The notes below the pieces were generated by a model. It saw only the letters and a list, made by a program, of their open reading frames with translations, did no database searches and had not been told where the DNA came from. DNA of 63,780 nucleotides, filler included, from Folioceros fuciformis (Eukaryota): assembly GCA_049999805.1 (NCBI GenBank). It is 15 parts of 15 records of this genome, joined end to end, with 100 filler letters (N's around TTAATTAATTAA, not from the genome) between each part and the next. Parts side by side here need not be neighbours in the genome. Positions count along the whole stretch, not along the records: positions 29,256 to 31,127 come from JBNGIO010004874.1; 14 more parts are not named here. One strand, given 5' to 3'. Positions within the stretch are counted from its first letter, which is position 1, and every line of letters begins with the position of its first letter. Positions 1-63,780 of this stretch are shown one piece after another. The position numbers were made by a program, and so were the translations under genes.

Positions 1-1841
1 CGGTCAGGTTGGCGGATCCCGGAAGGCAGGAGGTCGGCTAGCAGGCGGGTTGTGTTGCTGGATCAGCCGACTAGCGACCAGGTCTAGGCGGCTAGGCGGG
101 CGGGCTGATCAAGCTGTGCGGGCCAGGGGGATGAGCCGGTCGGATGTGGAAGAGCTGCAGGGGGCGTTGCACAGGGCTGGCTAGCCGAGCGGGTGGCGGC
201 GTTGGATCTACAGGAATAGCAGGCCGGCACCGAATCCGAGCTGGGGTCTTAGCCGGATCATATGGGTTGGCTAGCTGTAGGGAGCCAGCAATGGCAGTGG
301 ATGGCGTGCGGCCGGGTGGCGGGCATAATCGATCAGCCAGCAGACCAAACAAGCGGGTGCTGTCGGCTTGGCAAGGTGATGGAGGCTGGCTAGCTGGCCA
401 GGCGGCTGGCAACAGCTGCTGAGGTCTAGGCGGCAAGCCACTGCAAGCAGGCAAACGTGGCCAGGCGTCTAGTGGGGCAGGCTGGAGTCGGATCCGGCTG
501 CGGTCCGAATGGATCCAGGATGGCCGGCCGGCTGGTCGAGGCTGGGCCAGACAGGGGTTGGCTGCAAGTGGCTGGATCCGGGGAACGCCCGCTGGCTGGC
601 AGGTGAATCCAGCAGGCTGGCCAGGACCGGATCCCGAAGCCAGGCGGGCTGCGGAGAAGCCTAGCCAGTAGCCATCCCGACCCGGCACAAGGCAGGCAGC
701 CCAGCCGGGATAGCAGGGCCAAACCGGTTGCAGGCAATCTGGCGCGTGGCTGGGCCAGCAGCGGCCCGGCTGTTGAGGAGCAGCCCGGCGACCCGGCAGC
801 AAGCAGGCCACCAGCGACAACCAGATCCGGGACGTGGTCAGCCCTTAGCAGGCGGGGGAGGCCGGGGAGGGCAACCAGGCCTGGGGGGTTGGGGTCTAGC
901 CGGGCAAGGAACCGGCTGGGCTACAGCGAGAGTCGGCCAGGCAGGCAGCTAGAGCTAGAGGCGGCATGGATTCCACCAAACGGCTGCAAATAGGCAGCCC
1001 TATCTGGCTGCAGGCAGACAGCGCTGCAAGCGAGCAGACCCGACCAACAGCAGGTGGCTTAGCAAGCGGGCTGCCTGACCGCATTCGGGGGGAATAGGCC
1101 GTCCTGTGGGCTGGCTACCTGGCTAGATCTAGGTCGGGCTGGCCAGCAAGTGAGCCCAGGCACGCGGGCAAATTGGTAGGGGGGGCCTGCCAGATCCGGT
1201 TAGCTTCCCGGCCGGATCTAGCCGGCCAGCAAGTTGGCCCGGCGGCTGGCATGGCCGTTGAGGAAGGCAGGCGGCCAGCAGCGTAGGCAGCGGCCTGGCC
1301 GGATCGCCAAGCAAGCCGCGTTGGTGGTAGGATGGCCGGAACCACAGGTCCAGCAGCCTGGGAGCCGGATTCGGGCTGAGGCCGATAGGATTCAGCGGGG
1401 TGGCCGGGCAGGCGGATTGAAGCAGGAGCCATCCAGGCTGGGGCCGGATTCAGTTGGCCAGACGGATCAGAGGGGAGCGCCGGCATCCAAGTGATCGGTG
1501 CTCCAAACATGCGGGTGCTAGGATCAGTCTAGCAAGCTGGCTAGTTGGTGGCGAATCTAAGCCTAGCCGGACTAATGGGACTGAGCGGGGCCGGGCTAGC
1601 AGGCGAATCAAGGCGGGGGTGGATCGGACCCAGGCAGACTGGATCGCGGCAGGATAGTAGGGGGAGTTGATGGCCAGCAGTGAGGCGCCTGATTCAGTGG
1701 TTGGACCGGTTCGGCAGCTAGGTGATTGGGGCTTAGAGACTCTTGATGGGTGTGACTGCAGGGAGGATCGGGGGTGCTAAGGGGCGGGGAGGAGGGATGG
1801 AGGCTCATCAGCCTATTCTCTCCTAAACGAAACCATTCACA
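1..1841 (+). repeat. GC-rich, low-complexity degenerate repeat; probably the distal part of a large LTR ending ...CATTCACA
   Basis: Dense GGCAGG/GGATCC/GCTGGC/CTAG motifs and no credible protein. Ends in TTCACA, the inverse of the TGTGAA terminus seen at 8414, 22922 and 60089. Confidence 0.5.
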
Positions 1842-2206
1842 TCCTCGTGCCCAAGCCAGAATTGGAACCCAGTCGTGCTAAGCACTGGCAAGTGAAGGTG
1901 GCTCCAATAGAGGAACTAGCCAAGAGAAGTGCGAGAGGCAGTGGGAGGCTTGATGGTGGTGGAGTGGGTTGCCAGGACAGTAGCTTGTTGTCAGGGGGAA
2001 GCCAATGGGGGTGTTCTGAGTGACACTCCACGGATGATAGGCCTTCCTAACAATATGAGGGAATGGAACATTCCATCTTGTGATCCTATGGCTTGGGGAG
2101 AAAGAGTGGTCAATTTTGAAGAGGTGACCACAGTACTGGAAGAAGGGGAGGTCCGAGGCGTTTGAGAGAGTTAAGGGCAGTTTTGAGAGGCACTGGTGAT
2201 TGTTGG

Positions 2207-2306
2207 NNNNNNNNNNNNNNNNNNNNNNNNNNNNNNNNNNNNNNNNNNNNTTAATTAATTAANNNNNNNNNNNNNNNNNNNNNNNNNNNNNNNNNNNNNN
2301 NNNNNN
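2207..2306. other. Artificial contig-join spacer (N44-TTAATTAATTAA-N44). First of 14; the others start at 4171, 7601, 17988, 19508, 22464, 29156, 31128, 41908, 43080, 45181, 58144, 60448 and 61657
   Basis: Identical 100-bp N/TTAATTAATTAA/N blocks; the core 12-mer places stop codons in all six frames. Confidence 0.98.
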
Positions 2307-2371
2307 GAACTGGTAGAGGGAGAGCAGCTGTAACCCCTTCACCTAGGGATCTACGTGCAACAAGGAGGAAT

Positions 2372-3764
2372 TTGTTGAGAGGGGAGAGTAGCTTGACCCC
2401 TAAGGCTAGCACCCTTGTGGAGGAGGAGCTGCCTTGGTCAAGTGGAGAGCACGAATCTGAAGGGTCGATTGCCAGAGAGCGTGACATCCAGAAGGTTGGT
2501 ATTACATCCAGTCGCAGGAAGGAGTCTTACAGCCAACAAGTGGGTCGTGTTGAGAGGGAGTCTGTGTTACAGTCGAGTGTTTTGCAGTCAACTCTAGGTG
2601 ATACTTCAGTTGTGGTATCATTGCTGGATAGCTTGCAGTCACTTGTTGGTGGTCAGCCAGACCCCTTGCCGGCCATTGTTCCATTGTCAGCCCCCGTAGT
2701 GGTTTCAGTAGGGGCTATACTTCCTATGTCAAGTATTAGCCAAGTGGGTGGAGGAGTTGCTGCAAGGATGGCTGCTCCTATTCACAGTCGTCAACAATAC
2801 GTGAAGTTTGGAGACAAGAGAAGAGGGGAGGATGCTGAATCCTTCCTAAGGACGTTCGAGCATGTGTCTCGTGCCAACATGGAGGACACTACAGCTGATC
2901 GTTTGAGGATCTTCCCAGGTTTGCTGAGAGGACAAGGTCAGCAGTGGTACAGTCGAACGTATGGAGTGACACCACCAGTGGATTGGGACAACTTGAAGGA
3001 CAATTTCTTGACCAGGTTTCGAGGTCTCAGCCATGGCCATCACACCTACGCAATGTTGAGGACTTTGAAGCGAGGAAGGAAGGAGGATCTCTATTATTAC
3101 ATTGAGAGGTTCTACAGCTATGTGGACAGGATCCCACGTGGCAGGCCAGTTGTTCCAGGAGGTTCGAGTACTCCAGGGTACATGAATGCTCAAGCTTTGG
3201 ATTGGTTTGCTGGAGGACTGCCCGATCGGATGGCAACCTACTGCACAAGAGGTGTGACCACTTTGTAGGAGGCTTTGAAGGCTGCTGAAGATTTTGAGTT
3301 GTCGGAGTTGAGCAGAGAGAAGAGGAAGTAGAACCGGAAGTATGGGCATCATAGGAGGTCGAGGCATCACAGCCCATCTTCCTCTTCAAGGTCGAGGTCA
3401 CCGTCTCACTCTGATCCGGATTATGACAGCCTTGTGTCGGATCCTTACAACGATGAGGAGTCCGACAGGGCTTATGAGAAGAGGATGAGGAAGGATCTGG
3501 AGAAAGCACGCAAGAGGCGTGAGGAGGATGAGGATCGTCGAGCTGAGAAGGACAGGAGAGGCAAAGGATCCTATAGGATGGAGAGAGGCGAACCGTCCTC
3601 AAGTGGTGGAGGACTAACCAGTCAGGTTGAGGCATTGACGAGGAGGCTGGCCGAGCTAGAGGTGAAGGCTGTACGCAACCAAGCACCAAGGAGGTCACCT
3701 TCACCGGGTCGGCAGCTGGTGTACTGTGGAGTAGAACTTGCATCCAAGAACCACCAAGGGCCAC
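2372..3764 (+). mobile_element. Degenerate Ty3/gypsy-like gag (retrotransposon capsid) region
   Basis: EDAESFLRTFE...LLRGQGQQWY...DWDNLKDNFLTRF...LKRGRKEDLYYYIERF...FAGGLP capsid-like motifs, followed by an Arg/Ser-rich segment; in-frame stops. Confidence 0.7.
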
Positions 3765-4270
3765 ACTTCCCCCTTGTTATCATCGTAGTACTAGGATTCG
3801 CTGCCAAGGGAGTGAACCAGTGTCAAAGTTTCCTACAATTTCCCTCACTCTGCCCTAATCTGATCCTATCTATCAGTCGGCTTCTAGACCTAGCCACACT
3901 ACAACAAAAAAGATCAGAACCTTGTACCCTAAACCCTTCAACACCAACTACACCCCAGTTGAATGAGGGCTCAGCATCATCTTCAGCCCCCACTCCTAGC
4001 TCCGGGTATTAGCCGCCTCAGCAGCTGAGAGGAGGTTCTAGCCCTGGCCTCAACCTCCACTCTCAGCCCCAAATGCCAACAACCTCAGCAGCTGATTGAG
4101 AACTTCAGCACCCAAGCTCCTCACCTCAGCACAACAACTCTCTACTCCAGCACTTCAAGTCTCTACTCCANNNNNNNNNNNNNNNNNNNNNNNNNNNNNN
4201 NNNNNNNNNNNNNNTTAATTAATTAANNNNNNNNNNNNNNNNNNNNNNNNNNNNNNNNNNNNNNNNNNNN

Positions 4271-7200
4271 CGTCCCCACCATGCCTCAAAAGGTGTCTTC
4301 CCAGGTAACACTCTAGTAGGCATGCGATTTAGAAGATAATTAGCTGTGTTGATTGCCTCGGCCTAGTACATTCTAGGAAGACGTGATTGCCGCAGCAAGG
4401 CACGAGCTATCTCCTGCAACAACTGATTCTTCTTCTCGGCAACTCCATTTAATTGTGCAGTGTACGGAACAGTCAACTGCCTCTGAATGCCAAGATCCCC
4501 ACAATACTGCTTAAACTCCAATGATATGTATTCCCCACCATTGTCGGATCGAAGGCAGCGCAAATTTCGGCCGGTTTGTCGCTCCCCCAAGTGCAAAAAC
4601 TCTTTAAACTTCTCCAGAGTCTCACTCTTATGTTTTAGGATATATAAGCTGCAGTACCGTGTACAGTCATCTATAAACGTGAGGAAAAAGGATCCTCCAC
4701 CAACGGATGGCACAGAGATGGGACCGCAAATATCAGAATGCACGAGCTCCAGCGGAGAGGATGCACGGTAAGCACCAGATTTATCAAAAGCCAGTTCACG
4801 ATGCTTGCTGTAAATGCATGACTCACAGAGTGGCAGTGCCCCCACTTGTCCTGATATACCATCTGAATACAGGTTTCCAATCTTCATGGCCAGCAACCGC
4901 CTCTCATGTGGGTGTCCACACCGCAAATGCCAGAGCATGGCAACCTCACTAGGCGTCAAGCTGTTGCTCACACCAGCAACATCCAAGGTAGGAAGCTTCC
5001 CTCCAGGCAAACTTAATTGGTAAATATCGTTCACAGGGAACCCCTCTGCCAAGACGTCATCCAGTTTGGTTTTGTGAACAATGCTGCATTTGTCCTCTTG
5101 AAAGGAAACATACATGCCACTCTCCGCTGTAAGCTTGCGAACTGATACAAGGTTCTTTGTGATTGCAGGTACATGAAGTACATTTAGCAACTCAAGCTTT
5201 CTCCCACGATGTAAGTGTAACACAACCTTTCCAGTGCCAACAATAGGCAGTGCACTCTCATCTCCTAACAGCACTGACTAAGCTTCATTGTATCGTTGAT
5301 ACTCACAGAAGAAGGACTGATCATGGCATATATGCGCAGAGGCTCCCGAATCAACAAACCAAGCTGACGTACGAGTGCCAGCTGTTGCCAAACAAACAGT
5401 AAGAATAACCTGTGAGCCCTTCTTCTTTGGAACGTGAACAGTGTGAGCCTCCTGGGTGCCTGCACCCTCTTTCTTTGGCTCACCAGCTTTCCGTTTTCTG
5501 CAGTCCCGCGCCCAATGGCCGGGAATACCGCACCAGTTGCAATTCCCAGGCTTCTTCTGGATGCTTGAAGTCTAACCAGGTCCACTGACTGTAGGTCTGC
5601 CTCCCCTATTTGCATTCCAGCCTCCACGGCCTCTGCCAGCAAATAATGCCTGAGCATGTTGTGGCTGTGATCTACCAGATTTGGAGGAGAGGCGTGTTGC
5701 CTCTTCTTGAAGCATTGCAGCAACGACGCCGTTAAACGTCAGAGGTTCTGCATCAACATTCAATGCCTTGGAAAGACGAGCTTCGACCTTGGCCATGGCC
5801 TGCTGACCAGTGACAAAGGGTCCATAGCTAGGTGGTAAGGAATTTAGCAGCCTGCAGCTGGCCTCATAGTCTGAAACTTTTGTTCCAGTTGAGCATAGCT
5901 TAGCTCTAGCAATCCTAAACCGACCTATGTAATGTTCGACTGTTTCTCCTTCTTGCATCTGAAGTCCATGGTATCTTGCAGAGGCCGACATGGAAGCAGC
6001 CATGTCGTGTGAGGCGAACATCATCGCCAGGTGGTTCCACATGTCCATTGCAGATTCACCTGGGCCATCGGATGCTTGCCTAATCATTTCAGGAGACAAT
6101 CCTGATCTTATAAGGTTCCTTGCCCGAATATCAGCCAGGTTCCATATGGGCAAGTCAGCAGAGCTCACAGCAGGTTTGGGCGACTCTCCGCTCACAACTT
6201 TCCAGAGGTTCTTTTCCTCAAGAGCCCCTTGCATACGCATCACCCAGATGTCGTATTCACTTCCTGTCACCAGGCGGTCTTTCTCCTTGAATCCACCGCT
6301 AGTAAGTGACTGCAATGCACTTAGCATTTCATTCCTTGCTTTTTCGTCGTCGTCGCCCATTGTGTAACTGTTAAACCAACTATAATTCTGGTCTGTTTGA
6401 TCTGTGTTCAAGGGTACTTGATCAACCACTTCTTGATCATCTTCATCAAAATCAAACAAACCAACATCCTCAGCAAGTTCCCTCAATCACTCCAGGGTAC
6501 TGTAAACACCTCTCTCACTACAACAACTCCCGGTATTGTTTAGATCAGTGACTTGCCTTGACTGACAGAGTGTATAACATGGATTTGTATCAGGAACTGG
6601 TGGTTGGAGAACATGAGTATTTTCATGAAGTAGAGGTTTCATCAGAACGAAGAGCTTAATGTCTATCTATTTAAGATGATCCTCTAGTCTTGCTATGTTA
6701 TCCGTTAGAGTGTCTAAGGTAGTAAGGATGTGTTGAGTTCGATAGAGAGCTGTGCTATTAATGTTATCTAACCTCTGAGTAAGATGATGAACAACTACAG
6801 CAAGTGAATCATTAGACTCTCTAACAGGCTGTGGACGACGTCGTGGGGTGAAGGGCTCTCTTGGACAAAACTGGTTTTGATATTGACGAGACCTGCGGTA
6901 GGCATGAATGCTTGGATTAGGTGTTGCTAGATCAGGGATTCTATTGAGTAGGTTCATCCAATCTGGACAGGCTTGTCTGTTGGGAGAGATGTTAGAGACT
7001 TCATAGGGAGGGACAGGCTGGAAAGACCGGGATTCAATTCCTCTGTTTCTCCTTCGACGTTGAGCCATCACTCAAAAACAAGACAGCCCTTCCTGGCTAC
7101 TTGCAGGTCAGCATCCATCCTGCACTTAATTTATTCTTAGAAAGTGTGCTTCCCAGCAAACATGTGTAGATTCTTAAGACTTACGGAGAAGCAGCTTTGC

Positions 7201-7553
7201 TCTCTTGCGTATAGAAAAGCACCAACACTTCGGTTAGCAGGACAAAGCCTTCTCTCTAACCTGAAGTGCATCAACTGCCCGGTGGATCAAGAATGCAAGC
7301 TCCGCATCCAGAAATTGTGCCAGATAAGTCATCCACCAGAGTTGGTATTCCAGATCGGGCCGCATTTCCTCGCTGTTTGATGCCCCACGCAACCATGCAT
7401 CTGAACTGCAGGGATGCCGTCCAGAATCCCATCACACCAGCGCTGCTTGCATAAAGGTACTGCCTGCTCTCAAGCATGCGAAGCAAAATCAGCAGCCACC
7501 GATTGTGGCAGGCAGCGCGCCCAAGTGCGCAATCAATTCTAGCTCTGATACCA
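4271..7553 (-). mobile_element. Ty1/copia element, 5' part: PBS, leader ORF, gag, zinc knuckle, protease and integrase
   Basis: gag ORF 5572-6486; CNWCGIPGHWARDC knuckle; ORF 4363-5274 with LWHLRCGH, LVHSDICGP and LRSDNGGEY integrase motifs. Confidence 0.93.
7542..7553 (-). promoter_or_regulatory. Primer-binding site (tRNA-iMet) TGGTATCAGAGC
   Basis: Plus-strand GCTCTGATACCA upstream of the copia gag. Confidence 0.9.
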
Positions 7554-7700
7554 TCATGCGATTATACAAACATAGATAGATTATTTTTATATAGATGCGC
7601 NNNNNNNNNNNNNNNNNNNNNNNNNNNNNNNNNNNNNNNNNNNNTTAATTAATTAANNNNNNNNNNNNNNNNNNNNNNNNNNNNNNNNNNNNNNNNNNNN

Positions 7701-8414
7701 GGCAGGCCTGGCCCTGCATCAGCCGAATCCTGCAGCTCGCCTCAGCCTCCTCTCCTGCACACCGCCTATCCCATCTTCGTCGATCCCTCCTCCTGCTTGC
7801 AATCTGGATCCAAAGAAGAAGAAGAGGCACAAAAAGGTGGCAAGGGAGATGAGAGGGAAGGGGAAGAACAAGGAGAGGGGGCAAGAAGGGAATGGAGGAG
7901 GAAGGGGGAAAGGAAGAGAGGGGGAAAAGGGATGGAGGCGGCCGTAACCCCTGCCTCTACCTCAAGCTAGGGCATGGCCTCCATGGCCGTTCATGCCAGC
8001 CAAGCAATCAGCCAGCTTATCGTCAGACCTTGACCCCTGACACTGACACACCCAGATACCCGTTCCTATGTTCAAACCATTATTATATTATTTTTATTAT
8101 TTAATATTATTCTATTATTATTTAATCATTTAATATTATATATCTTTAATTAATATTAAACTAATCACCCAACCCTATGGCCTGGTACCAAACCTAAACC
8201 TTCCCAGGTCTGGGACCAAACCTATACCCACTCTTATAACCAAACCAACTATTTCCTGGTCAATTAACCTAATTAATACAAAGAAAAATAGGAAAAATGA
8301 CCAGAAAATCAAGGAAAATTAGGGAAAATAAGTTGAAAAAGAAAACCAAACCATACCACTATCAACCCTTTTTCAACCAAAACAAATTACTACCCCGAAC
8401 TTTGGAGGTTCACA
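7701..8414 (-). repeat. Terminus of a dispersed LTR-like repeat starting TGTGAACCTCCAAAGTT (copy 1), inserted into a LINE
   Basis: Near-identical to 22564-22922 and to the reverse complement of 60089-60447; AT-rich block followed by GC-rich sequence. Confidence 0.85.
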
Positions 8415-10400
8415 CTAGGTAATCCTCCTCGAAAGCTCCAACCCCTCGGCACCTGCACCTGGTCGTTGTGTTTGAGCGAGGAGTGACTCACGGCAGAAGG
8501 CTGCCTTGGACTGCCTCCGGCAATGAGGCAAGAGTGACGCTGAATAACCCTGGTTGCCAAAGACCTGGATCTCTAAACACCTGTCTTTCAGACAAGCCGT
8601 CTCTTGAGGCACCTGAGGGTCTCTGCTGAGAAAAAGCCTCTCCTTGAATCACTTCAGATCCTGCTGAAACCCTCCGTTCAGGTTCTGTGTCTTGACTTGT
8701 CACCTGGGCAACCTTCACCTGCTCCTACAGATCCACATCACCCTGCTTACCCGAGTGGTGGGAAGGAGCCTCCTCTCGAGTTTCTACTTCCATCAGCAAA
8801 GCACGATCCTCCTCCATGTCCTCCTTCCATATGAGCTCCCACTCCCCAGGAAGAGAGATTGTGATCGGCGAGGTGAGCAGTCCTAAGAAGCCAAGGTGAG
8901 CTTTAAAAGAAATTCTGGTTGCAAGGGTGACCCTGCCTTTGCCAAACTTTGCGTCTTTGACTAAGGCTAGCACCTTCGACTCCCCCAGCCATTGCGACTT
9001 GTTGGAAGTTAGGATCCGGCACTCCCTCCCCAAGTCAAGCAAAGTGTTAAAATAGAGAATCGCTGAGGAACCTTCAGTTCGATGATAGAGGGTGCTGAAC
9101 CTAGCCTCCCATGAATAACTATTTGCACAGTCTTCCCCCAGCCCCAACCCCTCTTGAATAACACTCATGGCCCTCCTCCTGACTGTTTCCCACAACAAGG
9201 GAAGACAAAAACTATCAGCAACACCTAGCTGTAGTGACTGAGTTAGTAACGCATGCATCTCCTCCCACTTCGGCATTCAGAAGTAGAAAGTGTTCTCCAC
9301 CTTCTTCTGCACAAGTATACAAATTTCACTTGTGTGGTGGTCGTGTCCGCTAGCCTCGGGAAGACTTCTTCCTAGATTCGGCGAGACCATTGTTGTGTTT
9401 CCACGTTCGCTCTCCAAAGCTTTTTCTGGACACCTTGAAACCCCGGTAGGGGTTCAAACTGTATCTCCTCTGATTTGTCACACTTGCCTCTTGAACCTGA
9501 GCGAAGCGGACAAGCTTGCTTAAGGTGATTAGTAAGGCCACAAATTCCACACCTGAAGAGAACACTTGGGTAGCCAAAGAGCTGTGTATAGCTCTTTGAA
9601 GAATCTTCCGGATCTCGAACCACCACCCCTGAAGGCAAGGAATTGAGGTTATCAACTCTTACACCAAATCGTGGAGGCTTGCTTCTATCGAAAAAGCGGG
9701 AGTCCACCTTAGGAACCTCGACCACCCACCCGATTGTTTCCAGAATCTTGTTGATCAGCGAAATAAGTTGCACAGGTAAGGCGGGCAGCCGCACCCAAAC
9801 AAAGTGCCTCTTGATCTGGGATTGCATGATTGTGCTTCTAGGAGACCACGTCTTGACCATCACCAAAGTTGAGCCTCGGAAGGGCAGTGTTGTTTGCAAG
9901 AGTGCTAGGGCCCCAGCTGCTTCATCGCATTTAATTTGAAAGGATCCATCCTCTTTCAGGAAGACGTATGCAGGGGGACACCCTCTGACGTGAGCTACCC
10001 AATCCTCCAATTCCCCTACTGAAGGCTGCCCTCCAGTAGAAAGCCTTCCCACCACCGAGCTAATCGCCAACCTAGTCTCCTCCTGTTGAAAGAATTGTTC
10101 CTCAGTAAGGATGTCCGCCAAGGGACCAAGTTGGATGTCGGCTTCCTCATTCGCTGGGACTGAGACAGATTCTGTACTTGTGACCCATTTGACCTCCCAC
10201 GAGCGGTGTCATTCTCGAGACTCCGTACGTGTGCCTCCTTCTCAGGCGTTGCTTTCTTCTCCCTAGGCTCATTGGGATTAGTTGTTGGCGCCACCACGTT
10301 AGGCTTCCGGCCATTGTACTTATCTAAGCACATACCGGCCACTTCGGCCCATGTGTGGACTGTCGAGCCCCCCCGCGGGGTGCTCACTACTTCCATAGTA
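8415..10400 (-). mobile_element. L1-like LINE ORF1 remnant (DUF4283-like region plus CX2CX4HX4C zinc knuckle)
   Basis: ORF 9372-10121: VKTWSP...WVRLPALPVQL...IGWVVEV...CGICGLTNHLKQAC. Confidence 0.78.
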
Positions 10401-10543
10401 GCATCACGCTTCTAGCTACCGCTGCATTCTGCTCCTCTCTCCCCCGGCCAGGAAAAGATAACAGCATGGAATTCCTTCACAATCTTCAATCGTTCTAAGT
10501 TGATAGCTATGTCTATGCCAGAATGTTATCGTGAAGAACTTCC

Positions 10544-12350
10544 TGAAGGATCGCTAGGGGAGCTACATGGTGAAAGAGGAGGGGAGCCACATGATGAAGG
10601 AGGAGAGGAGAAAGCAAGGTCTCACACATTGTCTCTCTATATTGCAAGGGAGCGTAAGAGGGTATTTATACCCTTTAGAAGAGCTCCCAAGGAAGCTTCA
10701 CAGGAAGCTCATAGGAAGCTGCGCAAGAAGCTTCCTAAAGATTAGCTTAAGCTAATCTAAACAAATGATACTTAACTATACCCTAATCTTAGACTAAGCA
10801 CATTAGTCTAAGCACATTGGGCTTTAATAACCCTACAACCTCCCACTTAAAGGCCAATTTACCTTCATAGGAGAGTGGTCTACCTCATGCCCATGAGTGT
10901 CCAAGCTTGTGCAAATTGCTCTGTAGAGAGCCCCTTGGTAAGAATATCTGTAGGGTTCTGACTGGTGTGAACTTTGACAAGTTGCACCCTCTTGTCTTCC
11001 AACACCTCTCGAATGAAGTGATACTTCACTTCCACATGTTTGGTCTTTGCGTGAAACATTGGATTCTTCGCCAATTATATAGCACTCTGGCTATCACAAT
11101 GCAACACTGGCAGCTCAACCTTGATCCCCAAGTCTCCCACTAAACGAGCAAGCCACATGGCTTCCTTGCAAGCCTCAGTCGCTGCAACATACTCGGCCTC
11201 TGTGGTAAATAGCGTTATGCATGATTGCAAACGAGATCGCCATGATGTAGGACCACTAGAGGAGGTACATGGTGAAGGAGGAGAGGTGGAGGCAAGGAGG
11301 AGAGGAGAAAGAGAGGTCACACTCTTACAATGAGTCTCGATATGCAAGGGAGTTCAAGGGGGTATTTATACCCTCTAGAAGAGCTCCTTAGGGAGCTTCA
11401 TAAGAAGCGCACAGGAAGCTGCGCAAGAAGCTTCCTACATATTAGCTTAAGCTAATCTAAACTAATGATACTTAACTAGACACTAATCTTAGACTAAACA
11501 CATTAGTCTAAGCACATTGGGCTTTAATAACCCTACACATGAGACTACCCCTCCAGTGCATATGAAGACATAACTTGATGTGGACCTCCTTTTGTCCATA
11601 TCCCCAACATAATTAGCATCCGTATATCCCACGAAAAATGCATCTTCACTACCAAAACATATGCACAAAGCTTTTGTACCATTTAAATACCTCATAACTC
11701 CTTTTATTGCCTCCCAATGCTTCTTCCAAGGTTTGACATAAACCTGCTAACCACTCCCACTGCAAAAGCAATGTTAGGACGTGTAGCAATCATTGCACAC
11801 ATGAAACTCCCTACAGTTGATGAGTATGGAACCTTCTCCATTTCAGCTTTGTCCTCCGTAGAATTTGGGCAATCCTTGCTCGACAGTTTCACATATGGAG
11901 GCAACGGAGTACTCAATACCTTCCCCTTCTCCATATTGAAACGTTGAAGCACCTTGTTAATGTATGCAGTCTGAGACAAGTAAAGCAAACGCTTCTGTCT
12001 GTCTTGACGAATACGCATGCCAAGAATATGGCTTGCCTCTCCCAAGTCTGTCATGTCAAAGTGAGCATTCAACTTTGACTTCAACGTTGAAATCTCATCA
12101 CTGCTATTCCTAGCAATTAGCATATCATCCACATAGAGGACCAAAATGACAAGCTTCCATCCTTAGCTTGCTTCGTATAGAGGCAATGATCCTCATTGCT
12201 ACGTTTCTAGCCTTGAGAAAGCCTAAATGAGTGGAACTTATAATACCAGTCCCTGGGTGCCTATTTCAAATCATAAAGGCTCTTCTGTAACCTGCACACC
12301 AGATTCTCTTTTCGCTTCTCAATGAAACCCTTTGGTTGTTGCATGTATAC
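10544..12350 (-). mobile_element. Ty1/copia 3' part: RT, RNase H, PPT and 3' LTR (10544-10837)
   Basis: LYVDDMLI, GYTDANY, TTEAEYVAA and HAKTKHVEVKYHFIRE motifs; purine tract AAGTGGGAGGT directly before the minus-strand LTR start TGTAGGG. Confidence 0.92.
11246..11537 (-). mobile_element. 292-bp solo LTR with 5-bp target-site duplication CATGA
   Basis: TGTAGG...CCTACA inverted termini; CATGA at 11241-11245 and 11538-11542; splits the RNase H segment GGVVS/WRSRLQ. Confidence 0.93.
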
Positions 12351-13619
12351 CTATTTTTGGAGGTTAAAAGCTATGAGAATAGCTATGGTAGGATCAAAGT
12401 GTGAGAAGGCTAAGGTGACGAGTGTTCTTGGGAGCCATTGTTGAGACGTCCTCATGAGTGTCAAGCAAAAAAGGTTGGTGATTACTGGAAAGCAAACTAT
12501 CTTATACAAAATGTCGAACGGTTATTAAACCGTATAAACTGGAAATGCGAAACTACCTAAACCGCTTATTCTTAACTTGACATAATGGCTTTGGCTTTTC
12601 TAATACTCCCACTTAGTTGAAGCATGTTTCAGTTCTAAGTAGGAAATTAAAGCGTGTAAAAGTACTGTGACAGATGCACGGTTGCATGCATATCGTAATA
12701 CTCCCACTCATGTCTCAATAACTCTCCACGAGTACTCTCAAACGCTCGGTATAACTAGAGCTATTGCAGTCTTGAGTCCTCTAAGCTGATGTCTTGTTGT
12801 TTACAGTCTTTTGTCTTGCTTTCTTCTGTAGATCAGGATCTTCTTCTTCTTCTGGCAAGTGTGCTTATCGTCAACTTGTGTGATCAACCATGGGTGATGT
12901 TACACAAGGCCTGAAGTGTCTAGGCTGTGATAGGATCTGGATTCCTGTTAGGAAGTTCTCTGAAAGACAGTCATGTCTACATGCAATGCACTGCCTCGTA
13001 CCTAACATAATCTCCTTCGAGTCTCCACCTGGTGCTCCACTTCCTTCAGATAGCTCAAAAGAAAAGATGGCGAGAAGAGTCCAGAACTTCGACGATAAGG
13101 GCGTCCCTCGAAAAGTGTTCGTAGTTCCTGCAGCCGACTTCCACAAGATGGCCTGCAAAGAGACTGAAGAGAAGGGCAAGGCAGGCATAGCATGGGTAGC
13201 TCTCATGCCTAATCCTGAAGAGATGCAGGCCTACATGAAGGTCTGAACCCCTTCCAGTGGATTCTGATGACGAGACCTACATGGAGAAAGAGTGGGGATA
13301 CAAGCTTGCCAGGTCTGTCAAGAGCATGAAGAAGACACGTAATAAAGAAACCTAAGCAACATGTGTTCAAGTATTAGCACCTGATGACTTGTGGTGCCAA
13401 AAAACTTATCATCCCTTTGGGTTTCTAGCTTTGACAGAAGAGTTTACCAAAACAGGTGAAGCTAGAAAGGATCTGGTGAAGACACTCAAGAAACACAACA
13501 AGCTCCCATTGGATGATTAGAAACACAAGTCTAGCTAATGGGCAGTGCCCTTAGTGTTAGCAACAAGAATCTCACAAATACCAGAGAAGCAGTGTGTTTT
13601 TCATGTAGTGGTTTTGACA

Positions 13620-14522
13620 GGGCCTTTGTGAGAAGGTCCGAAACATTGTATGTAGTAGGAACATATGACACTGTTACCTGTCTTGAATCTACTGCTTGAC
13701 GAATAAAATGGTGGCTGATCTCAATGTGTTTGGACCTCGCATGGAAAACTGGATTTCTTGAGAGTGCGATGGCGGATGGATTGTCACAGTATAATGGAGT
13801 AGGAGCTGTCTAGGGTTGCTGAAGACTGTTGAGAAAACTTTGTATCCATATGATTTCCTTGGAAGCTTGGGTCATTGCTGCATACTCGGCTTCCGTTGAA
13901 GAAAGACATATGGTAGAAAGTTTCTTGCTGGACCAGGAAATGTCTGATGTGCCTATGAAAGTGCAATAGGTAGCTACGCTTTGTCGTGTATCAAGATCCC
14001 CCGCCCAATCTGCATCGCGATATGCTGAAAGGTCCGAGCCATTGTGGGACTTGGAAAAACGCAAGCCAAGGCAAGGTGTGCCTTTCAAATATCGAAAAAA
14101 TGCGTTTGACAGCAGTCCAGTGAGACGGGCCTGGGTTCTGTAAGAACTGACTCACAGCTCCCACTGCACAAGTGATGTCCGTTCGGCGGCTGGGAGCCGG
14201 GTCAGGGCGGCCCGGGCCTGATCCCACGGCAAGGATCCGGGCTGCCCCACACCTAGGGCTTGATCCCGCCACCTCGTGGCCGGACTGATCCCGCCGCCGC
14301 GCCTGGCACCTGCGCTGAGGCAGACACCCCGCGTTGCCACCGCCGCTGCTGTGGCCTGAGCACAACGGGGCTCTAGACCCCTGCACCCCGGGCAGCAAAG
14401 TTGCCTCACACGGGCCTTCGAGATGCTGCCCTCACTCTGAAGCCTTCCTCACGCCTTTGTTCACCTTGTCTGCAGCACCTAGAGACATCACCATCTTGCT
14501 CCACAACCAAGCTCTGATACCA
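13620..14522 (-). mobile_element. Copia fragment: PBS and GC-rich leader joined directly to the RT C-terminus/RNase H
   Basis: GCTCTGATACCA at 14511-14522; DADWAGDLDTRQS and SSTEAEY in ORF 13810-14088. Confidence 0.75.
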
Positions 14523-14805
14523 GTTGTGTCGTGAAATTGTCAACTTGCAACCTGTTCCTATGTTGGAGGTTCTAAATAGTAGCTCATGCACCTCATATTA
14601 GCCTACACACCAAGTTTGAGAATTTAATCTCATCTTCCTAGCATCTTGTCCTCAGATATTGCCCACTGGCTAAAAGTGTCCTCACAAGAGCAGCGAAAAT
14701 GGAGAAAAATGGATTTATCCTAATTCCCCCCCGCCCAGCTAGGTGCCAGGGATACCACAGCTGCATGAGTTTGAGTCAATGAGCTTACCTGCAGCGACTC
14801 ACCAC

Positions 14806-16082
14806 TCAAGTAGAAGAGTGTCCCAGCTTTGCTTGTCCACTGCATCGAGGGCAAAACCATATACTATCGAGCACTTCAGTCAGCGCTGGCTGTAAGCAGA
14901 ACAAATGAAAACCACAATTACAGTGGTCACACAGCAACATTAGTTCTAGATCATCGATCCTTTGACGAATCTGACAGGGGTAGTCTGCCAAGGGAACCCA
15001 ATTTGCCATTATGATTGTTGGATACAAATTAGGTCAGTGGCAGGGTGCGCAATTCTTCATGTGATCTGTAATTGTACGCCCGTCTGCCACCTCCAAGACC
15101 AAAACGCCGTTGCTCCGGACTTCCTCCACTCGTAAAACATGCCTACTGGTGCTCGGCTCCAATGTATCCTACGTTTGGCGCTGCAGATACACATAGTCGC
15201 CAAACTGGAATTTACGCACCTTGGGTCGAAAGCTGTTGCTTTGTGTATAAGCATATATGAGAGCGTCACGGTGTTGCGCGATTCGAAAGTTGGCCATGGC
15301 CATAGGCATGACCCTTTTGAATAGTGCTGCTCGTTCTCCTATGGCCCGCGCCCACGTTGCTGGACTGTCCAGGTCCAAGGCTTCCTGCATCTGCTTCTCG
15401 ATGGCTACAGGAGGTACTGGCTCCCACCCAAATATCAAAAAGTAAGGCGAAAAGTTTGCCAAAGCTGCAAGACGGCTCATGGCGATGTAGGCAGCTGCAT
15501 GTCCCACTCTGCCTTGGGCTTAGTGAGACATAGCTTTGGCAAAGCTTGCTTGACGGTCTGGACCATTCTCTCCGCGAATCCGTCCACTTGTGGGTGATCC
15601 CGGCTAGTACACCTGTGATCTATCAAGGCAGCATCTAGCAAATCCTGGAATTCACCCCTGAATTCCGCTCCTTGGTTAGTCAAGCATTCTGCACTGCTTC
15701 CACACCTGTTGAGTACGTTGTGTAGAAACGTTTGTGACGTACTACCGGATGTCTTATCTAGAAGGGCTGCCAGTTCTAACCACTTGGATAAATGCTCCAC
15801 CATCACCATGATGTATACATTTCCTCTCGGTGTTCGTGGGAACTCCCCTTTCAAGTCACATGACCACCAGAAGAACAAACCCATAATGGGCAGTGGATGC
15901 AACTGTGAGTGTGGATTGCTGAACAAAGCTTTCACACGATCACACTGAGCACACCTACCCACTTCGTCACGTACCTGAGTATACATCCTGTTCCAATAGA
16001 AGTGAGGCAACAACAAACTGTAAGTTCTCTTTACCTCGTAATGACCCAAGTCCTCATGGACCCTTTGAATGATTCCAACCAT
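14806..16082 (-). mobile_element. Ty3/gypsy integrase remnant with a C-terminal PHD finger
   Basis: HHCC zinc region (HEDLGH...CAQC), LHPLP, HPQVDGFAERMVQTVK, FSPYFLIFG; PHD motif LLCDHCNCGFHLFCLQPAL...WFCPRC. Confidence 0.85.
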
Positions 16083-16481
16083 GAAAAGGGTTCGCGTGCA
16101 TGCCTGCAGAACCTATCAAGGTCACGTTGTGAGCATATACAGTGAGCATGTCTGAAACTTTCTTGTTCTGGTTGCTCCTGTTATTCTGTCTTGTAATGAT
16201 ATCTTACGTTTGCTCCCACTTCTTATATACAGGGTCTAACATAAAACTTGAAGAGGAAGCTGATCTTGAGTTTGAAGAACAGATTTCTTATGAAGAACGT
16301 GGTCGCCGCAACTCTCGAGATCATATGAGAGTTTTTCTTCCCCTATCAGTAGTTATGGCCACGACTCCTACGAGGAAGAGGAGGAGTCCAAACCCGAGTC
16401 TCCGCGTTTTAGACAGTCAGTGGACCTTGGCTACTCCTCTGACCATGGTAGCTTTGACTCACGTTTCTAGGCCTTAGGGAA

Positions 16482-17790
16482 TTATACTGAACTACTGCTG
16501 CTGTTGGATAAGAGAGCTTCTGACTCTCCCATCCCTAAGCATTGAATGTGTCTTTGGTGAGCATCTCTGCTAAGTGCCTTTGTGAGAATGTTTGCTGGGT
16601 TGCTTTGTGTCGATACATACTCGAGTGCTATGGTTCCTATTCCCACCAGTTCTCTTATATAATGATATTCGACTTCCACGTGCTTCGTTCGTGAATGCAA
16701 CACAGGGTTCTTGGCTAATGCCATTGAGCCTTGATTGTCGGTGTATAGTTGTGCATGTGGGGAGTGGAATCCCTAGTTCTGAAAAGAGTAACCTGCACCA
16801 CACCGCTTCCTTTGCAGTTGCAGTTAACACCCTATATCTTGCTTTAGTACTAGATAGAGCAATTGTCGGTTGTTTCTTGCTAGACCAACATATTGGTCCG
16901 CCAGCAAAACCTAGCACATGTCCAGAGACAGACTTCCTTGTGTCTATGTCACCTACATAGTCAGAATCCATGTAAACTTCAATGTCCAAAGTCTGTCCAA
17001 TCTTTTGTCTGTAAGAGATTCCCAAAGTTGGTGTCCCTTTCAAATACCTAAAACACGTTTCAGACTAGCCCAGTGTTCTGGACCTAGAGTTTCCAAGAAT
17101 TGTGATAAGGCACTCGTTGCATAAGCTACCTCTAGCCTTGTTGTATTCGATGCATATATCAGCTTACCTACTCCCTTTCTATAAGGTATCTTTGACATGT
17201 GATCCTTTTCTGCCTGTGTAGAAGGAGACATACTCCGATTAAGCTTAAGTCCTGTGAGCAAAGGGGTAGAAGCGGACTCTGCATCCTTAAGGCCTAACTG
17301 TTCAGCGCTATCTATAAGGTAACGGGGCTGAGATAGTGTCATTACACAAGCCTGCCTATTCCTTTGAATATGAATACCTAGGCAGCTCTGTAAAGGGCCT
17401 AGGCTAGACATCCTAAACTTTGTAGCTAGCATATCAGTGATGCTTGTTATAAAGACTTGGCTGTTGCTAGAAAGGATAAGATCGTCTACATAAACTGCAA
17501 GGTATCATGACGTCTTCCTTTATGTAGACATACAGACTACTATCTGCCTTGCTCTTAGTGAAACCTAACTTCAACAACTTTGTATCTAAGGCTGCGTTCC
17601 ACTTCATAGCTAACTGCTTCAAGCCATACAAGCATTTTATCAACCGACAAACATGATTCTCTTTTCCTTTTACCTCATAACCTGGAGGCTGGTGCATGTA
17701 TATCTCAGTGTCAAGTTTCCCATGTAGGAATGCTGTTTTGACATCATACATTTGCAGTTCATAATCATAGTGTGTGGATATGGCAAGGGG
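16482..17790 (-). mobile_element. Ty1/copia RT-RNase H remnant
   Basis: DVKTAFLHG, IYMHQPPG, LYGLKQ, DSDYVGDIDTRKS and HSRTKHVEVEYHYIRE motifs, with frameshifts. Confidence 0.9.
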
Positions 17791-18087
17791 TGGTGGGAAG
17801 AATCCGGAGACACCCAGGGGCTTCCCTCTAGCGGCCACACCTATCCCGCTGTCGTGTAGTCTAGCAGGTTTCGTTCCCTCGAAGGAGGGCCTGTCCTAGT
17901 TGTGTGTATGCGACTCTATTCGTACCTTTCTTCTACCACGACCCTCGCGAACCTGAATACACCTCCTGTCTGCCAAACACGCCTCTGNNNNNNNNNNNNN
18001 NNNNNNNNNNNNNNNNNNNNNNNNNNNNNNNTTAATTAATTAANNNNNNNNNNNNNNNNNNNNNNNNNNNNNNNNNNNNNNNNNNNN

Positions 18088-18360
18088 TCAAATCTCACTA
18101 CCAATCCTAGAGAGGTGGCTGCACTCACGGAAAACAAGTTCTTCCCCAAGCCTGGTACGTATAGCACCCTTTTCAACATCCCACGCACTACTCCGTTAGG
18201 TGTGGTCATATCCATTGCCACAACACCTTCCCCCTCACACATTTGGATTGAATTATCACCCAAATAGATCTTGGTAGCAGCAATGGACTTGAAAGATTGG
18301 AACCACTCACACCTATTGGTCATGTGCTCCGTAGCTCCCGAATCAATGTACCATTATTTG
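18088..18360 (-). mobile_element. Copia protease fragment
   Basis: WYIDSGATEHMT...IYLGDN...VLYVPGLGKNLFSVS. Confidence 0.85.
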
Positions 18361-19607
18361 GAGAGGAAGACAAAGATATCGTGGACACTGCCAGCAATCG
18401 GCATGTGCTTTGAGTGAAGGAGGTTAGGCCCAATAAGATACTCTTGCTACAAGGGTCTGATGGACGGATAACAACAAACCTCATGAAGAATTTAGTGCCA
18501 TGCCTGTGGAGTCAAAAAGTAGTACTAGGGTAAAACCCAAAATAAGACAAGGGGTTGGGATGAGGGAAGGAGGGGAAAGTAGTAAGGGAAGGGAGAAGCA
18601 TGAAGTGGGGTTGCCAGCCCCTCGCAACGGTGCCAAAATGGAGTCCCAACTTAGCACTAGGAGGAGGACTGGGGGTAGAAAAGGGAGGAGGAAAAGAAGC
18701 AAGGAGAGATCAACGGGCAAGGTTAATAGTCCCACCCTTCAACACCGAATATGTACCCAAGTACCAAGTGGGGTTGTCAGTCCTATGATCATGACCACAC
18801 ACTCCGTAGTCATTGTAGTTGCACTCCAGGGTCTATCCTCACGAGTCTGGTGTCATGCTAGAAGCCCCTATCACACTTCACTCTAGGACCTAGTGGTCTA
18901 TCTCTTACCCTACTCACTGGACCACCTACATGGGACACTCATCACCATCTCTTATGACAAAAATTTATTACAGAAGCTTGGGGGAAGATTACTAAAGTCC
19001 CGGTGGTATTCTAGAAGAGCAATGACTTCATCCACTACACACCCCTCTAGTTAATACGTTGGCTACAAATAGCAAGCGGACTAGTTCTTTTCTCCAGCCG
19101 AGCGTGTTGTGGTTCCTCCAGTAGCAGGTACTTCCGAGGACTCCTTCCCGAGGCTTTACCCCTTCGACTCACAGCGTCCCTTCACCAATCTTTCAAGATA
19201 GCTATTGAAATATCTAAGGCGTTGTGCAAGATGCTGATACCTTCCTACACTGCAATTAGCACACTTTAGAGCCTTGGCTCACACCAAGACTTTAATTGGA
19301 GACGAGCCTTTAGCAAGAACTCTGCTCCTCCACTGAGATTGCAACTAAGGAATCCTGAGCCTTTCCCTTCCCGGAAGTCCCACCACCAAGCTTTTGAGTG
19401 ATAGCTATTGAATGAAGGATGTTTAATTAGTATATGCTGGTTATGATTAGTTAGGGCACCCTTCATTAGGTTATGTTAATAATTAAAAGATGTAGCTGTT
19501 CGCTAGGNNNNNNNNNNNNNNNNNNNNNNNNNNNNNNNNNNNNNNNNNNNNTTAATTAATTAANNNNNNNNNNNNNNNNNNNNNNNNNNNNNNNNNNNNN
19601 NNNNNNN

Positions 19608-20560
19608 CCGTATGTGGGAGCTGTTTCGGCTCACAAAAGTCGTGTACCGAGAAGGAAATGAAGTAGCTTGGGTATGCACGGACTGCAGGAGAAAGGCAGC
19701 GGGACTTCTAATCCGGTGATATGAATGTGGAAGGTTTACCACAGGTTTTACGGTGGTGAAGGTGTTTGGAGGTACAGGTCTCTCAGTGTGTCCGAGAGGG
19801 TAGCTTGGTTGGGAAATGCCAGACCCAACTTTGCAAATTGGGATGGAGCTGTGCCACTGATAGTGCTTGCGTTGGGTGGGCAAACCTTACGCATGAACCT
19901 GCAATTGACTGACATGGTGACAGTGGATGACAATATGGATGTGGATGCGTAGTCGAGTCTCAAGGAGGTTCTAGAACCCCTTTAGGGAAGTTATGGGGGA
20001 GGTGTTTGGGCTCAAAAAAGTGATGTGCGCAGCAGGAAATAAAGCAGCATGGCTATGCGAGGAGTGCAGGAAAAACGCAGCGGGACTCCCAACTGGATGA
20101 TGTGCATGTGCAAGGTTTGCCACATGTTTTACGGTGGTGACGGTCTTTAACTGTGCAGGTCTCTCTGTGTCTCCGAGAGGGTAGCTTGGTTGGGAAATGC
20201 TACACCCAACTTTGCAAACTGGGATGGAGCTGTGGCACTGACAGTACTTGGATTGGGTGGGGAAAGCTTACGCATCAACCTATCATTGGCTGACATGGTG
20301 GCTGTGAATGAGGATGTGGATGTGGATGCGTGGTCGAGTCTCAAGAAGGGTGTAGAACTTCCCTCTGCAGCACAGTACGTGGTGGCGGTTTCGGCTGACC
20401 AAAGTCATGTGCGCAAAAGGAAATAATGCGCAGCATGGCTATGCAATGAGTGCAGGAAAAAAGCAGCGGGATGTGTCATTGGATGCCATGAATGTGCAAA
20501 GTTTGATATAGGTTTTCCGGCGGTGAAGGTCCTTAGAAGCGTAGGTCTCTCAATGGCGAG
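19608..20560. repeat. About three diverged tandem units of roughly 380 bp
   Basis: Recurring TGCAGGA(G/A)AAA..GCAGCGGGA and TTTACGGTGGTGA blocks; ORFs 19725 and 20190 are paralogous (GNA.PNFANWDGAV). Confidence 0.75.
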
Positions 20561-20932
20561 GGTTGCTTGGTTGGTGACTGAAGTTCCGTGGTGAAGGACT
20601 TTACAAGTGTAGGACTGTAATAAGCGCCGATGGTTGCTTGGTTGGTGAAAGCAGTGGCTTGGTGAGGGTCTTCACAAGTGTAGGTGTATGAAAGGCGCCG
20701 ATGGTTGCTTGGTTGGTGAACGCAGTGGCTTGGTGAGGGCCTTCACAAGTGTAGGTGTATGAAAGACGCCGATGGTTGCTTGGTTGGTGAACGCAGTGGC
20801 TTGGTGAGGGTTTTTACAAGTATAGGTGTATGAAAGGAGAGGGTTGCTTGGTTGGTGAGCGCAGTGGCTTGGTGAAGGTCATTACGAGTATGAGTATAGG
20901 TCTGTGAAAGGAGAGGGTTGGTCGGTGAACGT
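20555..20932. repeat. Minisatellite with a unit of about 71 bp, 5-6 copies
   Basis: GATGGTTGCTTGGTTGGTGAA recurs at 20629, 20700 and 20771, with degenerate flanking copies. Confidence 0.88.
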
Positions 20933-21216
20933 TCCTGAGGTGAAACGATATTCCGGAAATCTTGCTGGCTATAGCTAGACTTTGTTTGAATGGCCATACA
21001 AGTCGCAGCGGCTTCATTTAAGGCTCGCATCCAGAACTGCCAGCTGAGAATGACGGGCAGCGCAGAGCGGTGCACATCACATGTTTCACAAAAGAGTGTC
21101 CATCGAGTGTTGAATTTGGACGAGATGCAGAACCGCTAAAAGCTTTGAAGAAGTATGCAGCGTGGTTGCAACTAGTAGTAGTAGAAAGGCCTCTGAAACA
21201 TTTGAATAGGGGCAGC

Positions 21217-22040
21217 AGCACTAGCACCGGTTGCACAGGTAGGGGCAGCTGCCCTAGGAGCAGGAGGATGGCTATTAAGGAGGTGCATTATGTACAAGCA
21301 AGCATCTGTGTGCGTCTAGCTACCGGAAGGTATTTTTTAAAGAAAATGTGCGTGTTTGTCGATTGTCGACCAGTGACGTTAGTGTCATGTGTACCAAAGA
21401 GGAGCCGTGCCGCGAAGTACAAGGCTTGAGCGTGTCATGTTTGGAAGCGACTGGGATATGCACATGGGAAGCAGTCGACTGGGTGCGCAGTTTTCTGCAA
21501 GAAGAGCAAAGCTCAAGGTGCAAGGGAGGGCGATGTAGGACCACATTCTCTGCGATCTCTTCTGCACTCCGTTCCGCTCCACCAGGAAATGGAATGCCAC
21601 CTCAGCGGTGGAGACAACAACTTGCCTTCCCTGATGTAGGACGGGGATGGGTGGACTTCACGACGCACATACAACCCAAAAGCAAAAGCAGTGCTGTCTG
21701 TCGTCCACCACACTTGAGCACTGGCCACTTCTTGATTGTTTTTCACAGTCAGTATAGCACTAGCACCGGTTGCACTGGTAGGGGCAGCTGCCTTAGGAGC
21801 GAGCAGAAGGATGGCTATTAAGGAGGTTCATTATGTACAAGCAAGCACCTATGTGCGCCTAGCTACAGGAAGTTATGTATTAAAGAAAATGTGCGTGTTT
21901 GTCGTTTGTCGACCAGTGACGTTAGTGTCATGTGTACCAAAGAGGAGCCGTGCCGCGAAGTACAAGGCTTGAGCAAAGCTCAAAGGTGCAAGGGAGGGCG
22001 ATGTAGAAGCACATTCTCTGCGATCTCTCTTCTGCGCTCC
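21217..22040. repeat. Direct duplication of about 215 bp (21217-21431 and 21757-21973), plus a second duplicated block of about 60 bp
   Basis: AGCACTAGCACCGGTTGCAC...GAAGTACAAGGCTTGAGC occurs twice. Confidence 0.88.
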
Positions 22041-22104
22041 GAGTACGCAGGAATCTGCAGACGCTGCTGTTTGTGACGGGACGATCGCCTTGGAGCGGGA
22101 GAGG

Positions 22105-22463
22105 ATGTTCAACAAGAAGGAGATTTTGAAGTTCGCCAAGGGCTTCGGAGGCAGGTCCAAAAATTGTATCCGGGCGGCAAGGGATCGTGTGGAGAAGGCT
22201 CTGCAGTATGCCTACAGAGATCGGCGCAACAAGAAGAGGGACATGAGAGGTTTGTGGATTCAGCGGATCAATGCCGGGAGTCGGCAGTACGGGGTAAGGC
22301 TGCTCGCTTGTAGAGCTGGGGAATCGTGTTGCTTGTAAATCCCTTGGCCGTGAATCGGCGAGTGCCTTTCAATTTGCTCCAGGTGAACTACGGGCAGCTC
22401 ATGTGCGGCTTGAACGAGGAGAACATTCAGCTTAACAGGAAGGTTCTTTCTGAGCTTGCTATG
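22105..22463 (+). CDS. rpl20: Ribosomal protein L20 (nuclear-encoded, mitochondrial-type); exons 22105-22293 and 22383->22463, 3' truncated by the contig end
   Basis: [11 protein letters not shown]...[31 protein letters not shown] intron of 89 nt; [10 protein letters not shown]...[10 protein letters not shown]. Confidence 0.92.
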
Positions 22464-22563
22464 NNNNNNNNNNNNNNNNNNNNNNNNNNNNNNNNNNNNN
22501 NNNNNNNTTAATTAATTAANNNNNNNNNNNNNNNNNNNNNNNNNNNNNNNNNNNNNNNNNNNN

Positions 22564-22922
22564 TACCCGTCCCTATGTTCAAACCATTATTATATTATTT
22601 ATTATTATTTAATATTATTATATTATTATTTAATCATTTAGTATTATATATCTTTAATTAATATTAAACTAATCACCCAACCCTATGGCCTGGTGCCGAA
22701 CCTAAACCTTCCCAGGTCTGGGACCAAACCTATACCCACTCTTATAACCAAGCTAACTATTTCCTGGTCAATTAACCTAATTAGCACAAAGAAAAATAGG
22801 AAAAATGACCAGAAAATCAAGGAAAATTAGGTAAAATAAGTTGAAAAAGAAAACCAAACCATACCACTATTAACCCTTTTTCAACCAAAACAAACTACTA
22901 CCCCAAACTTTGGAGGTTCACA
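22564..22922 (-). repeat. TGTGAACCTCC LTR-like terminus (copy 2), inserted into a copia gag
   Basis: Matches about 8057-8414; interrupts gag at SDHLNEF. Confidence 0.85.
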
Positions 22923-23589
22923 AACTCATTCAGATGATCGGACATCCTCGTCCCTTCCTTCATCTTCAAGTCCACCAGCTGTTTCAACCAATACACCTGA
23001 GAAGCCGCACTTTGCTTCTCATACAAGTCACACAGCTTCTGCCATAGCTCGAAACTTGTGGTCTTGTCTTTCACGTTGAAGTAGACCGACTTCGACATTG
23101 TTAGCGTGATGGTAGACCTAGCAAGCTCATCTAGATCCTGCCACTCATCCTAAGTCATGCTAACAGGTTTCACTCCTAGCAGCTTGATGGGCTTGATCTG
23201 CTTCTTCTGTACTAGAACATTATACACTTGTTCTTTCCAGAACGGGAAGTTAGTACCATCTAACTTCTCGATATTGAACATGACGTTTTCTGAGGACGTC
23301 ATGCTTCAAAATCGATCCAAATCAACCAAAAAGCTAGTTTGAAATTGGTCGAAATGAAATGTAGATTCTACAGGTTACCCTCACAACTTCTTCCGAATCG
23401 TATGTCCACAACTTGGGCCTCTGTCGCTCATACCAGGAATGTCCTCCTACGTCTGATCGAGATCCTGACTTCCTCAGCCGGGGTCAATACGGCGCCCACA
23501 CTCTCGCTCCCGGCGTCTGCGATTTGTTCACTTCCGGTGCTCGTCAATCGGGTCCTCGCTTCACTGGCACGCTCGTTTCGCGCATCACG

Positions 23590-23737
23590 GGCGCCCACGT
23601 GGTGCCCGGTGGCGCCCAGGTGGCGCCCAGGTGGAGCCTGCGTGGTGCCCAAGTCGCGCCCGCGTGGTGCCCAAGTGGCGCCTGCGTGGCGCCCAGGTGG
23701 CGCCTGCGTGGCGTCGAGGTGGTGCCTACGTGGCGCC
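23590..23737. repeat. 11-bp GC-rich tandem repeat (GGCGCCCAGGT-like, about 13 copies) in the copia leader
   Basis: Units read directly from the sequence. Confidence 0.88.
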
Positions 23738-24015
23738 TCTCCCCCTCCTAGATGGCCATCTTCATGGTCTTGCTCCACAACCTGCTCTGATACCACTTGT
23801 AGGATCACTAGAGGAGCATGGTGGAGGAGAGGAGAAGAGGAGGCAGAGAGGAGAGGAGAAAAAGAGGTCACATTGAGAGTAGTTGGCAAGGGAGCTCAAG
23901 GGGGTATTTATACCCTCTAGAAGAGCTCCCTAGGAAGCTTCACAAGAAGCTCAAAGGAAGCTGCGCAAGAAGCTTCCTACAGATTAGCTTAAGCTAATCT
24001 AAACTAATGATACTT

Positions 24016-24150
24016 AACTAGACACTAATCTTAGACTAAACACATTAATCTAAGCACATTAACTAGACACTAATCTTAGACTAAACACATTAGCCTAAGC
24101 ACATTAAATAGACACTAATCTTAGACTAAACACATTAGCCTAAGCACATT
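24016..24150. repeat. 45-bp unit repeated three times inside the LTR
   Basis: AACTAGACACTAATCTTAGACTAAACACATTA..CTAAGCACATT at 24016, 24061 and 24106; single copy in the other two LTRs of this family. Confidence 0.92.
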
Positions 24151-24169
24151 GGGCTTTAATAACCCTACA

Positions 24170-27100
24170 GTAGGTACATAGCAGACGTCCACAACTCCGC
24201 GCTCGACCACATCTCGGATGTAGTGATGCTGGATCTCGATGTGCTTGGTCCTGGCGTGGAACTTCGGGTTAGCCACCAGGGCGAGCGCTGACATGTTGTC
24301 GCAGTGTAGAGGTGTAGGCTTCTCCTGCTTCTGGCCGATGTCGAGTAGAAAGGCCCTTTCCCATTCTGCCTCCTTGGAAGCATCAGTAAGGAACTTGTAC
24401 TCGGCTTCGGTGGACGATAAGGCGATGGATGTCTGCTTCTTGCAACTCCAGTTTATCGCAGCAGAAGATAGGATGAAGCAGTGGGGACTCAGACTCTTCC
24501 TTGAGTCTGGGTCCGATGCCCAATCGGCATCGGTGTAGCCGGTAAGTGTGAGCTTGCCCGTGCCACTGCCCTGGTAGGCTAGTCCATAAGTCAAGGTGCC
24601 TTTCAAATAACGGAATATCCTCTTCACTGCGGCCCAATGGGCTTTGCCAGGCGTCTCCGAGAATTGAGAGACTATTGACACGGAGTTTTGGATGTCTGGC
24701 CTCGTCCAGCCACTGATGAACCGGGAGGCTGCCAACAGCGTGGCGGTAAGGTATCCCACGCATCTCCTTGGCTTCCTCCTCTGTCTGAGGGCATTGGTCG
24801 AATGTTAGTTTCGTGCCGACCGCGTAGGGCGTGGACACAGGTCTAGCATGGTTGAGCTTGAACTTGCGCAATATCTCGTTAATGTACTTGAGCTGGTGGA
24901 TGACAAGTCTCCCTTCAGCTCTATTCCTGAGGATTTGTACGCCAAGGCAAAACTGCAGCTCGCCAATATCCTTCATCTCGAAGCGGGTGCTCAAGAGTTG
25001 CTTAACCTCTACTAGCATGTTAGTATCGTTTGCAGCAAGGATAAGGTCATCAACGTAGAGAGCAAGGATTACGAAACGAGGTCCTCGGGACAGAGTATAT
25101 ACATTCCCATCAGCAGAACTTTGCGAGAAAGAGATGCTGATGAGATATATATGCATGGTGATGTACCACACACGGCCACTTTGCTTGAGGCCATAAATAC
25201 ACTTGCGCAGCCTGAGAACTTTGTGCGGGTATCGCTTGCTGACGTAGCCCTCAGGCTGGTCCATGTAGAGTTCCTCGTCTAGGACGCCGTAGAGGAAGGC
25301 AGTCTTGACATCCATCTGATGGAGCTCAAGATCGAGCTCGGCAGCAAGGGCAAGGAGCATACAGATGGACTGTGCGCGCACCACCGGTGAAAAGGTCTCC
25401 TGATAATCGAGGCCTTCAACTTGCGAGAAACCACGTGCAACCAAGCGGGCTTTGAAGCGGGTTACCTAGCCTTGAGCGTTGAGTTTGAGCTTGAAAGTCC
25501 ATTTGCATGAGATAGGCTTCCTCCCAGGGGGCGGATCGACTAACTCCCAAGTCTTGTTCTGCAAGAGACTTTGATACTTGTCCTCCACTGTGAGACGCTA
25601 CTGGGAGGACTTGGGACCAGAAAGGGCTTGGGTTAGAGTTACCGGTTCCTCTGGGAGAGGGGCAGGCAATAGGGCGGCAGACAGGGAGCTGAAGTCGGTG
25701 GACTGGTATGGGGGCTCGGCCCACTGAGAAGGTGGCAGTCGATGACGCGTGCTTCGGCGAAGGCGGGATTCTGTTCCAGGGACAGGGTCAGGTGCCAAAG
25801 CAGGGTCAGAATGCGGTACCGAAGGTGGCTCTGTGTCGTCGGCAGGCAAATCAGGTGGCAGCTGTGGCTGCGGGTCGTCCTCTGGCAAGGCAGGGGCAAG
25901 GTCGCCTTCAACATCGTCAATGCGAGTTGCCGGTGAAAAAGCAGGCGCAGTCAGGTCTTCCTCAGCAGGGACCGGGGGAATGTAGGAGTCACCGTCTTCC
26001 GAAGGGAAACTGAACTGATCATCGCCAGGTGGTGTCGCATTGGACTCAGGGGCTCCCTCTAAAGCTGGATGAGAGAGCTCGAAGAATGTAATCGTCCGAG
26101 CCAGGGTAATATGCCAAGAGGCGAGGTCAAGAAGCTTATAGGCTTTGGAAACCTCACTGTAACCAACGAAGACTAACTTCTTCGCTCTGTCCTCAAGTTT
26201 ACGTCGTTTCTCAGCAGAGATATGTGCAAAGGCTGGTGAGCCAAATACACGGAGGTGTTGAATGCTGGGCTTACGCCCCCAGAGTACCTCATAAGGGGTA
26301 TGTCCGGGGACAGAGCTTGTGAGGGCTTGATTTAACGCATAGGTGGCGGCAACGATCGCCTCAGCCCAGAGACTCTGCGGAAGGCCAGACCAGAGTAGCA
26401 TACTGCGGGTCATGGAAAGAAGGGTCTGGTTCTTACGCTCAGCAACTCCATTCTGTTGCGGGGTGTACGGGACGGTGAGCTGTCGTTGTATTCCTCGCTC
26501 AAGCAGGAAATCGTCAAACTCATCATTGACGAACTCCGTTCCGTTATCGCTCCGCAGGGTCTTCACCGTCTTTCCTGTCTGACGTTCAGCTGCCAGTAAC
26601 CAATCCCTGAAGCAGGTAAAGGTGTCACTCTTAAGGTGCATAGGGAAGGTCCACGAGTACCGGCTGTAGTCGTCAGTAAGGGTAAGATAGTAAAGGGCCC
26701 CTCCCAAGGAGGGGGTATGGATCTTTTCTGAAATGTCGGCGTGGATTAGTGCTAGCACGGACTCAGCTCGTTGAGCATGTTTCGGGAATGGTGACTCTCT
26801 CTGCTTGGCGATCACACAGGCCTCGCAGGCAGGGAGGTGACGAAAACATCGCAGCAGCGGTTCTTGATAAAGGTCCTAGGAGGACATGGAGATCAACTTG
26901 TTCTTGTTGATATGGCCAAACCTAGCATGCCAAAGGGTTGCCTAACCCTCAAGAGTTGGGTCAATAATGAAGGCTGAGGCTGTAGGCTGGCCGTCGAGGG
27001 TCAGCCTGTACAGTCCATCCCGAAGGGTGGTCTTTAGCACACACAGGTCTGGGTCAGAAGACCTGTAGAAGCAACAAGAGTTTCGAGAGAATAGCACTTG

Positions 27101-28759
27101 AAAGGTGTTGTGTCTCGTCAGCTGACTCAGGGAAACAAGATTTTTCCCCATATGGGGGACATAGAGCACAGGCTCTAAGGCAAGTGTTGTCCCGTCAGAT
27201 AGAGGTAGGTCACAGGTCCCTTGCCCGAGTATGGGCAGGCTGGACTTGTTCTGCTCGTCTCCCAGAAGGACCCTTTCTCTAACTGGCCGGGTGTCAAGCT
27301 TAGAGAAAAGGCTGCTGCCGTTACAGATGTGGGCGGTGGCGCCACTGTCTAGGTACCACCCCCCATCCTGTTGTAACTGCGTGTTCAGACAAATGGTTAG
27401 AACTTTAACTGTCTTCGTGTCATCGGGCTTTCCTTTGACAGCAACAGTAGCGGTCTGGCGAAGACCAGGCTTCTGGGGTTCTCTCGCCTTCTTCTTGCAG
27501 CATTCTCTCGTCCAGTGACCCGGAATGCCACACCAGTTACAGTTGCCGGGGGCGCCTGGGGTGGGAAGAGCTTGACCCACCCTTGGAGGGAGTAGGCTGC
27601 TTTCCCTTAGGCTTACCGGGCTTAGCACGAGCTGCAAGCGCCTTGTCCGCCTTGGGCTTGGACCCTCCTGCGGCGTTAAGGCGGCTTTGCTCGTGCTAGT
27701 ACAACACTCCTATAATCTCCTCCACTGTAAGCGAAGAAGTAGAGCCGGAGGCACCGCGGGTAGAAACCAGCATAAGGCTTGTGACAAAGTGTTGGTAAGA
27801 GCCTGGAAGGCTCATGAGAAGTTGGGCAGCAGCATCAGTCTCAGTCAGGGTTGACCCGAGGGAGGCTAGTTGTCCACGGAGCTGCCGGAACTTAGAGGTG
27901 TGAGTGGCAACCGAATCAGACTCCTTCATCTTAAGCGCGTTGAACTCCTGTCGAACGCTGTAGAGGGTCAATACGTTATTCACATTGTAAGTGTTAGCGA
28001 GTTGGTCCCAGATAGCGGAAGCATTAGTGAGGAACTCGATGTTCGGCACTATGCTGGAATCAAGGCCGCTGATAAGGAGAGCGATCGCGATGCCGTTGAG
28101 GTACTCCCACTTCTCCACCTCGGCTGCGGTGGGTGGCGGAGTGGCAGACGGGTTGGGCTTAGGCAAGGCGCCGTCGACGACTTTCCAAACACCGCGGCCG
28201 ATGAGTACCGACTTCATTCGAACACGCCAGATGGGGTATCGGTGCCCGTTGAAGCGGTCTTATTCTTTAATTTAGTTGGTGAAGATGGGAGTTGCGCCGA
28301 GAACAGTCAAGGAGGAGGTGGTGGCCATGACGGTTGTCGGGTTGAGGGAAAGTGAATTCAACTGGTGAATTAGTTGATCCAGAAGGGAGTTTCCGTTCAT
28401 GGTCATAAAAACGGTCTCGAGGAAGGTAGTAAACCCTTAGCTCGCTCTTTCGATAAGTATATATATTTCATTTAGAAAATAATCCACAAGAAATATAGCG
28501 TAAGGGGGCTAGTGCCTAGGTGTGGTAACCTGGCGTGGGTGTTCCTTCCTACGGGCCGAGCTCAAACCGCCGTTGTAGTCGATAGACAAGCTCCACCTGA
28601 TACTCGGCGGCGAATTGAAGTTCGTCCCAGAGTTCCGCGGCGGGATCGTGAGCTGGTGGGGGCGTGGCAGCAGGTTCAATCTTGACGTGGGGGTCGTGCT
28701 CCACGGCGTATTGATCTTCCGAAATTCCGAGAGAATAAATTCCGACCTTATTCCTAACA
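24170..28759 (-). mobile_element. Copia B, nearly complete and degenerate (probable 5' LTR, gag, PR, IN, RT, RH)
   Basis: gag 27696-28328; CNWCGIPGHW knuckle; WYLDSGAT; LRSDNGTEF; LYVDDLIL; DADWASD; minus-strand start TGTTAGG at 28759 abuts gypsy pol. Confidence 0.93.
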
Positions 28760-29155
28760 CAAGTTTGCAGATGTATTCTCAGAAATGCAAGGGCTGCCAC
28801 CGAGAAGAGAAGTGGACCACACCATCGAGCTGGTGCCAGGAGCAAAGCCTGTGGTGAGGCCACCTTATAGGCTAGCTCCCCCAAAGAACATGGAAGTTCA
28901 AGCTGCAGTGAATGGACTGCTGAAGAAGGGGCTGATTGAGGAATCAGTATCACCTTATGTTGCTCCCGTTCTCATAGTCAAGCACAAAAATGATAAGATT
29001 AGAATGTGCGTTGACAACAGAGGGTTAAATGCATCCACCATCAAGAATAGGTTTCAAATGCTCAGGATAGAAGAGATTTTGGATAACCTTGTGGGTGCCA
29101 AAGTCTTTAGCAAGGTTGATCTTCAGAGTGGCTTTCACCAAATCAGAATTCGTGC
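28760..29155 (+). mobile_element. Ty3/gypsy reverse transcriptase N-terminal fragment
   Basis: FADVF..GLPPRREVDHTIELVPGAKP...SPYVAPVLIVK...RMCVDNRGLN...FSKVDLQSGFHQIRI. Confidence 0.93.
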
Positions 29156-29255
29156 NNNNNNNNNNNNNNNNNNNNNNNNNNNNNNNNNNNNNNNNNNNNT
29201 TAATTAATTAANNNNNNNNNNNNNNNNNNNNNNNNNNNNNNNNNNNNNNNNNNNN

Positions 29256-31127
29256 AGGCAGGTTCCCACCACTACATCATCCAGCAGACCTCTGTGGACA
29301 ATTTGTGAGTGAAGCTTCCTGCCCTTTTGCAAGGCACCAATGCTTCCACACGCCTTTAGAAGGCAACCAAAAGTAACATCATTAGCCGAAACAAGGCCTG
29401 CCTCCTCCATCTGTCCATACACAACAAGCGCCTCTTGCCCGAGTCCTTGCTGTGCATACCCAGCGATCATGGCTGTCCATGTCACCACATCCTTCGAGGC
29501 CATGCCGTCGAAAACCTGGCGGGCATCTTCCAGCTCAACACATTTTGCATACATGTCCACCAGGCAGTTTCCCACCACTATATTATCCAGCAGTTCTCTC
29601 TTGACAATCTGTGAGTGAAGCTCCCTGCCCTTCTGCAACGCACTAGTGCTTGCACACGCCTTCAGAAGGCAAGAAAAAGTAACATCATCAGCCAAAACGA
29701 GCCCTGCCTTCTCCATTTGTGCATATACAACAAACGCCTCTTGGCCGAGTCCTTGCTGTGCATACCCACCAATCAGGGCATTCCATGTCACCACATCCTT
29801 CGTGTCCATCCCGTCAAAAACCTGGCGTGCATATTCCACCTCCCCACATTTTGCATACATGTCCACCAGGCAGGTTCCCAGTAGCACATGATGCAGTTGT
29901 TCTCTCTTGACAATCTGTGAGTGTAGCTCCCCGCCCTTCTGCAAGCCACCAGTGCTTGCACACGCCTTCAGAAGGCAGGCAAAAGTAACATGGTCAGCCA
30001 CATCGAGGCCCGCCTCCTCCATTTGTCCATACACAACAAGTGCCTCTTGACCGAGTCCTTGCTGTGCATACCCAGCGATCAGGACCGTCCATGTTACCAC
30101 ATCCTTCGCGTTCATGCTATGAAAAACCTGGCGTGCATCTTTCATTCGGCCACATTTTGCATACATGTCCACCAAGCAGCTGTTAACAAACAAGTCAGTA
30201 CGGAAGCCACTGCGCAACACGTCGCGGTGCACTGTTCTGCCAGATTCGAAGTCGGCAGCAAATGCACAAGCTTGAAGGGCGGCTACAAAGACATAACCAT
30301 TCGCCTTCACTTCTGACCTACGCATTTCATAGTACAGTTGTATGGCCTCCTTCGGCTTCCCGTGCTTAGCATGTGCAGAGATTATGGAAACCCACATGAA
30401 GACACTCGGTTTCCCTACCCTGTTGAACACATCCATCGCCTCCTTTAGCCTACCTCCACATGCATACATGCGCAAGATATGGTTCCCCAAAAATGCATTC
30501 GACTCGTACCCAAGTTTGACTGTGAGATCATGAACTCGTCGCCCCACCACCAAATCCTTCTTAGCTGTACAGAGCTTTAACACTGTGTAAAACAGAGACT
30601 GAGAAACGCCAGAGTCTGACTGCACCAGAGATTCCAGGGCTCCAACGGCCTCAGAAAGCTCCCCCTGATGACATAACATGCTCACGGTTCCAGCAGTTAC
30701 GACGCCCGTTTCCAATTCTGTACGCCTGCCAGATCCACGCTTATACAGAGAGCTGCACTCGAAAGAAGAGATTCCATGGCCCATTGGATGTGGAAGTGCT
30801 GGGTCTCTTACACTGCTGCCCCTGGAGCCCATTTCATCACCTCTACGCCTTCCAGGTCCAGGATGATCTCGAGAGCTGGAGGTGGATGCAGCGGAACCGT
30901 AATCCATCTGCATATCCAAGGAGACGAGCTTGTCATCAACCCATGCTGGCTTAAACCTGTTGTCCAACCACAGCACCTCGCCAGAACCCTTACGCCGGAA
31001 GTCAGGGGAACGGGAGCTCTTCTTGTCTCGTCTGTTATCCCACCACATGCTAGGGTCCAGAAAAAGTTGTTGCCACAATTGCTCCTGCTGCTCCTGGCAA
31101 CTACCAGCATCGTCGGAAAACCCGTCC
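29256..31127 (-). CDS. PLS-class pentatricopeptide repeat protein with an N-terminal PDF (OSB-type) motif; partial at both ends
   Basis: Repeated P-L-S triplets (DVVTWxxxIxGY / VTFxCLLKAC / LVDMYAKCG); N-terminal WWDNRRDKKSSRSPDFRRKGSGEVLWL. Confidence 0.93.
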
Positions 31128-31801
31128 NNNNNNNNNNNNNNNNNNNNNNNNNNNNNNNNNNNNNNNNNNNNTTAATTAATTAANNNNNNNNNNNNNNNNN
31201 NNNNNNNNNNNNNNNNNNNNNNNNNNNGTCCTACGCCTGATCGGAGCTGGAGGGGAGCCCTCGAATCCGTCATCGAGTCGATCAAGTCCGACCCTCCATC
31301 CACAGCAGCAAGGAACCCCATCGCTCCTTCGTGGGAACGAAACCCAATGTCTCAACGACAGTGGGATAAGTGTGGCCACTAAAGGTGGAACCCGTCGGCA
31401 ATCAGTGCCCGGGGTTTTGCCTCCACATATGCTCTTACCTCACTTAATCCCATCGTATCTTACTTCCCTCTTTAAACACAAGGTTGCACCCCACAACTTA
31501 TGATGGGCATGATTCTATCATGATTTCCTCCCAATGATTCTATCTTCTAAGCTCTCGTGTACTATTTTTTTTCAAGTACATAATCGAGGTGGACACTTAG
31601 TCCATGAAAAGTAGTTGCCGCAAATTTTTTTATATATATATTTGTTTCAAAAATTTAGGATTTATACAAAAAAGAAGAAGAGAAATCCCTTTCTACCTAT
31701 AATTTTCTGTCTCCCTTTCTTTCTTTCTACCTACCTAGGCCTACACTAATTTTCTCTCTCCCATCCTACTCATACCCTAGTTGCTAAGATGCTATACTAA
31801 G

Positions 31802-33370
31802 CTAAGCGACCACTCCCTTATTTCCATTCACAATCCTTTCCTCGCTACAGCCACTCGAAGGTGAAGAGCTTGGACTTGAATAGTAGTAGTAGTCGGACGA
31901 AGGAGTATCACATTGATAAGGCTCAGGTGCAGAAGGAGAGGCATCGCTTGGCACGGGGCTGTCGTATGGGGTGCTCGGTTCATTTGCTGGTGCGGGTGTG
32001 GGTTCATCTACTATGGTCGGTGCTGGTGTTGGTTCATCCACGCTTGTTGGTGTTGGTGTTGTTGGTGTTGGTAGTGTCGGTGGTAGTGCTGTGATGCTTC
32101 CATCACCGCTTGAACCGTTGGAATTGCTTGAACCATTGGAATTGCTTGAACTAGTTGAACTGCTTGAACCAATTGAACCGCTTGAACCAGTTGAACCGGT
32201 TCCTTGATATATGGCAACATTCCAATTATATGATATAGTGGCATTGCATAGAGCTTGAATGCTAATGGTACCACTTCCACTTGCACTTCCACTTAAAGTG
32301 ACATGCCCTGATCCTTGGACATACCACGAAGCCAAAGTACCCAAAATCCCAGCTTCCAAATGATATAGATCCCACCATAAGAAGGTCTTAGAATTCTCAC
32401 AATGCTTTGTGCTGCTTCTGCACGGGGTATTCCCATCACCGCAACATGCTCTTGTAGGATGTTGGATTCCATACTTGGCAGGATGATGAATAATCTCATT
32501 AGTTGCGTGAAGAGTTGGAAGAATAACAAACTTAGCCTCGGTCAACCTATGATGGAAGAGATGATGGAGTTCAGTATTCAACTTCCTGTTGTAGGTACTG
32601 ATATGCTGATTGACTTCTTTGTTGCACCCATTGGACCTAGTGGCATGAATAACCGAAGGAGAACACCCCAAAGATCCAACATCGGCTATGATGAATTTTC
32701 GGGCCCCTTGTTTGTATAACTTGTGGATGTTTTTCACCATCCTATGAATAAGGGTTCTATGAAATTCTTTTCCTGAAATGTCACGTCTACCTATAATTCT
32801 TTGATGAATGTCATCGGTACCCACATCAATGTAATACAATGAGTGTGCTAGATGTCTGGCAACATGATGATTCACATCACCACCATCTTTGGCGAATTGT
32901 CTTGCAAGAGCTGGAATTGCTCTTCGTTCAAACAATTCCACTTGATGGTGGAAAGGTAGAACACGCCCATATTGTTTTCCAGTACTCTTTAGCAACCCTG
33001 ATTTGCCAGAAGCAAAACTCACACCTTCATGTCTAATAGCTCTTCGTGTATGAGATAAAAAGGGTTCTTGAAAATTTTCATAACCAAGATGACTTGCAAA
33101 GTAATCCACCAAAATGCGACCATTGCTGAATCTCCCTGTGGCCTTTCTTGAGTCAAACTCTTTTCCATAAGGATAGTAATTTGCTTTTGCCTCCGATTTT
33201 AAGTGGAGGTGATTATTGTTGCCTATCTCTGCCACGGAATCTCCAAAAGAGTATATGGAGCCTTTAAATTTGTGCGAAGATGCATGCGAGCTAAGAGCAC
33301 AAGTGCATAAAATGCATAGAATAATAACTTGAATATTTGTTGACATCTTAAAGAATGGGCTCATTTCCAC
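31802..33370 (-). CDS. Secreted GDSL/SGNH esterase-lipase with a Ser/Gly- and Pro/Thr-rich C-terminal tail; intronless
   Basis: Hydrophobic N-terminal signal; FGDSV, PYG, TGRFSNG, FASG and WWDLYH blocks. Confidence 0.9.
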   Translation of the reverse strand: MEMSPFFKMSTNIQVIILCILCTCALSSHASSHKFKGSIYSFGDSVAEIGNNNHLHLKSEAKANYYPYGKEFDSRKATGRFSNGRILVDYFASHLGYENFQEPFLSHTRRAIRHEGVSFASGKSGLLKSTGKQYGRVLPFHHQVELFERRAIPALARQFAKDGGDVNHHVARHLAHSLYYIDVGTDDIHQRIIGRRDISGKEFHRTLIHRMVKNIHKLYKQGARKFIIADVGSLGCSPSVIHATRSNGCNKEVNQHISTYNRKLNTELHHLFHHRLTEAKFVILPTLHATNEIIHHPAKYGIQHPTRACCGDGNTPCRSSTKHCENSKTFLWWDLYHLEAGILGTLASWYVQGSGHVTLSGSASGSGTISIQALCNATISYNWNVAIYQGTGSTGSSGSIGSSSSTSSSNSNGSSNSNGSSGDGSITALPPTLPTPTTPTPTSVDEPTPAPTIVDEPTPAPANEPSTPYDSPVPSDASPSAPEPYQCDTPSSDYYYYSSPSSSPSSGCSEERIVNGNKGVVA

Positions 33371-33469
33371 CTTTCAAATACAATATTAAACACACACACA
33401 AAACAACAAATAAAAAAATTAGAAAAGTGGAATTTTTCTCATAATACAAATCCAAATAAAATACAATAT

Positions 33470-33860
33470 CTAGGGATCCTTCAAGAAAGATATAACATCC
33501 AAGACTATTCCGCAACGTGTAGGAGGCAAGATTCAAGGCTTCTCCAAGACAGATGCAAGATCTAGGACTCGTCCAAGAGAGAGGTAACATCCATAGCTTC
33601 TTCAAGAAATGTAACATCCATAGCTTCTCCAAGATAATAGATGAGCTATGTAGGACCGGATCCACAACACCTCCAAAAGATGCAACATCCTCTATTGCTC
33701 TTGCAATAGAGATACAACATCATCTACTATAATAACTTTTGCAATAGGTAGACAACAATCATCAATACTCTACTCTTTGTAAGAGTCATGCAACATCCAT
33801 GCCGTCTTCAAGAGAGATACACCATCCACAAGTTCTTCCATGAAAAAAGACAAACAATAT
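33470..33860. repeat. Degenerate short tandem repeats upstream of the GDSL gene
   Basis: Recurring CTCCAAGA..GAT.CAACATCC motifs. Confidence 0.5.
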
Positions 33861-34417
33861 CCACGACTCCTCCAAGCAACTTCCACACAGTCTCACACCA
33901 TCACAAAGGTTAAAGACTATCAAAATAACTCTTGACATACCTCTCAACTATATTGTGGAAGAGTTGCAAGACAAGAAAAGCAACAACATCCAGCCAACAA
34001 AAAGATGAAGATGCAAGCACGTACCATATAATTGTAAGGTGGTAGATGAGATGTTGCTAGAGTGAAAGGTACACGTAGTGATAGGAGTTCCAACACAAGT
34101 CCATTATATAGGGGCCCGAGGTATCTTAATAAATTGGGTCTAACATAGTTCTCAAAAGTAGACACCAATTTATGCCCCCTTCTTGTATAATTACTACACA
34201 AGTGTGTTATGTGGACCTCACATATGTTAGCAAGTAAGTTAGCAAAGCTTTTACGTCTGTCAGTGAGGTGAATTCTTTACTTGGAGCCTAACGATCTTGC
34301 ATCTGCATTTAACAGTGAAAAAAATATTTAAGTTGGATGCTATTTTCAATTTACCAAGTGGTTTTCAATTACTTCCATGCCAAGTATTGTTATTATGGCC
34401 ATAATGAAAGGGTTATG

Positions 34418-34950
34418 TATTACTTCCACTTCCAGTATTGACCACAACCAAAGGACTGTCTATTGCTGCTTGTCTAGAATTGGTATTACGTCTCTATTAC
34501 TCTCGTCAAGTATTACTATTATAGGTAAGATAACAAGCAAAGGGTTCTCTATAACTTTCGGGTCAAGTATTACTATTCATATCCTCTATTCCAAAAGTGA
34601 TATTGAAGGTCCTTAAACTGTAAACCCGAGGAGGTGCAGTTTGGTGCTTGGAAAGTATTGTGAGGTTGCTCCCTTTCGGGGTTTACCCTAAAGCTAAAGG
34701 GAGGAGTATTACTTCCATATCAAGTATTGACCACAACCAAAAGGCTGTCTATTACTCCTTGTTTAGAATTGGTATTACGTCTCTATCACTCCCATCAAAT
34801 ATTACTATTATATGTGCAACAACAAGCAAAGGGTTTTCTATGACTTCCAAGTCAAGTATTGCTATTCATATCATATGTTCCAAAAGTGATATTGAGGGTC
34901 CTTAGATCGTAAACTTGAGGAGGGCAGATTGTTGCTTAGAAAGTATTGTG
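34418..34950. repeat. Tandem duplication of about 290 bp
   Basis: TATTACTTCCA...AGTATTGACCACAACCAAA...AAAAGTGATATTGA.GGTCCTTA occurs twice; ORFs 34377 and 34648 are paralogous. Confidence 0.85.
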
Positions 34951-35107
34951 AGAATGAAAAAAGTATCTAAAGTTAGATACTATTCAGAGTTTACCACAAG
35001 GCTCTCTATTATTTACACTAACTTCCCACAGGATTATGTATTAGTTGCATGTGAAGTATTCCTATGCCATTTCATGTGGAGTGCATTTACCGTGTATGGT
35101 GAAATAG

Positions 35108-35280
35108 GCTGTAGTCACCCTCATCCTCGTAATCGACATAGGGTGTAGCCACCCTCATCCTGGTAATCAACATAGGGTGTAGCCACCCTCATCTCAGTAA
35201 TCTAAATAGCTTGTAGCCACTCTCACCCCAATAACCGATAACCAAAATACCCTATAGCCACCCTCACCGCGGTAACTGGT
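35108..35280. repeat. 34-bp minisatellite, 4-5 copies
   Basis: GTAG(T/C)CAC(C/T)CTCA at 35111, 35145, 35179 and 35213. Confidence 0.88.
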
Positions 35281-36960
35281 ATCCGGTCCAACCATCCATG
35301 GAGATATGAATGAGGCGGATCCTGTATCTCTATGGATGGCTCATGCGCTTTCTCATCAATATCCAATGGCCATTAAGGCAAATACAGTTAGACCCGTGTG
35401 GATGTGCAACTCGATGTACCTTTATTTACATGCACATACGCAACATAGCAACATTAGTTTGTGTTGTCGTTGTGTCACTGTCGCCACAAAAATTCCATAC
35501 CCGGCTTTCCATACCCAGGAGACAAGGTTTCCAAACCCTCACTTTCAAATTCCAGTTTCAACTTATGTTTTAAACCTTTTCTCTTGCAAGAAAGCATGCA
35601 CACGTGGGTGGACGCCTAAGCAGCTACGGAGACGGGCAAGAAAGCATGTGCACGCAAGTGGATGCCCAAGCAGTTGTGGAGGTAGCCAAGAAATCGTGAG
35701 CACGCGGGCGCACGCCTAAGCAGCTGTGGAGACAGGCATCGCAGGTGATGCAATTCACAAGGGAAGTGGTGCACTTGCGATTGCCGGAGCATTTGCACAG
35801 ACGGGATATTTCAGCATATATGTAGACGGGAAGGCAGATATGACGGCGAAGCAAATGCACGGATAGTAGGCCTATGCAGACACATGATGCCTAAGCAAAT
35901 GCTCAAATAGGACACCAATCAGATGCACTTCATGGTAGGAATGTGGACCTAATTTCAATGTGCAACTATCTAGTATGTTGTTGTCATTGCTAACCGTTTT
36001 CTCAATAGCTTCCCTCACTCCTTATGCAAACATCAAGGAATCACCTACACAACATTAGCAGGATGGGGCCTCCCCACAGGGAAAATATCACAGCACGCCA
36101 CTTCACAAATTTCAAACAGCGAGTTCAATTGTGTTTGAAGATTCCAAATTTGCTTCAGTTCTTCATGAACAAGATGACTGTCTGCCTTAATGAAAATTCT
36201 ATCAGTAGATGCTGAGATGTATGTGTTGCATGCTACTTTTGGTGTCTGTGCATGCAGGGGTGGTAAGTATGGAGTGACTAACAACATATTTAAAGGTATG
36301 AAATTGCCAAAGGCTGAAATTCTTCCTCTCATTGCATGCTTCTTTGACTCAATTGAAATTGTCCCCACTCTACAGGAGGGCTACCTTTGATATTACCTTC
36401 ATAGGCTTGTAAAGGACACAAGTGTAGGGACCAACTAGACTCAACAATTTGAAGGAGCATATGTGGTGGCGTTCGACCCCGACACCCCGAGGACCCTTGC
36501 TGAGTGCCCACACCCACTGTCGTTGTAGGATTCCTTGGTTCATCCCCGTGGGCAATGTGCTAATTTTGGTGGCAAAAACTAGCAATGTCACTGGTGAGAT
36601 ATATGGCGAGAAGGGAAAGAGTGACATGACAAATTTCCCCAAGATGAAGGACTGAAGCCTTCAAAAATCAGCATAGAAGTAGCTTCACAGCCAAGTCCGG
36701 AAACGCCATCCTAGGCTCCCTCAAACACCAAAAATCCACACTAAGATGAGCATCGGCAGCCCATCTTATACTCCTAGCCTTCCATCTATTTTCAGTTAGG
36801 GGCCTAGGTGCCGATAGCATGATTTAAGCTATCCAAAAAGTAAATCTAGCAAGTATCCTGTCTAATAAGGAGGCTGTCAACTTTCTCAAGTCTTCAGCAG
36901 TAACTCAGCCTCCCTAGCCGTTGCGCAATCAGCTCCCGATCTCTCGTTGCTGCTCTCCAT

Positions 36961-38560
36961 CTAATCTCCTTGCTGTTGCCTCTTGAAATCTTGCACGGGT
37001 GAAGCATTAATGTCTTCAGCAAAAGGGCGCTTCACTCCCTTGGATACCACTGTAGAAGGGTGGGCTGAGGCTGGATCATTATGCAAAAGGAAGATTCTTT
37101 GCTCCTCGAGACTTCGAGACAGTTGGCAACGCCAGTTGGTTGTCTTTCTCCAAGTCCTAATCTTCTCCTCCCATACGCGTAGGGTCCCCATCAGTGCATG
37201 TAGGCTTCCTCTCTCTCTGCATAGTTTTGTCCTCTGTTGCCTCTTGCACCCCTTTTTTGTTCTCTTCCCTCCTCCGCAGTAGGTTCTCCTTCCTCTAGTT
37301 GTCCCCCTCCACCATTCGTAGGTTTACTCCCTCCCGCCTCCGTAGGTGGTTCAACAACAAGTTCCTTCTGTAGCAGTAGGTTTGCCAAATCAGTCAACGT
37401 TTTAACAGCTTCTCTCCCCCATTCATTTCCTCCTGTTCAAGTACCTCCTCCCACTTAGAATCTTCTTTATCCATGTCACTGTCTTCTATCCATTCCGTCA
37501 TGGGAGGTATGGATTTCTTCAGCTCAACTCGGTCATCGTCATGAGGCTCAATGGCCTTCCTCTTGGAAATCTTCAGCAACTCCAGGTTGGTCTTCAAAAT
37601 CTTGCTGTGTAGGTGCCCCATTTCCTCCTCCAAAGTCAGCTCGAGTTCCTCTAAATCCAGAGGGTCACCTTGCGCATGCTGCTGGTGGGCATCTCTCTCC
37701 AAGGTTAGTCTTCCTATCTTCAACTGTAGGGCCACATTCTCTTCCTGTACGAGACGAAGTTGGGTTGGCAAACCAAATTGAATGGCGTAGTTCACTCGGA
37801 ACCTACGCTTCCTGACAATCAACAACCTGTGAATCTGGGAGGCATGTTGAAGTTCCAAGTTCTCCTTCTGCTGCTCCACCTCCTCAAATCATAGCTGATC
37901 CTTCTTCCTCTCCTGCTGTAGACGACACTGTTCTTTAGTCAGTCGTTGAAGTTTTGTGTCCTTGCTCTTTACTTCATCCTTGTGCCCTTCCAACTGATCC
38001 TCCAAATTTCGTAGGTGTGACAACCTCTCTCGTAGTGTAGCCTCATCTTGCTGTCTCTTCTCTTCCAAAGTCACAACTTGCTAACGTGCTTCCAATAATT
38101 CAAATTGGGTAGCGTCTAGTGAGTGCTTCAGCTCAGCAACTTGGGTCTGCAACTGAATCAGTAAGTCTCCTTGCTGTTGGTTAACTTGCCTAAAATCTTC
38201 TCGTTCCACCTTCCAATCATTGAGGAATGGGTTCAAATAGTTGGCTTCCTCCTTCCCTTCTATCTTTAGATCTTCTAATGTTCTCCTTGTTGCCTACCAA
38301 TCAATCTTGCTAATCTTCACACAGTACTCCAGCATCTCACACAAGGGATCTCTCTTCTCTTGCTCTTTGTCTTCTTGTGGTGGGCATTCTTCAGGGGTTG
38401 GGTTCTCTTGGGCAGGTGGCTCCATCTTTGTTGGACTCTCTTCTGGAGGGGCTGCTTCCGTCTTTGTTGGAGTGACATGAGGAATCCGATTCACTCCCTT
38501 GCTGACACTAGGGACTTCCCCCTCCTTCTGCTCGTGAGAGGCAGCGCTCCTTCGTCTTCT
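36961..38560 (-). pseudogene. Fragmented coiled-coil ORFs, probably transposon-associated
   Basis: Collinear E/Q/K/L-rich ORFs broken by stops; no recognisable domain. Confidence 0.4.
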
Positions 38561-39398
38561 TCCCTACCTGCGGCATAGTCTTGTTATCCACAGATACTTA
38601 ATTGACACTAACTAATGGCTAACCCTCATTACCCTATTTGGACTTAGGAGTTTATTCTCCTATTGACAAACTCACAAAAATCCTCTCAGAATGGCTGTAA
38701 GTCAACCTACCAAGAATCAGACCAACTGTCCTAACAGTTTTACTCTCTCTAATGGGAACTCTAAAATGATCGTGGAAAATCTAGTTAGACAACAACTTCT
38801 CATACCTACAAAACGCGTAGGTATGTTTGACGCATAAGTTGACCACTATAGACGAAGGAACACCACACAAAACTCAGACAGACACAAACAAGAATAGAAG
38901 ACACAAATCAAAACAAATGCTAAGCAAAACACTCAACATGGCAGGATAGGAGCCTGTCTTGTATCCTGAAATTTCATGTTCCACAACTGATTTCTTTTGT
39001 TTTCATAGTATGAACAACTTCAACTACGATTTATGTTCATACTTATTTGCTGCTACTCGTGCTTCATTGTACGCCTATTAAGGCTTATGCATAGCGTCTA
39101 GATTTCTTCCTTCGGAAAGTAAAAACCTACCTTTCATCAAACCCAAAAAATTGCAGAGTGGTGATCACTAATTTCTTATCACCTCTGAAACCAAAACAAT
39201 GGATCATTACCTTCTTAAACGAAAAAAGTATAAGCTCGATCAAAAAGTGCTATCGTCTATAGTATCCTCTCCACACCCTAATAAGAGGATTATCAGCTTC
39301 TAAAACCAAAGGCCTATTTCACCTCATCATTCAAATCAATTGCCTTAGATCCATCTCATCGTCTTCTTCTTATTGCACACAACTTCCTCCAAACCAAT

Positions 39399-40250
39399 TT
39401 ATAGTTTCACTCTATTTGTTCTCTTATTCTCATCAAAAGTTTCCACCACTTGTTTTCGTTGAGGTTTTTCGTCTGCTTGTGCGACTATATGTCTAAGCTT
39501 TTGTTGAGTTTGCTCCATAATGGAAGCCATCTCAAAAGTTAAATCTGCATGCTTATATACAGTATCACATACTTCAGCACATGCGGTTTTAATAAATTCC
39601 AACCGTTTTTCTTTTGTCACCTCAAACTGTGTATTTGATGCTGGTGCTACCAAGGGGTTAGTAGGCAATACATTGTTTGCAGCTTCTTCATCCTATTTCC
39701 CTAAAGCCATAGCTAAGTTCTGACCATTACTACTTTCAGCAACATTCGCTCCATTTATTCTCCCATTTTGCCTAGCTACTAATGCACCATCCTTATGTAT
39801 GCCCAAAAGTTGTTGAACTTTCACCATGTGCTTGTAAATGAAACCTGTGTTCCCCATAGGACATGTGCATGTAGCCCATGGAAAGTAAACATGTTTAATC
39901 ACATATCACAAGTAAGGGGTGGATGAAGACAAACAATGGGTAACAACATTTTCATCTTGCGGTAAAATAACTGAGCTTATAGGAATAGTTTCAGCACCCT
40001 TCATAGTTGTTTCCTCCAATGCCTCCAACTTCTTGTCATGCTTGTATCCCCCTTCTTTCGTAAAGTGCTGGTACCAATAATGTTAAGCGATCACATTGAC
40101 TAATTTGTGGGGTAACTAGTCCAGTCTACAGCCGGGCAAACTTGACTTACTGAATGCTGCACGCCATTTCATGAATCTATGGAATCCTTCCATAGCTGAA
40201 GTTGTATGTTGCCCTGCATGAGGCAACATTCTAGCATTACACAACCACAT
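39399..40250 (-). mobile_element. SWIM zinc-finger/MULE-type transposase remnant
   Basis: ATCTCPMGNTGFIYKH (SWIM-like, one Cys lost) preceded by HAGQHTTSAMEGFH. Confidence 0.7.
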
Positions 40251-40850
40251 ATTATGTGGTTGTGTAATGCTAGAATGTTGGTCAAGGTCTAAACAAGGTC
40301 TAACCTAGACGGGCGGATTCCACAAAGTCCGTTTTGTGCTTTTTAAATTTGTCTTGATCCGCACTCCATACCTACTTTTGATCTCTTTTCCCAAACAAGA
40401 AGGCCACCGAAATGTTTGCATATATATTTTTATTTAAAAAATATCAATAACACAAAAAAAATGCAGTAAACATTATGAGTCTTCTATCCAAAACTTGATA
40501 TTTTGCGATTGAAGGATATGGTGCGCCGATCAACCGGCGCATCACCTATTCAAAATACATCATGTTCAAGTTAAGTACGACAATCTCACACAAAAACTGG
40601 GTCATCCTGGTTGGCCCTAGAATCTACAATTACATCTAAATCTCTTAGCCGTTGTGCAATCGTATCGCCAAAGTCATCGCCACCAACACGTAGCACCGAA
40701 AAGTGGGGGTAATCTATAGTTTGGGGCGACAAAGTACTATTCTCATCCCAGACAGTTATGGCGTAAAGGTCCTCTGCTGACCTATCATCACTCTGAGATA
40801 TCACCTCTCCTTTCTTCCCCAACAAACTGAACACCAGCATTTTGCGATCA

Positions 40851-41121
40851 ACGCTCACATTTGATATAGGAAGTGCGCCGGTATACCGGTGCACTCTAGC
40901 CTAGTCAGAACAAGAGCGCTGGTCTACCGGCGTACTTTTCTAGGTGCATGAGAAGTGCGCCGGTAGACTGGCGCACTTTACTAAGTGCAAGAGAAGTGCG
41001 CCGATAGACTGGCACACTTATCATGATTTAGATGGAGTGCGCTTATATACTGGCGCACTTCTCAAGACTCTGCTAGAGTGCGCTGGTATACCGGTGCACT
41101 CCCTATGTCAAATGTGAGTGT
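40851..41121. repeat. Array of six 26-bp palindromic repeats at exact 41-bp period with 15-bp spacers, flanked by ~20-bp inverted repeats
   Basis: Repeats start at 40871, 40912, 40953, 40994, 41035 and 41076; idealised palindrome AAGTGCGCCGGTATACCGGCGCACTT. Confidence 0.92.
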
Positions 41122-41169
41122 ATGCTGATATAAATTGGTGGGCGGTATGTGGGTGGCATTCGTTCGTGA

Positions 41170-41907
41170 CAGAGGGTTTCGAAAGCGACTTAAAAGTACA
41201 TAGACAAAGATTGAAGGCGGAGCGAGAGAAGAGTATCAAGCATCATGTAAAATGCTATGGTGATCCGGCGAAATACCTTGGGTTGTCCATAGATGGTATG
41301 GATCAGCAAAAAACTCATATTCCTCATTTTGTGCGACTTCCAAAGGACTTGGTGGACATTGACCTTATTGACGTCCATGTTGTGGGATGCATGGTGTACA
41401 ATAGTACAATGATGCCTGAGCTTTTCATAGAGTATGGGAATATCAAGAACGACGCGAACTTGACGATTTCTATTATCCAAAATGTGATTCACACGTATGT
41501 TGGACTACTTCCAGGAGTTATGTACTTGCAGCTGGACAACACGGCAAGAGAGAACAAAAATGCGTTGTTGTTTTCTTATTTGAATATGTTCATGGAGAAA
41601 AGAATCTTCAAGAAGGTAAAGGTGGGGTTTTTACTAGTGGGCCACACTCATGACTAGGTGGACCATATGTTCTCTCGGTTTTCGACGACTCTGGGAAGGA
41701 AAGAAGCTCTTACTTTACCTACACTCATTGTTGTTATGCAGAATGCTTATACACCAACGCCAGCAGTGCACAAAGTGAAGGAGGTGCCAGACTTCCGACG
41801 ATTTGTGTGGCCTATACCTTACGGGAAAGCTGGTTATCAGAATGTATCAGCTGTTCACCTGCTGCACAATATTTCGTTCCAACACCAGTTCAAGATCACA
41901 AGGGAGA
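41170..41907 (+). mobile_element. DDD-type transposase remnant (DUF7869/Sola-like) with one in-frame TAG
   Basis: IDGMDQQKTHIPHF...LQLDNTARENKN...FLLVGHTHD*VDHMFSRFS. Confidence 0.75.
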
Positions 41908-43179
41908 NNNNNNNNNNNNNNNNNNNNNNNNNNNNNNNNNNNNNNNNNNNNTTAATTAATTAANNNNNNNNNNNNNNNNNNNNNNNNNNNNNNNNNNNNN
42001 NNNNNNNTAGTTCTGGGGTGGTAAGATTGGCGAAGCCACGATGATGTATGGGGGGACTCCATGTCCATCACTTGCAGGCTAGCCACCACTACTTACAACC
42101 TACCATCAATGTAGACATGAGTTAGGAAGACTTATGAGGGTGGCAAAGGAGGTGTGGCCACCATTTGCGAGAGAAACAAATTACAAGGGTTACATCCCAT
42201 CTATCCAAGGCTGAAGTCGCCTACGACTTCGTTGGGACGAAACCCTCTATACAAGACGGTAGTGAGATGAATGTGGCCACTAAAGACATGATCTCGGGGC
42301 AATGTCACTGGGTTTTACCACCGCACAGACTCCTATGTCATCACCAAAGGCGAGGGAAAAAAGATACCCCGCATGTTTGCTATCTTCACTTGTTACAGTC
42401 CCAACTTCAAGGATGAAGTGGTGACCTAGCTATAAAGGTCTTTTAAGTAGCATACATGTGCACCAAAGTGTTACCAATGAACATATATGCATGTCACACT
42501 ATGAGATGAGTTCTTCTATTTGTCGAGCTGCCCTGTGAAATTAAGTTGCCAAGGAATTGATCTTTCTTAGTGGAGCTATTGTCTTCACCTAGTCAATAGC
42601 ATCGTGGGAAGCGCAGATTGTTGCCATTGGCTAATTAGACAATTATTTCAACAATCTCCGCGTAGAAAGATAAGGACTTGAGATAAGAATCCTTATATGC
42701 GTGTTTGGACATCAACTGACTTCCACCTTGGGTATTTCATCTCCCGGATGAAGTTGTGTAGTCCCATCTCCAAGAAGACAACAAAGATTTCAAAGTATCA
42801 TACACATACCTTATCTTCGGGAAATCATATAGTTTCGTATTACACTACAACCATTACCATTACCATTGTCCAATGCAATAGGTACTAGTTCATTTCAATG
42901 GCTGAAGAGAACACCATCCAATTTTTCACTATCACAAGGCATCAAGCACTACAACAAATAATGGTAAAACCATCTAATACTAGAATGTCACAAGGCATAC
43001 AACATGCCAAGGATTGGAGTAACTAAGTGGAACGAAGAAGATGAAAAAACTATACTAAACCACCTAAAATGACCAACAANNNNNNNNNNNNNNNNNNNNN
43101 NNNNNNNNNNNNNNNNNNNNNNNTTAATTAATTAANNNNNNNNNNNNNNNNNNNNNNNNNNNNNNNNNNNNNNNNNNNN

Positions 43180-43724
43180 CATGAAGAATTTGATTTTGGA
43201 GAGATATTTATACACCAAATGATACACACAATAGAGTTTGTATTGGGTTCAATATCAAATACAGCATCTTACTTACGATTGTGGGCATTGAGGTAAGCAA
43301 TCTGAGGAGTGAATGCGAAGTATAACAAAAGTTCAATGAAGCTAAATTTCGTGTTTGTTTCCCAGCCTTGCACATGCACAACTTTCAGCTGTGTTTTACG
43401 ACAAAGTGTTGATGTTAGCCTGGGAGTAAGTTGTTTACTACATTTGTATCTTGATCATGTGGGAGTTTCCTTAAGAATTCTAAACAAAGCTAACTTTCAT
43501 TGTTCCAATGTGACTTTAGGTATGAAAGCATAATAATTAGAGGCATTGGATTATTTGTGTTTTCTTGTGCAACTCTAGCAGTGTTGCTGGTGATGGAGAC
43601 TCTTAGTGCTTTCTTACATGCCATAAGATTACATTGGGTTGAATTTCAAAACAAGTTCTTTGCAGGGGATGGTTACAACTTTCAGCCATTCTCTTTTGCT
43701 TCCTTCGTACTAGAAGATGTTTAA
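43180..43724 (+). CDS. VHA-a: V-type H+-ATPase subunit a, last three exons (<43180-43292, 43366-43425, 43520-43724)
   Basis: [35 protein letters not shown]...[23 protein letters not shown] introns of 73 and 94 nt. Confidence 0.95.
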
Positions 43725-44479
43725 TACAGAAGTAAATACACTTTAGAATCAATGTTATTAATACCTACCCATGGAAAAAAATTGGATTCTTGCAAAATAA
43801 CTAGCTTTCTTAATAAAAAAAATATTTATGTTATGTTTAAAGCTTTGAGGATAGGGGTGAATATGAGAATTTTATTCTAAATTTATGATTATTTTTTGTT
43901 ATCGTTATATAATGAGTTTAATCACTTTTAGCACCTTAATATATGACACATGAATTCTGGTCTTCTTTCAATTAAATATTTAGATACATTTTTCATCTCT
44001 TCTTTCCATAAAATATTCTATCTTTTTAATAAATGATTGATTTTAACACAAGAGCGGATCTTATCTTTATCTATTTATTGTCATATAATTTTTAATAAAA
44101 ATATGAAGATTTTATAAGTATGAAAATCCTAGTAGTTGTTAAGTTGTGGTACTAGTTCTTACTACTTTTAGTCAAGGCATTAGTTGTGGGACGTGTCTAG
44201 GTTTTTGACGATTAAGTACATTGCTACACAAGTTCTAAACCAATAATTATAGTGCTACTGGCACACTTGTTGTGACACTGTTTAGCTTTCTAAGCCACTA
44301 AGTACATTCCTGAAATTCATCCTTCTTCAGATTGAGTATATTATTCTCTCTATATATATTTTCCTCTCAAGAACATTTCCCTCTCTTACATAACATAAAA
44401 CTATACGCAATTATTGTACATCAAAACACAGAACCCAAGGCTTCCATCCATATCAGACTCAGAGGCCAAAGCCAGGAGG

Positions 44480-45045
44480 GAATGCACGCTTTGAACAAAG
44501 TGGTGGTCTTGAGTGCGTGCTTTTTCCTCCCTGATTCCTCTTGAATGAGAATCTCTGACCCTACTGCAATTCCTTGGCCCCCAATATGAACTTGCTCTAC
44601 GCAAGAAGATGGGCAGGTTATAACTGAAACTGAGTAAGAACAAGAGGAACTCAAAATACTGGCTTCGATGTCAAACCTCTCCTCAGCTCCTCCTCAAACT
44701 TCTTCAGGTCCTTATCAAGCCGCTGAATGTGGTTGTCAACTTGCACAAGGGACCAGTCATCAGTCTTGCAGTAGAGTTAAACCATAAGACGGTTCGAAAA
44801 ACTGTAAGACTTGCACCCAGTGAATCAGAAACATACATGGAACACAAACCACATCATAAGTTTGCTGTGCCAAAGTCGCTTTGTAATCAGCAACCTCGAG
44901 AGCTGCCCTGTGGGCTTCTATAATGCCTGCAGTGTGATTTTGAATAAGAACTTCCAGTCCCGAACCACCAGACTTCCTTGCTGCTTTTGTGACTTCCTTG
45001 TGCCCATGAACACACTTTTCCAGCATTGCCTTCTCATGCTCTGAA
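44480..45045 (-). pseudogene. ING (inhibitor of growth) family N-terminal domain fragment; no PHD finger found
   Basis: ADYKATLAQQTYDV | VDNHIQRLDKDLKKFEEELRR; the expected splice acceptor reads CAA rather than CAG. Confidence 0.65.
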
Positions 45046-45379
45046 AAAAATGCCGCGAAAAGCATGTTACGAAATGGTTGATGAATTATGATGCCAAACA
45101 ACTAACTGGTTGATGCAAATTAGCACCAGAATCCAAGTGGCTAAAAAACCTAGCAGCTAGGAGGCCCGCAGGCTGGCCCANNNNNNNNNNNNNNNNNNNN
45201 NNNNNNNNNNNNNNNNNNNNNNNNTTAATTAATTAANNNNNNNNNNNNNNNNNNNNNNNNNNNNNNNNNNNNNNNNNNNNGAATATGGAACCTTCGAAAG
45301 GTTCCAATGCCCTCATGGTGAGAGGAAGGTCCACTTCAAAGGGGAAGTACAAGGAGCGAAGTCATTCCCGTAGTAAGGC

Positions 45380-45642
45380 TCGTAGTCGTTATAATGTTGA
45401 GTGTTACCATTGTCATCAAGGAGTGCGCCAAGGTTTATCAGAGCAATAGGAATGGTGTTCTTCATCTTTCCTCTGTGGTGGCCTTCTTTCGACAACATGT
45501 ATCCATTGCTTTGCAACGTGCATTGGCCAATGCAATTTTTAGAACAGCAACAAGCGCAAGTCAAGCGGCTTCTTCGGCACCGGTGGTAGGTAAGCCTTTT
45601 GTTATTCCACATCATGACATTTTGGAAGTAGGTAGTTTTTGA
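45380..45642 (+). mobile_element. Possible C-terminal fragment of an RLE-type (CRE-like) non-LTR retrotransposon
   Basis: FFRQHVSIALQRALANAI resembles the QRxSxALQRGNA end motif of such elements. Confidence 0.4.
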
Positions 45643-46517
45643 AAGTGATATTCACAGTGGAAAGTACATCTTTTTGCCTTTGGTCCTAATGGGGTTGTTC
45701 CTCCAATCTTTGAAGTAGATGGGACTTTCTATCTTTTTTTCAATCATAGAAAATACACTCTTTCATTTATATTCTCGATATATGTATACAAGTCTTGGTC
45801 AAAAAAGTGCATTCTGCATTTTATCTAGGCCCGCTGTGTAGGCTAGGATGTCTAATAGAGTACCAAATAGAAGCACTATGATAAGTGTGCAACAAAGTGA
45901 TCATACAACCCTACAAGCCCAAAAGAGGCGCTATACATAGGCTGCACAAGAACCCCCTTGTGCTCGCTTGTACACTCAAAGATGTCAGGCTCTCCTAATC
46001 TTGAATGATTGGTGTCATATCAACTTTTGCCCTGTATCTCAGACCTTTCGATTGTATGTGATTGTATGTGCAACCTTCTAATTTTCGTTTGATAGCATAA
46101 TGCAGTGGACCACTACCTAGGAAAACCCATTACACATCATTTTCATTCATATTCCCCCTTCTCTTCATGCCTCATATTAGGTTTCGATCTACCAACATCC
46201 TTAGCTCATGCTCATTCTTCCGCAAGTTCGTATAACTTTCCTCTATGAAGATTTAAGTGATGTAAATCTTCATGAGGATCTAAGAGGCGGTTGTGTCCAT
46301 GTCCATGATGTAAATCTATGAGGATCCAAGAGGCGGGCCCTTGAAAGACCCTAGCCTCTGGAATATCTTAAAGGTCTCACAATGTCATGCGAAATAACAA
46401 AAGAGTCATTAATATTATAATCTTAATTCTAAAGTATTCTCTTAGGAAAAGGAAGATTCCAAGTCAAAATATATACATCTTAGTGTGCCCTTGGTGGCCT
46501 AGAAAGGCATGTGGCAG

Positions 46518-49500
46518 TCACACGACAACGTGCCCTCCAAATACACATCCCTGGACATAATAGCTCCTGACGGGGACCTGCTCCGGCGTGTTGCTAAGGG
46601 CAGAAGGGATGACTAGTTTCTGCCCAAGCAAATGCTCACCCTTTCCGTCATTAGATGTGTTCGGAGGTGACGGGTCCAAATGTGGCACACACCCATTCTT
46701 CATTTTGAGATTTGTCTGTTTCATCAGTCTTGCTTGGCTTCTAAGATGCTGCTTACCCCCAACTAGAAAACTATGCACCAGACCATCCATGTCTGTCCAA
46801 AAGCTCTGACCAGGCTGCTTCCATGCCCTGTTTCTTAATCGCCTGGCCTGCATCTCTTGTGCCTGCTCCCACATGTGGGCACCCGTGTATATGTTGGACA
46901 TGGACACATAGGCTGCTGCATCTTTCTTGTCTAGCTTCTCGCCTTCATTGAAAGCATAGCGACCCACCTCTACATTGCTCCACTTCAAACAGGCATTCAA
47001 TAGTGTGTGCCAAACAGCAGCATTCGGGACAAGAGGCATGGACCTTATAAAGGCTAGTGCCTCATCCAGTTGCCCTGCACGGCCTAGGAGATCTACCATG
47101 CACGTGTAGTGCTCCAGGGTGGGACTGATGCCATATTGACTGCTCATAGCGTCGAAGAATTCCCTCCCCTTCCTCACTAGACCCGCATGACTGCATACTG
47201 TTAAAACACTAAGGAATGTGATACCAACTGGCTGGGTGTTTTCCTTCCTCATTTCCTGAACTAAGTCAAAAACCACTTGACTGTCTCCTTGAGAGGCGTA
47301 GCCTGCAATTAGTGCACACCAAGCAGAGACATCTCTCTTGGGTAACGCATCAAATACCTGCTGAGCATTAACCATGCTTCCGCACTTCCCATACATGTTT
47401 ATCAAACTGCCGCCGACAAACTTGTCAGCTTCGATGCCTTGTGCTATGATTTGTGCATGTAGCTGCCTTCCCAAATGCAAAGCTGCCATATTTGCACATG
47501 CCTGCAGTAGGCAAACAAATGTCACTGAATCAGGTACAGCTATGCCTTCTTCTTGCATGGCATTGTACAGACGAAGGGCTTCCCGGCCTATTCCTTGCTC
47601 GGAATACCCTGCTATCATGGCAGTCCACGTAACAACATTCTTCTGAGCAAGACTGTCAAACACCCTCTGAGCGTGCTCCAAGCTGCCACACTTCGCATAC
47701 ATGTTCACCAAACTGCTGGCTACAAACACATCAGTCTCATGTCCATGTTCTGTAATCTGCTTATGAAGATGCTTGCCCTTCTCCAAGGCTGGGGTCCCCA
47801 CACTTGCACATGCCTGCAGGAGGAACACAAAGGTCATGGAATCAGGCACAGCAACGCCACTGTCTTGCATAGCACTGTAGAGAACAAGCGCTTCCTGTCC
47901 CATCCCCTTCTGAGAATATCCAGCTATCATGGCATTCCACGACACCACATCTTTGTCATCAAGACTGTCAAAGACTTTCTGTGCATCTTGCAAGCTTCCA
48001 CACTTTGCATACATGTTCACCAAACTGTTGGCTACAAACACATCGGTTTCATGTCCTTGTTCTCTAATTTGCAAATGCAGTTGCTTTCCCTTCTCCAGTG
48101 CAAGGTTGCCTACACCAGCACATGCCTGCAGGAGGCACACAAATGTCACAGCATTGGGAACAGCCATGCCTTCGTCCAACATAGCACTGTACAGATCAAG
48201 GGCTTTCTGGCCCAAGCCCTGCTGGGAATAACTTGCCAACATAGTGGTCCATGTCACCACATTTTTCTGACCAAATCTACCAAACACAGTCTCAGCATCT
48301 TCCATGCTACCACACTTCGAATACATGTGAACCAAACTGCTGGCCACAAACACATCAGCTTCATGTCCTTGTTTTCTTATTAGCATATGAAGCTGCTTCC
48401 CTTTTTCCAAAGCTGGATTGCCCAAACTTGCACAAGCTTGCAGAAGGGACACGAACGTCACAGAATCAGGTAGAGAGATGCCTTCTTCTTGCATGGCACT
48501 GAAGAGACGTAGTGCGTCCTGCCCCTTGCCCTGCCGTGCATATCCGGATATCAAAGCATTCCAAGTCACTACATCCTTTTGAACTAACCCGTCAAACACT
48601 CCCTGCGCATCTTCCAAGCTGTCACACTTGGCATACATGTTCACTAGACAGTTGGCTAGAACCACGTCACCATCGTATCCTCGTTCTCTTATGTGCCCAT
48701 GAAGCTTCTTCCCTTTTTCCAACGCAAGGGTGCCGATACTTGCGCAGGCCTGCAAGAGGCACAGAAATGTCACGGAATTGGGGACGGCCGTACCATCTTC
48801 TTGCATAGCACTGTAAAGACGAAAGGCTCGGTGGGCCAAGCCCAGCTGGGAACAACCTGCTATCATGGCATTCCATGTTACTACATCTTTTTGAGCAAGT
48901 CCATCAAACACTCCCTGCGCATCTTTAAAGCTGCCACATTTTACATACATGGTCACCAAGCTGGTGGATACAAATACGTCAGCTTGGTGTCCTAGCGTTT
49001 GAATTTGTGTGTGTAGCTCCTTGCCCTTGTCCAACGCCGGGGCACCCACAGTTGCACATGCCTGCAGCAGGCACACAAATGTAACGGCATTAGGTACAGC
49101 TACGCCTTCTTCTTGCATAACACTGTAGAGACTAAGGGCTTCCTGGCCTAGTCCACTCTGGGAGTATCCTCCAATTAGAGCAGTCCATGTCACCACATCT
49201 TTGTGAGCAAGCCCGTCGAACACCTTATGAGCTTCTTCCAAGCTGCCACACTTTACATACATGTGGACCAAGCAATTGGATACAAACAAGTGGGGCTTGA
49301 TTCCACTGGCCAAGACATCCGCATGCACCTGCTGCCCAGCCTTCAAGTCTGATGCTCTCGCACATGCTTGAAGGGCTGCCACAAACACATGGCTATCAGC
49401 CTTCACACCCGTCCTACGCATCCGAGCATACAGTTCAAAGGCCTGCCTATCTTGACCGTTCTTAACATGTGCAGAAATTATGGAAGACCACATGAAGCTG

Positions 49501-49892
49501 TCTGGACAAGCAACCATGGTGAACACGTTCATCGCCTCCTGCAATCTGCCATGTGCAGCATACATTCGCAGGATATGGTTGCACAGAAACTTGTCCGACT
49601 GGTACCCGCTCTTCATCGTGAAAGCATGTACGCGGCGCCCCAGAAAAAGATCTCTGCCCACTGCGCACTTCTTGAGGACGGTACAGAAAAGAGAGATGGA
49701 AATGCAGCAGTCTGTCTCCACCAGGACTCCCAAAGCCTCCACAGCCGCAATGAGGAGGCCCCCATCACAGAGCCTGCTCACGGTATCAACAGTAAGGGTG
49801 CTGTGGTACTCGGCAGGAGCAGAGCTAACAGAGTCGAAATTTTCCAGCAAGCTGCAGTTGGATTCGGTGACACGACGATCCATCTCCACCAA
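46518..49892 (-). CDS. PLS-class PPR protein with E1/E2, WW-type PG box and degenerate DYW; putative organellar RNA-editing factor
   Basis: About 8 PLS triplets; HYTCMVDLLGRAG, VWHTLLNAC, KQPGQSFWTDMDGLVHSF; no HxE or CxxC. Confidence 0.93.
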   Translation of the reverse strand: MVEMDRRVTESNCSLLENFDSVSSAPAEYHSTLTVDTVSRLCDGGLLIAAVEALGVLVETDCCISISLFCTVLKKCAVGRDLFLGRRVHAFTMKSGYQSDKFLCNHILRMYAAHGRLQEAMNVFTMVACPDSFMWSSIISAHVKNGQDRQAFELYARMRRTGVKADSHVFVAALQACARASDLKAGQQVHADVLASGIKPHLFVSNCLVHMYVKCGSLEEAHKVFDGLAHKDVVTWTALIGGYSQSGLGQEALSLYSVMQEEGVAVPNAVTFVCLLQACATVGAPALDKGKELHTQIQTLGHQADVFVSTSLVTMYVKCGSFKDAQGVFDGLAQKDVVTWNAMIAGCSQLGLAHRAFRLYSAMQEDGTAVPNSVTFLCLLQACASIGTLALEKGKKLHGHIRERGYDGDVVLANCLVNMYAKCDSLEDAQGVFDGLVQKDVVTWNALISGYARQGKGQDALRLFSAMQEEGISLPDSVTFVSLLQACASLGNPALEKGKQLHMLIRKQGHEADVFVASSLVHMYSKCGSMEDAETVFGRFGQKNVVTWTTMLASYSQQGLGQKALDLYSAMLDEGMAVPNAVTFVCLLQACAGVGNLALEKGKQLHLQIREQGHETDVFVANSLVNMYAKCGSLQDAQKVFDSLDDKDVVSWNAMIAGYSQKGMGQEALVLYSAMQDSGVAVPDSMTFVFLLQACASVGTPALEKGKHLHKQITEHGHETDVFVASSLVNMYAKCGSLEHAQRVFDSLAQKNVVTWTAMIAGYSEQGIGREALRLYNAMQEEGIAVPDSVTFVCLLQACANMAALHLGRQLHAQIIAQGIEADKFVGGSLINMYGKCGSMVNAQQVFDALPKRDVSAWCALIAGYASQGDSQVVFDLVQEMRKENTQPVGITFLSVLTVCSHAGLVRKGREFFDAMSSQYGISPTLEHYTCMVDLLGRAGQLDEALAFIRSMPLVPNAAVWHTLLNACLKWSNVEVGRYAFNEGEKLDKKDAAAYVSMSNIYTGAHMWEQAQEMQARRLRNRAWKQPGQSFWTDMDGLVHSFLVGGKQHLRSQARLMKQTNLKMKNGCVPHLDPSPPNTSNDGKGEHLLGQKLVIPSALSNTPEQVPVRSYYVQGCVFGGHVVV

Positions 49893-50508
49893 AGCTTTAG
49901 CAGAAGCCAGATGGTCGCTGTTGTTATCTTCCCTGCCATTTTATCTAAGTGTCACGTGCACAATAACGGAGCCACAAGAGCTCCAGGCGACCAACCTTGC
50001 TGCGAGAGTTTGTGTCCACTTAGACATCTTGGCAGACGATGTATTCCAGCTTTGGTTCATCCAGGTCAAAAACCAACAGACCCGAAGCGGGGCTCCTAGC
50101 TCCGCGCCTGTCTCTGCTGGCCCCATCAAGCAACCATGCATTTGCAGCTGCACCGTGGATTGCATGAACTGGAAGTCCATTGAAACGCGATTCAGTCATT
50201 TGCGCACGCGTCTTTCAAACGAAGTAAGTTGAAAATGTTTTATCTTCCTTTGGCACGAGTGCTGCTCCCCATACGTGGATCCCCACCATGTGTGCTCATT
50301 AAGTACATACAAGTGTGCAGCTCCAGCCGGATGGCAATGTGTGCAGACTATGTGGAGCCTGTTGAAGCCATCTTCCCAAGGTGCTCTCCGAGCCTATCCT
50401 TATGCCGTGTGCACCATCAGCATAATGACATCGTGTCTATATGGTGGGTACTTTCTCTCTTGAAAGGCATTCTGGGCAGAGTGTAGTGCCTCCGGTGCCA
50501 TCAGGCTA

Positions 50509-53283
50509 ATGCCCGGATGTCTGGCAATTTCTCATCAAAATCCTAGTAGGCACGCTGCCATCTCTTACGAGAATCAACTTGTTCCCCTGGGCGAGCAGCA
50601 AGTTCATGCGCTTGCATCCAAGTTGTGGGCCTTCTTTCCTTGCGAGGAAGGGATTATGCATGCTGGGACTCCACCGGAATCAGTGTGGAGACCTTGCCAT
50701 GTCCAGCCAATTCCCTGGCATTCGGTGCCAATCAGTTCTCTTGCATCGGGAGTTGGTAATGGTATCCAAGAGATCGGTAGCCCTGCGGTTCAAATGTCGG
50801 AAAGGACCCAGAGAACACGTTGGCTGCAGGATAGTAGTTCTCCACAACGGGCACATCCCGAAAGGAGTACTGGCAAAGGTAGCGGCACCATCGTTGCAGG
50901 TGAGAGCAAGCTGGATGATGTCTTTGCCATGACAGAGTCTGGGCGAGGAGAGGACTTCTGGAAGACCCTGATATTGCAACATACTAAGAGTGGTCGAGGT
51001 GCAGACGCTCTGAAATTGTACAAGGAGATGCGAAATGATGGCGTGGATCCAGGGCCACATACTTTCGTGGCACTGTTGAAGGCGTGCAGTAGCTTGCAGG
51101 ACCTAAAAAATGTCAAGGAGGTCCACGCAGAAGTGGTTAGAAGTGGGCTTGAGACAGATGTCTATGTGGGCACTATGCTTGTTGACGTGTATGCAAAATG
51201 TGGGAGTGTGGAGAATGCGAGGCGGGTGTTTGAGGAAATGCCTCAGCGTGATGTGGTTTCCTGGAATGCCATGATTTTGGGGTATGCACATACGGAGAAG
51301 GGTGATGAGGCTTTGCATTTGTACGCAATGATGCAACAGGCTGGTATGGCCCCCAACAACCGAACTTATGTTGGAGTCCTTAAGGCCTGCAGCACGATTG
51401 CAGAGTTGGGGTGGCGAAATGGCGGTGACGAAATGCTTGCTAAACAACAGTGCTTGAAGACCGTGAGAGGCATCCACAATGAAATTGAGAAGGGGAAGTT
51501 TGACTCTGATGTCTTCGTGATGAACATGCTGGTCGATGCGTATGTGAAATGTGCGAGCCTGGAGGACGCTAGGCGGGTGTTTGAGCAATTGCCTTCTCGC
51601 AATGTGGTTTTGTGGAATACCATTATCTTGGGGTACTCGCAGATGGAGCAGGGTGAGGAGGGATTGCAATTGTACTCACGAATGCAGCAGGAGGGTGTGG
51701 TACCAGACGACCGAACATACGTCAGTGTACTAAAGGCTTGCAGTACCATTGCAGAGGTGGGGAAAAAGAATGGGCATGACAAGCTTCTCGTAACGAAACA
51801 ATGCCTGGAAACAGTGGTAGCCATCCATGCAGATGTCAGGAGGGGTGGAGTAGAGGGAAATTTGTTCGTGGGAAATATGCTAGTGGATGCTTACTCAAAA
51901 TGTGGGAGCCTCGAGAGTGCCAGGCGGGTTTTCGAGGAAATGCCTTGTCGGGACGTTGTTTCCTGGAATGCCATGATCTCGGGTTACGCCCAGGTGGAGA
52001 AGGGCGAAGAGTCTTTGCTCCTGTATACACGGATGCAACAGGAAGGTGTTATTCCGGACAATCGAACTTACGTTGCTGTGCTTAAGGCTTGCAGTGCCAT
52101 AGCAGGTTTGTGGGGCTCAATGGCCGATAACGACATGAAACAACGATGCCTGGAAATGGTGACATCCATCCATGCAACTGTTGGGAAGGACAAGTATGGG
52201 TCAGATGTATTCGTGGGGACGATGCTGGTGGATGCGTATGCCAAATGTGGAAGCCTGGAGAATGCTAGGAATGTGTTTGAGCAGATTCCTCATCGAGACG
52301 TGGTTTCCTGGAATGCTATGATTCTCGGGTACGCTCAGTTGGAAAAAGGTGAAGAGGCTTTGCAGCTGTACACTCGGATGCAGCAAGAAGCTGTGGTCCC
52401 AGATGACAGGACATATGTAGGTGCTCTCAATGCTTGTGGTGCTGTGGCAGGACTAGAGAAGGGAAGGGAGATTCATGCACAGATTGTGAAGACTGGCCTA
52501 GATGCTGGACCATTTATAGCAAATAGTTTGATCGACATGTACGGAAAATGTGCGAGCATGGTTGATGCACAACAGGTATTTGATGCAATGCCCACAAGAG
52601 AAGTTGTGACATGGAATGCATTGCTTGTGGGATATGCACGTCAGGGGGAGAGTGAAGCTGTCTTCGATCTGTTCAACAGGATGAAGGAAGAGGGTGTGCA
52701 GCCCGACGACGTCACCTTTCTCGCTATCCTCAGTGTGTGCAGTCATGTGGGTCTTGTGGATACGGGCAAGCAGTACTTTGATGCGATGAGAACAGAGTAT
52801 GCGATAAAGCCCACCATCCAGACCTTCAATTGCTTAGTTGACCTTCTTGGGCGTGCTGGCCAAGTCCAGAAGGCAATGGAGATGGTGAAAGTTATGCCTT
52901 TTCAAGCAAATCTGCCATTGTGGAAATCTGTTCTGGGTGCTTGTCAAAAGTGGGGAATGGTTGAGCTTGGGAGACACGCATTTGAATGTGCAGTGAAGGT
53001 AGATAAAAGTGATGCTGCACCATATGTGTTGATGTCAAACATCTATGCAGCAGCTGACATGCCTGAGCAGGCAGAGCAAATTCAGTCGCTGCGAGTGACA
53101 TCCCGAGCATGGAAAGAGCCAGGGCGGAGCTGGTGGACAGACATGAACGGTATCGCTCACGTCTTTGTTGTCGGAGACCAAGTTCATCCTGAAAGCAGCG
53201 ACATATATGGTAAAATAGGGGACCTTTTGGCGAAAATGGAGGCAGCAGCACTTGGATATTGTGTTGGAAAGTATCCCAGATGA
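50509..53283 (+). CDS. PLS-class PPR protein with E1/E2, PGRSWWTD box and truncated DYW
   Basis: PLS triplets; FNCLVDLLGRAG; KEPGRSWWTDMNGIAHVFVVGDQVHP; start codon uncertain. Confidence 0.93.
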   Translation: MPGCLAISHQNPSRHAAISYENQLVPLGEQQVHALASKLWAFFPCEEGIMHAGTPPESVWRPCHVQPIPWHSVPISSLASGVGNGIQEIGSPAVQMSERTQRTRWLQDSSSPQRAHPERSTGKGSGTIVAGESKLDDVFAMTESGRGEDFWKTLILQHTKSGRGADALKLYKEMRNDGVDPGPHTFVALLKACSSLQDLKNVKEVHAEVVRSGLETDVYVGTMLVDVYAKCGSVENARRVFEEMPQRDVVSWNAMILGYAHTEKGDEALHLYAMMQQAGMAPNNRTYVGVLKACSTIAELGWRNGGDEMLAKQQCLKTVRGIHNEIEKGKFDSDVFVMNMLVDAYVKCASLEDARRVFEQLPSRNVVLWNTIILGYSQMEQGEEGLQLYSRMQQEGVVPDDRTYVSVLKACSTIAEVGKKNGHDKLLVTKQCLETVVAIHADVRRGGVEGNLFVGNMLVDAYSKCGSLESARRVFEEMPCRDVVSWNAMISGYAQVEKGEESLLLYTRMQQEGVIPDNRTYVAVLKACSAIAGLWGSMADNDMKQRCLEMVTSIHATVGKDKYGSDVFVGTMLVDAYAKCGSLENARNVFEQIPHRDVVSWNAMILGYAQLEKGEEALQLYTRMQQEAVVPDDRTYVGALNACGAVAGLEKGREIHAQIVKTGLDAGPFIANSLIDMYGKCASMVDAQQVFDAMPTREVVTWNALLVGYARQGESEAVFDLFNRMKEEGVQPDDVTFLAILSVCSHVGLVDTGKQYFDAMRTEYAIKPTIQTFNCLVDLLGRAGQVQKAMEMVKVMPFQANLPLWKSVLGACQKWGMVELGRHAFECAVKVDKSDAAPYVLMSNIYAAADMPEQAEQIQSLRVTSRAWKEPGRSWWTDMNGIAHVFVVGDQVHPESSDIYGKIGDLLAKMEAAALGYCVGKYPR

Positions 53284-56124
53284 TGACAGCACCATTTGGT
53301 GTTGTCTTGCTGTCGCTAAAATGATCCTGAAACAGCTTAAGGCACAGTCCTGTCTGTGCTGGAAAGTTGTGGTCATGAAAGTTTGCCGCAAGGATTGGAG
53401 AGCTTGCGGAGAAGCAAGCCACGTTGATGCACAGCTGTTACCTGCAGATGGTGGTACCCCGAATCACTCATTCCAGATTTGCAGACCACCCAAAACATTC
53501 CACAGAGCAAGTGATTCGCCTCCCTTTGAGAGCTCGACATGTGTAAACTCTGCTTGATGGTTTTCTGGACCTCCATCTTAGCCACCAACATGCATCTCAA
53601 ACATATCAGGCTCTGTGGGCCGACTGGGACCTAAGGTTAGCATTGGGGCCAGGGTCAGGCATCATCTGCTTTCCCTCCCCCATCCAGTGGTTGTGTTATG
53701 TAACATCGTCCGTTCTTGCTTCGCTCGTGCTGCAGGTCCTAGCGTTGTGAATTCGGGGATGGCTTTCTATCTGATGTTCCTTTCAAGTTTATACCACTCA
53801 GTGCATCAGACTCCTGGACTTTGCTGCACTGTCACGGCGATGTGCTCCAGCATGCTGCACCATCCACACCAGCCAAGGCAGGTCTATTCACAAACTTACC
53901 GAAGGAGTGACCAGATGCGCAGGAGGAGGGGCCAGATGCACAGGCAGCATGACTGATTGTGCAAAGGCTGGAGGGAGTTTTGGCTGTCACCAGTGTACCG
54001 CTTCATGAAAGCACAGGGCCGAGGTACTCATTCTGTAGACAGGAAAGCAAGATGGATAGCAGCGAGCATATCCCACACCGCGATAGTTCACTGGTCTGCA
54101 CGCCCCTTGATAACGAGGTTAGTCCCTAAACATCGATCCTCCGTGCCTGACACGTGGAGACCAGGTTCGCCTCTGGCTGGCGGAGAATAATTATGGCCAT
54201 AATGTAAGCGCCCGCAACCTTCGCCACACACGTACAGTACAGACTCAATTGAAAGGATGTTTCCGAGGCCCTAGGATTGTGGAGGCGTATGAGGTGGCCA
54301 ACCATTAACCAAAAGTACTTTAAAATCACATACGTGGTTTATGAACCAGCTTGGGACATTCGTTCTTTGGCGATGCTGAGTCCCCCGACGCATCCGGAAA
54401 CACACCTGGTCAGGCGGGAGCCTGCGCTGGCAAGGCGTGGCGTCGTGGCCATCAGCGCCGACCCCGCGACCTCGACGGCTTCGCGTGGTCCATGCAATTC
54501 GGAAAAGCAAGTGACCTTTGGCCGGCGGAGTGCGTTCACCTTCCAGCATTCCGCTTCGAGGAAGGAAACCCGGTGTTCGGCAGCAGTCGAGCTCCAGCTC
54601 ACAGCAAACCCCAAACTGGCCCTAACCGGATGGCGCAATTAGAGAAGCGCGAAATCCTCTCCCAGTTTCAACCAGAGTCTGCGACGAAGCGTAGTAGGCT
54701 GATCTCGCGGGACCTGCCTCCGCCTTTCACAGCATCCATCCGTCGTGCAGCCTTGCCATCGTGACTCCAGAGATCTCAGTGTTCCCTCCACGGGAGGTCT
54801 AACCCTAACACTCGAAACGCGTCTCAAAACCTTGACAAAACGTGCTCTTCCACCTCAAAGCTTGCGGCTCCGGGTTTATTCTGCAACGCGTCTCACAGCC
54901 ATTATCTTTTTCCATCCTTATGAATGAAACATGACGTGAAAGCATGTTCTGGTAGGTAGATCATTCCAGTTCTGTTCTCAAGATGCCGGAGCCAGAAAAC
55001 AACCTAGTCCCCGTCTTCGATTTGACGCCAGAGTGTTGAGTTTGTTGAGGATGTTCTGAACGCCGGTGCCATCAGGACAGGCCGACATGCACTTCACCGG
55101 TCCAGCTAGAAGACTTGAGAAACAGAGAGGAAGCACGTACATTCATACGGAAGAAAATTGGGATTCATACAGGCGTATGCCGTATGTTGAGATGGATGTA
55201 TGCCCCGGCAACAGGCCATGGGAAAGAAGAAAGAAGTGGAAGTTACGCTTGTCATTGTTCAGTGCGCTTAGTTTACGCAGAGACCGAGCGAGACGCGCGT
55301 GGAAACGGGGGCAGAGACGGCGAGGATGTTTCCGAGGAAACGCTAACTGTTTGTGAAGCAGCACGCCGGCAGTAGATAGATATATATCACTGGGCGAGGC
55401 AAGGCTGCGTTGTGTCAGGTTCTCGGCAGCTCGTCAGTGGCCGTTTGCTTCCGCTGTGGTGTTGGAGCGCGGGGGCGCGGCGGCCTCGGGACGCGCACTT
55501 TCTGAGACGACGCCATCGTTGCAGCCGGCGTGAGCTGTACGATTTCGGTCCCTCCGTCTCTCCTTTTCCGGATCTGGAGGTTAGCTCGCGTTTGCCGTGA
55601 AGATGATGTGTTTTCTGCATCAATTTGACGCCTAGCACGCATGCCGGGAGCTGCAGCTGAGGGCTTTCACTAGGCTTGCCAGGACGGGACAGATCTGTGC
55701 TGGTGTGGCCTCAGACGACGGGATTTTTGCACGGTTCTGTGTCACGGAGGGTCGGGGAGGTGTATGGGATGCTGCAGCGGACAGTGCTGCAGTGCTGGTG
55801 GTGTGATAGAGCCGGCGCTCCAACGCGGGACGGATTTCGCTCCGAGTTTGAATTCGTGAGCTTGCAGCGGGGGTAGGAGGGTCTGGTGCGCTCGAGACGG
55901 AGCTGGATGCGGGGGCTATCATTCGAGGTACTTACTTGTTTGGATCGGGGCTTGTTATTTTCGTGTGGAGGGGGGCTGGGGAAATGTTCGTCAAGGTTCA
56001 GGCTATGTTATTGTTCACTTGCTGACGTCGAGGGTTTGGTATCAGGGATTGCTCGAGAAAGGTGCACACGTGTTTAGTACGAAGCGGAGGCTGATTCGCT
56101 TGGAGTGAGCTGCTCTGAAGGAAA

Positions 56125-57051
56125 ATGAATGACCTTTTGGGAGACGGTGGTCCGGGTAGAGATGGGGCCAACGGATTTGATTTGGAAGCGGGAATATCAG
56201 GAGCTCCCCCGTCTCCTGCCCCTGGCCCCGGGGACGTTTCTGCTCAGAACATGGCTAAGTTTCTTCAAGAGGTGAATGATGTGAAAAATTCCATGGCACA
56301 GATCCGATTGGGATTGCAGAAGCTTGAGGACTCGCATGCGGAGAGCAAGGCGGTTACCAAGGCCAGTGCTATGAAGGATGTGAAGGAGAAGATGGACCGA
56401 GATGTGGATGAGATCAGCAAGCTTGCACATTCGCTGAGGTCGAAGATAGAGGCCCTGGACCGGGCTAACATCGCCAGCCGAAAGGTGAAGGGCTGTGAGG
56501 AAGGGTCCAGCACTGACAGGACGAGGATGTCCGTCACCGCAACTCTGAAGAAGAAGTTGAAGGGGCTCATGGACGAGTTCCAAGCTCTGAGGCTGAAGTT
56601 CCAGGATGAGTATCGAGAAGTTGTGGAGAGGAGATATTACACGGTGACCGGGCAGAAGCCTGATCAGGCTACCATCGAGCACTTGATAGACACCGGAGAC
56701 AGCGAGCAGATCTTCCAAAGAGCCATCCAACAGCAGGGCCGCGGGCAGATTTTGGAGACCATAGCTGAGATTCAGGAGCGCCATGATGCCGTCAAGGACA
56801 TAGAGAGAAAGCTGCTGGAGCTCCATCAGGTGTTCCTGGACATGGCAGTGCTTGTGGAGGCCCAAGGAGACCTCATCGACAATATCCAGAATCAGGTGAG
56901 CAGGGCTGTCGATCATGTTACTGAAGGGACTGTCCATCTACAGAAGGCTAAGAAATTCCAGAAGAGCTCCAGAAGATGCATGTGCTTCATGATCGTCCTC
57001 CTGCTCATCATCATCTTGGTAGTTTTGCTCGTTGTCCATCCCTGGAAGTGA
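56125..57051 (+). CDS. SYP13: Qa-SNARE syntaxin of the SYP1 family (SYP13-like); intronless CDS
   Basis: MNDLL N-peptide, DRTR, RRYYTVTG, TGDSEQIFQRAIQQQGRGQ, IQERHDAV, FLDMAVLVEAQG and a C-terminal TM helix. Confidence 0.93.
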   Translation: MNDLLGDGGPGRDGANGFDLEAGISGAPPSPAPGPGDVSAQNMAKFLQEVNDVKNSMAQIRLGLQKLEDSHAESKAVTKASAMKDVKEKMDRDVDEISKLAHSLRSKIEALDRANIASRKVKGCEEGSSTDRTRMSVTATLKKKLKGLMDEFQALRLKFQDEYREVVERRYYTVTGQKPDQATIEHLIDTGDSEQIFQRAIQQQGRGQILETIAEIQERHDAVKDIERKLLELHQVFLDMAVLVEAQGDLIDNIQNQVSRAVDHVTEGTVHLQKAKKFQKSSRRCMCFMIVLLLIIILVVLLVVHPWK

Positions 57052-57690
57052 GGGGACGTGCGTATTCCTTTCAGTCCTCGAAGTTCAAGAGCTCGCGAGG
57101 GGACGTCCACATATCGCAGCCGACTCTGGAGACGTGGAATCCCAAGTCTTTGTAGGATTTGTGTGCCATTATGTGTAATATAGTTGAGGGTTACGTAACA
57201 AACCCTGATTGATTATCCCGTGGATGTGCGATTTCCTGGATTAGCACTGCTCTTCTCGAGTTCAGAGACTTCGTAGAGACACGAAAGTACTGGGACCCAG
57301 TCCAGTTTGCGGGGCGGCTCCCGAGAGTGGGATTCCTGGCTCAAGAAACGGAAAGAAAGGGCAGCACCCAGATCGAGCATGAATCAGGATGATGGTGTTT
57401 ATGGTAGTGAAAGGATGGCATATGACTATTCTGCACTTGGATATGCGTAAATGACGGAAATTAAACCCAAAGCCAAGAAAATAACCTGTTCTGTTATGGA
57501 ATGAAGAGAGGAGCTGAAACAATGGGTTCCAATGGATATCAATGGCAGTGTTTCTCTGCCCACTGTTCTGATTTCGTCCTAGGAGGATAAACAAACATTG
57601 TGCGGTCAAATTTCCCCCAACCCCTGCGCCTGGAAGTAGTCTTCCTCTCCGCCCAGTCAGGTAGGTCTTGGTACGCGTCGGTCTTCAACC

Positions 57691-58143
57691 ATGCTGGCAG
57701 ATGAGACCGAGAAGGAGCCACCAGGCTCGGGCTGGACCAAGACTCTGTACGGAGGAAAGCAGCAGGGCTACGAGGACAACTACACAGACGCGTCTTTCCT
57801 GGAAGCTATGGTGGTGAACGCCAACGTGGTGGAACGAGACATGGTCACTGTGGTGCGAGACTCGGTGCCAATTTCGCAGCACTTCTGCGTGGTGGCTGTG
57901 GTTGCCGTGGTTTGGACGCATGCACTGAACGGCGGAATCGACTCATCTTTGCTCCTCTGGGTGGATGCCATCGTCGTGCTGCTCGACTTCCTAGTGCTTC
58001 TCATCACCAACAGGAAGGGCTTGCTTCCGGCGTCTGTTTTGAGCAGCCTGAGGAACTTGGGCCTCTTCGTCAGCGTGCTCTATGTGCTGAGCCCTATTTT
58101 CCAGACCCTCACGAGGTCCATCAGCTCGGACTCCATCTGGGCT
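57691..58143 (+). CDS. PIGC: Phosphatidylinositol N-acetylglucosaminyltransferase subunit C (GPI2/PIG-C), 3' truncated
   Basis: W.K.LYGGKQQGYEDNYTDASFL...LSPIFQTLTRSISSDSIWA. Confidence 0.9.
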
Positions 58144-58894
58144 NNNNNNNNNNNNNNNNNNNNNNNNNNNNNNNNNNNNNNNNNNNNTTAATTAATTAAN
58201 NNNNNNNNNNNNNNNNNNNNNNNNNNNNNNNNNNNNNNNNNNNATCTTCATCGGCGCACACTGCCCTAGCAATTATTGGTAGGACTTAGCCTCTTGGTAG
58301 GTGTGCGTAGTTAAAGTTGGTGGCGCCTAGTGTGAGAGAAGGGTAGCCCACCACCTACATGTAGGAGAGGGTTCATATGTCGATCTCTCCTATAAGGAGG
58401 GGCTACACAAAAAAATGAACCACCACATTCTGCACTCTTCTCATGGCGAGTTCTCATGCTCAGCAGAGTGTAGGAATCTTGTTGCCGACTATGTGCCATC
58501 ACAGTGCCTGGTTGTGGCTATAGTTGCAGTGGTCGAAGTGCTTGGCGGAGGGCTCATGTTCTTCCTTGGGCACCCCTGCAAGTTGCTTCCCATGTGAATG
58601 GTTGTTGTGTGGCAATACCTATGTGGCTGTTGGCTTGAGGGTAGACTCCAGGGAAAGACTCCCTAAAAGTTCTCGCTAATAAGTGCAAGCACACAACAAC
58701 CGGCCCAAGGAAAAACTTGTTGGCCGTTTTTTGGATTGTAAGTGTTTCGAATAGTGAACCAACTTTCGTAAGCCTGCGTGGACATCCTAGCGGAAGGGGG
58801 AGTTGCGAGTGCCCTTTCTGTTGCCGATCGCAAAGGTTCTTGTGGTGTTTGGTTGGGAGTGTTGGACGTAGAGAAACGAGCAGTTGGATCGTGT

Positions 58895-59130
58895 GGAAGG
58901 TGTTGTGAGGAGACTTGTGGGGAAAGGTGTTGGGTATAGGAAGCTAAAAATCGGTAGGGGAGGTACTAGGGCCCTTCCAAGTGAAGGAATGGTGCCTACC
59001 TACTGACTGGACGTGAGGAAGGTGTTGTAGGGAGCCTTGTGAGGAAAAGGGATTGAGTGTAGGAAGGTAGAAATCGGTAGGGGAGGTACTGGGGCCCTTC
59101 CAAGTGAAGGAATGGTGCCTACCTACTGAC
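58895..59130. repeat. Tandem duplication of about 122 bp
   Basis: GGAAGGTGTTGT...GGGCCCTTCCAAGTGAAGGAATGGTGCCTACCTACTGAC occurs twice. Confidence 0.85.
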
Positions 59131-59334
59131 GGGACGTGTTGCAGGATTGGTAGGTACGTGGTAGGGAGGGTTGACTATTGTAGGGGAACGATATACACAG
59201 TTGACCAGGCTCAGAGGAGAGCGATTCCGGGGAAGCCTACAACGACCGTGGGATTGATGTGGCCACGATACATGTGAGCGGGTGCCTGGTAGGGATACCA
59301 CACCCACTTGCCCACAATGCATAGGGAGGTGCAG

Positions 59335-60088
59335 CATGTGCTTATCAGCATATCTCTTTTGACGTGTTTGAGCCTTGGCTAATATCTTTTGGGCAACCTC
59401 ATGCCTAGCCTTCAACTGCTCAACAAACTAGCGTAGATCTCTGGTAGTAATGTCGAAAACTTCAGCATTTAGCATGGATACCATATCTAAAGCTGAATTT
59501 CCACTCATCTCAAAGGGACTACATTCGAGGGAGCTATGTATTGTGTTATTGTAACAAAACTCCGCATTATCAAGATAATCAACCCAATCTCTCTGATCAA
59601 TCTGCACAGAGTGCCTCAAATATTCTTCTTAGATTCGGTTGACTCGCTCAGTTAATCCATCAGTATCTGGATGGTATGCAGTACTCATGCATAGCTGCAC
59701 ATTCAAACTTTTCATCAAGTGTTGCCAAAACTCTTCTGTGAATCTTGGATCTCTATCGCTCATAATCTGCACGGACAAGCCATGATACTTGTACACATAC
59801 TTTTTGAACAAGTTTGCTGCCTCAGAAGCGGTCACTCACTTCTTGGTGGGGATGAAGTGTGCTTGTCTGGTGAATCTATCCACCACTGTCATGATGGCTG
59901 TAAATCCATTACTAGGAGGCAAGGGCGTGATGAAGTCCATAGAAATACTTTTCCATGGGCATCTTTGGATAGGTAGAGGCTGTAATAAACCTCTCAACTT
60001 AGCCTACTCAACCTTATCCTGCTAACAAACAGCACATGCCTTGACATAATCCAATGTACCTTGATACATTCCTTGCCAATAGAAACGT
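59335..60088 (-). mobile_element. Ty3/gypsy integrase remnant
   Basis: [55 protein letters not shown]. Confidence 0.92.
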
Positions 60089-60447
60089 TGTGAACCTCCA
60101 AAGTTTGGGGTAGTAGTTTGTTTTGGTTGAAAAAGGGTTGATAGTGGTATGGTTTGGTTTTCTTTTTCTACTTATTTTCCTTTATTTTCTGGTCATTTTT
60201 CCTATTTTTCTTTGTGCTAATTAGGTTAATTGACCAGGAAATAATTGGTTTGGTTATAAGAGTGGGTATAGGTTTAGTCCAAGACCTGGGAAAGTTTAGG
60301 TCCGGTACCGGGCCATAGGGCTGGGAAAGTTTGAGTCTAGGACTGGTGATTAGTTTAATATTAATTAAAGATATATAATATTAATGATTAAATAATAATA
60401 TAATGGTCTGAACATAGGAACGGAAATATGTGGGGTATATCAATGTC
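60089..60447 (+). repeat. TGTGAACCTCC LTR-like terminus (copy 3), inserted into a gypsy integrase
   Basis: Reverse complement of 22564-22922. Confidence 0.85.
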
Positions 60448-60547
60448 NNNNNNNNNNNNNNNNNNNNNNNNNNNNNNNNNNNNNNNNNNNNTTAATTAAT
60501 TAANNNNNNNNNNNNNNNNNNNNNNNNNNNNNNNNNNNNNNNNNNNN

Positions 60548-60900
60548 CCGAAGCCGGGTAGGATCCCAAGCAGTGGCCCACTGACCTAGTTGCAAGATCC
60601 CAAGCAGTGGCCCGGCTGCTGAAGGTAGGCAAGCGTCCCAGCAGCGCGGACAATCGGCAGGCGGCCGGGGCGGATCAAAGCTGGTCGGGACCAGGGCTGG
60701 ATCCGAAGGTTGGCAAGTGGTCCAGCAGCAACCGGATCCAGGCCAGGCGGGTGGCGACATGATCTGGGCAAGCATGCAGGCTCGGTGACCGACTGGCGAA
60801 TTGCGCAGGACATTGGGGAGGATCCAGCCAGGTGGTCGGCAGGGGGCAGGTTGGATCGTGGTGGCTGGCTCCAGTGGAGGCCAAGTCTGGGGCAAGGCGT
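60548..60900. repeat. GC-rich degenerate repeat resembling 1-1841
   Basis: Shared GGATCC/GGCAGGCGG/CAAGTGG motif vocabulary. Confidence 0.5.
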
Positions 60901-61846
60901 TGCGCTACAGGTAGGGCACCCAGGCGGTTTCACCTTTCCCCCTGAACAGTGGGTTGGTTGCCTGATGCTGTTCAATATGTTTGATCCGAGAGTGTGGCCA
61001 GTGGGGAAGCTGGTGAAGAAGTTCCGGGGCTTCTAGCCTCACCCCGGGATTCAGGAGCCAGAAGCAGGGGAGGATTGAGAGGCGGTAGACAGTTGCGATG
61101 GTGACCCAGTTGGAGGTAGTGCTATGTGCATGAGAGGGTAGTGCACGGGAGGGTGTATTGTCGATAGGGGCGATTTCTAGGTACTAGATATAGGCTGAAC
61201 ATGGCAACTGATTTGGTGACCTTCCTGCGGAAGACGGGGGATGCTTATGAGTTGCCAGGTTTGAAGGGGGAAACGTAACACGGATGGTCGGGTGTCAGGG
61301 AAGCAAATGGCGGAATCCTCCCTAGAGCACACATCCCGACCCCCCACTGGCACACGGAGTTGGCTCTATACGATCCAACCCCCTGGTGCTCTCGATTCCA
61401 CCCTAACTCACCTGCCTACGAGAGGAGGTTGAAGGTCAGGGGCCGAGCGCTTCGGGCTAAAGGGGTGGACCGATGGAAACATGGATCATTTCCGTGGAGA
61501 TGCTGAAAGATAAACCAAAACCGTCGAAATAGACTCTCATGTACGGAAGCTGGGGACAGGAGAAACACGAACACCACTGGGCTTTACTGGACTAGTTGCA
61601 TCTCTCCACAGATTGCGGAGCAAAGGTCTGGAAGCTAAGTGCTGCAAATGTGGAAGNNNNNNNNNNNNNNNNNNNNNNNNNNNNNNNNNNNNNNNNNNNN
61701 TTAATTAATTAANNNNNNNNNNNNNNNNNNNNNNNNNNNNNNNNNNNNNNNNNNNNACTAACACCACATGAGTTTAGCTCATATAGAGCTCGATAACTCA
61801 ACATTAGGGCGCGTTCCGGAGCAGGAAGTCTTTCCATAATGGAAAA

Positions 61847-63381
61847 ATGTTTTTAGAAAAATCCCGCAGGTGGATAGGCTGCGGGCAGGGAGGGGAGCTG
61901 GAGAAGTTACGAGCACTGCTAGGGAGGCAGATAACCAAGAGGGGAATGGCCCCTGTGGAGTCGCAGGAGGTGGATCTGCTGGGACTAACCTTAGCTATGG
62001 TGCAGGCACAAGCGGACCTACTGGACTAGGTGGCCAGAGCGCTGACCTGGCTGAGCATGTAGGCTGAGAGGGAAGCTGAGGCCTACAGTAAGGAGGTAGA
62101 GGAAAGAGGAAAGGAGGCCGAAGCCTGGAGACCTCTGGTGGAGTCCGAGATGGCACGGCGGCTCCTGGAAGAGAAGCAGCGGGTCTTGAGTAAAGATAAG
62201 GCACAGGCGGAGGAAGAGGCACGCCAGGCTAAGGCAGAGATCCAGGCGCTGAAGGAGCAACAGGGGTTGCTCCTAGCTCAGGTAAGGGAAGCCCACGAGA
62301 CTAATTTGGAAATGCAACAGGAAATGGCTAAGGCTCAAGAGTAGGAGATGGCTACGATAGAACAAGTCCAGAAGCTAGCTGATAGGTACAAACGAGAGTG
62401 GGATGAGGCCAGGGAGCGAGTAAAAGGGAAGGGCAAGGTTGGGTGGAGTAGCCGGACGGTGACGCCGGTAGGCGATGGGGCTACCAGTAGTCGAGTCCCA
62501 GTACCGGTAGCCGAGCATCACAGCTGGTAGCTGACAGGGCTACCATTAGTTGAATGGCCACACCGGTAGTCGAAGGGGCTACCGGTAGAGTCTCGCGTCA
62601 CCCGAGGTAGCCAAAAGGGCTACCGGTAGAGGAGGGGTGACGCCGGTAGCCGAAGCCACGACCCTGGTAGCCGAAGAAGTAATGGTGGAGGCGCCTGTGC
62701 CCAGGCGTTCCAGGAGGGCGACTCGCACCAGGCGGACTGAGCTGGGGGAAGTAGCAATGATAGGAGGGATGGAGGACTCTCACGTACCCCCGGAGAGCAG
62801 GGGACAGGCAACCCGAGGTAGCTCAAGGGAGGAAGGGGTAAGCACCTCTTTTATGACAGAGGGTCAGGTTGTGCTGCAGTATGAGGAGAAGGCCTCTTAT
62901 GTGTCGGGCCTCTATGTGGAAGGAGCCCGAGTTCTGAAGCTGTTTTTGAATGTACGCATGGGCACAGGAGGGACGCGGGGCTACTGCCTACAACTGAGGA
63001 CCCATAGGGGCCTCTACTACTATCGCTGGCGAGTATGGGGACTGCCTCATTGCTATTCCGAGGTAGTCCTAGAGGAATTGACGGAGGAGGAGGCGCAGCA
63101 GTGGGTTGAGCGGGAGCTTGTCCTCATCCTCAGCAATCGGCAACGGAGGGAGGAGAGGGATTCCCTACGATGAGACCCACCTGCGCCGCCGCCAGCCAGG
63201 ACCAGCAGCAGCAGCAGTGAGGTAGAGGTCCTATGGGAGGACCTTCCTGACTAGCGGCGGGTAGGAGGGCCAGAGGTGGACTAGTTTGGGGAAGAGCGAG
63301 GCGGCCAGGAGGAAGGCGCCAGCGGCAAAGAGAGAGGCGATAGTAATTACAGTCTAGACTAGTTTTTTTTTTTTTTTTTTT
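61847..63381 (+). other. Degenerate coiled-coil ORFs with ACCGGTAG repeats, ending at a 20-nt poly(T); probably TE-derived
   Basis: Stop-interrupted E/Q/R-rich ORFs; T-run at about 63363-63381. Confidence 0.35.
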
Positions 63382-63780
63382 CCTTGGACCTAAGCCGCTC
63401 ACAATTTAAGAGCGCTAACTAACCCCTTACAGACTTTATGGCGGAAGACCGCCACTACCGTGTACAAGAGGCCAGTTTAGGGCCTCGGGAAAATCAGCAA
63501 GAAACCAGCCCAATATTCCAACCTTGTGGAAGCCTAGCTGTGGGGTTAAAATATGGTACCCGGAGGGTACCGCGAGGTCCACACAAGCCCTCTATGTCAT
63601 TGTAGCTCTGGGATTCGATCCCAAGGGAATGATTTGTGTTAAACTACACAGGTTAGCTTCTAAAGTCAATTAGCACTTAAAGCTCGACTGACCCACGCAC
63701 ACACGTCCAGTGCTCGGACCTTACCAAGCCCCCATACTTCCCCACCGGACGACCCCTCAACCACCCGGTCACCCCAAGGG

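Follow-up and report, generated by a model that had tools for sequence, protein, structure and literature searches.

The window, a stretch of 63,780 nucleotides of assembled Folioceros fuciformis DNA (GCA_049999805.1), contains an interior piece of a plant nuclear gene, here called P0001; it encodes a PLS-class PPR protein of the RNA-editing-factor type, in which a single intact OSB-type PDF domain precedes the PPR array. The fusion is real; its PDF and PPR parts are each known, and the combination was not found in print, full-text literature searches having turned up no description of a PDF-PPR fusion. The best explanation, which we consider fairly probable, is that P0001 is part of a PDF-PLS protein of editing type with a probable DYW:KP end, in which the PDF domain would act as a single-strand anchor, a DNA tether being favored. 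PPR editing factors are usually presented as an RNA-reading array with an E/DYW part at the C-terminus; a conserved domain taken over from organellar ssDNA-binding proteins and placed at the N-terminus would give such factors a third functional element.

The stretch is made of 15 contigs joined by 44N+TTAATTAATTAA+44N linkers (N-run table and contig list), so the proximity of the P0001 gene to other genes of the window is uninformative, and because its own contig spans just 29256–31127, the gene is truncated at both ends. Its features, in coordinates of the window, are as follows.

29256..31127, no strand: contig that bears the finding, 1,872 bp, with a 44N+TTAATTAATTAA+44N linker on either side
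29258..31126, minus strand: P0001 frame, 623 codons with zero stops, open at both contig ends (translation)
31046..31048, minus strand: ATG in the P0001 frame (Met27), within the PDF motif (ORF listing)
30923..31090, minus strand: alignment to the OSB-only HMM, P0001 residues 13–68 (converted from ORF numbering)
30938..31075, minus strand: PDF motif WQQLFLDPSMWWDNRRDKKSSRSPDFRRKGSGEVLWLDNRFKPAWV, P0001 residues 18–63
30887..31108, minus strand: confidently modeled PDF domain, P0001 residues 7–80 (AlphaFold2)
30695..30886, minus strand: Ser/Gly/Arg-rich linker of ~64 residues, P0001 residues 81–144, predicted to be mostly disordered
29258..30694, minus strand: PLS-class PPR array of about five P-L-S triplets, P0001 residues 145–623, the last triplet cut by the contig end

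The PDF motif, its frame and its predicted fold

The PDF motif is described, in the available part of one review, as a ~50-residue segment with a conserved Pro-Asp-Phe signature (PMC6963530), a definition that fits P0001, whose residues 41–43 read PDF. The motif WQQLFLDPSMWWDNRRDKKSSRSPDFRRKGSGEVLWLDNRFKPAWV lies inside the interval 30920–31080 that the earlier note had assigned to it. A profile HMM was built from OSB proteins exclusively (55 motif copies from 30 proteins with an SSB domain, i.e., of OSB architecture, and no others; 58 positions) and compared with the 1,284 six-frame ORFs of the window; P0001 aligned over HMM positions 2–56 with 72.1 bits (E 1.8e-21), which equals the level of the OSB copies, and the runner-up ORF reached 8.5 bits (E 0.13). 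This profile match identifies the P0001 motif as a true PDF motif of OSB type, as proposed in the earlier note, which had made its reading depend on a significant match of this kind. In an alignment of 39 sequences, the P0001 copy keeps all seven invariant columns, motif residues P30, D31, and F32 among them, and all 13 near-invariant ones.

Database searches place the motif in the same family. A phmmer search of 1.84 billion cluster representatives with the 59-aa motif returned 636 proteins at E ≤ 1e-3, and in 30 of the best 150 of these a Pfam SSB domain precedes 1–4 copies of the motif, the arrangement of OSB proteins; in a second motif search, PF00436 was present in 101 of the 120 matches listed. 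The matches listed include "protein OSB1, mitochondrial," "OSB2, chloroplastic-like," and "organellar single-stranded DNA binding protein 3." A word-indexed protein search with P0001 residues 1–80 gave six candidates, none of which was scored, a limit of that index when compared with the exhaustive search.

The claim that the motif lies in frame with, and upstream of, a PLS array holds: both belong to one stop-free frame of 623 codons that matches Pfam PPR (1.4e-60) and PPR_2 (4.4e-60). PLS-class arrays are defined by tandem P-L-S triplets of about 35 + 36 + 31 residues, and the P, L, and S landmarks of P0001 recur accordingly with a period of 100–103 residues. Just 17 residues precede the quoted motif before the contig ends; at the other end, the frame leaves the contig at 29258, within an S motif, before any E or DYW part, both of which are absent from the contig. 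In the editing-factor subclasses of PLS proteins, this end bears E1/E2 motifs, in some cases followed by a DYW deaminase domain. The ATG at 31048 was considered as a start codon and rejected, since conserved PDF residues (L17, W18, F22, and P25) stand upstream of Met27 in the same frame and the HMM alignment likewise extends upstream of it. Nowhere else in the window, the regions before the other two PPR genes included, did the OSB-only HMM find a PDF copy, which agrees with the earlier observation that the PPR gene at 46518–49940 lacks the motif. The segment TVS.LC..G.L..AV.AL, noted earlier as common to these two PPR genes, is indeed shared, and in the model it forms the opening helices of the PPR solenoid; since relatives both with and without PDF have it, the segment is not tied to PDF.

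The PDF domain is modeled with confidence by AlphaFold2. The 59-aa motif has a pLDDT of 92.7, and a 250-aa model has a mean pLDDT of 88–97 in each 10-residue block from residue 11 to residue 80; the predicted fold is a helix, three short strands or bridges and a long helix (H7–23, E28–30, E43–45, and H62–80 in the 250-aa model). Trp, Phe, and basic residues are abundant in the domain. Searches for a solved structure of similar kind were negative: PDB chains searched with the motif sequence gave chance-level matches only (CP29, E 0.08; MORN1, E 0.33), and a Foldseek comparison of the PDF model with the PDB yielded 0 matches at E ≤ 1e-3 (best E 3.4). The ESM Atlas, queried with P0001 residues 1–110, gave zero usable matches. 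A confident model with no solved-structure analogue makes the domain attractive for structure determination. Residues 64–150 contain 15 Ser, 12 Gly, and 9 Arg among 87, residues 88–133 (about 46) of the linker have pLDDT below 50, and helical hairpins of high pLDDT run from residue 145 onward. The pTM of the 250-aa model is 0.50, which together with the disordered linker is consistent with PDF and PPR parts that behave as two independent domains in the predicted structure.

Relatives of the fusion and the missing C-terminus

The earlier note spoke of a hybrid factor, and in one respect this has to be amended: the hybrid is not singular, for the PDF-PPR combination recurs as a family in at least 25 database proteins. 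Those with names come from Diphasiastrum complanatum (11), Adiantum capillus-veneris (1), and Selaginella moellendorffii (1). PPR proteins account for 10 of the best 150 of the 636 motif matches and for 7 of the 120 matches listed in the second motif search (six from Diphasiastrum, one from Adiantum); conversely, the OSB-only HMM detects PDF in 9 of 120 PPR relatives of P0001. Alignment by BLAST is colinear from PDF through the array for both P0262 (48% over 614 aa) and P0159 (42% over 628 aa). Judged by sequence, PDF-PPR proteins are a conserved subfamily in lycophytes, a fern, and sequences with a DYW:KP "GRP" ending. The first PDF is preceded by 59–126 residues in 13 of 25 PDF-PPR relatives and by just 1–29 residues in several database relatives; the short stretches may reflect incomplete gene models or a motif at the extreme N-terminus. 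Given these leading residues and the strict conservation of the motif, loss of PDF by splicing or together with a transit peptide, the other weakness raised in the earlier note, appears unlikely.

The closest relative, P0262, has the architecture PDF-PLS-E-DYW; Pfam recognizes its E motif and its DYW_deaminase domain, and its C-terminal part shows KPAMA and HAEKLA and closes with GRP. The C-terminal part is alike in P0262, P0271, and P0281: in all three the PLS array is followed by an E motif and then by a DYW_deaminase domain that contains KPAxA and HAEKLA and ends in GRP, KPAxA being the wording of the KP-type box. The tree computed from the PPR region joins P0001 to P0262 and P0271, which are both of KP/GRP type (SH-aLRT 92, unstarred); this grouping is nested in a starred group (98) of seven rows, four of them KP-type, which also includes P0002 of the window (PG box) and P0267 (neither of the two box patterns). 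As the nearest relatives end in E motifs followed by KPAxA…HAEKLA…GRP, the off-contig C-terminus of P0001 probably comprises E motifs and a DYW:KP deaminase-like domain of the same wording, and such an end would make the P0001 gene a candidate U-to-C editing factor. In the accessible portions of one source, DYW:KP is described as occurring only in hornworts, lycophytes, and ferns; its GRP variant, in which a KP-type box replaces the PG box and the C-terminal triplet is GRP, is put forward as the candidate U-to-C editing factors of hornworts (with reference to Gerke, 2020 and Gutmann, 2020), and designer GRP proteins are reported to edit U to C in E. coli (PMC9478123).

Proposed working and its alternatives

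The PLS array would recognize a specific organellar RNA sequence, the product being assumed, from its relatives and from knowledge of the family, to be directed to an organelle. The PDF domain, on a flexible leash, could then be a sequence-independent anchor that holds on to single-stranded nucleic acid as a tether or a clamp. According to the review as excerpted (PMC6963530), AtOSB1 needs no more than its PDF motif to bind ssDNA, and tethering to the ssDNA of a transcribing or replicating nucleoid is judged most likely; it would keep the factor near nascent transcripts as they emerge. Were this so, the long-standing question of whether editing is coupled to transcription in organelles would become directly testable.

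PPR arrays lie on RNA with the N-terminus facing the 5′ end. A close second to the DNA tether, though of fairly low probability as an explanation in its own right, is that PDF clamps ssRNA just 5′ of the PPR footprint, independent of DNA, and thereby adds sequence-independent affinity or keeps the site unfolded. The modeled layout would suit such a clamp, PDF being N-terminal to the array on a flexible linker and so on the side expected to face 5′ RNA. Other PDF architectures (a kinesin fusion in P0043, PDF-only arrays of up to 13 copies and a Volvox protein) also suggest a generic single-strand-binding module. Against it, OSB1 and OSB2 prefer ssDNA over dsDNA or RNA according to what is accessible of a further review (PMC4166229). 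If PDF does bind RNA, the presumed DNA-only role of the motif in OSB proteins needs revisiting.

PDF is patchy among close relatives, being absent from P0271, P0267, P0291, and P0002, so that the module is dispensable in some close relatives of P0001; the copy in P0281 is degenerate (CWDIR and RDF; 44.8 bits vs. 70–80 bits in others). These cases would fit a decaying or neutral appendage that was gained once by exon shuffling, is now being lost and has stopped contributing to function in P0001, or one that serves only import or protein-protein contacts. Such a history is nonetheless unlikely for P0001, whose own copy retains all 20 of the invariant or near-invariant positions and scores as OSB copies do, and PDF-PPR proteins are retained in three well-separated subclades of the PPR-region tree, with multi-copy forms in Diphasiastrum. 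A tree of 126 PDF copies, in which a mere 59 columns leave most forks unresolved, is compatible with a single origin of the PPR-attached copies as well as with more than one: PPR attachment amounts to seven label changes, and the starred branches require only one. That the locus yields no PDF-PPR protein at all, the contig being chimeric or the frame a pseudogene or read-through intron, is very improbable: the contig is short, the assembly fragmented and the gene cut at both ends, but 623 codons run without a stop and the order PDF, linker, array recurs in independent gene models on chromosome-scale contigs of other species with colinear alignments.

The DNA tether, then, is the reading we prefer. 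A wider version of it, put forward with considerable doubt, would make PDF an ancient module of the green lineage, recruited to PLS editing factors before the hornwort-like, lycophyte, and fern sequences of this comparison diverged, that couples editing, including U-to-C editing by DYW:KP/GRP proteins, to nucleoid ssDNA; if true, editing would be organized co-transcriptionally by a built-in DNA tether. The DYW:KP/GRP class is also under engineering for programmable U-to-C editing, as described in excerpts of PMC9478123, and an accessory affinity module on proteins of this type could have practical use.

Comparison with known systems

OSB proteins (Arabidopsis OSB1–4 and orthologues), which bind organellar ssDNA and carry C-terminal PDF motifs, share the same ~55-residue PDF motif with P0001, which keeps W..F..P..WWDNR..K....PDF..K.....LW......P.WV. 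In P0001, unlike OSB proteins, PDF is N-terminal to its partner, and the partner is a sequence-specific RNA-binding PPR array; an OB-fold/SSB-like domain is lacking in both P0001 and full-length P0262 (Pfam; no SSB domain at E ≤ 1 in P0001, none in P0262). P0001 was also considered as an OSB protein, and this assignment was rejected because the SSB-like domain, central in OSB proteins and N-terminal to their PDF motifs, is absent.

DYW:KP "GRP" PLS proteins include the nearest relatives of P0001, which share PLS, E, KPAxA, HAEKLA, and GRP, the corresponding end of P0001 lying off the contig; an N-terminal PDF domain goes unmentioned in the excerpted description of these proteins (PMC9478123). 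Canonical PLS-E-DYW factors of PG type, which edit C to U, have the PLS architecture in common with P0001. PDF fusions to a canonical DYW domain also occur: P0170 and P0283 (both Diphasiastrum) and P0282 have a PG box, HSE(K/R)LA, CxDCH, and a DYW ending, and differ from the canonical PG-type factors by their extra N-terminal PDF domain.

Among PPR proteins with further domains, the accessible text of a recent review names bZIP, coiled-coil, WQQ, SMR, and NYN, and the terms PDF, OSB, and ssDNA occur in it 0 times (PMC11897456). PPR-SMR proteins (SOT1, PPR-SMR1) and PRORP with its NYN domain likewise join a PPR specificity array to a second module directed at nucleic acid (PMC11897456, in part). 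The SMR and NYN modules are C-terminal and are described in the same excerpts as nuclease domains (PMC11897456), whereas PDF is a small N-terminal module for which no role other than binding is known.

The PDF-PPR frame and the identity of its motif

The window of 63,780 bases is made up of 15 short contigs (1.1–12.9 kb, GC 37–64%) and is not one locus; the contigs are joined artificially by linkers of 44N + TTAATTAATTAA + 44N (e.g., 29156–29255 and 31128–31227), and gene order and neighborhood across linkers are therefore uninformative. The unrelated contig at 22564–29155 contains, by eye, retrotransposon gag-like and reverse-transcriptase-like fragments at 27696–28217 (−) and 28785–29207 (+), and an intronless 520-codon ORF at 31802–33364 (−) looks by eye like a GDSL lipase, with a signal-peptide-like start, an FGDS motif, and a long Ser/Pro/Thr-rich tail at its end. 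The features of the PPR contig, which is short enough that any longer gene is cut, are as follows.

29256–31127: contig with the PDF-PPR frame, 1,872 bp
29258–31126, minus strand: P0001, a stop-free translation of 623 residues, open at both contig ends
30938–31075, minus strand: PDF peptide quoted in the earlier note, P0001 residues 18–63
30917–31093, minus strand: AlphaFold2 PDF-motif model m89b763c3d399, from only 39 aligned sequences

The motif lies in frame with and upstream of a PLS-class PPR array, as the earlier note had stated. PPR (1.4e-60) and PPR_2 (4.4e-60) are the sole Pfam families downstream of it in the same frame, and the array has P, L, and S landmarks at a spacing of 100–103 residues, which amounts to roughly five P-L-S triplets, of which the final one is interrupted at the contig end. 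An ATG at 31048 was rejected as the start of P0001: it lies inside the motif, and conserved motif residues extend upstream of it in frame, so that the true start lies beyond the contig end.

[quoted passage not shown] When the 59-residue motif was compared exhaustively by phmmer with 1.84 billion cluster representatives, 636 proteins matched at E ≤ 1e-3 (162 at E ≤ 1e-10). Pfam scans of the best 150 of these 636 placed an SSB domain N-terminal to one to four motif copies in 30, the order that reviews describe for OSB proteins (PMC6963530, PMC4166229), with PPR repeats in 10 and a kinesin motor in one; 107 had no Pfam match at E ≤ 1e-5, and small matches in two were taken to be spurious. Against a 58-position profile built from 55 motif copies, exclusively of the 30 SSB-bearing proteins, the window ORF scored 72.1 bits (E 1.8e-21, profile positions 2–56), the runner-up among 1,284 six-frame window ORFs reaching 8.5 bits. 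A small motif-alignment search found 369 proteins; PF00436 occurs in 101 of the 120 matches listed, among which are "protein OSB1, mitochondrial," "OSB2, chloroplastic-like," and "organellar single-stranded DNA binding protein 3." In an alignment of 39 sequences, seven columns are invariant and 13 near-invariant, and the window copy keeps them all. The profile match, the OSB-named relatives, and the conserved columns together confirm the PDF assignment proposed earlier. P0001 is not itself an OSB protein, since Pfam finds no SSB-like domain in it or in P0262, a full-length relative.

The 59-residue motif was modeled by AlphaFold2 with a mean pLDDT of 92.7 as a helix, three short strands or bridges, and a helix. 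In a 250-residue model of P0001, the PDF domain spans approximately residues 7–80 (10-residue block means of 88–97 over residues 11–80), residues 88–133 fall below pLDDT 50, and PPR hairpins run from residue 145 on (block means 89–98); the pTM of 0.50 is consistent with the two domains being independent and flexibly linked, and the connecting stretch has many Ser, Gly, and Arg residues. The PDF fold appears to be structurally uncharacterized: Foldseek gave no match in the PDB at E ≤ 1e-3, and a PDB sequence search with the motif found no related solved structure.

Distribution of PDF-PPR proteins and of the PDF module

The fusion noted earlier is real and conserved, but it is not singular: at least 25 distinct database proteins carry both PDF and PPR. 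The last set below comes from a word-indexed search with P0001 residues 1–330, PDF being called by the OSB-only profile.

PDF-PPR proteins in database searches
Best 150 of 636 motif representatives (10 of 150): P0007, P0058, P0095, P0099, P0101, P0118, P0126, P0131, P0137, P0141
Further six from the motif-alignment search (seven PPR proteins among the 120 matches listed, P0058 being in both sets), all Diphasiastrum complanatum: P0154, P0155, P0159, P0160, P0167, P0170
Best 120 PPR relatives (9 of 120): P0262, P0264, P0266, P0269, P0274, P0281, P0282, P0283, P0292

A pair of short fragments, P0116 (weak Pfam PPR match, E 0.0038) and P0144 (no Pfam match; its post-motif tail resembles that of P0116 by eye), may belong here as well. 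Named sources are D. complanatum (11), Adiantum capillus-veneris (one, P0058), and Selaginella moellendorffii (one, P0292); PDF was found in no seed-plant, moss, or liverwort PPR protein among the best 120 relatives, a similarity-ranked sample rather than a census. BLAST aligns P0001 colinearly from PDF through linker to array with P0262 (48% over 614 residues) and P0159 (42% over 628 residues); the homology thus extends over the entire architecture, which speaks against an accident of assembly. PDF-PPR proteins have one to three PDF copies; 13 of the 25 have 59–126 residues before the first, leaving room for a targeting peptide, and the others, with 1–41, may be incomplete gene models. These proteins are already public, labeled "hypothetical protein." Full-text searches pairing the PDF motif or OSB with PPR, DYW, lycophytes, or ferns, mostly in the main text of open-access papers, found no description of the fusion, and a 2024 PPR review (PMC11897456) gives other accessory domains with no occurrence of PDF, OSB, or ssDNA.

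The motif also occurs elsewhere. Among P0043, P0003, P0004, P0006, P0153, and P0157, all motif relatives, are a kinesin-motor protein of 1,526 aa with three PDF copies and PDF-only arrays reaching 13 matched stretches; a Volvox africanus protein has four copies and no SSB match, and an Amborella protein has five. Judging from these sequences, PDF seems to be a module that has moved about within the green lineage.

PPR class and related frames

P0262, the closest full-length relative among the best 120 (950 aa), carries a PDF at 59–117 ahead of its PLS array, then an E motif and a DYW_deaminase domain with a KPAMA box, HAEKLA, CMDCH, and a GRP ending. The C-termini of P0281 and of P0271, whose array is 56% identical to that of P0001, are of this type too. 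KPAxA and HAEKLA occur together in P0262, P0281, and P0291, and KPAxA is matched in P0271 and P0275; P0267 has HAEKLA, but KKVAKTW replaces its KPAxA box. Endings among these six nearest relatives are GRP, DHL, GCG, and DSP, and only some of the six have PDF. In a quick maximum-likelihood tree built from 477 columns of the PPR region in 23 rows, P0001, P0262, and P0271 come together at SH-aLRT 92 (not starred), within a group of seven (98, starred) that adds KP-type P0281 and P0291, P0267, and P0002. The C-terminus that P0001 lacks is, we infer with moderate confidence, of the DYW:KP/GRP type, and the source may be a hornwort. Only hornworts, lycophytes, and ferns have DYW:KP domains, and U-to-C editing occurs in these groups; hornworts have two variants, "GRP" and "DRH," and designer GRP proteins gave about 22–26% U-to-C conversion in E. 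coli (PMC9478123).

PDF is also found on canonical PG-type DYW proteins (P0170, P0282, P0283), and PDF-PPR proteins are spread over three separate, well-supported subclades of the PPR-region tree; some close relatives of P0001 lack PDF, and the P0281 copy is degenerate. The module therefore seems either old and repeatedly lost or moved more than once, a choice for which the PDF tree is too short.

Two other PLS PPR frames stand head-to-head on one contig, about 0.5 kb apart.

46518–49940, minus strand: P0002, 1,140 codons, with an E motif and a PG-type box (KQPGQSF)
50464–53283, plus strand: P0382, 939 codons, with E, E+, and a PG box; no DYW, no PDF

P0002 and P0001 share 54% identity across the array. 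The tail of P0002 beyond the PG-type box shows neither the HxE nor the CxxCH signature of deaminases, suggesting that its DYW domain has degenerated or been frameshifted. P0002 has no PDF, in agreement with the earlier note. The segment TVS.LC..G.L..AV.AL, noted earlier as shared by the two frames, coincides with the first modeled PPR helices instead of preceding the array, and it is found in relatives with and without PDF.

Possible roles of the PDF module

In P0001 a flexible linker connects an intact PDF domain to a PLS array, an arrangement that is conserved. This identity and architecture are virtually certain, the mechanism far less so; our best explanation, taking identity, architecture, and mechanism together, is probably correct. 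PDF would anchor the factor, as if by a leash, to single strands of any sequence, and a tether to nucleoid ssDNA would place it at emerging transcripts, a reading we hold tentatively. RNA-bound PPR arrays have their N-terminus towards the 5′ end, and PDF could instead clamp RNA 5′ of the PPR footprint, which we consider somewhat less likely. That PDF is a neutral or decaying appendage is improbable, and an artefact is very improbable indeed. For OSB proteins, reviews report that in AtOSB1 the PDF motif is sufficient for ssDNA binding and the OB-fold appears inactive (PMC6963530), and that both OSB1 and OSB2 prefer ssDNA over dsDNA or RNA (PMC4166229).
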